Shown here piece by piece: positions 1 to 64,000 of a stretch of DNA of 64,000 nucleotides. Each line of letters starts with the position of its first letter. The first letter of the stretch is position 1. A program made the position numbers and the translations under genes. The stretch is from Paragordius varius (lineage: Eukaryota; Animalia; Nematomorpha). The notes beneath the pieces are model-generated. The model was not told where the DNA came from. It made no database searches and saw only the letters and a list, made by a program, of their open reading frames with translations. The stretch lies in contig OZ176053.1 of assembly GCA_964247055.1 (NCBI GenBank), positions 8,246,001 to 8,310,000 on the forward strand, written 5' to 3'.

Positions 1-3000
1 GAGGCCCCCCAATTTTTGATCGATAATCATCGTTTCCGTCATCTGTACATATATATATATATTAACAGTTTATTAAGGATATTTAAGAAAATTCTAAATT
101 CTATTAGATAAAATCCAAAAATTTTAAAATAACGGTTAATTGTAAAATAAAAAAAGTATTACCATTTGGTAACATCATTGAAGATGGGGGAGGCACACCA
201 ACATTGTTAAGTAAGAGATCTTCATTAACGTCCGTAAAATTGTGGTGTATTAAAGTACTTGGTGGGGCCACAGTGTTTGGTATATTGCATTTGGTACCGA
301 GCATCATTTGAGTACTTAGGGGAGATCCTTTTATATGGGCATTGCTGTTATTATTGGTCAAGTTGTTTGATGTAAGATTACCTATATATGAAATGAAATA
401 TATTCTTAAATGTTAATGTGTAATAAATAGGGTGTGTTACAAAACATTTACCATTATCACTTTTGTTAGTAGGAGTGTTTGGGAATGGTGAAGATCCATC
501 TAAACCCAAAGATCCACCACTAATTGACTCAGATTTGATAAAAGATGTATTGTCTTTGAAATCGATAAAGCCATTATTTTTAACATCTATTACATAAAAA
601 ATCGATGGGAATACAAGAGATAAATTGGAAAAGAATTAAATTATTTGTTGGGTAATAATAATTTTAATTTTTTTTATACATTTATTTAAATTTTTTTGCC
701 AAATAAAATAATTTTCATTGAAGTTTTACCCATAAAACCAGTAGAGTTATGACATTTTCGATTTGTGCTATTATTACCACCATTCACCATCTCAAAATTG
801 GGTAGAAGCGTTGATAATGGCCCATTAGTTAATTTGCTTGGAGGGTTATTACTGCTAATTTCAATTGATTCATTTTTTATGGTATTATTGGACAACAAAT
901 TAGATTGATCTGTTAGGGGAGAATTATTATTGTTGTGTGGTAATGATAATGATGTTGTTTGAGGTTGATGTAATACCGTGGATTGTGAAACCAAAGTCGA
1001 ACTGTGTGATTCCATATACTGTAAGTTTTCTAACCGTGCTATTAATCGTTCGTCTTCATCGCCGAATTCGCCACCCATTAATGTTGGTTCACCAACAATC
1101 ATAACATCCTACATAGTTTGTTGGATATGGATTTAAATATAAAGAAAATATCATACGGATTTACTATGATATATTAGCATAATCGCTCGGCTAATGTATG
1201 CTTGCTTAATTTAAATTGAATACAAATATAATTGAATATCACTAAACTATATGTAACAAATAAAGATGATGCAATCTATAATATAGATACAAAATGTCCT
1301 CTCAAACGCGTTTATGTTTGAAAAACCTCTTAAAAATCTTAGTATGTGCCATTGTATTATATTTTAATTTATAAATTTTATAACAATGTCTCCTCCAATT
1401 TCCGTATTTAGAGATATTAAAACAATAAGTGTGTTTCATAAGCGTTTCTGCACAAAAAGAATTTACAAACTTTTTAGCATTCGCTATAAATTATACCTGA
1501 CTCGCTAAAGAGAGCATGTGTTGTTGATGCTGTTGATAATGGGCTGTTGAAATGCCAGGCTGTCCTTGGGGATTGAATGGAGGCAAAGTCCCGAGAGGCG
1601 GACCACCCCGTATCAAACCTGTTGTTGGCCCAGAATGGTGGGGATAGGGAGGGGGAGGTGGATGTGAAGATGGAAACATGCCTGTATAAAATAAGTTAAT
1701 TTTTGTTTGAAAAAAAGTAAAATATATATATATATATACTTTAATGGAAAGTTAGCATTAAATAATAATTTGTAAGTGAAATGGTGTTAAATTTATATTT
1801 TTTCATACTAATTCTCATTATATATATTCTTTTTCGACTGTGTTGGCATATCATAAGAGAATAAATATATATTAAATTAACCAAAACTAGTTTCTGATAT
1901 TACAACTTTGATATGTTATTTTTTAACATAATTAATTACAAATTTGAACTATTAATGAGAAATAATAATATTATATTATGGTTAAAATATTATCAAAATT
2001 CAAACAATAAATATATAAAACTAGTGTGTAATAAACTTAAAAAATTGTACAATATATTATATATACCCATATTTGGTGCGTTATTTAATGGAAATGAAGG
2101 ATTTGGTCCATTTGACATTGGCGAGGGGTTGTTATTCATATTTGAAGGGGGATTGTTGAAAGGATAAAAATTTGTTGGTCTGCCGCCTATTAACATTAAA
2201 ATTAATGAAATACAAGTGATTGTACTAATTTCCTATCAACCATTGTATGTTAAGTAATTAAAAAATAAATTGCTAAATATAAATATTTTTATAAAATCTG
2301 AATTTTTACGCTGAATTATAACCATGTTTTTAATTAAAAAACCAACATAATTCTTATAAAAATCAAAAACAGTAAACTTTCAATCGCGTGTTTCGCTACA
2401 TATTTACAAAAATAAATAATTTACCATCATTAGCAAACATGGCGTTTGGTGGAGGACCATTATACGGATTATTTTGTTGCAGGAAAGGCGTTGGATTTCC
2501 TGCATTTAGAAATGGTTTTGTGGATGAGGTCGAGGCATTACATGTCATTACGGATGTATATGTATTATTATTGGTACCTAAAAATAGATAAATTGAATTA
2601 AGATTATCAATCACAAATACATATAGTATGCCAGATCCGCAAAATAAATCTTAATATCTAGAGTCGACGTTCTCATTATATATACACACACAAATTCTAC
2701 CGCTTAATAACAACAAATACGGGTTATGGGATTTCGATAATATTTAAAAAATTAAGAATAGTATATTAAAATGAAACTTAAATTAAACATTCATGCATGT
2801 ATGGATTAAAGCGTTTTGGAAAAAAATAGCGCAAAATGAAAATTATATACGTTTACTTGTAGAGGAGTTTGCGTTGGAATTAGCGTTTGCGGCAGCAGAA
2901 CCTCGCTTTTTACCAGGACTAGTACCAGTGCCTTGATTGGCATCGGTTTTACGTTTCCGTCTATTCAATGAATATTTTCGTAAAAAAGTTGGGTAAATAT

Positions 3001-6000
3001 TTGACAAAATATCGCTCTTGAATATAATAATATTTTTAAACCAAATATGTTGGTTTTGCATAATTAAAATCTCAAAAATTACTATAAATGACTCGTTTTT
3101 TATTAAAAATTTGACACTATAGTCATAAATTCTTATCCTTTTAAATTTAATTAGAATAACCATGTATCTATGAATTACAATTAACAATAAAAACGAATCT
3201 TTTACGTAACTAATTAAATTTCTCATTATATTTAATTGAATAAATGCATGGATGATAATATTTTTTGAATTTTCATTAAGATATTATTTAATGTGTCTCT
3301 CTAGTTCTAAATTTAGTTTAGTATTGGACAAATTTCACGAAAATTCATACATTTGAAAATTAAATTTTAAAAAGTATGCTTTGAAAATATTACCGAGGTT
3401 TAGTTTGTTTTGTGGTCGTTGTTCCGCTCGTAACGGGTGTTGATGAGACTGAGGGAGCATTCGTTCCAGTTGTATTTATACTGCTACCTGATCCAGGCCG
3501 TCCATTAACTAATGTCATTAAAAATTTATATATGGTTCTAAAAATATTTTTCTTCCTTACAATAAAAACCTAAAAAAGAAAAGTTGTGTAAAATTCAGGG
3601 ATAATTAATGCATATTGGAAAGAAATACATGCTTATTATTGACATAAAAACCCTTATTTTTTGAAAAAGCTCAAATATATTTAATTATTTTTTTGGAATT
3701 CATAGGATAGCTTAAACAGTTACAATGCAGGATAATAAGCATACGAATGAATTCATTTATGGGCGCAATTTATTATTTTCAAAAACACCGATAAATAATA
3801 TTTTTAGCAATTTTTAAAAACACTTTTATTTAACACACAAAAACAACAGCACATACTTGTAGGTGTATTAGTTTGTTGTTGAGATGATAATGGGAGGATC
3901 ATGGCCCCATCTTTCATACCAACAGGAACTGAGCTACCATTATTGTTATGGGTAGAGTGTTGTGGTGGACCTCCAAACGTATTATTATGATACCTCATGC
4001 CAGGAGGAATACCATTACCACTGCCCATAAAACCATTTGCAAATTGGGGGCCGGCATGGTGTGGATGTGCATGCATTAACCCACTGGCGTTATTATGGTG
4101 TTGTGAGGGATGGGGACCTGGACCCAAATTTTCTATAAAATTGCAGATATAAAAAGTCATGGTGACTGTGTCTGATTTTGCATTAGAGCAAATAAACTGG
4201 CACAGAAAAGTATTAAAGGATGAAATATTTAAATAGACAATGTGTGGTATTTTAAAAAAATGATTTATAATTTCGAGATTGCAAGCAAAAGTCAAACTCG
4301 ACTGTAGTAACACAAATCCATCTATAAAATTGAAACTTATAAATTGGGAACAATTATTTTTTTGTCTTAAATATTATGCAATTTCATAAAGGTAGTCAGA
4401 GTAAAAAACTCAATTTATCAGTTTAATATCATCCTTAAAAATACATGATTTGTAAAAAACCATATAAAATATAAACTATATTATAATAAAATTATATACC
4501 GTTGTTTCCAACTAATTTTTGCCATTTTTGAAAGAGGGTTGTTTTCATACAATCTCTTGGTGAGAGTGCATAAGCTTTATGCCTAGACATAAGTTCGGCC
4601 ATTGGTTCCAATATTACACAAAGCTGAAATCCATTATAAATAAGATTAAAATTTCGAAGTTTTAATAAAAAATAATTTTTCAATATAAATAATAAATTGA
4701 TATTTACCCTTAAATAGTTTAATGTTGTGTTGGTTAAACCGGAACGAGTGATGTTTTTAGAGAGTTGTTCAAGAACGGCAGGATCCTATAGAATATTAAA
4801 TATTAGAATAACGTAAAATAAAAATTATATATTACATCCTAGTGTTAGAAACTATTGTTAAGTGAGCAGACTCAATATTAATTGGATTAATATATTGTAC
4901 AAACCGTATCCTACATTTAAATAATGTTATATAAATTTTTTAAATATAGTCATTGAAAATACCTGCATGGATAAAATATTTCGAGGTATAAGTTCGGTGT
5001 GATGCCTTATAATATAATGCCAACGTTTAATGCGTAGAGATGAATCCTCCATTATAATGAAATCGAGAATAAGGCGCCCTTCTGATATAACCTAAAAACA
5101 CAAATACATAGTATCAAATATGTTACATATAACTAAATATAAGAATGGTCTAAAACAGGGCTTTACAATAGGCGGAGCCACATGCGCTCCTTTGATATGA
5201 TATGTGAGGCCCGCGAAAATTAGAAAATTATCAAATAACTACGAAATCCCTTAGAATAAACATGCTCACAAAATCTTAAAAGATTTAATTTAAAAAATTC
5301 TTAAATAAAAAGCCATTCCATGGCAACGAACTAAGAAAATTGATGGAGTATATAAAATCATATTTTTTGAAATTTTACAGTCTTATGGTTAAAATCTAAT
5401 AATGTGTTGCCCCAAATTCGGCTCGGCTGTTTTTTTGACTCAAAAATACGACCCTAGTAGCCATTTATAAGCATCCCTAGTCAAACAAAACCGAAAAAAC
5501 TTAAGATTGTTGGCAAAAAAAACTCCTACATAATTTATATTTTAAGACCAATTTTTATAAAAATCAAAAAAAATCGCAGCATACCTTAGTTAGTATGGGT
5601 TTATCTAAGACAGTTATCATGTTGGCTTGTTCACAATCCATAGTGAGGAATGTGGGAATAAATATGGTTGTGGTGGGCGGAGAAGATTTATTGGGACCGG
5701 GATTGGGTCCATTATTACCTGGATTGTTTGCGTTGGGGCCACCTGGTAAAAAGAGTGGTATTTTTAAACGAGTAAAAATGTTGTCATTCAATACAAATCA
5801 TTTCCATTATTATGCTATCAATTCGATATTTTATAATTTGTAGTGCATTCGTTTATTTTGTAAATACCCTTTTATATCAGCAATGAAATATCCTTCATAA
5901 TGACTCCTTCGTATATAGGAAAATACGCAAATTTTAACGAGTGCGATCTTAAAACTAGAACTTTATTTAAAAAAGTTCATTGAACAGTAACTAATTTTAG

Positions 6001-9000
6001 TAAATATTTATCGAAAAAAGTTCATTATAAAAGGGGTTCTGTCAAATTACTTTATATTCAATTTTATTTCTCCCCTATCCCCATTTTTTTGAGTCCTACA
6101 TGCCTTATGAAACTCATGTAAAAACGTGATATAAAAAGTACTTACTTTGATTGCTATTTGTAGTGATACCATCTTTATTAGAGGTATTGCCATTCCCCCC
6201 ACTCATATTGTTTGATAAATTATTTGGGGCTGAGGAGGGTGAATTAGGCCTTGCCCCAGAAGCCATTGTTCCAGGATGGTAAGGAGGTGAGGGATATAAA
6301 TGAACCGGTTGCGGAGGTCCGTGATAAATTTCTTTCCAATGCCTAGGCAGAAAGTATAGGTCAATGGCTCCGCCCTCAAACACGCTCCGGAAAAAACGGG
6401 GTATAAGCGTACGATTTATACCTGTAATAGATTTTTTTGTAAAAAAGTTATAAATGTTATAAAAATATGGTATTAATTTTATTCAACAAAACCTGTATAT
6501 TTTGATTAAAGCAGTGTAAAAATCGGTATATTTGACATCGTATAATAGTTTATTTTTCAAAAAGTATGCATGTTAGAAAAGAAACTAGTTTTGTTATCGA
6601 ACAAAATTTGGATATCAAGACTTATGATTTAATTATCTAAAAAATATATTTCAATCATTTGAACTTTTGCAGTAACTAAAAATGGTTTTTGTGAGCAATG
6701 TTTTGTATAATGGTATATAACGAAGAAAAAAATGCAAAACACCATTTATAGAGTGAACCCAAAATTCACAAGGGTTATATTTATCCGCATATACATATAT
6801 AGAGTTAAATGTAATAAAAATACGTAGTATTTTTCAAAAGCTAAAAAAAGGAGGCAAAAATAGGCATTTGTATGTATATCAAAGTTAGTTTGTTCATATT
6901 TTTCGTTTCAACTCAACTAACTTACCTTAATTTTTTTGTAGTTTATAATGTTGTTTTGTAAACGTATAAAAAAACATAATATATGACTTTAGGGGGTTAT
7001 AAGTGTATAAGAACTTGTATAAACTTTCAAACATCCTAACTATATTTGTGTCTCAAAAATGCGATAAAAATACCAATTTTTGTTCGTATAATATTAACAA
7101 CAATAATTCACTCTATCTATTAAATATATTGTTCGTGTGTACCTTTGTTCCTAACACCTTATATTTTTAAAATAGAAAGTTTTTTCAAGTAACAAAACTT
7201 TATTTTTTGCATCTCAAAATTAGGCGGCAAAATATTGGAATTCAACATTTTTATAATAATGATTTTTATACCATCTCAAATAAATTAACATACTGTTAAA
7301 AATTAAAATCGAAACGCTACAAACCAAAATCACAAAAAGTTAAAAATAGTTTAAAATTTCAAACAAAATAAAAATATAGAGAAATACCTGTTCTGCATAT
7401 ATACACACACAAATATATCCCTGTTTTTATTTTTCTAAAATATACTGTGACTCAATTATTTTGCGTTTATAAGAAAAAAAATATAAACTTCCTTCTTACC
7501 TTTTGACAAATAAAGAATATATATATATATATATATAACTACAAAAAGTTAAAAATATATAATAATAATAACAAGTTACACGACTTACAAATCTGTAAAA
7601 AAATAAATAAGTTTGTTTGTTTATTTATTTTTATAGCAAAAAAAACTACTTTTTTCTCTTATATAAATGTTATGTTAATTTTTAATTAAAAGTTAAATAA
7701 AATAAACAAAACAAAACAGGTATTTCAAAATATTCCCAGGTATTGCAAATGTTAAACGCTTTGTTGTTTCATATGTGTTTGGATATTTAGAAAGTGAGAG
7801 AAAAAATCAGTAATAAAGGCTACCTATTATACAATATATTAAATTAATTAACATAAAGTTTTTTTAACAAGTTACGATTATAATATAAAATAATATGTAA
7901 GAAGGAAGGACATAAGATCACATAAACAACTATAACTTTTTGTAACAATAAAGTTATTAAGGTACATCTAATTTTTTTTTGAAACAATTATAAGGGAAGA
8001 GTTAATAAAAATTATAGAATAAAATTGTCGGAGACTAACCGCAAGACATAAACCAAAAAATTACGTATAAAAAAATGTAATAATTAGTATATTTTTTGTT
8101 TATATATATATATATATATATATGGATGGACTTACAATATCGTTTTGGCCCATCTTCCAAACAAAAACTCATGGTTAATTTGGCATCATCATCGAAAAAT
8201 TGGGCCACTAAGCTGTCCCACCACAAATTATCGCTATCCTAAAATACGAAAAATTATTTTAAAATAATTAAAAATAAATAAGTATATATATATTAATTAT
8301 ATATCAAAATTCGTATAGTGTCCGTAGCGGCCCGAAAAAGAGTATATTAACAATAAGTCTATATTTAAAGGATGGTTTTTCAGTAATATTTATTTTTTCT
8401 CACTAAATGGGTATTCTTACAGATATAATTGAAATACCCAAACCGTCTCTTTTAAATAGATGAAAATATAAAATTGATCGATACAAAAAGTAGTGAACTT
8501 AATACAAATCAAAAAAATTGCGAATTGTTTATGTATAATACAATCTGTGGAATGCAAGCAAGGATTTTAATTCTTAAAATACAAATTATCATCAATATCT
8601 GACCAAATATCTTTATCAATCTAAAAACCAGAGTGGTTCAATCATAACGCAACAAATCAGTCAAAAATCTCGGAATCGCTAATTATTCATAGATTAAACG
8701 GAATTAGCTCAAGAAAATAATGTTTTATCTACCTTTTTCGTTTAAAAGACATCAAAGAAAGCGCACTATGTAAATAAAGGTAAAAACAACATTTCGAATA
8801 AAAGTCTATAATCTTGCATCTTAATTTACAGTAGGACCTGTTATTAAAAATAATTATTGAAAAATTAACAAAAAAATGGTACTGATAATATACGTTAAAA
8901 CAAATAATAGAGATAGAGAAAGAGGTAGGTAGAGCTTCAAAAAAAGTAAGTAGTTTTTTCATAAAGCTGCTGACTTGGCTTTTACCATTTTTTCCTCTTT

Positions 9001-12000
9001 CCGATATTCCCTAATATATCTTTGGTTTACGCATTAATCAATAATATGTATTTAGCGATATCTATATATAGTGTATAATTTAATAAATATATATGTGGAA
9101 GCAAATTCTGGTGGATATTTTAGTGATCTTACAAGGAATCTTAGATTTGAAAAACCTAACTAACTTTGACAACAAAGTTAGCAGACCTCTCACATGCATA
9201 CTATACATATAATATTGCGACAGCGTAAAAATAGGCAAATATCATACATAATATGCGCCTATTTTTTGCATTTCATTCTTTCATACTATTATTTTTGAAA
9301 CGCACAAAACTTAAATAAAAACGAAGAAAAAAAAACGAAAAACGGGAGCATAAATGTCATCTATCCAGCTAGCTGCTATGTAGCTATCTATCCATATATG
9401 TGTATTGATTATAATTTGTGTGTGTGTGTGTATGGCATCAGTAAGCGCAAGGGAAAATATACCATAATTAGCATGTATGTATGCGCGCACACCACCATAC
9501 ATATAAATAAAATTAGGTGGTATCATTATTTATTAGAAAAGAAATGGAGAGACAAATTATAGTGAAAGGATTTCGTCAAAACTCCCAATATATCAATTTT
9601 GGATTGGTAAAGGGTCCAAAGAGTTTTCCTTTCTTACAAAAACATGTATAAAAACTTTTTTTCTGTAGTAATTTTATTTATATGGTGGTAGATGGTATTT
9701 AAATTTAGTAAAATATCAATAATCTATATTTACACCAATAAAGTATAATATGATATGTGTGTGTAACCCCAAAAAAGATAGATAAAAAATAGGCTGTTAA
9801 AACGACAAAATTGTGGATGTTATAAATATATGTAGCATTTTATTGAAACGATGTGAAAAAATTGAGCACATTGATAGATAACATTTACCCTGCAATAATG
9901 TAATGATAAATTTTATCTAAATGTAAACGATGTTTTAAATTATTATGATATGGCCGCTTCTACGCTACACTACAATTTGTATTTAATTTTTCAGAGGTGC
10001 GATCCATTAATAACAAATTATTAGGAATGATACAAAAAGATTGAATCCTACTATTACTAATATTAAATCTAAAGGGGGAAGGGGATCTAATCTATACTAT
10101 GTATTCTTCTCTGGATGGAATGCTTATTTGCTTGTACTATATATATATCCTAAATTAAAGATTTTAAAATGCTAAATGATGTTATAATAAAAAACAAATA
10201 TACAATACATAACATATCGTCATATCAATGTATGGATAGATAGCGCTAAACATACATAGTATTTGTTGTTTTATAAAAGTGTGGAGGAAAGATATAGATA
10301 GATAAAAAATCAATAATCGAATAGGAATGAATATAAAGGAGAATTACACATTGGAGAAATAGATATACTACTACGATATACTACTACATATTATACAAGC
10401 TAAAAGTTGTCCAACAAAATCAATGTATGTAAAATCATTAATGCCGTGTAGTATTTAGAGCACACATCTATATATCACTGCGATAAAAAAAATAATGACA
10501 AATATATTTTATATTTTGTATTGTGCGCTTAGAACCCCAAAATACTTTTTTTTCCTTATATGAATAAAAAATGTTTTTGCCATATTTCGCAGACATGACA
10601 AATTAAGACCCATAAATGTATATGTTAATTAAATCAATAATATTATAATATTACACTATGTATGGCATCAATTAAAATTTAAAATATAAAAAATAATTAA
10701 GTTATGGTTAAATTTAATTTCAAACTTTTGCTAATGATATATTATAAGTCAGTTTTTAACAATGTCAAATCGAATTTTGTCAATGATGAAATCGGTAAAT
10801 TATAGACTAATTTATTCAAGCTGTTTAGTGTAAATTAGGGTATTTGATCAACCCAAACCTATTTATAATTAAATATTTTTTAAACTATGGAATTTATGAA
10901 ACAATATCAGTATTAAATTTTTCAAATTCGTAAATTTTAAATTCTTTAATTATTATTTTTTAATTTACAAGAAGTGCCCAAACATCATAGTTTTATATAA
11001 ATTTCTTTGTGCAAAATTTTTAATACATAACTTTAATTCGGAACAAATTGAGATATTTTTAAAAAAACGTTCAAATGGATAATTTTGGGTAAAAGTTATT
11101 CATTTATTAAATAAATATTTCAATCAAATAAGTGAAAAATTATAATAATAACAATCGAAAACCTAAAAATTTATCATAATTATCCTGAACAATATAGTTA
11201 AAACTTTCAAAGTAAGACCGTATCTTCAATAAAATTTGCTAAAATAAATAATTGTAGACAAGGTAAATTTATGTTTAAATATAAATTATTCAAATAAAAT
11301 AAATCTTATACGAATAAAAAAGAATTTAAGCGAGCCGCCAAAATACATAAAAAAATTAAACTTCTGGATTGCTAATATCATATTAAAACAATTTAGTAAT
11401 AATGCAATAAAAGCAATAAGAAAAACCTAATAATATTCTTTTGATTGTTTTATCAGAAATTTGTCATTGTCGAGTAAAAAAACGTAATAACTTAATTTAA
11501 ATATATTGGGTTGCGGTACATCAACGGACATCGTTTTTTGAAATATTTCTACGATTTTATATGCAACATATATATATTTATATATATATATATATATATA
11601 TTGGGCAGAGAATGATATAAATTTTTTAGATTTAATAAATTGAAAGATATTTTAGCGAGGAAAATGTTTATTTTTTGAAGAAAACTGATGATTAATTAAA
11701 ATTAACAATTATGCAAAAACCCTTTCTTGATAAGTTAAAATATCTACCATAAGGTGGTTCAAATTTTAATTATTTACCTGCGAAAAAAATATATTTTTGT
11801 CGGTAATTAATAAATTATATCTAAGTTAAAGTAATGAAATATGAAAATAGAAAACGCATATTTGATAACGTTTACATTCGGAAATTAAAAAATATTTTCT
11901 ATATATGGGTCAGATAAATAAAAATTAGGAGTCGTGTAAGGGATTAACGTGAGATCACACAGTGAAGGTTTCCTAATTCTCACAATAAATTTAAAGTAGT

Positions 12001-13071
12001 TATATTTAAGCCACACCGGAATTTCCTATTGAAGTAAAAATTTAAGACTTCATGACCTTTTGGGGTAGTTTTAAATCCGAGAGTGTTTGATTTTTAATAT
12101 CTAAAAAAGTATTTAGGGTATTAGGGCGAATTGAAAAATATGCATTCTTTAGCCTTTTAGACTATTAATTTATTTTTTAAAAAACGTAAAATTGTAAAAA
12201 AAACCATATCTAAAGCTTTTTCACCGCCATTTTTTTAAATCGATGCAACAGCTAAATAATTTTATATTATGGTTAGAAAATATATAAAATAAACTTTAAA
12301 AAGCTTTTATCATTTTACTAGCAAAAACTTGATATTCAAAGATTTAAAGATCAGCTTTTTAGTTCAATAGCGTTTTAAGGCTGTCCCAATTTTAAACTCT
12401 AGAAGTCATAAATTGTAAAAACTTTTCCAACTAATGCAGGAGAACAATGTTTTATAATTAAATTTAAACTAAAACAACTTGTGATATCAGGTTAAGTTCT
12501 AACATAGAAACTACCCCAATATGCCATCGCGGACAATGAAAAATGTCATAAAGGGTTAACCCTATTTTTAATTCTATGACCCAATAACTATTAACTAAAA
12601 GAAGTTTCAGATATTTCTACATTAAAAAAGTCAATTTTAACATAAAAAATTTTAATACTTTATTCAAAATATGAAAAATATCCATTCAAAAAGGTTATTA
12701 AATATTTCGTATATATTTTTTATAATGAAATTAAGTAAACGCATATTTATTGAAATTCTTAATATATTATAGCTTCTTATGTTATAAAATTTATAAAAAA
12801 CAATAATTGATCGCTACGAAACAAATAGGAAACCAATTTTAGCATTAATGAAAGGTAATATGGGATCAAAATTAAAAGTATTTGACAGAAATATTGTCAA
12901 CTTATATGTACAATCATTGAATTATCCGACTATGGAGAACTATTATTTATAAAATTTGGCCGTTTAGATACAAGGCATTCTATATAGAAGTGATAAAACC
13001 GAAATAAATTTTGTTAATTAAAAATCATAAGATCTTATAAGTAAATATTTAAAATTTAATAATAATGAATT

Positions 13072-13137
<66 letters not shown>

Positions 13138-14003
13138 GAAGATTTTTGGACAAAAAAGATTTGGAGACAAAAATTATAGCTTAAACCAAGTAATTTGGGT
13201 TCAAAAACCTTATGATGCTTAAACAACCAATTATATATAGGTATTTATGGCTGTATATTGTTCATCGATTCTCTTCTAAAAAATCTTATTGAAACTAAAT
13301 TTGGATCAATTGATTAATACATTTCTGCATGTTTTGATGGCGGTTACCAAAAATTTTGATACATATTTCTACAAAGCCGAATAATGTTAATTTATATATC
13401 TTTATTATTTAATAAAACTGTTAATCTAAAGTTTTTGAATAATGCAATTTTGGCGTTAACAACGAAAAAATATTTAAAACATAGAAAGTTGCAAAATTTG
13501 TTAATTTTTTTAAGAATATAAGAGTGTGCTTAAAAATTGTATAAAACTTCTATGCAAAACATATTTGAAACATAACTTATTTAACACCATAGCTCGTTTT
13601 ATAAATACTTTATTCCCAAAGACTGGGTTTATGTTAGATGTAAAAAAGTAACAAAAATAAATATTAATAACCTCTGAACGTTGTTGTAAACGCTTATTTA
13701 ATTCATAAAGGCGGTATTCAGGATGAAGGAATTGGTTAAACGGAGGTGGCGCATTTATTAAAGTTGGAGTGTGAGGAGGTGGAGGGCCAAAAGCAGGATG
13801 TTGCAAAGGATGTCTCCTATTTTAATAAATATATAAAATAGATGTATCAAAAGCTTTGCTAAAAGAATTTGTATAAAAAACATTAGAATAATATACATTG
13901 GTGGGTAATTGTAGAGATTAGGTGGAATATATCCAGAAGTAGGTTCATGATGATTTAAAATAGCTTCGGGAGGTATCATATGTTGTCCGGGAGGAATCAT
14001 CAT
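1..14003 (-). CDS. LDB1: LIM-domain-binding protein (LDB1/LDB2/Chip orthologue); 18 exons in window, 3' end lies beyond position 1
   Basis: Phase-consistent GT-AG exons (- strand): 14003-13897, 13816-13672, 8238-8136, 6421-6146, 5742-5585, 5091-4963, 4785-4708, 4623-4500, 4132-3857, 3508-3394, 2960-2857, 2577-2425, 2186-2067, 1681-1497, 1108-730, 586-452, 381-163, 42-<1. Family motifs: dimerisation domain (EYRLYELNKRLQ, DNLWWD..FFDDDAKLTMSFCLEDGPKRY, RTLIPRFFRSVFEGG, VISEGRLILDF), LCCD (LCVILEPMAELMSRHKAYALSPRDCMKTTLFQKWQ), NLS (KPRRKRK), LID (DVMIVGEPTLMGGEFGDEDERLIARLEN). An in-frame TAA lies directly upstream of ATG 14003. About 949 codons are in the window. Confidence 0.95.
12046..12555. 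mobile_element. TTAA-flanked MITE, family B (piggyBac-like, non-autonomous), in LDB intron 2
   Basis: TTAA at 12042-12045 and 12556-12559. Imperfect TIR gacttcatgaccttt / aaatgtcataaaggg. Internal blocks (gctgtcccaattttaaactctagaagtca, gagaacaatgttttataat) are shared with 16246-16741, 49280-49320 (inverted) and 63740-63975. Confidence 0.65.
13076..13134. repeat. (AT)n microsatellite, about 29 units
   Basis: Uninterrupted AT run. Shorter AT runs occur at about 7517, 8101, 11568, 30152, 54285 and 61698. Confidence 0.95.
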
Positions 14004-14135
14004 TTAAACTCGGTTTACTTGCTAACCCCTTATAATGGTGTATGATATATCTATTGAGATCCACAGGAAAAAAATGTACCATATGTAAAATATATACGGA
14101 ATAGTTAAATACTACATCCGATTTTTATAAGTTAA

Positions 14136-14715
14136 CACTTGGATACAACACACTCATTTTAGTCCTTCGATTCAAATTGGGGTAGTTGGATACCCCAGGC
14201 CTGTTTAAAATCAAATACTTTAAAATGTATGGAAGCAATCCAAACCATGGCAAAATTTTGCACTTATATAACATTAATAAACCGAAATATATAAAAAAAT
14301 TTATTCAAAAATACTTGGTATTACTATTTTGATCTAAAACTGAAAGGTAAAAATTTAGTCAACGTGACATGTGTCAAATTGTAAAATTAAAAAATAATAC
14401 AAAATAAACGGCTTTTTCTATTTCTATCAATGTTTTATGTAATTATATAAAAAATAAGCTTTAGTTTTACCCTTAAAATTAAATGAAGACGATATTTTGC
14501 AAAATTTTCGTAAAATAAAAATGGCGTCGAAGTAGTTTGAGATGGAACTTTTATTTCAACACAAAATTTTATCAAGATATTTTGGCATATTTATATAATA
14601 TTTATCAGGATAGAAGCATAAATTTAAATTGGGACCGTTTCCTTCAGTAGTTTTTTAAAAATTTAAATTTAAATTTAGTCTGGGGTATTTAGATACCCCA
14701 ATTTGAATCGAAGTG
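14136..14715 (+). mobile_element. 580-bp TTAA-flanked MITE, family A (piggyBac-like)
   Basis: TTAA TSD at 14132-14135 and 14716-14719. The ends CACTT..ttcgattcaaattggggta..atacccca and tggggtat..taccccaatttgaatcgaagtg are inverted, with an extra internal segment of about 25 nt in the left arm. Near-full-length similar copy at 62868-63449. Confidence 0.9.
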
Positions 14716-15382
14716 TTAAAAACCATCCAAAACATAAATATATAACATCTTTAAGTGACTAATTAAGGGTTTATTTAATTACCTTATCTCTATTAAGCAT
14801 ATAAATAATTTTTTTTTCTTTTTGAAAAGAGATATTAGGTGGCGCCGATAAGCAATATGGATAATTTTAACATGCTCAAAATAGGAGACATAAATTAATA
14901 ATATATTTGGTATTGTGCTTAAATTTTGTTTTTCATAAAATAAAAATGTTTAGTTATGCTAGATACATAGTTAACAAATTGGGTAAGAACATCTTAACAA
15001 TTAATATATATTCGGATAAATTATATCGGGATTTTCACGGTGTTTTGATTTATGGCTCACGTGTATGAAAGTTATTTGCGCGTCCAAAATTGGGGTTATG
15101 AAAAATTTGATGAAATATATATTCTTTGTAAAGAAAATTTATCAAGATTAACATGGTGGTTTAGGTTTTGTTACGGGCGATTTAATATAAATAAATTTTT
15201 TAGTAGTAGTTTCTGGATATCTGAAATGGTAAAATTTGCTCACATTTGTATAAAAATTTTTAAAAGAAAGCTTAAGGCCTCATAAAAAACATCACGATAT
15301 ATGATTAACTCACATAAAAAGCAAAAAAGAATATAAAACTTTTTAGCTTTGGGGTCCATACCAAATTTTTTCGTAGTTTTAA

Positions 15383-15585
15383 CACTTGAATACAACACAC
15401 TCATTTCAGTCCTTCTAAGGCTTGTTTAAAATTAAATATTCTAAAAATGAATAAATTGAAACCATGGCAAAAGTTTGCATTTTTATAACATTAATGAACC
15501 GAAATAGCCAAAAATTCAAATTACTTTATATTATTTATTAAAAGATAAAACATAAAGGTAAAAATTTAGACAACATGACATGTGT
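15383..15585 (+). mobile_element. Truncated left half of family A MITE
   Basis: TTAA then cacttgaatacaacacactcatttcagtcc, aaaccatggcaaaagtttgca and ggtaaaaatttagacaacatgacatgtgtg, colinear with 14136-14375 but with an internal deletion. Confidence 0.8.
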
Positions 15586-15601
15586 GCGAAAGCTAAGGGT
15601 G

Positions 15602-15746
15602 GGGTGACAATAAAGTCGCACTTCACTTGTAAGCTAAGCGTGGCAAGTTGAGGATTACTTAAGCCAGCAAGTGTACACTTGAAGATCGGTGATAAAAAAA
15701 CACTTAAGTCAAGACTTTTGCTTATGAACGTATTTTTTTGTCACCC
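15602..15746. mobile_element. Small inverted-repeat element (possible MITE) abutting the truncated family A copy
   Basis: gggtgacaataaa and tttttttgtcaccc are inverted (12/13 match). No clear TSD. Confidence 0.35.
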
Positions 15747-16245
15747 AATTCGAATTTTATGGAAATTTTTTGATCATTTTCAGTCAAATTTATAAAATAA
15801 GGCACAAAAGGATAAAAAATTAATAATATGCATTTATTAAAGTTTTTCAAACTCATTGGCACGTATCTTATTTAATATTATAGAGTTTTCTAAAAATTGA
15901 GCCTGGTAATAATTTTTAGATTGATGAAACCCTTTGCCCTTAAAACACTTTCCATTCACCAAAAAATGTGCCCAATATTGGACCATTTTCTAATATACTT
16001 ACCACAAAAGTGATAACTTAACTCGTAAAAACCAAACGCACCATGATAACCCTGCTACATTTTCCTACCAAAATACATATACAGTATGCATTTTAATGGT
16101 TGCTTTTTGTAAACTATCAATTTATAACACAATAGCTTATGAGAAAGCAACAAAATGTTGAATAAAGAATTTTTTCCTTTCTTTTTTTCCATACACTACT
16201 GTGTTGCAAATTGGCCTACTATAGCGTGAAAATATAAATCCTTAA

Positions 16246-16741
16246 CACTCCATTACTTTTTCGGGTAGTTTTATATTCTATAGCGATATATTTGAATATT
16301 TAAAAGGCATTTAAAGCGAATTTAAAAATATGCTTTTATTAGCCTTTTTGGTGTATTATATAAAAATTATAAAAACTCATCTCGAACTTTTTAGCCTTCA
16401 TTTTTTTCTAATTTTCTTTAAATTGCTAATGTAACAGACGAATATATATATATATTCGTTAAAAAATGTTAATAATTGAAAGCCAGGCTGCATTTTGCAG
16501 GCAAAAAATCTCGATATATTTTGATTTAAATATCAACTGTTTTCCAATCGTGTAAGCTGTGCCATTTTTGAATCTAAAAGAAACAGAAATGCAAAAATAT
16601 AAGCTTTATCTACATGAGAACAATGTTTTATAATAAATAGTCAATTAAAATAACTTTTTCAAACAAAAATTTACAAAATTGAACTCTGGGATATATAGCT
16701 ACAGCAATATGAAGACAAAAAAATGAAAAGGTAATGAAGTG
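16246..16741. mobile_element. TTAA MITE family B, upstream of PDXK
   Basis: TTAA|cactccattacttttt ... aaaaggtaatgaagtg|TTGA; 14/16 TIR match. Internal similarity to 12046-12555 and 63740-63975. Confidence 0.7.
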
Positions 16742-16905
16742 TTGAAATGCATTTATTTTATCAGGATATTTTATTACATTGTGTAATGTCAAATTTGCAT
16801 AATTTGGTTGTGGAAAAGATTCTAAAAAGTATTAAGTATACAAGGTAAATAAATTAGAATATATAGGATAAGCACATGTGATTTGCAACAATTTGTGCAC
16901 ATTTT

Positions 16906-17844
16906 ATGAACGGCGTACTTTCAATCCAAAGCCATGTGGTTCACGGTTATGTTGGAAATAAGGCAAGCACTTTTCCCTTACAGCTTCTCGGCTTTGAAGT
17001 AGATCCAATAAATACTGTTCAATTTTCGAATCACACTGGCTATAAAAATGGCTGGACTGGAAATTCTGTTGAACCCATGACCTTACTAGAACTATATGAA
17101 GGACTTAGAAAAAATGATATAGCAGAATATTCTTATATTTTATCCGGTTATATAAAGGATGAAAATTCACTAGAAGCAATCTCTAATATTTTTATGGATC
17201 TTAAAGCTAAAAATCCCTCTCTTACATATGTCTGTGATCCTGTTTTGGGAGATAATGGAAAGCTTTATGTCCCAGAAGAGTTGGTCAATGTTTACAAAGA
17301 GTTAATAATTCCATTGGCTAACATTATAACGCCTAATCAGTTTGAAGCGGAATTGTTATCTGGCATCCCTCTTACGTGTGAAAATAGCGTTGTTGAAATT
17401 ACTAATATTTTTCATAGATTGGATATTGAAATCGCAGTTATAACAAGTTGCAGCCTTAATGACAAATTAGCATGTTACGTAAGTTATCTTAAACCTAACA
17501 GTGAGGATGGTAAAAATCATGTGATTATTAAAGCCGAATTCCCTGTCATAAAGCATATTTTTGTAGGAACCGGTGATCTATTTACAGCTTTATTTCTTGC
17601 ATGGTACTACAAACTTTCACAAAATGATCTTGTTTCCGTTGTTGAAAAAGTTCTTTCCACTGTTCAAACCATCCTAAAAACTACAGTACAACATTATCAA
17701 GATAATCAAAAAACACTGATAAATGTCGACAATGATGCTAAATATTTAGAACTGAAAATTATTGAATCAAAAAATGTCATCGAAAATCCGCCAGACTTGA
17801 TAAAAGCACACATTATATATGACAAACTGTTTAAAATTTTGTGA
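16906..17844 (+). CDS. PDXK: Pyridoxal kinase (ribokinase/PfkB fold), 312 aa, single exon
   Basis: VLSIQSHVVHGYVGNKASTFPLQLLGFEVDPINTVQFSNHTGY, YVCDPVLGDNGKLYVP, ITPNQFEAELL, catalytic VGTGDLF and C-terminal LELKIIESK are colinear with eukaryotic PDXK over its full length in one uninterrupted ORF. Confidence 0.97.
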   Translation: MNGVLSIQSHVVHGYVGNKASTFPLQLLGFEVDPINTVQFSNHTGYKNGWTGNSVEPMTLLELYEGLRKNDIAEYSYILSGYIKDENSLEAISNIFMDLKAKNPSLTYVCDPVLGDNGKLYVPEELVNVYKELIIPLANIITPNQFEAELLSGIPLTCENSVVEITNIFHRLDIEIAVITSCSLNDKLACYVSYLKPNSEDGKNHVIIKAEFPVIKHIFVGTGDLFTALFLAWYYKLSQNDLVSVVEKVLSTVQTILKTTVQHYQDNQKTLINVDNDAKYLELKIIESKNVIENPPDLIKAHIIYDKLFKIL

Positions 17845-18078
17845 CATATCTCGAGGCAATATGAAATCCTTGTCACTATATAATTGTTAAATATGTTAGT
17901 AAAATGTAATAAATCCTTTACAGATAACTTGCACAATTAGAAATTCGTTAATATCTATGGGATTAGAATGTTTTTGACCGAAATTAATTTTACAAGTCAT
18001 AATATATTTTTATCCTCATATAATTTAATTATAATGTTGAAAGTAATTGAAAAAAAAATACTTAAATTTTATCTAGTA

Positions 18079-18893
18079 TATACTATTTACAACTCAAGTT
18101 TACACTCGAACAATTCAAACTCACCCTTAAACCAATCAAATTCTCGAACAATTCAGAGTAACGCTCAAACAATGCAAATTTATCCTAAAAATAAAATATG
18201 TGTTTTTGGGCTAATAAAATTCATTATTAATATGAAATATTTCTTTACGGCCTAATTTTTTTTATATATATAATCCAAATCTATATATTTATAAAAATGG
18301 AAATTGGGGGCTTTGTGATCTGTTTCCGGAAAACCGGTATCATTAATGAATGCCCCGACAATAGCATCGCCCTTTTTTTGAAATAGGCCCCCAGTTCGGG
18401 CCCACCCCATGTGAAAAATGGGTATTTTTGAAAACTCAATCCACAAAAATCGTGTCTTTGAGACAATTTTTCAGAAAACGTGTTAGACCATTCAATTTCA
18501 AATATGATTTTTGTTTAGTTATTTTCGATTGCGCCGAACATAGTCGTCTCGCTCTTTTAATTTAGGCCCTCTTTTTACCCGCTCCCCCCGTAAAATGCTT
18601 TTTTTTAATAAACAAAGTCCACAAAAATAATTTTTTGAATCTATTTTTCCCCCAAATAAACAATACATTAGTATGAATGCACTGTTTAGAAATTCCATGA
18701 GATCATAGCTATTGAATAATGTTTCGAAATAATTCACATATGTGGATCATTTTATTGTCCCTTTTTTCAAATTATCCCCCGCTCCAGAAGTCCGAAGGAC
18801 TTCCTCGGGCTGCGTAGCAGCACGAGATTTACGCTAGTTAATTATATATTAAGGTGCATTCGAATCATTCAAGGGTGATGAGGTGATGGTATA
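18079..18893. mobile_element. Foldback-type MITE (long TIRs with ~20-nt subrepeats), interrupted by a Helitron
   Basis: Left arm tatactatttacaactcaagtttacactcgaacaattcaaactcaccc...; remnant right arm aagggtgatgaggtgatggtata. Same family as 24613-25037 and 28404-28754. Confidence 0.6.
18280..18837 (+). mobile_element. 558-bp non-autonomous Helitron with both termini intact
   Basis: A|TCTATATATTTATAAAAATGG 5' end. GC hairpin ctcgggctgc-gta-gcagcacgag (18804-18826, 9/10 pairs) lies 7 nt before the CTAG|T 3' end. No TSD; inserted between A and T. A second copy of the 5' part is at 45680-46068. Confidence 0.85.
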
Positions 18894-19013
18894 AATAAAT
18901 CTTAGTAAAACGCTTTGGTTATAATAAAAAATATATGCATTTTTGAAGACTGAGTATTTAAATAAAGAGTTTCAAATATCTTTAAAAATATTTTTGATCA
19001 TATAGTGACATAG

Positions 19014-22000
19014 ATGGAATACATATATATATATATTTGTATGGTTTTTCTATTTTTCTATCATGATGTAGTTAGGGCGTAATTTGTTTATACATGAAAA
19101 CTTTGCTGCTAATAACATTTATAAATTTAAAATTCTCAAAAATAAACTTTCCTTCCTCCTTCAATATTTTTTATAAAAATTAAAAAAAATTTACTATGAA
19201 AGCCTAAGTTTTGGCCCAAAACCCCCAATTAATATGTTTTAGTTTCCCAACCAATTAAAAATAATGTGCCATGTAAGTAACCTTAAATTTTATCGGCAAA
19301 TTTTAAATCGGTGGTCATTTTTAAATTATATTTTAGAAATTCTAAACATTTATTCTTTGTATTTTAAATGAAAGTATACATTTTTTATATGACATTAATT
19401 ATAAGAATTTTAAGTGCTGAGATTTTGCATAGTAATGCCAATAACTTAAAAATATATGGTATTTCAAGTAGTTTTATTAATGGATCCAATATCCTGTTTG
19501 ATGGCTTTAAACATATCTGTACACTGTCTTCTAATTCACAATCTTTATCATCAGTAATTGAACATTGGATGACAATTTCGATGACAAATACATTTTCTTT
19601 TATGATTCAAATGGATTCACTTACATTTTATTATGGAAATAACAGTATAATAGAATTAAATAATGGTTTATATAAAACATTAACACAATATTGAATATAA
19701 TTTTTGCTCCTTTTATATCTCCTTAAAATATAAAGTAATTTAATATTCTAATTTCAAATCAATGGTAAAATATGGCTTTTTTGTATATTTTTTAAAATAC
19801 TAGAATAAACATATGGTTTTACTTATAACCATTGCGGTTATTTAACGTTAGTATTATATGTATGTATATATATCGATAAAATGCTATAACCATTGATTCA
19901 ATTTGAATTTTGGAAATATATTGGACTAAAATATTTTATATAATTATAAATATGGCCAAGCCATAAGATTTATTTTTATAATTAATTATAAAAATTAATT
20001 TTCAATCTTATCACACATACTTTTTTTAGTATCTGAAAACACACTAATTAGCACCAAAGTAGGGTTAGTGGAACCTAACAAATTAATGCGCTCACCCTCT
20101 TCACAAGGGGGTGAACGATCTAGGGTACACGCCTCAGATTTAGAAACGGCTTTTCAAACTTGCAATGATGTGATGATAGAATACTCAACATTAAAAAATG
20201 AGGTAGAATGTCGCAAACCAGTTATTGGGAGATATGTGTATGTGGAATTCAAGGGTCCTGTTTTATCTTTTTCGTTGTGTGAAGTGGAGATTTTCGGTCA
20301 TAAACAAGGTTTTAAATTACATAATACATATTGACTTATTTAGTGGCTTCCGACTAATGCTCTATTGGGTTTAAATTCCATAACTGTACATGTTTTTTCT
20401 CATTACTGTTAGTTTTGAGCAGGGGAGTGTCTAGATCCTCTATAAAATTGAAATTCTTACTCTTAAAAATAAAAGGAAAAAAGAGATTATAAAATATGTA
20501 TTTCTGAAACATATCCTACCTAAATTGTATGAATTGAATTTTCAAACTTACCTTGTAAATTGTTCACATATATTTATAAATATATGGATATGTATCCAGT
20601 AGTAACTTATATTACAGGGAGATGTCAAATATATCTACCTTTTTATTTTTGATCTTAGTCTCGTATTTCTTTTAACACCCAAAAAATTTATTGTACCTTT
20701 ACTTTCGAAAATTACGATAGCCAATCGTAACTCACACAAATCAGCAGGTAAACAGCTCTGATCTACTAATCTTATTCTGATTATATTGCTTGAACAATAT
20801 ATTTTAAGATATAAACGCGAAGTGCTTGTACCACCTCCAACTAGGTTGTGGGTATTTTCAAGCCATCATTTTCATTTTTTGACTAGTTTAAGGATTATAT
20901 TAAATACGTAATTCTAATTATGGACCTTAAATAAAAGCATGTACATATGTCACCATTACTCCCTCAAGCTCATTAGGCTTCAACATATGAAATAATGAAT
21001 TACTACAATTAAAATTTAAAAAAAAGTTATCAAATAGTGAATAAAAATTTGATGTGGATGACTATATATTTTTTTCACCATAGTCAATATGAGGGGGATA
21101 CTTAAAGAGATAATAAGCAGTCATTTGCACCGTTTTCAAAATTCTTTAGATTTTTTTATCAATTTTTATTTTCTGTCCACTACGATCTGCCAGCAGTAAG
21201 TTTATTAATATATCATTTTAAAAAAAAGTCAATTATTATATTATATTTTAACTAGTTCTTGTAATTGGTCATTGACCCTTAGCAAGATCTTTTTACCACA
21301 TAATTTAAGGTTTGAACTAATTTCTTTTATGTGGATATCTTATGCATAGAAAATTTGGTTATGATAACGAATCAGAAATACATTTTTAAATCTACGCGCC
21401 AAAAGCTAGCGACCCCAGGAAATGGAATTCTTAACGAGCCTGATGCATGTTGGTCTCTCTCAATAAATGATTTCCGTAAGCCATATATTATTTTGGTTTA
21501 TAATTTTGTCAAGCTTGAAACAAGATTTTTAAAAATCAAAATATAATTTTAAAATTTTTAATTTAATAAATACGGATGATTTAGAGTTTTTTAAATTATT
21601 TTTCTAGTTAAAATGTCTCTTTCTGGCATATAAAATGCAGTGCTTTTTAATCGAAATTTTCTTGATTGGATCAATTGCCTGAATCTTTTCTTATTTTTAA
21701 AATAAGGTCATTTATTTATATTTTTAATTCCTTTTAAAAAATATTTAGATTATCAACAAATATATTGGGTGGTGGATTTTAATACATATGGTTTGGCTAA
21801 AACCCCGTTATATTTTATCGACACCATAATTTTTCACACAAATGGTAATTATATGTCCATACGTTAATTTTATTAAAGTTATAATTAATGAAAATGTTAT
21901 GATAACATATTTTATATAAGCTAGAAAAATTCCCAATTATTTTACATTTTTAGGAATTACAAATGGTATCATATGGAACTATAAAATTTTTACAATATCT

Positions 22001-25000
22001 CAATTAACCATAAATAATCATACTCGGCAATTATGTATAGAGGGCGTTGTTCCAACAAATCAAGACCTTTATGTTTTTAAGTATTTTCCATAATGCTTTG
22101 AATAATGTATATTATAAAGTTATAATAATAGTGTGTGAACTTTTAGGACAAGTAAACTCTTTTTCATTACCCTTTACTGCCAAAATATAATTCATTAAAT
22201 ATTATATCGGTTGATTTTTTTTGTTTTTCTTCATCTTTAGGTAAATATTTGCTTAAACTTAAATAATCGAATTTTTATATATAAAAAAATAATGATTAAT
22301 GTGGTTTATTATGCAGTAAATATTGAAATAATACGGACAAAACGTAAAATTATAAATACAATTTTTTAAAAAAGACTAAAACTTTAATTAATCGGACAAA
22401 AATCATTGAATACAATCGTAAAATACATGATAGATTGTGTTACCAATTTAAATCTCTATTTTATACCTTGCGGTTTAAAAACAATTACCTATATGTAACA
22501 TAGCCAAGATGTATGGTTGTCTTTTAGAAAAAATATTTGTATTTATATTTTTAAGCTTTGTCCGTATAATTTCGATTTTTACTTAAAAATATATTGTTGT
22601 TAAAGCATAAACAGAAATTTATGGTGCATTGGAACAAGTGTTCTATTTTCGACCACCATGCCTCTATGTGAAGTCGAATTGTATGGAACTAAATTGGGTA
22701 TACCCTCTAAGCTAAACTTTATGTAAAAATAGTTGCACCTGCCTACAGTAAAAAAAATATAAAGGCAAAACCTAAAAAGTGATTTAGACTTATAAATCAT
22801 TGATTTTTGATTATTACCTGGCGATCGTTCTGGCTCGCAAAATGAAAAATAGTGATGTAGTTTGGCAACACACTCAATTTTAAATTGATTTTAGGACTGG
22901 AGGATAATCTAACATCAATATTTATAAAAAATAATGTTTATAATTCGACTTTTTTTTAATTTTTCCTCTCATTTGTTTTTAAATTTACTCAATTATTACA
23001 GAGTCGGCCCATACTTATGCATATGAACCGCAAGATGTTAACCTTGAAAGACCAGTACCTAATGTAAAGTATGCTTATATTGTATCTCTCGTTTAATAAT
23101 AATAGTAAATGTATATCCCTACAATCTGAAATAACTCTATCGCTTGTAAACAACACAAGCAAAAATCAGTTTTTTCGCATTCAATACATATCACTACATT
23201 CCATTTTTTTGTCACCGGCTGGCAGTATACCCAAAGTTACAGCTTCGGTTTTATGGCTTAAGGGATTAAATTCTAAATCAAATATAAGATATCCATGCGC
23301 AACCAAAAATATTGGTAATAAAATTTCATTGTTTAATTTACGATTATTATGAAAAAAATAAACACGAGTTTTGAGAAGATTTTTAACATAACAATAATAT
23401 TTTAAATTAGTCATAATTAAAAATTTTTAGAAAACGACAAATAATATTTTTAAATATATTTAATTATCGTTTCTTTTAAATATTTTATTGCAGGAGAATC
23501 TATAAATTTTGATTGTAAATGCATAAAAGGAAACGCAATACATATTGCTATTGATCCTCCACAAATAGTCAACATGACCATATGCAACCTTGTAATTTCC
23601 GTGACAGTAGACAGTTAGTTAAATTTGGGAAAAATTTAAAATGTTATGTATTATATGGTGATAATATGTAAATGATATGCCATATGATTTTGGGTCCATT
23701 TTAAGATGAATATATTGTATAAATGATCTTTAGGTGTGGAACTAAAATTATTTACTAACACAAAGTATCGAGAGATGGATTTTATGCTGAAAAACAGTAT
23801 TTATGGCAACTTGGCCCCTAAAGAAAAGATAAAAATGAAGTCTAATCTAATGGTTCAATGTACAATGAATCTAAATGTTCCCTATGAATGTGCATGGCTT
23901 AATGATAAGGGAATCGTAATATCATCTATGGCTAATACAATTGCTTTACATAATGATAACATAACTGATGGGCTTACATGTTCTTGTGTGTCAGTCTTTT
24001 TTCATCCAATCAAATTTGAAAAGACAATAAAGTTATTAAATTTGGGTAGGCAGTTGAAATTTATTTATGGCGATTTATTTGGTTAAAACTTATATAGATC
24101 TACCTTTCCCCTTTTCAAGAATAAAGAACCGTAACTGAAAATGTTCGGTTTTTGTTTCGCAAAAAATCGTTTTCTGTTTTATAATTTTATGGTCAAATGG
24201 TTTGATTTTGGTTTAATATTTTAAAAATTACAGATATTAAATTTTGAGTTAGAATTTTAATATTAACTGTAAAAATCTAATCAAAACCATAACTGATAAA
24301 GTTTGCTATATTTCTCTAACATATCTAAAAAATACATATTTTTGTGATTTATATATAGAAAATAAGTAATTATTGATATATAGAATTAAATACAAATTAA
24401 AAATAAAATATTTAATATAAGATTTCCTGATATACTAATTTTATCTAACATTCCACATATCTGCAAGGACAAATGGATGTTTTGCCCGCTCGACTAAAAA
24501 AATCAGCTATTGGTGTTTTGAGCACTCTCGTTTCGTCACTGACTTCATTCCAAAAAGTAAATGTTTTTGGTAACTATGTTTTCAACAAATATATTGTTTG
24601 ATAAAATTAGTTTACACCATTTACACTCGAATTATCATAATATTCAAATATATCTCCAAGACTTTCAAATTCATTTAACATATCAATTTCACCCTAAACC
24701 ATTCTAAATAACCCTACAAAAATAATATGTGTTTATCTAGACTATTAAATCATAATTGACACTTATGTGGCTGGCATTATCATTTTTTTATTTAATACTC
24801 TTGTCAATGATATTTAAATTGATAGGTGCTTTTTGTTTATGAAAATGCATTATTAAGGAACGTAAATTTAAATTTATTTCATATTCTTAAATAATTGATT
24901 TTTTATAAATCTTAATCATGAGTGAATTTAACCCAGAAACACTTTACTATCTATAGAGTCTATTTTAAACGGCGTAAATTTGAAATTTTTAAGGGTGAAT

Positions 25001-28000
25001 TTGAATGGTTCAAGTGTTTTATTTAAAGTATGGTATATTTAATCTTAAAATTATTTTTTCCTAATTTATGACAAATAAGCCATATTGGATGGAACACGAA
25101 TATACCGACCTTCACCCCATCAATGCCGCAATCGAAGACGTGAACAGCCACGTAAAAAATGGAATGTTTTATGGCTTAGCTATAATTCATCCTTTTTTAG
25201 AACCATGGAATCATCTTATTACTTATGATGATAACGTAATGGTTCAAATGAAGACATATGAAACAGATTTTACTGGTTACAATAATTAATAAACCACTTT
25301 TTTTCGGGTTAAAATTAAAGAATCAAATATTTAAGAAAATATTACAATGACCATCTTCGTTACATATAAAAGGTTTATGTCATAAAAATTAACCTATGTT
25401 ATCTACCAGTTGTCACTCTTTTTTGACATTTATAAAGAATCACCACTTACCCAAACCTAAATACAATCTAATTTTGATTGAACCGCTTTGAAACCGGTGT
25501 TATCCTAAAGTAGAATTTTTCCTTATAATGCTGTTGTAGAATTTTTTCTCATTTACAGTATTCCATAATAAAATAATTATAAATCAAATTAAATAGTATG
25601 GAGTCAATCGATTCATGCAGACCTTTTTAAAAAGAAACTCTATTAATCCAAAAAGAGGATTAAATAATATATTTTAAACTTATTTATATTATTTAACTAG
25701 AAATCTCCTAATAATTAACCTATTGTATATTTAGGTGCTAGTTAAGATATTATAAAACTTGATAATAATATATTAAAATGAAAAGGTTTAATCTGACTTT
25801 TTTTCATTTTCCTGTATATCAATTTGTAACATGATATATGTAGTTTTGCTGAGAAATGGGTCTTATTCTTATCATTTTATCTTAATTTTTAGAGCTGCTG
25901 GAGAATGCACAGTTTCATCTGTAAAGTTTTTTCCTCTCAATATTGTTTTGCTCCATAATCACTTATATTTTATTGGTAGATCTTAAAGTTCACATTCACA
26001 ACGATCGAATATTAATAATAAGTTGGGAAGATTTGCCTATCGGATTACCCTGCACCATAAATAAAGAAGCCCAACAAGGATTTCATTTTGATGGCTGGTT
26101 TTCAGGGACTAAAAAAGTGAGTCAAAGGAAAATACATATTTTAAAAAGGGGTATCTTCATTCAATATCCCCCAGGGAATCGTATTTTACTCAGATGCCAG
26201 TATAGCAATGAAAATCATGAATTTATACAAAGGGTCATTATTATTCCTTATGGTATATAAATAATTTGACAGAACATATAAAAATAATATATAATCATCG
26301 TGTGTTATGCACAAAAAAGTAATAATTCAATTGTCCAAATTTTTGTCTTTTCAAAAATTAATATTTTTATAAAGCGTAATCTGTTAAGGCGGTAGAACTA
26401 ATATGATACAATACAAAAAAACAGGTAAATATACGTCTCGCGACTTTACCCAATTTTCAGACTACATTAAATTTTTGTAACTGTTTATCATAAAGCATCG
26501 AATTCTGCATATAAATATGGATATTACGTACCATAATTTTCAACTCTTTTCCCATAAATTTGTCTCAATTTGAAAAAGATGGGGCGATTCATAATCTTCA
26601 ACTTTGTGTCCGATATGTTTTGCATTTTTTATTATATATACATATTTTTTTCTAGAAATTCGAATGGTTTACAATTATTCCAGCATATCTCAAACGGTAA
26701 ACATTACATGTGGAATAGATGTGTCTCTAAATTATACCCATGTAGACTATATTCATGTAAGTAATTGCGTTTCTAATCAAATTTTAGCAACATTCCGTAA
26801 AAAAGGAATTTAATAACAAACATGTCTAAAAATGTTTAAAAACTGTTTTATATTAATGGATGTTGAGAATATAACCCAATAACTTCTTAAAGTGTTATTT
26901 TGAACCCCATAAAACTTTTCAAAAACAAAATGTTTTACATTTATATTGCGAACCCTAAAAAACAGCGGCATCAATTTTTTATTTAAGCAAGTGTAATATA
27001 TCCGTATGATACAATATACCCTCGAAATCCCATCAAAATTATAAATTTAATAAAGTGTTAAGCTTTTCTGAAGAAAACAAATATTCTCAACAGAATATAT
27101 TTAGATTTAATCACGCCCGTGACTTTTTTGCGTTAAAATCACATGGCTGTATTACATATTGTGTGAATTTTCGAACCCATAAACGGAAAAAACAAAAAAA
27201 TGTAATTATATTTAACTTAATATAAAACATCTCAACTTATTCAAAAAAGGAGATTTGACATAATGTGCGCGATGCCAATTTTTTTGGCTAAATATGAGAA
27301 ATAACATGACTTTTTGAATTGGACGTGTCTCAAACAAATATTACCACATGAAATCTCGATAGTTTTAAAAATTAGTCCAAAATTTGGGTATTTCACAATA
27401 CAATCAAAGTTTTAAGAATTAGTTTAAATCGAAATTCCTTGATTTATTTATCAAACAAATCATAAAGTTAGTTAGTAGAAAGAGAAATATTTTGCCAAAT
27501 TACAAAAGTATGTAGTAAAAAAATTTACATATCTAAAAATCATTTTGAAATGTTGAACAAACCCATAATTTTTAACACACATTTTTTGTTAAATAATAGA
27601 TGAAATGGTACATAAATTATGATTTGGATGCCACTAACCACAGCACAACTTTAAGTTTTCAGAAATCATGTTATGAAAGCTTTTGGGTTAATTGCGAAGG
27701 CGAGGGCATCATAACCTATAAGTCGCATCAAAAATTGATACATATTCATAAAACAGTCTTTCTAGACAAATGTAAGCTCATATTTTATATATTGACTCGT
27801 CTAAAAAAATTTTTACTTTTTGGGATATATATATTCCATAGTAATTTAATAAAAAACTACACAAAATCCTTGTGTACGAAAAATTAATATTAAGTCTCAT
27901 CTTAAATTTTTAAAAATTATCATTTCTTGAACACTCAATAAACCATGCCTCCATAAGAAGTAGTTTCACAAATTAGGGTCGTTTAAGCGGAAATCTTATA

Positions 28001-28391
28001 GGATAAAGTTATTTATTCCTGGTTTAAATCTTCAGAGGTTAACTGTCATAAACATTATGTTGATAATTAATTTTAATATAAAGCAATTAAATTATTTTCA
28101 CAATGATCAAAAATATAAAACTTTGAGACGAGATATATATATATCAAAATATTTTTGAAAATTGTTGCGTCGCGACGTGTTTATAAAACTTAAAATAATT
28201 ATTAGTTTTCTATATAACGGTAAACATTTTTTTATTCTTTCTGCTATTCAGGTAGTCAAAAATCACAAGTTCAACTTACCAAGCAATATTTTATGCATGG
28301 TTTAAGCCTAATTTTCTTGCTTGCCTCCATTTGTATGTGGGTTTATATGCACAAACAAAAATGTATTACAATACATATTTCCATATTATAA
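19014..28391 (+). CDS. Uncharacterised type-I membrane protein, ~860 aa: signal peptide, 3x F-type-lectin/galactose-binding-like domain, Ig-like, unassigned Cys/Trp module, FN3-like, Ig-like, TM, short tail
   Basis: Exons (+): 19014-19078, 19415-19644 (or 19665), 20030-20308, 21350-21475, 21954-22080, 22615-22697, 23002-23068, 23106 (or 23160)-23314, 23494-23613, 23734-24031/24045, ~24468-24570, ~25080-25275, 25980-26252, 26656-26756, 27600-27771, 28252-28391. Most junctions are GT-AG and phase-consistent; those between 24031 and 25080 are unresolved. Motifs: signal MEYIYIYICMVFLFFYHDVVRA; domain ends CRKPVIGRYVYVEF..SLCEVEIFG, CIGTSVLF..PLCEVELYG and CIKGNAIHI..MTICNLVI; Ig-like C..W..C (VQC..CAW..LTC and NITC..MKWY..VNC); FN3-like LKVHIHNDRILIISWEDLP; TM GLSLIFLLASICMWVYM followed by HKQK. 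Confidence 0.72.
24613..25037. mobile_element. Foldback MITE copy in an intron of the receptor gene
   Basis: Termini tacaccatttacac and gtatggtata. Arms carry ttcaaattcaccc-type subrepeats (aagggtgaatttgaa on the right arm). Confidence 0.6.
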
Positions 28392-28403
28392 TAAAATTAA
28401 TAA

Positions 28404-28754
28404 TATACCATTTACAGTTCAAATTCACTCTTAAAAAATTCAAATTCACTTCGAACAAATCAAATTCACCCTTGAACAATTCGAATTCACCCTAAAAATA
28501 AATTGTGTTTTCGAACTAATATAACTCATTATTAATATAAAATATATCTTTATGGCAAAATTTATTATTTAAGTATTATTTTAATTTAAAACAAAATTTT
28601 ATTTTTTAAAAATATATAAAAATATAGGTGATTTTTAATCTTAAAAAACATACAATTTATTTGAGGGTAAATATGAATTGATCGAGGGTGAATATGAATT
28701 GTTCAAGGGTGAAGTTAAATTGTTTAATGATGAATTTAAATTGTAAATGGTATA
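28404..28754. mobile_element. Foldback MITE with ~105-bp inverted arms made of 20-21-nt tandem subrepeats
   Basis: Left arm 28404-~28510 (tataccatttacagttcaaattcactcttaaaaaattcaaattcac...) is the imperfect reverse complement of ~28648-28754 (...gagggtgaatatgaattgttcaagggtgaagttaaattg...gtaaatggtata). Confidence 0.75.
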
Positions 28755-29078
28755 TTTTATTTGAAAGAATTCATTTCTAAAATATTTTTTTGGATAAGGT
28801 AAAGTGCTAAATAAATTTTTTATATTAGTCAATCGAGCAAAATCCGCCAAAACAATGCAAGGCTATCAAGAATTGGAATAAGTCATCAAACAGACCAGAG
28901 ATATTACCCAAATAAAAAACTAATATTTATTGGATATAATTAAAAATTTACGTGATTTGTAAAAATATTTTTAAGAAATACCAAACAATGTAAGTATTAA
29001 ATAAATATTTGTAAACGCACATAAAATTGACTAGAAAACATATATATTATATAAATATATACAAATATATTATAAAAA

Positions 29079-32000
29079 TTAATAAATATGAATGGAATTA
29101 TGGCCAAAATTTACAACGGCTATTTTTTGTGAGATGTTATTGGGTAGTAGGCAAATGCTAGTAGGTCTATCAAAAGGTTGGCATGATAGAAAAGAGTTGT
29201 TGGCATTATCAATTATTTGCAAAACTTCATAAGTTTTCTCATGCAATATCTGTAATAATTAATTATATATAAATGTCTTTATCGTCCAACAATAAATAAT
29301 TAATAAAGCAATATACTAAACTAAAACTATTTGATAGAGGCGAGTCGCATGGACAAAATTAAGGGAATCGAAAACATAAATTGCCCTTTAATATTCTTAA
29401 GACTCTATTAATAATTGCAGAGGAGAATAGATTTCTCGTGTATAGGGTCGAGATTTTGGCCATTAATCAGTTAGACCTCTGTATAACTACAAAAGGTAAA
29501 AAAATCAATGTTATATGTATTTTAGGTAGATAGCATCATAGTATCTATCTAGATTTAAGATATAATTTCAAAAATTTAGCGTATGTTAATAAAATTTAAA
29601 ATATATGACTTTCTTTATAATATAATGTTTAATCACTAAATATACAGTTTTTTTTAGAATTCGATCTGGTCCAATATTTTTATGGTCAAGAGCCAGGATT
29701 ACATGGTCATTGACCAGGTCGGCACAATCTTGATTATTTTATAATACTTGATAAATTAAATCAAGTGTGCTACAATATTTTGTTATTTTATGAAACTTCT
29801 AGACTTTGGAATGATCAACGAATATAAATTGCCTTTTCCAAGGATTTATAGATAGTATAGATTATATATGTTTTTAATTTACGCTTATTTAATGGTAAAA
29901 TCAACTGATTGATATGTATATTTTAGCTATTTGCATGAATATGTACCCAAATGATGAAACATATCTTAAGATTAACAGCGGTACCATATAGTAGGCGAGA
30001 GATTAACGTATTGTTAAACACTGTAATTTTGTCTTGTAATCAACATTTACGATAATTTTTAAACCTTTTACATATAGGTAATTTCATTAGGACTCTATCA
30101 ATAATACATCTCACTCACAACTTAGCAGATTGGTATATTCAACACATTAAATATATATATATATATATATAAACAAATATTATATGACATAAAATAGATT
30201 TTATCATATTTACTATAAACATAATTTTAATTAATATGTATGTGAGAAACTACACCCCTTATTAAATTTTTTGGCTATACCTTAATTCGATTGTTTCTGG
30301 AATCACAAACGATCAAATGTCCGCTTTCATCAATTTTAATGCCTTGAGGGCGAAAAAGTTGCCTGGGTCCTGAGCCTTCTTCACCGATAACTCTCACAAA
30401 TTCTAATTTGCTGTTTATTATGATTATTCTAAACATTGAATGAATATTTAAATTTAAACTTTTGGCATAAAAAAAATAAGAGTGTATTCCCTGATTCTCC
30501 GACCCTTAAATATATTTATATTTATTGATTTTTAGCCTTATAATAATTTATGCCAAATGTTTACGAATTGTTCAATCATATTGATATACACAATATTATA
30601 AAACCAGGCATCATAGCGGAACCATATGAAACCGGAACCCGGCTCGTGAGGTTTCAGCAGTAGCTACCTTGGGTTAGAACCAGCCCAGTTCCGATTTCAC
30701 TTCCTCAGGAACCAGTTCGGTTCCGGTTCCAACTCCAAAATAAGTGGTTCCCATAAGGTTTTATTTTAAAAAATAAAACTTATGCTGAAAAATATTATAT
30801 AATATTGATTGTATAGTTCCCATTAAAATGGAATGACTATCATATTAATAATATTTGTTGTTTAAATATTCACATAAAATTGATCATATGATAACATGTT
30901 TATCTTACCTTTATTACTTGAAGAGAACCACAGACATAAGGTATTTAAATCTATAGATTAGGATATCTTAATAATTAATAAATAAGTTAAAAAACCTAAT
31001 ATAACGTTCATAATTAATTACCCATAACGAAAAGCCCTAATATATATCAGCGTTAAACCACGGCCCACAAGCCGTATCAGACCTTTAATATTATTTTGGC
31101 CACATCTTTAAAAATATTATTTTATTATGTAAGGTTATATTAGGGGAATATATTATGGCTCAAATATAAGAAGAAACTTCCGAGATTATATTTTCAGATC
31201 AGAGAAGTAGTCTGACCAAATTGTTTGCCACAATCATTTTAAAAAATAAGATTTTCTTCATAGATGCGATAGTTGATACGAATACCTTATCTAAAAAATT
31301 TGGCCATTTATTTCTAATATATTATGTTTTGATTTACTCGTTATTATTTCGGGTTATATATAGTCAAAATGCATTAAATTAAAAGTTAGAAACCTAAATT
31401 AAACCGGTTTCAAATGAGAACCGGTACCGGAACCGTAAGAAACCACCCGGTTCCGGTTCCAAAATTTTAGAAACTACACTGGTTCTGGCTCTAATTTTTT
31501 GGGACCGGTTCGAAGCCCTGTAAAACTATTTATAAAAGTTTAACCAGCTACCTGTGCACATTGAAATCTGTAATATAAATATCGCTATTAGGACCAAACG
31601 TTATTCCACGAGGAGAATCAAGAAATTTATATTGTGGTGTCACAAATCCAAATTTGCCCAAATATCGGCCTTGAAAATCAAACGTTTGAATTCTATGGTT
31701 TCTGGAATCTGTTATCGCAATGTTTCCATTAGCTTTATTTATAGCAACATCCCATGGATAATTAAATTGTCCCGGGCGACTGCCTTTTTCACCAAACAAT
31801 TTTATGAAGTTTCCTTGCAAATCTAACATCTATTTATCAGTTATAAAAAATATATAGATTTGCATGATATTAAGAAAACTTTATTTTCCATGAATTTTTT
31901 CCAAAATTAACATATAAGTATATGGCGGAAATTAAATCCAAATAGACTTGGGCAAAAACAATATAAAAAATAATAAAAGGCTTATTTTGCCCCAAGCCCC

Positions 32001-33800
32001 CGCAATTCTCATTCAGACTTCAAGTTCCGCCACCAGCTAAACAATTTCACACATAAAATATTCCTATAAGATTTTACATTTTGAAATTCATAAATTATAA
32101 AAATGTTTCATTTTTTGACCAAAAAATAAATATAAAGATACCTGAATGCGATGATTATCCTTATCTACAATAACCAATCGTTCCCATTTGTCGATAGTTA
32201 TGCCAACGGGGCGGTTAAATTGTCCAGGCAGCGATCCAGGTTGTCCAAAACATCTCACATATTTACCGGTGCAATCATAAACCTTTATTGCACACGATAT
32301 TTTAAAACATTAATCTTAGAAATTTAATTAATTTGGCAAATAACTTTAAAATTTATTCACAAAATTTTGAGAAAGATTTAATGTTATTTCTAAAGAAAAT
32401 AATATAGTTTTAAAAGCGTTATCTCAAAATTTACCAATTTAAGAGATGTAAAGAGTATTTAAATAAAAATTGCATGATTAACTAATGGGAAAAATAAATT
32501 ATATATCTACCATAATTCTATGATATGTACGATCGCTAACATATATGTTCCCAAATTTATCACAAGTGATCCCCCAAGGTCTCGATAAATTCAAGAAATT
32601 ATTTTCATGATTTTGACCGAATACTTTAACATTCTGTATAATTGGGTGAAAGTTCAATCATAATATTATCGATAATTTTTTAATTTATTTGAATTAATTA
32701 AACCACATAACAGAATCTATTATAAAGCTTTAAAAATTTATGCCGTATAAAAATTATTAACAGCATCTGACGAAGGGCTATGTAAATTAGTTTTGAGCCA
32801 CGTATTTCGGTGAATGAGCCGGCTAAATTAAATGACTGTTATGCTCCCAAACGTTGGGAGATAGAAAATCATTTTTGTAGCTCAAGAATTTAAAATAACT
32901 CTAAAAAATAGAAAAACATGGATTCTATCAACCGGCTTATTCACACGCCTCATTTAGGAGGACAAACTAACAAAGGCTCAAGTGGCCTTAAATTTTTTAT
33001 ATCTTAAGTAGAATATCGGGTAAATAGCATTAAAGAATAAATAAATAGGAAATCTATGGTATGGTAATTGGTTAATTACACCTAAATTTTTTTTATTTTA
33101 TATCCTTGTAACATTAATCTCCAATTTTGGGGCGTTAAAGAATTCATTGGGGGAGGGGATGAGACAATAATTCGTTTCGGGAATCACTGTCACATGAGTT
33201 TAACATGGCATATTCAATTGTAATAGATATACCGTTAAAATTCTATTTTTTTATAAAACTTACATATGGATTTATTAACATGGGGGTTTTTGTGGATTTC
33301 ATATCTATACCATTAGTAAAATGGTTTAATGTATATTTCCTGTCATCCCCCAAGTTACGAGTTTGATTAAAATTAGATGGTATTGGAACTAAAAATGGCG
33401 GTTTTTCAAACAGCTCATGAGTTGCCTCAATCGATTTTTTAAGCTTTAATAAATTTTCGTTGTGCTTATCCTCATTTGTTTGGGATATTTCTTTCAAATA
33501 AACATCAATTCCACCCATTTTATAGATATAATTATCATAATTTGTTATATCAGTTGATATATTAAACGATTGTATTTCGGGTTTAAGGTCAATTTCAAAC
33601 AAAGAAGATTCTTCGCTTAAATGTGTCCGATCGCTATCGCAAGCTAATCGTTTAATGATGGGAGGTGATAAAAGTTGAGATGAATTCGATTCATAAGCTT
33701 CATCATAGCTAATATCTTGTACCAAGGTTGTATTAAATTTAGTAAATTCATGATTAAAACTATCAGGTATGTTCGATTCAGAAAATAAATTTGGATTCAT
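29079..33800 (-). CDS. lin-41: lin-41/TRIM71-like protein, 465 aa: ~180-aa acidic low-complexity N-terminus plus six NHL repeats; no RING, B-box, coiled coil or filamin detected
   Basis: Exons (-): 33800-33264, 32633-32511, 32282-32142, 31829-31552, 30428-30281, 29249-29079, all GT-AG and phase-consistent (1398 nt). NHL motifs in TRIM71 order: LSRPWGI, GQFNRPVG..DKDNHRIQ, FGEKG..GQFNYPWDVA..DSRNHRIQ, LDSPRGI..TDFNVHR, LFRPQGI..DSRNNRI, FDRPTSI..VVNFGHNSIHIY*. Confidence 0.85.
30605..31520. mobile_element. hAT-like non-autonomous element with ggaaccgg/ccggttcc subterminal motifs, in a lin-41 intron
   Basis: Termini caggc and gaagccctg. Both ends carry clusters of (g)gaaccgg(ttcc). Both flanks contain taaaac (partial TSD). 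The right terminus matches the TIR of 45590-47926. Confidence 0.5.
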
Positions 33801-34924
33801 ATATGTGTAATATTAATTAAAAATATGCATTAAAAGATAAAAATATTTAAAAAATTAAAAAAAATTCTTATAAAATTCCCAAAATGTATGATAAAAAATT
33901 ATTTGAGTAACCATTTTAAAGGCTTCTAAGTGTTGGTAAACCATACCAACATAAATATGCCGTCAATAACATTAATCGTATAATAGTTATCTTTTTCGTA
34001 AACAATTATCAGAAAAGCATAAATTAACTAAATAACATTTTATTTTATGGATAAGCGGTCAAAGAAATTTGTTAGAAAACATCGAACCCAAAAGCCTGGC
34101 TAATTTTAACAAAATCTGATGATTAGAGTTGGCGTTTTGCCCGATCAAAAAATCAACGGTCGGTCTGCTTATAAAAACAGTTATAAATTGGCCAAACGAT
34201 AAAAATAGTAATCGTAACGAAACAAAACTCAAAAGTAATTCATGTTGCTTATCAGTTTAAGTAATGTCAAATCAATAACAATTAAAAAAAATTTAACAAA
34301 TATTTTTTTAAAAACAACCATACTTTTTTCAAACCTCAATTTTTATAGTATAAATTATTTGATTACAATTGTAAAATATTTATTACGTTATCAATATAAA
34401 TTATCATATTTTGTAATTTTAAGCAATATTATATATTTTATAAAATTCCTGTAAAAAGTATGGTTGTCTCTAAGAAAAAATGTCTGTCTTTAAATTACCT
34501 TTGTCGGTAAATTTAAACTGTATGTTTCAAACTTTAGACTGGTTATTTTCAAAAGCGGTGTCACGGTCAAAATTCATAAATAACCTAACCCAACTTTGAT
34601 GATTATATCTTCTGATATTTATATATATTAGTTGACAACGATAAAAATAAAACTTATAATTAATTTAAATTCATTATTTATTATATGATAAACTTATAAA
34701 AAAATAGTTTTATGTATTATCACTCAAATGCATAGGTCTTTGGAGGACAATTTTCACTATAAATATCAATGATTGTCTAAAAATATAAAATGCTAACATA
34801 ATAGATTCTAAGTAAAAATACACACATGGATATTCATAAATTAATGCAAATGGTGTGGAAGACCGAAAAATCCTAAGTAAAATATCCGTTGTAATCATTT
34901 CAATAGAAATCATATCAGCAACAT

Positions 34925-37900
34925 TTAAAGCTCTTCAAAGAATGCTACCCGTGATTTCATGGTTCCGATTTTGACCTATATATGCAAAAATAAATTTTAG
35001 GTAAATATCAAGAAAAGTTTAAACTGTATCTGTTGTTTTTACCATTGCATAAAGATAAATTGAATATATTTCACCAAATATATTGTGGCTCAATTTTTAT
35101 ATATATAATCAAATTAAAAATAGGCGGATGTTATAATTTTTAGTTGATGTAACATATATAGTTTTACAAAATAATTCTTAAAATATAATTAAAAATTTTA
35201 CAAGATAAGTTAAAATCAAACAATCGTTTGATTTAAATTAGGCTCAAATAAATAGTTTTACCTTTTTCAATGTTGAATATTTGTTGTCACCTCGGTTTTG
35301 TGTCTCCGCGTGAATCTTATCAAGTTGGCATTCACGATCGCTAACTTTTAAATTTTCAAAATCTTTCCGTAAATCTTGTAGTTGGTTTTTTAGCGTTTTA
35401 CAACGTTCAATATATTCAATTCTATTAAAAGAAATAACCAATTGTGTATCTTTAACATAGGTCCTTACATTACAACATATAAATATAAAAATGTAGTTTT
35501 TGATATCAAATCATTTAATCATAGACAACGATAAACTTTGGAAAAAAATTTTATCAGTATATATATCTCAAACCAAAATTATTTATTAATTAATTAAAAT
35601 TCTTTCTATTTGATCTATATCACCTATAACAAACATAACTAATAAATAATTAAAGTATTTAGATTTGTAATGAATATATAAAACTATTGCAACATATTAA
35701 TAATATTTCATCTAATGATAACAAAATCCAATAATAGGTGTGTGGTACCTTTCTCGCTCAAGTTGCCCATCCAAAATTTTCAATTCTTGATCGGTTGCCA
35801 ATTGATGATGTGCAATTTGAAAATCTGTGGGCAAAATACAAAAATTCAGGATTTAAACTTCATATCACCCCTTAACATTTTAAATACATTCTTCAAAATT
35901 TCAAAAACCTCTAATAACTTCGATTTGGCCCTTCATTATAAAAATTGACCAGTAAATCACCCTAAAACATTTAAATTTATCCTTAATGAATATTCCAAAG
36001 ATATTAAAATTATTTGCTTTAGGCCTAATTTAACATGCTGTATTCTGCTTAGTTTGTCAACTTACCACTAGTTAATAATTTTATAATAATATAATCTTTA
36101 TCAGAACAAGGTACGCACTTTAAACAAAATTATATATTATTTTAAAAAATAATTTAATTTATTAGGTCAACAAATTCTAAATAATTGAGGAATATTTAAT
36201 GTTTGAATTTTTAATAAAACTAAAAACCTTGATAAGGTGGAGCGTAAATTTGTTCCAGAGGTGTTGGATAATTGGCAAAAAATGTATTGGTATCCATATT
36301 GGTACAATTATTACCAAACATATTTGGATAATATTCATTACCATTTCCATTCATGGAATTATTCTTCAACTGTTCCAAAAAAAAACAAAAAAAATAATTA
36401 GCAAAAAAATACTTTTCTGCTTAATAAATTAAAATTATAAAATATTAGTTTTTATAAAGCAAAATTTTTTTAATAAATATCAATTTGTAAAATGTAAAAA
36501 CAATTAAGGTTTTAAAATAATACTCTTATATTTAATCCCTGAATCTGCGGATCCATATTAAATGGACGAAAAGAACCGTTCACATCGACCAAATTCTTTA
36601 AAGCAGTATTATCATAATTAATATGATTTTTTGTGTCAGAATGATATCCATTTAACTGCAAACCATTGAGATTTGGTGTTACATCAGGATAATTAAAATA
36701 AACACTGTTCCGTCCATCTAATTATAATGAGATTAAATTGAAAACTAATTAATAGTATCATATAACATATTAAAATTTAGGTGAGTAAACTATATAAATT
36801 AAATTTGCAATTTTAAAGATATTAAATTTTTTTATTTTCTTTTATGCATTAATTACCGATATAAATGAGAAAATTGTTTATTTAATTCCAATGATTATAA
36901 TAAGTATTACTAAATATAAATAAATATTAAAAAGGGTATAAGTATATTTCTATTTAACATAAAATATTAAAGGTTGCAACTTATCTAAAACTCTCAATAT
37001 TTTTAAATACTTATCTTATTAAAAGTATATGCAGCTGCTAAGATTAAACTTATATATAACTATAGGGTATTGTGTGAATTCAAAAAATTATTATGAATAT
37101 AATGTAATTAATTTATTTCACTTATGATATTGCCATTTTGCACAGTGGTAGAGGTAATACAAGATTTTCCCAACTGTTCCATCCGCGAAAACAACAAGTG
37201 TTGTTGCGTGTTGTAATCATCAATGTTTGTGTTATTAAAGTGTAACATTTCTTTCAAACTATTGTTGGAACGATTATTGTCACTGTGTCCACTTAAATGT
37301 GTAAGTGAACCATTTATACTTTTGTTTTTTACACCATTATTATCTGTACCATACAATGTTTTATTAGTCTTATTACCACCATTAATGATGATATAATCGC
37401 TGTATAGATTTGGTTGTTGATTTAACATGTTGTAAGATGAACAATTAGTAGAGGTACGAGATGTCGCCGCCATAGTAGAATATAATGTTTCATTATTACC
37501 GTTTCCACCATAATTATACTGCGTATAATAGTTATTATTACTATGGTTATTATTGTTAGTAAAAAAATTATTTTTTAGGACGTCATTAAAGGTTGGCACA
37601 GTGTTAGGGACAATAACTGATGGATTATAGTGTATCAGGCCACCAGAATTCATAGTACAATCTAACAAACAAACAATACGCATTAAAACTATGATAAAAA
37701 TATTGCATTAATAAATATGTCACAGTAAAATTATTTTATTTCCCAACTCTAATCATATAAACTTATATTTTTGTGTCAAATTTAGGAAAAAGACAACATT
37801 GATCATAAATTTACGGTTCTTTTTTTTAAAAAATATAAAATTTAAAATATAACCTTAAGACTATAATATCAAATTTTAAGATAGCGAAAATACAAACCGA

Positions 37901-40900
37901 ATGGGGTCGAAGTTAATTGCCCCGCAGGCAACATTACACCAGAAGATAGTGAAGTGAATGAGGAATAACTATTTTGCGTCTGATTTATATTAAAATAATT
38001 CAATGAAGAAGGAACTAAATATGGATTTGTTTCATTTAAGAAGCCATTATTAGTTATCGTTGATGATGTTTGAAGTGTTGGAGTTGCGGACAAAAAACAA
38101 TTCATGTTATCATTCAATAAATTGGCTGGTATGCCATTCATATAAGAGGGTAAATTAAGGTTAATCTTATTGGTGGGATTATGGTTATGAATATGGCCAT
38201 TGTTTGTGTGTTGCATGAGAACCAAACTATTTTTTAAAGAATCAATCTCTAGTTGAGATTGTTTAGCTCTAAAAGCTAACAAATAACTCTCCTCTTGGGC
38301 CATTTTCGATTTTTCTGCTAGTATTTCTGTAGTTTCTTCAGATTTTTTCTGTGATAAAAGCAAAGTTAGTTTGATAAAAAAATATGCGGTATATGATAAA
38401 GATATAAAGTGTCGAAATAAAAGTTAAATTAATCAAATATATTAATAATTGTTACACTATTCCAACCTACAGTGGCACCCCTATCATGACCCTCCCCCTC
38501 ATGAGCTTTACAGATGAAACAGCGTTTATAAAGTATTTGGCTCATACTGATGATCCTGCACTTTTCCAATTTAAAGTCCTAAATCGTTTTAATGTACATT
38601 CCTACAAGCTTATTAGTTTGTGGTAAGGAGCCCTCATAAAGATTCAAAAACAATCAAATAATCATTACATTTTTTTAAATAATTAATTATAATATTTCAT
38701 GAGAGGAAAGCCGTATATATTCAACCACGGGGTGGATATAAAGGAGTACACTCCATAAGGTGTTCAACAAAGACTGTTATTCATTGATTGTAATAAAATG
38801 GTCAATATTGTTTTGTTTGTCCACATTTATATGTTTATAACTTAATAAATATTTAATATTCAATCTATAGGTTAAAATAAATTAAACTAACTCCATTGCA
38901 AAACAATTTTAATTTATCTAAATATATGTTGTTGTAAGCTTAAGACATCTAATATTAATTTAAAAATATTAAAAAGTTTTGACCAAATTTAAACTAATTT
39001 TGTCGCAAAACATATTAAAAAAATTTTAGCGTCTGACTCCCTATAAAGACCATTAGCTACTTATCATTTTGTTTGGCGCATATATTTTTTGCAAATTTTG
39101 TATTTAATTAAAGTAGTTTAATCCTCAACTATTTTTAAATATTTAATAAACCATTTCCATCTTAAATCTAACAAACGTGATTGCAAAATAAAAATATAAT
39201 CTGTATATTTCTGAATTGTACCAATGCCTTAGTTATTTGATCATTATCCTTTTTCAGTTGTTCCAATTGTTCTTCAAGGTCTTTACGCTTTTTCTCAATT
39301 TCCTCAAGTCTTTCCCGTTCACGTTGTGCCATTTGTTTTAACATCTAAAGAAAATGTCAAATCTATTATTAATCTATAAAACCGAATTCGAAGATAAATT
39401 TAAAAATGTAAAAATTTTTATTGTAATAAAAAAACTCGGATATTCACGGCAAACATTTTATTACAATTATGTTAATTATCAAGTAAAAGTTTTAAAAAAC
39501 GAAAATACCGTAAGTAAGGGTTTTAATCCGTATTCAAAATACGTGAATTATTATATAAAAAGTTGATAATATTCCATAAAAAATAAACTTCACGTCTAGT
39601 CTTTTCTTCTTTAGCTTGAATCTTCATTTGTTGAACTTCCAATGTATCGGGTTTACGTCTTCGCAAAAATAAGTCATGATTCCCAATGCATAATTCTAAA
39701 ATCTATACAAATTATTTTTGAATCATATTCTTAATTTAGTCTGATACAAAAGATTTTTTAAAAATTACAATTTTAATGGTGTGGGTTTTGCTTGCATAAA
39801 ATACGAATGGAGGGCTTTGTTTGTCAAGCAGTTTGATGGTAAACTAATGATGATAAAAAAATTAATCAACGTGTTAGCACAATATCGAATCTCAGATTGT
39901 AATTCAAATAAGCAAATTATAAAAAGTTTAAAAAATTTTTACGATATATTTCTACCCTTTTTCCATCCATAGACACGATTCGTATTTCATTCCAGGGAAA
40001 AAATATTTTAGGTGTCAATTTATTTTCTTTTTCGTAAATGCTTAATCCTAATGCAGAAACACCCAACCAAAGTTCAGTTTTCTTCTTATTCTAAAATAAT
40101 AGAGAAAAATGAGTATAGAATAACACATAAGCTTTAATAAAATATTTTTTTTGGAGACAGATTTTGCTGATAATACATTTTAATAATATATTAATTGAGC
40201 CAAAGCTATAACCACCATGCAATCCTTTGAATCCTTCGTTGCTGCCAATATGGGCGTTGAAATCGCCAGCTATAATGATTTTGTCCGATGTAGGAGTTTT
40301 GAATGAGATGTTTTGAAATTGGGTCCAGAAAGCCTCTTTAATTACGTGGGGAAGACCACGTTGAGGCGCTTACAATGAGATTATATTGTATATTAAATTT
40401 TGTATTAACAATCTGATTTGTATAACTGTCGCTGTGCCTAGTAATTTGAAGAATGTTATCTCTGTGCTCATTTTTTATTATTATTGCAACTCCAGCTTGA
40501 GATTGCTTTCCTTGGGTAAAAAATAATGTAAAGCCTTTTAAATTCTTTAGACCTGATGTTTTATATCTTGTTTCTTGGAGGCAGCATATATCTACGCCAA
40601 ATTTTTCGATTGTGTCTAAAACTATCCATAGTTTTTTGTTCATAGTACCAACATTCCAAGTGCCAATTTTGAGACGCTTAGGGATGGAATTATTTATATT
40701 TATCTTATTATAGTTTCCATATTTTGGTTTAACTTTGGTGTTGTTTGTTGGATGGATTTGTATATTTAATAATCATTATAGCTGGCGATTTCAACGCCCA
40801 TATTGGCAGCAACGAAGGATTCAAAGGATTGCATGGTGGTTATAGCTTTGGCTCAAGAGATAAAAAAGGAGAAACTCTGCTCAAACTTTGCTCATCTATA

Positions 40901-43900
40901 AAACTCCATATTGCTAATACCCTATTCACTAAAAAAGACAGCAAACTGATTACCTATACATCAGGCTCACAAAAATCAAGAATCGATTATATATTAACAG
41001 GAGAAAACCTGAGGCATCTGATTCAAAATACAACTACCTATAATACGGATACACAACACAAATTACTTGTAAGTACATTAAAATAAAAAAAATCAAACTT
41101 ACCAACCATACCAACCCAAAAATACCTCCAAACTAAAACACACAGAAATAAATAATAATTTTGTTAATAGTACAACAAATATAAAAAAATAGATTTTCAA
41201 TCAGTAGAGGAAGGATGGAAAAACTACAAAACGATAATGAATAATGCTGAAAAATGGTGTGGAAGGAAAAAGAAAAGCTCGCGACAACCCAAATGGTGGT
41301 GGGATGACAGTGTGAAACCCTTACTCCTGAGAAAAAACGAGCTACATAAAAAATGGAAGAAATCAAAAAATAATAAAGACCAAATCATATACAATCAATA
41401 TAAAAAACTGGTAAACAAAACTAATAAAGATTTAAAAAGTAAACGTAGTATGGAAATGGCGGACGAGCTGGAAAAAGACATAAATAATATGACAATATTT
41501 AGAAAAATCAAAAACTACAATCAAAACCAAAAGGATATTAAAAATATTCGTTGCGTTAAAGATGATGAACGTAATATTATTATCAATCCCAACGACATAA
41601 TAAACAGATGGGAAAAATTTATGAAAATTAAATTTAACCCCCCTGAATCTAAGGTTACTACACATGAAAATCCTGTCATACAAGGTCCCATTCAGGTATT
41701 CACTCCAGAAGAAATAGCAATAGTAATGAAAAACACGTAATCTAACAAAGCCACTGGGCCCTCTGAGATCTCTGCAGATTTAATGAAGGCCACACCGACA
41801 ACTGTTAAATTTTTGGTAGAGCTGTTTAATTTGGTATACAAAAACAACACAATACCAACCGATTGGGACAAAAGCTACATTTATCCCGTTTATAAAAAAA
41901 AGGGATGCCCTTGATTGCTCCAATTATCGCCCACTAAAACTTTTGGAACACGGTATGAAAGTCTTTGAAACAGTTATCAAAAATAGAATTAAAAATATAA
42001 CAATAAATAAAAATCAATTTGCTTTTCAAGAAAGTAAAAGCACATCGGAACCCATTTTTATTTTAAATCGCATGCAAGAAAAATACCTAGCAAAAGGTCA
42101 AAAGCTGTTCCACATCTTTATAGATCTGGAAAGAGCGTTGTGACACTATACCCAGACACCTCATGATTGAGGCATTAAGGTACCAAAAATTCGAAGAATA
42201 TTTAATAAAATTAATAATGCTCCTGTGTGAACATGCACAAAGCTGCGTTAAAACACCAGTCGGAAACACAAATTATTTTAATATTAATATAGGCCTCCAT
42301 CAGGGCTCAACTCTAAGCCCACTACTGTTTATAATAATAATGGATTATATAAGCAGAGACTTTGCAGCTGTTTTACCATGGAACATGCTGTATGCCGACG
42401 ATTTGGTTATAACAGCAAAAACATCACATGAACTGAAAAGTTCATACCTCAAATGGCATACCTGTTTCCAAAAACATGGGCTAAAAATAAACATAGGAAA
42501 GACGAAGGTAATGATCACAGGAGATGAAAAAAGAACCATAAAATACCCTTGTTCCATTTGTTACAAAGAGGTTAAAACAAATTCCATTCTATGTACATCG
42601 TGTAAAATGGGCTCATAAAAAATGCTCTAACTTGAAAGGAAAATTAATTGACAATAAAAATTTTATATGCCAAAGCTGTATATCAGGGAAACCAAACATC
42701 CCTAAATAAAGGGAGTTTAGTATAGAAAATTTTAAAAATCGTGAATGATTTTACCCATTTAGGTAATAGTAATAATAATGGGGACCCTCAAACAACCATA
42801 TCACATAGAATCAAACTCGGCTGGGCAAAATTTAACCAACTCAAATATGTATTAACACATAAAGACATAACCGTAAAAAATAAAATCAAAATGTGTAGAG
42901 TGGGTGTCCGCCCTACCCTTAGCCTGCGAAACCTGGGCAATCACAAAAACATTAGAATCGAGATTGAAAAGAACGAAAGACAAAATGCTAAAATATATGA
43001 TGATAAATTCTAGAACTAGAACCAATAACAGCTTTTATCAGAACAAATAGACTTCGGTGTTTTGGACACATAGACAGATCCAGTATAGACTCACCTGCAA
43101 AGGAAATTCTTGATTTACAGATTTCTGCCCCCAACCGTAAAGGGAGGCCTAAAACAACTTGGACTCAAATCATAGAACAAGACTTTAAATTCCTGAACAT
43201 ACCTCGAAACGCAACAAATGATAGAGACATATATCGTAAATTAATCCATGGAATCCCAATAACTGGGCCAAACCAATAATACATATTAATTTTAAGGACG
43301 CAAAATATTTAAAAGTATTTATTGAATGCGTTGTGAAGCCGATAAATATAATATAAATTGGGTTACATTAAATTGGATTATAAGCATTAATGAAAATTTC
43401 AATGAATGATGTGTCGATTCCTTTTTAGATCTATTCGATTTCATTACATAATATAAAGCTTTAAAACAGCTCCAATGTGATTGATAAAGGCTAACAAAAA
43501 AACACGGAAATTTGCCTTTCAAGCTTCCAGAGCTGACACAATTTTTAAAACACCAACAGGGGGACCTACCTATGAAACTTAACCAATTTATCGATTAAAA
43601 ACAAAATACAGGTATTTTTCGTACTGTTTACAATAAATGACATTTAGAGCAAAGATTTTCGAACAATGGAAATTATTGAAACCCGTATACTTACTTAAAT
43701 TAATTGTTCCAGTATTTATGTAAAAAATGAAAAATATTTGTCTATATTCTTTTTATTGTTAAAATTGTTAAAATTGGCTTTTATTATGCTAAATATTCGA
43801 CCATTCATTTATTACAAAAAATAAAATAGAGATAGCCATTATAATTCATTGCTCATAATAAAATGACAAAATGTTTTACTAGATAAAAATATTATTACAC

Positions 43901-46900
43901 ATGTTGATTATCTGATAAAACACAATTAAACAAACAATAAATCACCTATTTAGAAATATATAACTTGGATATTGTTAATATGCACACGCATATATAATTT
44001 AGTAATTTGATAAAAGGTTTGCCAAATAAGAATTTATAACTAGAGAATGATATAAATACGTTATAGTATTTGGTCAATGAAGACCATATGTAAGGATGGA
44101 ATATTTGAAAGGCAAAAAAGCTAGTAACTAATTAAACAAACTTACAAATATATTGAAAAACACGATTCCATACATATCCAAATCTTGTGCTATCTTTAAA
44201 TATTCCAATTCGGCGTCTTCCCTAAAATATTAAAAAAAAAATTAGGGATGATAACGAAAATTAAATGATTAAAAATAGATTTTAAGCACGCTAGCACCAT
44301 TTTTAAAGATTGATAACATTAGTTATGTCACGTTTGTATTTAGCCATATATATACTAACGTTATTAAAACCAATTTATTTTTAAAAAACGAAATAACTCG
44401 AAAAAATTTATTTTTATATTTTTAATCGCATATATATCTAATATAGGGTAATATAAATAAATGATTGTCACGAAAAAACAAATGAATATCCAAAAAGAAA
44501 AAAATGATTAACAAGCACATGGTATAATCTTATATGTGTAAGTAGATTCAACAGAAAGGATTCATCAAGGGTCGTTATTTAATAAATATTATTTAACAAG
44601 TGCTAATCATTTTTTATTTTTGGTATTCATTTGTTTTTCGTGATGATCATTTATTAAACTTGCTGTAAATAATATTTTTAATCTCAATGTTTTTGGAACA
44701 TTAAATTTTGCATGACAATTTTTTTTTCAGTTTTGTTGCGTATAATTTTGGATATTTTTTCTGACCCTAAAACTTTTTCTGTACATTACATAAATGAGCA
44801 CACTAAATAACCAATACTCAATCATTATTTAGTTTAGTTGATTACAAAATGTAAGGACTAAAAATGTTAAAAGTGTATATATATCATACCTCGGCATTCC
44901 CTTGTGATGTTCATACCAGAGTTTAATTCTATCTTCCCACATTTCAGTCGACATTTGAAATTGATTGAGGACACGGGTAGGCAATTCCACAATAGCTTGT
45001 GAGACATTACTTTGATTAGCTTCTCCTCCCTTATACATCATATTAGCAGCCTTTATTCGTTGATGATAAAGTAATTGTTTTTTAGCGTTGTCCGAGGTAT
45101 CTTTGGAATCTTGGCTGTTTTCTTTAACTGAATTATTATTATTATTTGTATCAAATGATGAAAATCTGGATGGATCAATATCACCATACTAAAGAGGAGA
45201 AATAGAAAATATATATATATAAAATGTTATAATATCCATTTCTAAATATATGTAAAATTGAATTTTGTGAGAGAAAATTTGTATATTTAGCCATCAAGAT
45301 AGGTGTTGTTTTAACGTTTAAAAACTTGAATCAGTAAAATATATGAACTTTTAAAATATTGAGATATATAATTTATAATTGAATATTTTAATCCAAGATA
45401 TTAATTAATTTTAAATTTGTTATTTTATGAAATAGTTATCAAATTACAAAATCTCATTTACAATTCAAAAAATCTATATTTAATTTTTCATAATTTGGTT
45501 TCGATCTCAAGAATAAACATGTGTATTTGAAATTATTATAATAAAAGTTTATAAACAGTGTTTTAATATGGCATAACTTTCGTATATCACAGGGCTTCTT
45601 GGGTCGCGAGCGAAGCAAAATTATGGGATCGCGATGATAAAATTAAAATTCAACAAAAAATGTTTTTTAACTCGTAAAATCTATATATTTATAAAAATGG
45701 AAAATGCGGCTTTGTGATCTCTTTCCGGTAAACCGGTAGACCCATTCAAATCCAAATGTCGAAAAAATATATTCATTAATGAATGCCCTGACAATAAACC
45801 CTTTTTTGAATAAGGCCCCCAGTTCGGGCCCATCCCGTGTAAAAAACGGTTTTTTTGAAAACAGAAATCCACAAAAATCGTGTCTTTGAGACAATTTTCC
45901 TGAAAACGTGTTGGACCGATTTCAAATATATTTTTTACTTTTTTTTTAATTGCGCCGAACATAGTCGGCTCGCTTTTTTAATTTAAGCCCTCTTTTTACC
46001 CGCTCCCCCTGTAAAATGTTATTTTTTCAAAAAAAACTAAGTCACAAAAATAATTTTTTGAATCTATTCGCTTAAGGTATGAGACCCTAAAAATTCAATA
46101 AATATTCCAGGTATTCCCTGTTAAGGCAAATATTTTAGTCGAGCGTTTTTTTATATTGACTGCTGGGTAAGGAGATACCCGCTAAAAACTGCCCCGTCAA
46201 GCGTGCCTTTGGGGCTAAATTCAAACCTATCAGGCCATATGAGTTCCATAGGTGCTTAAAATATTACCCATAACAAGGCAGAAATTTAGGTCGTACGATT
46301 TTTTAAAATTAGCCGTTAATTAGGCCCTTCACGCCCTGAAAAATACGCCACTATAGGATGATTTTTTAGTTTTAAGGCAATTTTTCCAAAAACTAATGAG
46401 AGCATATGGAATTTATAATGATTCCAGGCATTCTCCGTAAAAAGGCAAAAATTTTAATCAAGCGTTTTTTTGTATCAGCCTTTGGAGAAGCTACCCGCCT
46501 AACTGCGCCATCATATGGAAATTGCGTTGTTTAGGAGTTAATTTTTAGAAAACTCTTCAGGCCATAGAAGTTTAATGAGGGCCTAAATTATTACCCGTAT
46601 AAAGGCAAAAATTTAATTTCTTTAAATTAGCGGTTAAATGGGCCCTTTACGCCCTAAAAAATGCGCTATCATTTAACTATTATTTAGTTTTGAACTTCCA
46701 AAAACTATTAAGAACATATGGATTCAATTATGATTCCGGGTGTTTCCCTATAAAAGCAAAAATTTTATGGAACGTCTTTTATATTGGCTTCTGGGTTAGG
46801 GGTTACCCGCCTTTAAACTGCATCACCATATCGATACAGCGTGACTTTGGAGGCAAATTTTAGAAAACTTATCAGGCCATATGAATTCAATAAGGGCTTG

Positions 46901-49056
46901 AAGTATTACCCGTTAAGCAGTGCGATTTTATTAAATTAACCCTTAATTAGGCCCCTGCCCTGAAAAATTCGCCACCATAGAATGACTTTTTGGTTTTGGG
47001 GCACCACGAGAGCATATGGAATCAATCATTCCAGGTATTACCCGAATTAAGGCAAAAAATGTAATCGAGCGTTTTTTTGTTTAGTCCCTGGTTAAAGGCT
47101 ACCCGCGTAAAATTGCGTCACCATCTCGATACAGCATGCTTTTGAAGCCAAATTTCAGAAAATTTATGAGTCTAATGGAAATTAATGGATTCCATGATAA
47201 TTCCAGATATTCGCCATATGAGGGCAAAAATTTTAACAGCGCTTTTTTATACCTGCCCTGGGTTAGGAGCTACTTGCCAAAAACTTACTATATAGAAATT
47301 GCTTTGTTTTGGAGCTAATTTACAGAAAATTTATGAAGCCCTATGAACTCATTAAAAGTTTGAAATATTATCCGTAACTAGGTAAAAAAGTCAGGCGTTT
47401 TTTTATTTTGGGGCCTTTATGCCCTAAAAATACGCCATCATATAACGATAATTTAGTGTTGAGGTATTTTTTCGAATAACCCATGAGACGATGGTATCAA
47501 AGATGATTCCAAATATTTGCCCTATAAAGGCAGAGCTTTTTCCATATAGGTCTATGGGTGGGGGTCTACCGGTTTAAAGCTAAGATGCCATAAAAAAATG
47601 GCGTGGTATTAAAGCTAATTTTCAAAAAAATTAATAAGCCATACGAGTTCAGTTAACACATTTCTGGAGATTTTGTATAATATCATTCTTTCCTTAAAAA
47701 AGGGACCACCGATCATTATAATATCTTGTATAAATTTACTATGAATCAGAAGATTTAATAGAATTTTATAAAAAATGTAGATTTGTTTTTGTCAATCTCT
47801 TAAAACCGAAATAATCCTGATAAAAATTATCAACAAAATTTCCAAGAGTTTTTCGAATTGTTGGGATCGTTAAGAAACTCGCTATCATAAATGGGGTCGG
47901 GAATTACAAAAGTTTATGAAGCCCTGGCTTATCATATATATTTTAATGGAAATGCTATTTAAAAAATGTATAAAGATCTTGAAAATATGGCAAATATTCA
48001 ATTCTTAAAAAATATATAAGCCTAGGTTTTCTAAGTCGCTTTGATATAAAATAGTTTTGCTTTGCCTTAATGGGTTTTACAATCAGAATTTGGATTTTAA
48101 AAATTCAAATCTATAGTAAATGTGCGAAAATTTTAATTTTTTTTAATTTAAAAATTCAAAAATATTTATATTTTATTTTTTTATGGACAATGCTAAAAAA
48201 ATGTCTTAATCCAAATAAATATCGATTAAAAGCATTCACTCCGAATACCTAAACTAAAATAATAAGATATAGCAGGCTAAATTAAAAACTTTTAAATTAG
48301 ATATCCTGATAAAGGATAAAAAAATTGGTAATTTACAACAATCATTTAAAATTATAATATTTTAGAAGTTCTATATCTTACTAACAAATTAAAGAATAAT
48401 TTTATAATTAATCAAAAATATAAGCAAATATTTTATTTGATATTAAAATATAAAGGCGTACTTTAGATTGCAAAGAATAAGATGCTAAAAGTACAGATGC
48501 TTCAGGTGGGCAATAAATATCCATATTCAATATAGAATGGCATACTTGAAGAAAAAGAAAGTGTAATGTAATGGGCTGAAAAATTTCTTCAATATCTTCG
48601 GGATAAAATTTGACCAAAAACTCAAATGAATAAAATTGCACATTGTAATCATCATATTTTTCGTGAGTCTGTATATTTGAAAAACTTGATGATTTTTTTC
48701 TATTAAGGGTAGCTGTTTCATGAACATTTAGAGTCGAGTGTTTTAATCTGCTACATTGCTCAATAATCTTTTATAAAAATAAAAAAACTACTTTTTTATT
48801 CATTTTCAACCAGGATATATCTCCATTTTTATCAGTGTATTGCAGGCCAAAATACCATGTTTCGCGAATGCCTAAAATCTTGCATACTGATTCAAATAAC
48901 TCATGACCTTTTGCTTTAGACTCTAAATAAATATATACTTACGTTTATATTGAAATCTAGCTCAGATTCAAAGGTCGAGACATATATTGGTAAAGTTTTT
49001 TCTTTTTGCCTTTTTTTCAATGTGAACCAGGACCTATTACCATTTATATCATTCAT
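34925..49056 (-). CDS. NF2: Merlin / neurofibromin-2 (FERM protein), 16 exons, ~950-960 aa
   Basis: Exons (-): 49056-48943, 48920-48792, 48668-48462, 45188-44890, 44221-44146, 40090-39956, 39843-39769, 39702-39589, 39344-39222, 38348-37898, 37661-37161 (or 37122), 36717-36524, 36369-36228, 35824-35749, 35421-35262, 34975-34925. Merlin features: N-terminal extension with basic [42 protein letters not shown] (Blue box region), [25 protein letters not shown]-terminal [10 protein letters not shown]. Several exon sizes (114, 207=123+84, 76, 135, 75, 114, 123 nt) match human NF2 exon sizes as I recall them. Confidence 0.95.
40195..43282 (+). mobile_element. Decayed RTE-clade LINE (APE endonuclease, RT, Cys-rich insert) with an inverted 5' segment, antisense in merlin intron 5
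   Basis: Endonuclease N-terminus on the - strand ([28 protein letters not shown], ~40690-40195). The rest is on +: [79 protein letters not shown], terminal RKGRPKTTW. Several stops and frameshifts. Confidence 0.9.
45680..46068 (+). mobile_element. 5' part of the same non-autonomous Helitron as 18280-18837
   Basis: A|TCTATATATTTATAAAAATGG, then colinear similarity (ccccagttcgggccca, aatccacaaaaatcgtgtctttgagacaatt, ttgcgccgaacatagtcg, ctctttttacccgctcccc) to about 46068. No 3' hairpin or CTAG end found. Confidence 0.85.
46104..47650 (+). repeat. Diverged tandem satellite; ~310-bp unit built from two related ~170- and ~140-bp monomers
   Basis: attcc(a/g)g..tatt...aaggcaaaaattt motif recurs at 46104, 46421, 46733, 47028, 47200 and 47506 (spacings 317, 312, 295, 172, 306). 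A related tattacccg..aaggca motif occurs mid-unit. Confidence 0.85.
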
Positions 49057-49499
49057 ACGAACGACACATGTAAAGATCTAAATTAAAATATTTTGATCTC
49101 TTAGAATAAAAAAATTATTAATACTTCGATACAAATTGAGAACTTGCGACTTCAAACCATATTTAGTTAAATTTATTTAAAAATTAATGAAAGGCGTGGA
49201 TTCAAATTAAATTGATCCTCATAAAGCCGACAAATAAAGTACTTTTGTTGTGAAAGGTATTTTAGTCAAAGAAAATTATATTTTTACAGTTTTCTGACTT
49301 CTAAATTCTAAAATTGGGACAACATTAATTTAAATGAATAAATTTCAGGTTTGTGATGATAAAATGCAACCTGGAAGCTTGTTAAAGTTATTCACATTTT
49401 CAAACCATAATATAGATTTATTTGTCTAATGTATTAGCGAATTACACTGCTGGAAAAAATATCGCGCCGACCTACAATGTTTTTGCAGCCGGATTTTAA

Positions 49500-51660
49500 T
49501 TTGCGCAACTAAGTAGGAAAGCCACGTAATCGATGGGTTATTTGATTCGGATAAATGGAAATTGCGGCCAGGTGCAACTTTGGGCAAGAGGCATATTAAA
49601 ATTTGTTGGTTTTATTGCTGGGTTAGAGCTCAAATAGGTGATGCCGGTGAGTCGATAAAGGGAATAGTAATGAAATTAATAGAAAGAAGCCCGCCGCAAG
49701 TATGTCTGAATGGCCAATGGGTGAGGATGGTGTACGATAGCAGCTTAAATATTAGTGATTGGGAAAAGCACCTGGCAAGAGATTGGAAGGCCGATTTTAG
49801 CACCTATGGGTCCAATTGTGGAATTCAATCATCAAGATGTGGAAGGGATGGGGTAATGCCTGGTAGATGTCAAATGGAACGGTAGGCCAAGCGACAGGAA
49901 TGTGTGGTAACAATGGAGGATTGGGGTGGCATTTTTGGGTTACCATGGATGAAAAGTTTCCAATATAGATTCCCGGATGCAGTTTATGTAAAAAAATGGT
50001 TGTTGCGTAGATGTAAATAATAAAGATTTGTTTTGTAAGGGTATTGGGTACACAGGACCACCCAAGTTGTTTCTGAAAAAAAGTAGCATCCCAAAAAGAT
50101 TTGTAGCTCTGAGGATGCTGATCCCGCTTCAGGCTAAGGTGAAGAGTGAATTAAAAAGGTCGAGAGTCTAGATATTATTAAAGTCCTAAACCCCTTGCGA
50201 CCGCGAATCGACTGGGTAACTCATTGGTGATAGTTAAGTCGAATGATAATGATATATGCATATGTGGTGATTTTAGAGATAAAGTTAACCCATATTTGGT
50301 TTCTGTCGATCATTTTATTCCATTGTTGTTAGTTTTCAGTACAGGAAAGAGTTTTTACTACCCTGGATCTAAAAGAGGCTATGGCAAATGCCCATCCAAG
50401 ATTATCAAAATTTACTCATGTTTAGTTCGCATATGTCTTTTTAGATTTAAGATTTCCATTTGGAATGTACCCACGATATTTCAGATGAGTCATTTAAAGA
50501 TTGTCCAGGTACGGCGGTTAATTAGATGATGTAATTGTTAGTGGTACAGTAATGATTAATTGGAAGAAGTTTTGATCAAATTAGCTTCTGTAGGTTTGAA
50601 CTTAAAAAAAGATAAAATCCAATTAGCTCGTTTCGTTGTCATAGTTAGGAGATAAAATTTCAGACAAATGAAACAAACCAGATAACAAAATGGTGAGAGC
50701 AATTATGAATTGTCCAATACCTACCAATACGACATCCTTCGGGTTTTTGGGAATATTGAATTTTCACCCTCGTTTTATTCCATCTTGCATGCTACAATCG
50801 TGGATATACATGCGCTAACAGGTTCTTAGAAATGGGGTTGGTCGACAAAAGAGACATTTTTGATAAAGCTTAACTATTAATGAGTAAGGCATTATAATAC
50901 CGTTTAACCCGAACCTTCGCATTGAATGACGGATTTGGTGCAGTCTTATCACATATGACAAGTAATGGAAAACGACCTATAGCTTTTGCGTCTCAAAAAG
51001 GTGACAGAACAACATTTCTCTGTAATTGAAAAAGAAGCAAGGGCAATTTTATATGTGCTAGAAATGTTTCAAATGTTTGTGCATGGCAGAAAGTTCGTAT
51101 TTCTAACCAATCATAAGTCATTAATCAAATTGTTTGCTATAAGAGAGATCTGAGTAATATTAACAATAGTAGATTATTAAGAGGAATACATAGAAAAGCC
51201 GATTATAATTTTAATATGCAATATATTAATGGTTCAAAAAATTTGGCGGATTGGTAATCTTGTTCACCGTATAAAGATTCCACTTAGGAGGTTGAGGAGC
51301 AAGCAATCAGTATGCTGATCAACTTTTTAACAACGGGACAACTTTAAAGTAGAGCGGATGAAAGAAAGTACTTTACAGAATGAGTTTTTGATGATATTAA
51401 GAGCGGCTTTAGATGATAATAATTGGTAAGCTCCAATTTAGAATTCGATATTGTGTATGAAAACAAAGCAAGAATATCGGTTGCTGCATAGAGGCGATCG
51501 TCTTATTATACCTAAAGCTATGCCCATTGAAACGTTAAAATTTTTTATGTTGAACATTCAGGGGCAAATGTACTGAATGAATCTGCCACGGCTAGAGCTA
51601 TTAGCCAGGATCGAAAATTATATGAGATTTTGTATGAAGTGTCAGTTAAACCGGAGTAAC
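49500..51660 (+). mobile_element. Heavily decayed Ty3/Gypsy LTR retrotransposon pol relic
   Basis: Fragments in Gypsy order across shifting frames: protease-like (CLNGQWVRMVYDSS), RT (VIVKS..ICICGDFRDKVNPYL; LDDVI), RNase H (GFGAVLSH, RPIAFAS, EKEARAI, GRKFVF), then an integrase-proximal remnant. LTRs not identified. Confidence 0.75.
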
Positions 51661-52511
51661 ATAAAAGGCAATCCCTAATAAATTTTATTAGTTTATTGTT
51701 TCTCGAGTCGGCAATAAATATATAGATAAATTCTTTTTATCGGATTTCAAGAAACCTAATTCATACATTAAAAATTCGTGGTTTTATAAAATCCAAATCA
51801 TTGTTAACTGAGTCGATCGAGCCTACACCCGTAAAAAAGTATTTTTGCTTATGCATAATTTTTTCCATATGACAATTAGGATTTAATTGTTTTCTTGCAT
51901 TTCTTGAATCTATTGCATTCATCGATTTCTGCCCTTATTTAGTTGTCAATTTAATTTTTACAAATTTTTAAAATTTTTCAAGGCTTATTTAATAATTTAC
52001 AAAATATATGACTTCATTACCATAAATATTAAATTTAAGCGAAAATTGCTTATACCAGTTTTCTGCACGAATTTCTGCTCCAAACTTGGGCACTCTTATA
52101 AAAAATATCAAATTTTTCCTGAACCGGTTTTTTAGATTCAGTTTAATTCCATTAAAATTTCAAATCCCTCAAAGATTGCAAACAATCATGATTTGGAGTT
52201 GGCTGCCAGACGTTTCGTGCGATGAATTACCCCTAGTTTATATTTGGTAAAATATTTAAATCTTGAACTTAAATGCCCTACATGACAAACGGCAAGTATG
52301 CAAACTAAATAAATCTCTAATTGTGCGGAAAATTCATGGCAAACCAAAATTATATGATAAATTAATTGATTCTTTAATAATGCAGTTTATTTAAGTAATT
52401 TGTAAAGGGCTTCCGGAAAACTAATACTTCCGAAATCGTTTTCTCCTTGACATTGTTATGATTTTACCGATAATGTTAATCATTTTTCCTATGAAAATAA
52501 TAGGCCTTTGA

Positions 52512-53047
52512 CACTTCAACCCAAATTGGGCTATACAAATAATACCCCAGACAATATTTAAGTTCATGTATAAAAAAACTACTGAAAGAAATGATTTCAA
52601 TTTAATGCTTCTATCCTAATAAAAATTATATAAATAAGCCAAAATCTATAAATAAAATTTAGTTTAGAAAGTTCCATATCAAATTACTTAGACGCCATTT
52701 ATTTTATTTGATTCTAAGGTCACTAAGCGTATTTTTTTATTAAAATCTTCAACATTAATATAAACAGAAAAAATGGTATATTTTAAATTATTTCTATATT
52801 TAGCGTATGCACACATGTTATGTTGGCTAAATTTTTACCTTTGAATTTAACTCTTAATAAGTATTATCAAGTATTTTTGAATAATATTTTTTATAATTCG
52901 GTACATTAATGGTTTATAAGTGCAAACTTTTACCATGGTTTTAATTTATTGCATATTTTCTAAACTATTTTATTTTAAACAAGCCTATGGTATCTAACTA
53001 CCCCAATTTGAATCGAGGGACTAAAATGAATGTGTTGTATCCGAGTG
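52512..53047 (-). mobile_element. Older, inverted full-length family A MITE
   Basis: The reverse complement matches family A blocks in order (cactcggatacaacacattcattttagtcc, aaaaccatggtaaaagtttgca, aaaggtaaaaatttagcc, aaaatggcgtc, ggatagaagcat, gtctggggtat..gaagtg). TTAA flanks are degenerate. Confidence 0.75.
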
Positions 53048-54478
53048 TTTAAGGATTATTATAGAATAAAAAATATATTTGCAAATATTCACTACTCATA
53101 ACAAACACATAATTTATATTAGGATGTTGATAATTAAGTATCGTTGAATCCGACATAAGGTCATCCCCTACTGGATCCAAACCCCAAAACGCCATTATAT
53201 TCTCCAGAGATTTTCAAATCTATACATCCTATTGAGAGATGTTTGACTGAATTCTGTAATAATAATATTTATAACTATTTACAACGGTGTCAAATTAAAA
53301 ATGCTTTGATCATCATCCTAAGCCGAATATTTATGGAACATTGTGGTCTTTTGTAGTTTTTATCGGTGGGCCACGGTTTTGAACCGGAGCGTTTTGGGCC
53401 ACAAACTCCATCAAACTGTAACTTTGATAGCACCATCTAAATTATGTATCGGTTATAATGGCCGTGAGAGAAACTATAAAATTGATTCCAAGTATATTTA
53501 TGTAAGTTTTGTTTGGAAATGAAATTATCATTAGGTTTGCGTGATTAAGGCGCCAACTTTACCTTTATGCATGAATGGAAAGTTCTTTCATTTCAAGAAC
53601 TACACAATTTTGTCAGCCCTAGGATGCCTTATTTTATTGCAAAATAAACTGAAATACAAATCTATAATAACATAATGCTTTTAATAAATTATTAGGTCAA
53701 ATAGCCAAGAGTATTTTACAATTGCTCCAATAGGTAAATAATATACTTTTTAGATTTGTTACAAATTTTAGACATAAATTATAATTTGAAAAACATTTTT
53801 CCAAGTCTCCCCTACGAAAGACAGGAACCATATTTTAGTGATTACTAGATTGATTTTTGCCATATTATATATATGTTTTTACTAACCTCTTATTATTTAT
53901 GGTAAATTGGTACATACAAGAGGGTTGTTATTATTATTATTATTAAAATAATATTTAATAATCTCAAAAATTCCATCATAAGTTTGAGAATTCTTTTTCT
54001 ACACGGGCAATAATGTAAAATTATTGAACAAGGATTAAATATTAATGACAAAGCTTTTTATGACATTTTTATGGATTTACTTGTATCGGTAAGAAAGTTA
54101 CTAATATTAGACTATTTTATTTAATTAAATGATTGAATCCCAGACAATTTTCTATTGCAAATAACAATATTTGTTAGAGGTGCATTATATTGAAAAAATG
54201 ATTGATTTCTTTAACCCACATGTGGTAAAAATATTACACAATGCCAAAATTAATTGATAACATATGAACAGTTTAACTCGTTGATATATATATATATATA
54301 TATTTATTAGATTTTGTAAACCTTGTCATTAATACAAATGAATATAACATAATCAATTACACTAATATTGTAATAGAATTCAGATAAATAAATAAAAGTG
54401 GGTAATAAAATTTGTTAGATATACATAAATATTTGTATCTACATGTTTATTCTAAAAATTTATAAATAAAAAGTCTGA

Positions 54479-57400
54479 ATGTCTGACACGCTATCCATCC
54501 CAAATTTTCACCCCGAAGAAAATCAAATGACAGAAGATGAAATTTTAGAGGCTAAAATTCGGCAAGAGTTAAAAGAATTAGATGAATTAAATAGCGAAGA
54601 AAATACCTTGCTAAATGAACTGGAAACAGATCTCATGAAAAAAGAGCAGGTTGACAACGAAATGCAAGAAAACCCTGGTGTCGCATTCGTCGAAAACGAT
54701 GAAACTGCGCAATCAAGCCAGATATTAGCATCCGATAAAGAAAACATTAGCATAGATCATGATAATAATGATAAAAATGAATCAAATGTTACAGTGGAAG
54801 GAGTCGTACAAGAAGAAAATCAAACACCAAGTATTCATATAAATGGAGTTGAACATAATGATCAAACACAAATTGATACAAGTGGTCAAGAAGATAAGCT
54901 GAATGAAACAAAACTAATCGATGGCAATTCCGAAGAAGTTAGCGCAAACGAAATCACACCTACTGATGAAGATGAGAACGAGGATGCTGACGATGAAGAA
55001 AACATCCAATCAGAACATGAACCAGCTGACATTGAAAAAACTGACGACGAAAATTTATCACAAGCTGACGACAACTTGGAGGAGCCAACAAATGATAGTG
55101 AAAAAATTGATACCCAAGTGGTACCTATTTAATTAAAATAAATTATGTAAATAAATCAATATTTAATTTAATAAATAATTACAATTTGGTCCAAATATGT
55201 TACGTTGACTGCTCGGAACATATAATGTAAATATTTCATTTATTCGAAATATTGTTGAAACCTATTTTTTATTTAATTGCAATTTTTCAAAGAAATGTTC
55301 ATTAGGTAAAATTTTTACAATTACATCCATCTTATAAGGTAAATCAATAATCTCGCCACATTAACCAACTGACTAAAAATATAAATAACTTACTTAAAAA
55401 CTTCACCATTGTCTTAAAAACGCTTATAGAGGGGCACAAGCGCTAATTAGTATAAAGTTTAAACATAAGTTGTATTATTTAAATGGCAATAATTTTTTAT
55501 AAACAACATAAAATATTATTACATTACTGATCAATTTGTAATATGTAGGATAACAATGGTTTACCATCAGATGAAAATACATCATCGGAAACCGCAACAA
55601 ATGCTTCGGCAATAAATAATAATTATGAACAAAACTATGAAAATATTGAGTCAATTAACCAAGAAAAACAAAATTTGAAAGACATTGAAATTACAAATAA
55701 TGATAATCTTCAAAATATGAATTTTGAGGATATTGAAGAGTCCTCCACTCATACACTTCCACAAACAACACAAGAAGCAAATGAGGATTCGCTTATCAAT
55801 GTGGATGAAACACCACAAAGCGAACAAGGTCAAGAAGTAAATTATTTTGTTTGTTTAATTAATTTTTAAAAAAAAACGTTATACATAAAATAAACCCCGT
55901 AAATCATTATCATAATTTGTGTTATTTAAACAAAACTTAAATGGTAATGCGGACAAAACTTTATAACTAAACAAATTATAATTATTTTAATATTTTTTGT
56001 AAATGCTATGGATTTTTTGCATATAAATTGTTTCCGTGATATACATATACAATATTAAATGATTTTTATATTTTTTAAAGATTAATAATATAATATTATG
56101 TGTACCAATAAAATTTGGCACGATTTAGCCAAACAAAGAAAATATAAAAATATATTTTTCATTCTAATACTTGAATTTCATTAAAACCAACTTTGATTTA
56201 ACTTTTTTATTGGGGAATATCGGCAATCAATATATTTTTTAATCAACTGTGCATGCATACAATATATCTTAATGACATTCTTTGTTGTTTCAAAAATATA
56301 AAACTTAAATTGAAGACACACTGCTATATCGGTTCAAATTACATAATAATTGTATAATATAACATATATAATTGTTAAGAGAGGGAGGGTATGGATCAAA
56401 AATATAACGCGACAGCGGCATAATAGAAAAAATATGTATTTCTGTACTCAAAATGATATGGCATAAATACTTTTTGGAAGCTTACATAACTTTTTTGATC
56501 GAGGAAAAAATCATTTGATATTAATTAAGACGGATTTTTTAATTTCCGTTATCAATTCATATTTTATTAATACTACTTAAGCCTATATTCCTTATATATT
56601 GAATAAAGGAAAAATTTGAAATTTCTGACGAACAAACAGCATCCGAAGTTGAAAATATGTCTGATAATCCCGAAGAAACCACTCCTGTTGAAAATTCTGA
56701 GCCCGCTACCGAACCTGCGGCAACCGAACCTGCTGAAACGACACCTGCTGTGGAAGGGGAAGAAAAATATCCTGAATATTTGCCTGATGAAAATGTAGAG
56801 CGTGAGGTTGTAGAAGAACGCCGTATTTCGCAACAATATGAGGATAATTTGGTTGATTCCAAAGAAACGCCAGATGTGCAAAATGTTCTTGAGCAGGAAG
56901 AAAGAGAACGACAAATTCGTTTTGTTGAAATTGCCAAGGATGCCGAAGAAACTTTCCCAGAAGATGTTCATATTGAAATTGATGACCCTACACAAAATTT
57001 GACGGAAGAAACGGAGGCTGTTGAAAGAGTAACACCCCCTCCATCAGAGCTACTAGAAAAAAGTGAATCAACAGAAGAGGAATCAATTAATCTTCCTCAC
57101 CGGGAATTGAATAAACGCGAAAGTAGAGCAGAAGATTTTTCCCTGCATCATGAGAAACCAACTTTGAAAGAACGAAAAGCTAGTCGAGACATGGAGAAGC
57201 ACATACGTATGCGACGAATCAGCCGGAAATTAACATCCGAATTATCACCTGATTCAGGAGTGTCCGCAACCTCTGAGCGAGACTCAGGTACTTCACGGCG
57301 TAAGAGTCGCGATCGAAGTGATGTTGATACTTCGTCTGCGTATACACGCTCAGGCCGAGATACAACAGGCGATGGATCTGAAACCACCTACAGAAGGTCA

Positions 57401-58168
57401 TCACGCACGACGAGAACTACAACTGAAAGTACCTATACACCAAGATTTGATACGGGGTATAGTGCCAGCAGCAGTAGTAGTCACCGGCCCAGAAGTCATT
57501 CATTAGTTAAATCTGTCATTAAAATACCTAATTACAGTGTACGTGAAAAGAAAGCCGACAACTTTTTTAGCATGGATAATTACTATCCGGGCAAATTTAG
57601 TTCGGCTCCACCGACTCAAACACGCCGCCTAAACACGGGACAAAAGGCTATTGATGATTTTGAACTCAACTATGGTTCATCAAAAGCGGTTGAAAGCACT
57701 CCTTCATCTGTTTCATCGTATGGATACAGCTCAATCAAGGACTCTTCGTTTTATCCCAGTTCGTATGCGTCGCCCACGACATATTACACGAGTACATCAT
57801 ATATTCCATTAACTAACTATGCCCCAATCAGTGATTCCTACTATTATTATAGCGATTATAACAGTTATCCGTCGTTTAGAAGATCGTATGATTACACCAT
57901 ACCCTATTATTCGAGTTATTCGTCGCCTTCTACATATATACGGTCACCTTCGTACACTTCTAGCATCTTGTCACCCAGCTTGTTTGAGGACATAAATGAA
58001 ATACGTGACATATATAATGTTTCGGATAAAATTGTTAGAAGTGCTGAAACCACGATTGAATATTCTCCGTATTCGACTTCCTCCTACTCTTATCCATACA
58101 GTCGATATATAAGCTCAGATTATTCATATAGTCCGTATAGTTATGGATCGTCTATGTATGCTTATTAG
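54479..58168 (+). CDS. Uncharacterised ~829-aa disordered protein: long D/E-rich N-terminal region, R/S/T-rich middle, Tyr/Ser-rich C-terminus
   Basis: Three phase-0 exons: 54479-55120 (GTG|gtacct), 55549-55836 (tag|GAT..GAA|gtaaat), 56609-58168 (aag|GAA, in frame with the 503-aa ORF); 2490 nt with stop. Long open frames with GC above background. No signal peptide or recognisable domain. Confidence 0.75.
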
Positions 58169-59225
58169 CACTCGAAATTTAAACATATATTATATATAGC
58201 GAAACCTTCGAATCCCGTTCATAGATTAAATATGTCATATAGCAATGTCGAAATTTTACGTAAACGGATTGTTTCATTATCTTTATATATTCATTAATTT
58301 TTTTATTCTATCTATTTTTAACGATTAACAAAATTTATGTGATCTAATATTGGAATTTAAATTTGCGAAACATCCACTATGTCAAAATCATTATAATTAA
58401 AATGCAGATACTTACCGATTCAATAAATTTTTAAAACAGATTGTTCAGCATTATAACACAAAATTTAGGTTACTTGTTAAAGACTGGATATTCTCCAAAA
58501 TGTTTTAAATTATTTATTATAAGTTAATAAAACTCCTCTTTTTAAAATAATTAAATGTATTTGATATTATCATACCCTGTTTTTCGCAATGACAAAGCCA
58601 CAAGTTACTAGTGGGACAATCGTTAATATTTTTGATCGATGCAAAGGTTACAATACAAAATTACACTGAACTATAATGTCTAAATTTGAATAGTTATTTT
58701 GTGGTGTGGCTTAAGCCTCGAATTAGTTTATTTAGATTTAATAAAATCATTATTTCACACATTACAATAAATAATATTTTTTATCTAAATCCATTAAACT
58801 AAATAAATTTGGTGGCCAACGAATGAAATATCGATTCCAAAATGTTTTGGTGAAAGACACCCCCTAATTCACATATAGAGGATGAAATGGGGGAGTAAAC
58901 GATATTCTTTGCGCAAAATTTAGCCAAAATTATCGAAAAAAGCTAAATTAGGATTCAAATTATAACACTGTAAAGATATTTATTTTATAAGAAATGGTAA
59001 ATAATATATTTTAAAACATTTTTCATATAATTAATAATCAACATTTTTTAATCGATGAATTCGAACAAAATTATTGTATAAAATTATTCTTTTATAATTT
59101 AAATGAGTGGAACGATAAAAATTTTGAGCCAAAACTAGCAACATTGAAAATATTTGATGGGTTGCAACCATTTGGTTCTCTACACTAATTGTAGAAACAC
59201 CCTGGTTCCGGCTCTAACACTTAAC

Positions 59226-59612
59226 CAGTGGCGTACCGAGCATTTGCGGCGCCCGGGGCATAAAACTTTTATGGCGCCCCTCCCCCCTTTTTTAAAAAAG
59301 CCAATAAAACAATTTAGTAAAAAAAATACAAACGTTGTAACCTAAACACCATAGATAAGACAGGACAGTCATATAAATTTTAAATCTATTAAATATATAT
59401 ATTTATATGATACTTATTCAATGGTGCTAATTAGGTGAATAATAGAGTTAATATTACAGGGATTATTACCTAAATTGCTGAAAAATCTCATTTGAAAGTT
59501 CATATTATTTTTTCATAATTAAAATTTAATTAAAAAAAATCATTTGGGCGCCCCTAAATAACGGCGCCCGGGGCATGATGCACCCCCTTGCCCCCACCTC
59601 GGTACGCCCCTG
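59226..59612. mobile_element. 387-bp hAT-superfamily MITE with a perfect 8-bp TSD
   Basis: TIR cagtggcgtaccgag / ctcggtacgcccctg (14/15). TSD cacttaac at 59218-59225 and 59613-59620. Subterminal ggcgccc(gggg) motifs at both ends. Confidence 0.9.
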
Positions 59613-62565
59613 CACTTAACCAACGATACCAATTTTTATGTTTTAATAAGATTCCGTTTTTAACCTTACCCGTGTACTAGTTCCTTACTCCAACAAGATT
59701 TTTGAATTCTAGCGTCAAAAATGCCATATCGGTAAAATTTTGAAAGTTTAAACAAAAAATAAGGACTAAAATTAATATTAACTCTAATGTATGCATCAAA
59801 CAGGTAAAATTAATGAAATTTTTGGCCGCCTTTCAAAGTAAATAATGGCCTAAATGAATGCGTCTATCCTGTTATAGCCACCTTTTAAAGTAGCCGCTAC
59901 TTTTAGGTTTTGCAAATAGGGGTTAGGTGTTTTTGAAGGGATTTTCGGAAAACGTGTATGTCTATCAAAATTTGATGATGAGGTGCCGAATGTAGTCAAG
60001 CTATTTTTTTGTTGCCCCTGTGTTCACTTAATTCCTAAATTTTCATAATATAAAATCCCCAAATGAGGATAAATATCTATTTCCCAAGTTACAAGCTTAG
60101 ATGAGTCCTAAATTAAAAAAAAACTCATTTTTTTATAATTTATCATTTTTTTGGGATTATCATGAGTAAAGATAAAAATGTCCAATTTGACATAATTAAT
60201 TATAAAGTTGTAAATACTAATTATATAAAAAAGAGTTGTAATATATCAATTTTATGGCTAAAAAATTATGAAACCACATAAATATTTTTTAAAATGTTTA
60301 ATGGATGTCTGGACTAATAGTATTTGCCTTACATTTTTTATCTTAGTCATAAAAATTATTTTATAAACCCGATTTAATCGTTTTGTATAAATCACTGCGA
60401 CGCGTGAATAGACAAGATTTTAACATATATAATATGGCAATATTTTTTAGAAATAAATAGTGTGATTTTATTTAACTTATCCTGATATCAAACGATTATA
60501 TATAGAGCTTTATTAGGAACATAAGGTCAGAAATGTACAGACTTTATTAATATTGAATTTTACATTCCTTTTTAAAAAAAACGGTTCTTAGTTGGTTTAG
60601 TTATAATCAAAATATTTTCTCTCCAGTTTCATTGTTTTTTCATTGTTTTTCATTCAAATGGTTGTAATTTCGGTCCCACATTACAAAATTTAGGTGATAT
60701 AGCCTATTATCTATACGTCGATTAACATTTAAATTGTAAAAAATTTGTTGTAACATAATTTAAATAGATTAAAACATTAAAAAATAAGGTGTATATAAAA
60801 AAATTTCAAAAAAATATATTAAAATAGTAATTTATTTGGAGCTGTTTGAAACATTTCATTGCTAAAAACGGTTTCCGATTCGGTTTGAGAAAACTGGATT
60901 TGGCTCCGGATCCATCAAAAAAATTCTAGCTCCAATCTTTAATAACTTCTATTTAAAAAAGTTTTTTATAGACATAACGGTCGCAAGCAACTATATATAA
61001 ATTTAGATATTAGTAATAATTTATTCATGCATTCAATATCTATTAAATTAATTATCTACTTATATTATGGTTAATCATAGAAGAGTATATAACCAGAGTA
61101 TTAATAAATTTTCATATCATTAAATTGGAACTAATAAATTTCACTAACAAAAAATTATATGATTTAAGGATAAATAATATTTTTTAAGATTATTTCCAAA
61201 AATGAAGTAAACGAGACGTGAAACTGTAACGTACCTACTGATAATAACATAAGTAGTATAAACATTTTTTTATTTTAACGATTAATTGACAATTAAATCA
61301 TAAAATGGGAACTTTTTCAAATGTTTATTATTTTAAATTAAATAAGATGTAAGATTTTATACCTAGTATATAATGCAATCGGAGCCGCCGGAACAACCAT
61401 TAGCTTTATTTAAAATGGAAAAAATTTTAGAAGACCGTTTTGGTACCCAAGTTAGTTCAAACTATGGAATGCAAATTGTTTAGAAAGGGGCTTGTAAGGA
61501 CAAAAAGCTTAAGAGACACTGTCAATTAAAATCTCGCCGTACCAACTCTCTTTTAGTTTTAAATTTTATAACAAAAAACATTTTTTATACATAAAATTTA
61601 TTTTTTGATTTCCTTATAAATTCTAGAAAATTAATAATAATTTAGTTTTTTATAACCTTAGGCCCTTTAAACAATATACTTGTGAGAATTATTCCTATAT
61701 ATATATATATATATATTAATTAAAATTTTATAAAATTTCATTGTTTACACTAAGTTATTCAAATAAATATTTATTCCTTCATGGTATAAAGTAGCATGTA
61801 ATACTTCATTACCTTTTTGCATAGTTCCCACTAGAACGATCTTAATTCGAATTTCTCATAATCTTTGGCCAAATTTAATAACAGTCATTTTTTATTCTTT
61901 CAGACGCATGTTTTAAAAAAATTATTTATATTTTAAAAATAATCATTTAAACTTATTAGTCTCCATCTTCTGTTTTTTGATCAATACTATGGGCCAATAA
62001 GTCTGTTTATGGTTAATAAGGTAAATAATAACTTAAGAAACTTAAATTTTATTTTAGCAGAAAAATTTTAATATTTATTGTTTCTAAAATTAACGTTTAT
62101 TTTGAAAAAGCTTTGGAGTCCTAATTATGGTCTTTAAAAGTTGGAAAATTATAAAAAAAATAAGCGTTTTTTTGTTATTAAATAAGAAAACAATGTTTGA
62201 AGATTGGGTTTAAACCAAAACAACTTTTAGTAGTTAAAATACAAGTCTTTAAAGTACTAAATCACTATGTCGATTACAAAAAATTTAAAAGATAATGTTG
62301 TTTAGGGTGTTTAATATACCACTTTATTATATTTTGGGGTAGTGTTATATCTCAGAGCGGAATTGATTTCTCAAAAAGATTTTAGGGAATTACACCTAAT
62401 TTAAATAATATGGTATTAGCTTTTGCGCCTTATACAAAAGTTATTTTTTAAAAAAATGTAAAAAAATCCATATCAAACTTTTTTGCCGTCGTTTCTTTTC
62501 TATAATTATTTTTTCGCTATTACTATAAGATAAATTTATGGAAAGAAAATGTAAATAAACTTTAA

Positions 62566-63716
62566 CACTTGGATACAACACATTCATTTTAGTGCTTCGA
62601 TTCAAATTGGGGTAGTTAAATACCCCAGGCCTGTTTAAAATGAAATTCTATAAAAAATATGGAAGGAATCGAAACCATGGCAAAACTTTGCACTTATATA
62701 ACATTAAACCAAAATATATAAAAAATTTTATCAAAAATACTTTATACTAGTTATTTTAAGCTGAAACCGAAAGGTAAAAATTTAGTCAACATGACATGTG
62801 TGCAATGGTAAAATTGAAAAACAATACAAAATAAACCGCTTATACTTTCTATCAATGATAGATTTAACACTTGGATACAACACATTCATTTTAGTCCTTC
62901 GATTCAAATTGGGGTAGTTGGATACCCCAGGCCCGTTTAAAATTAAATAATTTTAAAATTATGAAAGGAATAGAAACCATGGCAAAATTTTGCACTTATA
63001 TAACATTCATAAACCAGAATATATAAAAAATTTTATTCAAAAATATTTGATATTACTTATTTTAAGGAAAAACTCAAAGGTAAAAATTTAGTCAACGTGA
63101 CATATGTGCATTGGCTAAATTGAAAAATAATACAAAATAAACCACTGTTTTAATTTATATCAATGTTAAATGTCATTTAAATAAAAAATTAGCTTTAACT
63201 ATACCTTGATAAATAAATGAACACGATATTTTGCAAAAAATTTTCAAAATAAAAATGGCGTCCAAGTAGTTTGACATGGAACTTTTTTTTCCAAACGAGA
63301 TTTTATTGAAATATTTTAGCTTATTTATATAATTTTTATCGGGATAGAAGCATAAATTTAAATTAGGACCGTTTCCTTCAGTAGTTTTTTTAAAATTTAA
63401 AATTTAATTTGGTCTGGGGTATTTAGATACCCCAAATTGAATCGAAGTGTTAAAATAAAAAATTAACTTTAATTTAACCCTTAAAATTAAAGAAGACGAT
63501 ATTTTGTAAAAATTCTCTAAAATAAAAATGGCGTAGGAAGTAGTTTGACATAGAATTTTTTTTTAAAACAAAATTTTATGTACATAATTTGGCATATTTA
63601 TATAATTTTTATTAGGATAGAAGCATAATTTAAAATTAGGACCGTTTTCTTCAGTAATTTTTAAAAATACCTAACTCAAATTTAGCCAGGGGTATTCAGA
63701 CAATTTGAATCGAAGT
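62566..63716 (+). mobile_element. Family A MITE (outer copy) split by a second family A copy inserted at its internal TTAA
   Basis: Left half 62566-62863, TTAA 62864-62867, inner copy 62868-63449, TTAA 63450-63453, right half to about 63716. Confidence 0.85.
62868..63449 (+). mobile_element. 582-bp full-length family A MITE (inner, nested copy)
   Basis: TTAA|cacttggatacaacac ... gaatcgaagtg|TTAA; colinear with 14136-14715. Confidence 0.9.
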
Positions 63717-63739
63717 AAATAGCTTTCAAGCTATATATC

Positions 63740-63975
63740 GTCATATAAAAATCAACTGTTTTAATCTTGTTTTGGAGCTGATCCCAATTTTAGACTCTAG
63801 AAGTCAGAAAACTGTAAAAATTATAAGCTTTTATCTCCAACATGAGAACAATGAATAATAATTTTTATAATTAAAATAACTTTCAAAACTGTCATTTATA
63901 TACAAAATTAAGCTTTGGTTATAAAAATACCCCAAAAGCTAAACAAGGACAAAAATGTGATAGTAGTTTAAAGTG
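63740..63975. mobile_element. Right half of a family B MITE
   Basis: atcaactgtttt, cccaattttagactctagaagtca, catgagaacaatg and terminal aagtg match the right halves of 12046-12555 and 16246-16741. Confidence 0.6.
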
Positions 63976-64000
63976 TCAAAAATACTTTTGATTACCCTAT

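Follow-up and report, generated by a model that had tools for sequence, protein, structure and literature searches.

A probable single-copy hairworm gene for a cell-surface protein with F-type-lectin-like and Ig-like modules

The question raised by the many small exons between 19014 and 28391 on the + strand of a 64,000-nucleotide stretch of the Paragordius varius genome (contig OZ176053.1; the whole stretch is referred to as the window, and positions count from its first letter) is what they encode, and whether they encode one protein at all. A sequence-only reading of the same DNA had proposed that they are spliced into a single cell-surface receptor with three modules like F-type lectin domains (FTLDs), Ig domains and an FN3-like domain. 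A single gene whose product is a type I membrane protein is also the best reading that emerges here, given an in-frame model with hydrophobic ends, while parts of the domain assignment have to be revised. Very probably the 17 exons form a genuine gene, present once in the genome, whose product sits at the cell surface, and we put at about 0.6 the probability that this single-copy gene is intact as one unit and codes for a type I membrane glycoprotein of ~894 residues with a lectin-like plus Ig-like layout.

Gene structure

Seventeen exons and 16 GT-AG introns of 37-1041 nt join in frame on the + strand between 19014 and 28391 with no internal stop, giving a spliced model of 2685 nt, i.e. 894 codons plus TAA. 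The in-phase splicing proposed earlier is thereby retained, while the earlier figures of ~16 exons and ~860 aa are revised to 17 exons and 894 aa. Phase 1 is shared by all seven introns that separate modules, as would be expected if extracellular modules had been shuffled.

Exon 1 (19014-19078), downstream of a TATA-like box at ~18890, encodes Met followed by a hydrophobic signal-type stretch, exits in phase 2 and is spliced to 19415. An ATG at 19368, in the open frame of exon 2, offers an alternative start, again with a signal-like stretch behind it; over 12 residues the Kyte-Doolittle mean reaches at best 2.64 from the start at 19014 and 1.92 from that at 19368, and either start codon is possible, both fitting the reading frame. 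Exon 2 (19415-19644; 108-codon open frame) supplies the N-terminal half of lectin-like module 1, and exon 3 (20030-20308) its C-terminal half, with a loop insertion of ~20 aa and the ending GRYV...LCEVEIFG.

Module 2 begins with exon 4 (21350-21475; ENLVM..., one Cys), which has phase 1 on both sides and a GC peak of 0.47, and continues with exon 5 (21749-21844), where Y-W-V-V-D-F occupies the position of the FTLD strand W-W-R-V-D-L. Its middle lies in exon 6 (21954-22080), which exits in phase 2 and holds one Cys (the Cys108 equivalent by eye), and its end in exon 7 (22615-22697), with two Cys and LCEVELYG; an exon 7 acceptor at 22606 is in phase just as well as the one at 22615. Exon 8 (23002-23068) comprises a linker and the short start of module 3, and the 37-nt intron that follows it (23069-23105) is required because the unspliced frame stops at 23094. 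The main part of module 3, including two Cys, is encoded by exon 9 (23106-23314; 94-codon open frame, GC peak), and its end by exon 10 (23494-23613), where the C-terminal strand is degenerate (CIKGNAIHI...ICNLVI).

A whole putative Ig-like domain is contained in exon 11 (23734-24045), a single phase 1-1 exon. The junction that would have followed it, 24031/25080, had already been flagged as doubtful and is out of phase. The phase is repaired by an exon added to the earlier model, exon 12a (24468-24556; phase 1 in, phase 0 out, the donor reading AAA before and gtaaat after the cut), placed between exon 11, with its donor after 24045, and 25080. Exon 12a stands out as a GC peak of 0.43 inside an intron of 23% GC, and its open frame of 50 codons is by itself not significant. 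Together with the Cys-free exon 12b (25080-25275; 74-codon open frame, GC peak of 0.46 from near 25048) it contributes ~95 aa. Alternative in-phase junctions exist across 24046-25275, among them a direct splice from exon 11 to 25201.

Exon 13 (25980-26252; 111-codon open frame), again a single phase 1-1 exon, encodes a predicted beta-rich domain. A third putative Ig-like domain is divided between exon 14 (26656-26756; N-I-T-C, three N-x-S/T sites), which would provide its first half, and exon 15 (27600-27771; K-W-Y ... F-W-V-N-C, 95-codon open frame, GC peak), which would provide the second. Exon 16 (28252-28391) encodes a stalk, a TM helix of ~21 aa, H-K-Q-K and a tail of ~13 aa, and it closes with TAA, which an AATAAA overlaps.

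Predicted membrane topology and proposed transcript unity

The 19-residue window with a Kyte-Doolittle mean above 1.6 (1.83) occurs only once in the model, in exon 16, and beyond exons 1 and 16 the mean never exceeds 1.3. The signal-type exon at 19014-19078 and the TM exon at 28252-28391 are thus present as the sequence-only reading had claimed, and the cytoplasmic tail that it put at ~14 aa measures ~13 residues. An N-terminal signal-type stretch, one C-terminal TM helix and the basic H-K-Q-K after it together give the layout of a type I single-pass protein.

We infer that all exons are joined in one transcript. The locus could alternatively contain two transcription units or yield two products, namely a secreted three-module lectin-like protein from exons 1-10 and a separate Ig/TM product, or else a soluble isoform produced by intron retention. 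The frame that runs through donor 23613 stops one codon later (open frame 23454-23615), so that a soluble form would need just the retention of the intron after exon 10. That intron, however, is only 120 nt long, has a good acceptor and joins exons 10 and 11 at a clean phase-1 junction, and exons 11-16 are without a Met-plus-signal start of their own. No other start exon is found among the GC peaks, and a hydrophobicity scan detected no separate signal peptide for the Ig/TM half. A division of the locus into two units or products is, in our judgement, unlikely.

F-type-lectin-like modules

The three C-terminal strand strings on which the proposal of three F-type-lectin modules had been based are found where claimed, in exons 3, 7 and 10. 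The strand G-R-Y-V-x-[IV]...L-x-L-C-E-V-E-V-x-G is full in module 1, is represented by LCEVELYG only in module 2, and is degenerate in module 3 (ICNLVI). An FTLD folds into a jelly-roll beta-barrel of ~140 residues, and each of the three putative modules is spread over 2-4 exons.

Searched with phmmer against a library of 1.84 billion (1.84e9) representative sequences, exon 3 gave 50 matches, all through residues ~26-92, and the large E-values of the top matches arise because a 35-residue match recurs up to 11 times and is summed. Twenty-two of the 50 were checked by Pfam or by name, and all except one coiled-coil false positive are fucolectin-type. These proteins carry F5_F8_type_C_2/F5_F8_type_C domains in tandem, go by the names fucolectin or fucolectin tachylectin-4 pentraxin-1, and belong to Saccoglossus, Xenopus, fish, molluscs and a nemertean. 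The same search returned no orthologue of exon 3. From the PDB, exon 3 retrieved both domains of FBP32 (E 0.0019) as well as eel agglutinin.

We also built our own profile from 125 FTLD units, and the three best-scoring of the 1907 ORFs in the window are exons 3, 10 and 7, with exon 10 second. The E-value for exon 3 (1.3e-9) is partly circular because the profile proteins were retrieved with exon 3, while those for exon 10 (0.018-0.07) and exon 7 (0.11-0.26) are independent of that circularity, but weak. The corresponding hhalign probabilities are 97.7% for exon 3, 92% for exon 7 and 47% for exon 10. The sole PDB match of exon 7 is FBP32 (E 0.83); a PDB match of exon 10 to an antifreeze protein (E 0.66) was treated as chance. 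Exon 5 aligned to profile columns 53-61 with hhalign (P 0.006 for the one comparison) and was not significant with HMMER, and exons 2, 4, 6 and 9 showed no significant match to the profile with either program, leaving the N-terminal halves of modules 1-3, taken exon by exon, with no significant HMMER or hhalign match. The N-terminal half of the FTLD consensus runs NLA...QSS...A-[IV]-D-G...S-C-x-H-T...W-W-R-V-D-L; by eye, exon 2 presents NL, SSS, FDG, one Cys and W-x-x-I-S-M in that order, and it has no Pfam or PDB match; module 3 is without most of the FTLD N-terminal part.

In the HMM alignment the columns of FTLD Cys108, Cys124 and Cys146 are occupied by three Cys from exon 3 and by two from exon 10, and the equivalents of these residues in module 2 were assigned by eye. 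When all exons were compared pairwise, only exons 3 and 7 were alike (z 5.6), through LCEVE, and the modules are therefore not recent duplicates. Judged by sequence similarity, the F-type-lectin homology is solid for the C-terminal half of module 1 only, probable for module 2 and marginal for module 3. The earlier proposal is accordingly upheld for modules 1 and 2, which end in a genuine FTLD strand, and is left marginal for the third.

Fucose-binding residues

The fucose motif of FTLDs, HX24RXDX4(R/K), corresponds to His52, Arg79 and Arg86 of AAA (PMC5712786), and two F-type lectin reviews treat it as conserved in mosaic proteins. Two residues beyond the Cys50-equivalent Cys, modules 1, 2 and 3 have L, S and S respectively; R-x-D-x4-[RK] is absent from exons 2, 5-6 and 9, module 1 retaining Q-M-D only; and there is no CC dipeptide in any lectin-like exon to represent the vicinal Cys82-Cys83 pair. 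The absence of the canonical motif, remarked on earlier, is thus borne out for His, Arg and Arg in all three modules. With neither the His/Arg/Arg triad nor the vicinal Cys pair in any module, the protein most likely would not bind L-fucose in the canonical manner.

Ig-like domains

The earlier call of an Ig domain for exon 11 is probably right. Ig domains show a strand-B Cys, a strand-C Trp about 12 residues further on and a strand F of the D-x-G-x-Y-x-C type, and exon 11 follows this pattern with Q-C, a Trp (A-W) 12 residues on, and then D-G-L-T-C-S-C; nine of the exon's ten best clusters in the ESM Atlas are Ig (score 0.93, with recognition just below threshold), and comparison with a titin I-set domain gave E 0.16. 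Pfam gave no match for this exon, and its AF2 single-sequence model (pLDDT 31) is unusable.

The FN3-like label previously attached to exon 13 (25980-26252) finds no support. An FN3 domain is a beta-sandwich free of Cys, with a strand-B Trp and a tyrosine corner. The exon has no Pfam, PDB or Atlas match, and its two Cys lie 55 residues apart with a Trp between them, a Cys...Trp...Cys pattern by which it looks more Ig-like than FN3-like. Its AF2 single-sequence model is all-beta, with a pLDDT (52.8) too low to use, and the top Foldseek rows for that model are mostly Ig domains and not FN3, all at E of at least 1.1. A bacterial InlB-repeat assignment in the Atlas (score 0.87) was rejected, with recognition far below threshold. 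The Cys...Trp...Cys pattern is also found in exons 14-15, in both cases with looser spacing than in exon 11.

A weak Pfam V-set_CD47 row for exon 14 (E 0.098) lies below the cut-off, and exon 15 has no significant match, its PDB match to IL-18 (E 0.8) being treated as chance; exon 12b has no PDB or Pfam match. A Pfam search of 15 stop-to-stop pieces and seven trimmed exons, with E up to 10, yielded no usable family, and the HcgC and DUF7027 rows that it returned are noise.

Intactness, ancestry and coding signal

With the sugar-binding residues gone from every module, module 3 truncated and no exon matched by the Pfam models, the locus might be thought a decaying relic of a canonical multi-FTLD/Ig gene, drifting in an AT-rich genome with its frames still open by recency. 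Against such decay, 894 codons are open although ~8% of random codons are stops, the splice-site pairs are intact at 16 of 16 introns, and the structural Cys positions are retained in exons 3 and 10. The exons (33.4% GC) also exceed the introns (23.4%) by 10 points, which is like the neighbouring bona fide gene, an intronless pyridoxal kinase gene of 33.0% GC, and the GC peaks fall on the exons of the model. We consider a relic improbable.

Searched against their own genome, exons 3, 11 and 13 matched only themselves, and the genome-wide paralogue count that had been suggested as a check is zero for all three. A DNA pattern for L-C-E-V-E-x-[FY]-G has two sites in the 110.6-Mb genome, in exons 3 and 7 (a control pattern has none), and one of nine further LCEVE-coding sites (C2:3395031-3395210) resembles an FTLD end. 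The Pfam models PF22633 and PF00754, which score bona fide FTLDs, matched three other loci in the genome and not the present one.

It is less likely still that the modules belong to another galactose-binding-like jelly-roll family (discoidin/FA58C or a lineage-specific one) whose C-terminal strand has converged on that of the F-type lectins. Significant similarity is confined to the last 35-60 residues, and Pfam separates FTLD from FA58C poorly because its F5/8C-type models cover FTLDs too. The HMM alignment of exon 3, however, also covers two internal FTLD Cys, no classical FA58C protein was present among the 22 of 50 exon 3 matches that were checked, and the genome's Pfam-positive discoidin locus (C6:5481302-5482072) is not matched by the FTLD profile.

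On the + strand of 19000-28400, open stretches of at least 70 codons number 10 (mean 2.6 and maximum 10 in 500 first-order Markov simulations) and those of at least 90 codons six (mean 0.5, maximum 6), and the open length summed over stretches of at least 50 codons, 1608, tops the highest value in any of the 500 simulations (1593). The minus strand is random-looking, with five stretches of at least 70 codons, one of at least 90 and a sum of 779. Chance open reading frames are ruled out by this + strand excess over both the simulations and the minus strand.

Proposed protein

If the locus is one intact gene, as we favour, its product would carry outermost a cleavable signal peptide and then three tandem, strongly diverged FTLD-derived jelly-roll modules, of which module 1 has a loop insertion and module 3 is short and degenerate. 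Next would come an Ig-like domain and ~25-95 Cys-free residues, then two more beta-sandwich domains that are probably Ig-like, and a single membrane helix with a basic tail of ~13 residues. At the end remote from the membrane, the lectin-like modules may serve for binding or as spacers, and their ligand would be a different glycan or a protein. Given the shortness of its tail, the product might be an adhesion molecule, or it might bind the ligand in partnership with a separate signalling subunit.

Comparison with known systems

Fucolectins and multi-FTLD proteins (AAA, 1K12, and FBP32 of striped bass, 3CQO, as well as those of Saccoglossus, Xenopus and bivalves) resemble the hairworm protein in their tandem modules of ~140-170 aa, their GRYV...LCEVEVxG-type end and the aligned Cys108/124/146. 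The hairworm protein differs in having no fucose motif, no Cys82-Cys83 pair and N-terminal halves that are unrecognisable by profile, and it has a predicted membrane anchor and Ig-like domains, whereas most of the known fucolectins are soluble. Drosophila Furrowed is likewise an ecdysozoan type I membrane mosaic with an FTLD in its ectodomain, but it combines one FTLD with a CTLD and many CCP domains (PMC5712786), where the present model has three FTLD-like modules plus Ig-like domains, both CTLD and CCP being absent. A sequence relationship between the two is seen only at the level of domain type.

Jelly-roll modules of the FA58C/discoidin kind are found at the tip of single-pass membrane proteins in neuropilins, DDR1/2 and Caspr, and neuropilin, which has a short tail, signals via a partner. 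These proteins differ from the present one in that their modules are of the FA58C subfamily and are accompanied by CUB, MAM, kinase or laminin G domains, and we know of no detectable homology to them outside the shared superfold. In the molluscan FREP, CREP and GREP proteins a single chain unites IgSF domains with a lectin-type domain, which is fibrinogen-related, C-type or galectin; these proteins are secreted, with the Ig part N-terminal. They are also multigene and diversified, in contrast to the single-copy gene described here.

The partner domains named in two F-type lectin reviews are CTLD, HTLD, pentraxin, CCP, TM and FA58C. Because these include neither Ig nor FN3, it is plausible that FTLD-like, Ig-like and TM segments form a new domain combination, one that would be only moderately surprising; F-type lectin domains are known for occurring in many mosaic proteins. 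No long-standing question is opened or settled by the locus. Genes like this one are probably under-annotated in the genome, since small AT-rich exons evade ORF tracks and Pfam. If the combination is what it appears to be, the FTLD fold would have been re-used beyond fucose in a very poorly sampled parasite phylum. A bolder proposal, which we regard as doubtful, is that the gene founds an undescribed hairworm-type receptor class, in which non-fucose FTLD modules on an Ig stalk would recognise a new glycan or a host or partner protein; were this true, it would be an ecdysozoan counterpart of the molluscan lectin-plus-Ig recognition proteins.

Gene structure and coding signal

Assembled from lists of AG and GT sites, with each split codon checked individually, the gene at 19014-28391 on the + strand comprises 17 exons (1-11, 12a, 12b and 13-16) and 16 introns, all GT-AG and 37-1041 nt long, giving a model of 2685 nt (894 codons plus TAA) with no internal stops. 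Twelve of the 16 donors start with GTA, and a pyrimidine-rich run precedes most acceptors. The smallest intron, the 37-nt GT-AG intron 23069-23105 between exons 8 and 9, is required because read-through hits a stop at 23094. The sequence-only reading, which had proposed a mosaic lectin/Ig receptor of ~860 aa, joined 24031 to 25080, where the phases disagree; the frame is restored by a new exon, 24468-24556 (12a; GC peak 0.43, donor AAA/gtaaat), set between exon 11, whose donor follows 24045, and 25080. Two variants are also compatible with the frame, namely a splice from exon 11 to the strong acceptor at 25201, which shortens the stretch between exons 11 and 13, and a start at ATG 19368, within the exon 2 open frame and followed by a signal-like stretch. 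All seven introns between modules are in phase 1, the classic mark of shuffled extracellular modules.

The chain of coding exons originally read at 19.0-28.4 kb is borne out by an excess of open frame over simulations that is confined to the + strand. With stops expected at ~8% of random codons at the regional base composition, this strand carries open stretches of 119, 111, 111, 108, 95, 94, 76, 74, 72 and 71 codons. Over 500 first-order Markov simulations of this region, the average count was 2.6 for stretches of 70 codons or more (10 observed) and 0.5 for those of 90 or more (six observed), while the total open length in stretches of 50 codons or longer (1608) surpassed the simulation maximum of 1593. 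The minus strand is random-like, with five stretches of at least 70 codons, one of at least 90 and an open-length sum of 779. GC content is 33.4% in model exons, 23.4% in introns and 33.0% in the neighbouring bona fide gene, within a window of ~27% GC, G000:C4:8246001-8310000, in a eukaryotic assembly of 110.6 Mb and 44 contigs; nearly all 90-nt GC peaks of the region coincide with model exons. An intronless pyridoxal-kinase-like ORF at 16906-17844 (+ strand, 312 codons, assigned by eye) served as composition control. Beside this uninterrupted frame and strand-specific signal, and even with the loss of a binding motif described below, a decaying relic is an unlikely reading of the locus.

A GC-rich patch at 18714-18899, where GC over 90 nt reaches 49%, closes with a TATAAATA box at ~18890, ~120 nt 5' of ATG 19014, and could serve as the gene's promoter; a 3-codon upstream ORF is found at 18935, between box and ATG. 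On the other side, a short dispersed repeat at 28402-28590, partly built of 21-nt CAAATTCACCC-type units, begins 11 nt past the stop codon; together with its inverted partner (28685-28766) it makes a MITE-like hairpin. Copies related to it occur upstream of the gene (18102-18283) and, inverted, in the intron before exon 12b (24974-25017), and a genome search gave at least 3310 first-look candidates, the scored copies being ~90% identical. Beyond lie a minus-strand NHL/lin-41-like gene (from ~29.1 kb) and, at 40338-43013, several ORFs on both strands that by eye resemble endonuclease-like and reverse-transcriptase-like pieces of a non-LTR retrotransposon.

Predicted membrane topology and Ig-like domains

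The sole TM-grade window of the model lies in exon 16 (28252-28391; Kyte-Doolittle mean 1.83 over 19 residues), where the helix is followed by H-K-Q-K and ~9 residues. Strong hydrophobicity recurs only at the N terminus (2.64 over 12 residues; 1.92 for the alternative start at 19368), and the predicted ectodomain contains 10 N-x-S/T sites. We found no signal peptide within the model that could serve the Ig/TM half on its own, which favours one gene, presumably with a single transcript, over two; two products, or a soluble isoform, are improbable. Retention of the 120-nt intron after exon 10 would end the frame after one codon (Ser, then TAG; 23614-23618) and might conceivably yield a secreted form with the three lectin-like modules only.

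Exon 11 (23734-24045), a single phase 1-1 exon that spans a complete domain, is probably the Ig domain that had been placed after the lectin modules: a Cys is followed by a Trp 12 residues on and then by D-G-L-T-C-S-C, Ig families account for nine of its 10 best Atlas feature clusters, at 0.93 (recognition just below threshold), and titin I-set domains match weakly (E 0.16). The FN3-like label given to exon 13 (25980-26252) was dropped. In this exon a Trp lies between two Cys that are separated by 55 residues; it draws no support from Pfam, PDB or Atlas, and yields an all-beta AF2 model of low confidence (pLDDT 52.8) for which the Foldseek rows are mostly Ig domains, none below E 1.1. Exons 14-15 (26656-26756 and 27600-27771) show an Ig-like pattern, N-I-T-C ... 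K-W-Y ... F-W-V-N-C, with a sub-threshold V-set match, and exons 12a and 12b (25080-25275) form an unassigned Cys-free stretch, 12b matching nothing in PDB or Pfam.

Lectin-like modules

A phmmer search with exon 3 (20030-20308, 92 aa) against 1.84 billion cluster representatives (cut-off E 0.001) gave 50 matches, with best stretches all within residues 26-92 and mostly within 56-92. Pfam recognised 16 of the 17 matches scanned, each with one to eight F5_F8_type_C_2/F5_F8_type_C domains and some with added pentraxin, WSC, CTLD or other modules. Among the source names are fucolectin, FUCL7-like, pentraxin fusion protein-like and fucolectin tachylectin-4 pentraxin-1 domain protein, from Saccoglossus, Babylonia, Xenopus, fishes, Lineus and Mya; one match, P0011, is a coiled-coil false positive. 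The tiny E-values of the top matches arise from the summing of a 35-residue match repeated up to 11 times and are no sign of close kinship. Against PDB, FBP32, an F-type lectin of striped bass, gave the top match through both of its domains (3CQO, E 0.0019), with eel agglutinin (1K12) also present.

We built an F-type lectin domain (FTLD) profile from 125 units cut from the exon 3 matches, and its consensus is that of a textbook FTLD (S-C-T-H-T, N-R-E-D-C-C-S-E-R, L-T-L-C-E-V-E-V-Y-G). Among 1907 open stretches on both strands of the window, the three best matches were exactly the exons in which C-terminal strands had been read: exon 3 (E 1.3e-9 at profile positions 88-146, hhalign 97.7%; partly circular, because the profile was built from this exon's own matches) and, free of that circularity, exon 10 (23494-23613; E 0.018, hhalign 47%) and exon 7 (22615-22697; E 0.26, hhalign 92%). 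In the HMM alignment exon 3 places three Cys, and exon 10 two, on the Cys108/Cys124/Cys146 columns of the eel lectin, the numbering used for FTLD Cys columns (PMC5712786). A DNA pattern for L-C-E-V-E-x-[FY]-G has two sites in the 110.6-Mb genome, in exons 3 and 7, 2.4 kb apart, and its reversed control has none.

The proposal of three F-type-lectin-like modules thus stands for the C-terminal half of module 1 (exons 2-3), which on the phmmer and FBP32 matches we assign to the F-type lectin domain, and not for the N-terminal halves, in which no significant match was found. Taken exon by exon, exons 2 (19415-19644), 4, 6, 8 and 9 gave no significant HMMER or hhalign match to the profile; exon 5 aligned to the W-W-R-V-D-L columns (hhalign, P 0.006 for a single comparison). 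By eye, modules 1 and 2 (exons 4-7) share, in order, NL, an SSS/QSS-like element, x-D-G, a single Cys and W-x-x-[IV]-x-[LMF]. Module 2, 143 aa over four exons, has the expected FTLD size; module 1 (~169 aa) includes a ~20-aa loop insertion, and module 3 (exons 8-10; ~110-130 aa) lacks the greater part of what precedes the first Cys. Pfam recognised no family in any exon scanned singly at E up to 10, and a genome-wide Pfam model search matched three other loci, the gene studied not among them. True FTLD descent is in our view very probable for module 1, likely for module 2 and tentative for module 3. With significant similarity confined to the C-terminal end on one side and fucolectin-type matches and aligned Cys columns on the other, another jelly-roll family with a convergent strand seems very improbable.

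Fucose-binding site

Reviews of FTLDs give the fucose motif as HX24RXDX4(R/K), plus a vicinal Cys82-Cys83 pair (PMC5712786). The canonical motif had correctly been reported as missing: two places after the first Cys, modules 1, 2 and 3 carry L, S and S (exon reading) rather than His, R-x-D-x4-[RK] is absent from the three modules, with Q-M-D alone remaining in module 1, and the lectin-like modules contain no CC dipeptide. Because these defining features are lacking, we term the modules FTLD-like and do not file the protein as an F-type lectin.

Relatives and copy number

Genome-wide searches for paralogues of exons 3, 11 and 13 returned self-matches only. The three modules are not recent duplicates, exons 3 and 7 alone being alike in exon-versus-exon comparison, via LCEVE. 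None of the library matches to exon 3 spans the whole exon, and identity over their short aligned stretches stays at or below 47%, so that neither the protein nor an orthologue was found in the 1.84-billion collection, and the 16 Pfam-recognised matches (17 scanned) include no Ig or FN3 domains. On these exon searches the gene is single-copy and without detectable close kin, which fits a lineage-restricted gene and equally a poorly sampled phylum. A further isolated FTLD-like C-terminal exon (...L-H-L-C-E-V-E-V-Y-H, profile E 8.6e-4), at L002:3032-3211, i.e. G000:C2:3395031-3395210 (+) on another contig, is not a close paralogue.

A proposed receptor

We read the gene, with a probability of about 0.6, as encoding a type I membrane glycoprotein in which three FTLD-derived jelly-rolls devoid of the canonical fucose site stand on an Ig-like stalk with a TM helix and a short tail. 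The jelly-rolls, a predicted fold, would form the membrane-distal tip without a canonical fucose site, and the stalk would probably consist of three Ig-like domains; a single TM helix and a tail of 13 residues would complete the protein. The predicted ligand is a non-fucose glycan or a protein, and the product may serve as an adhesion molecule or provide a receptor complex with its binding subunit.

FTLDs are known in diverse mosaics, including Furrowed, which like the proposed receptor is membrane-bound (PMC5712786, PMC12221842). Since Ig-type domains are absent from the FTLD partners given in these reviews, which stress the conserved sugar motif in mosaics, the gene would be a fresh variation on known FTLD mosaics. 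Its main value lies in the annotation gap that it exposes and in what may be the re-use of a lectin fold that lacks the sugar site.
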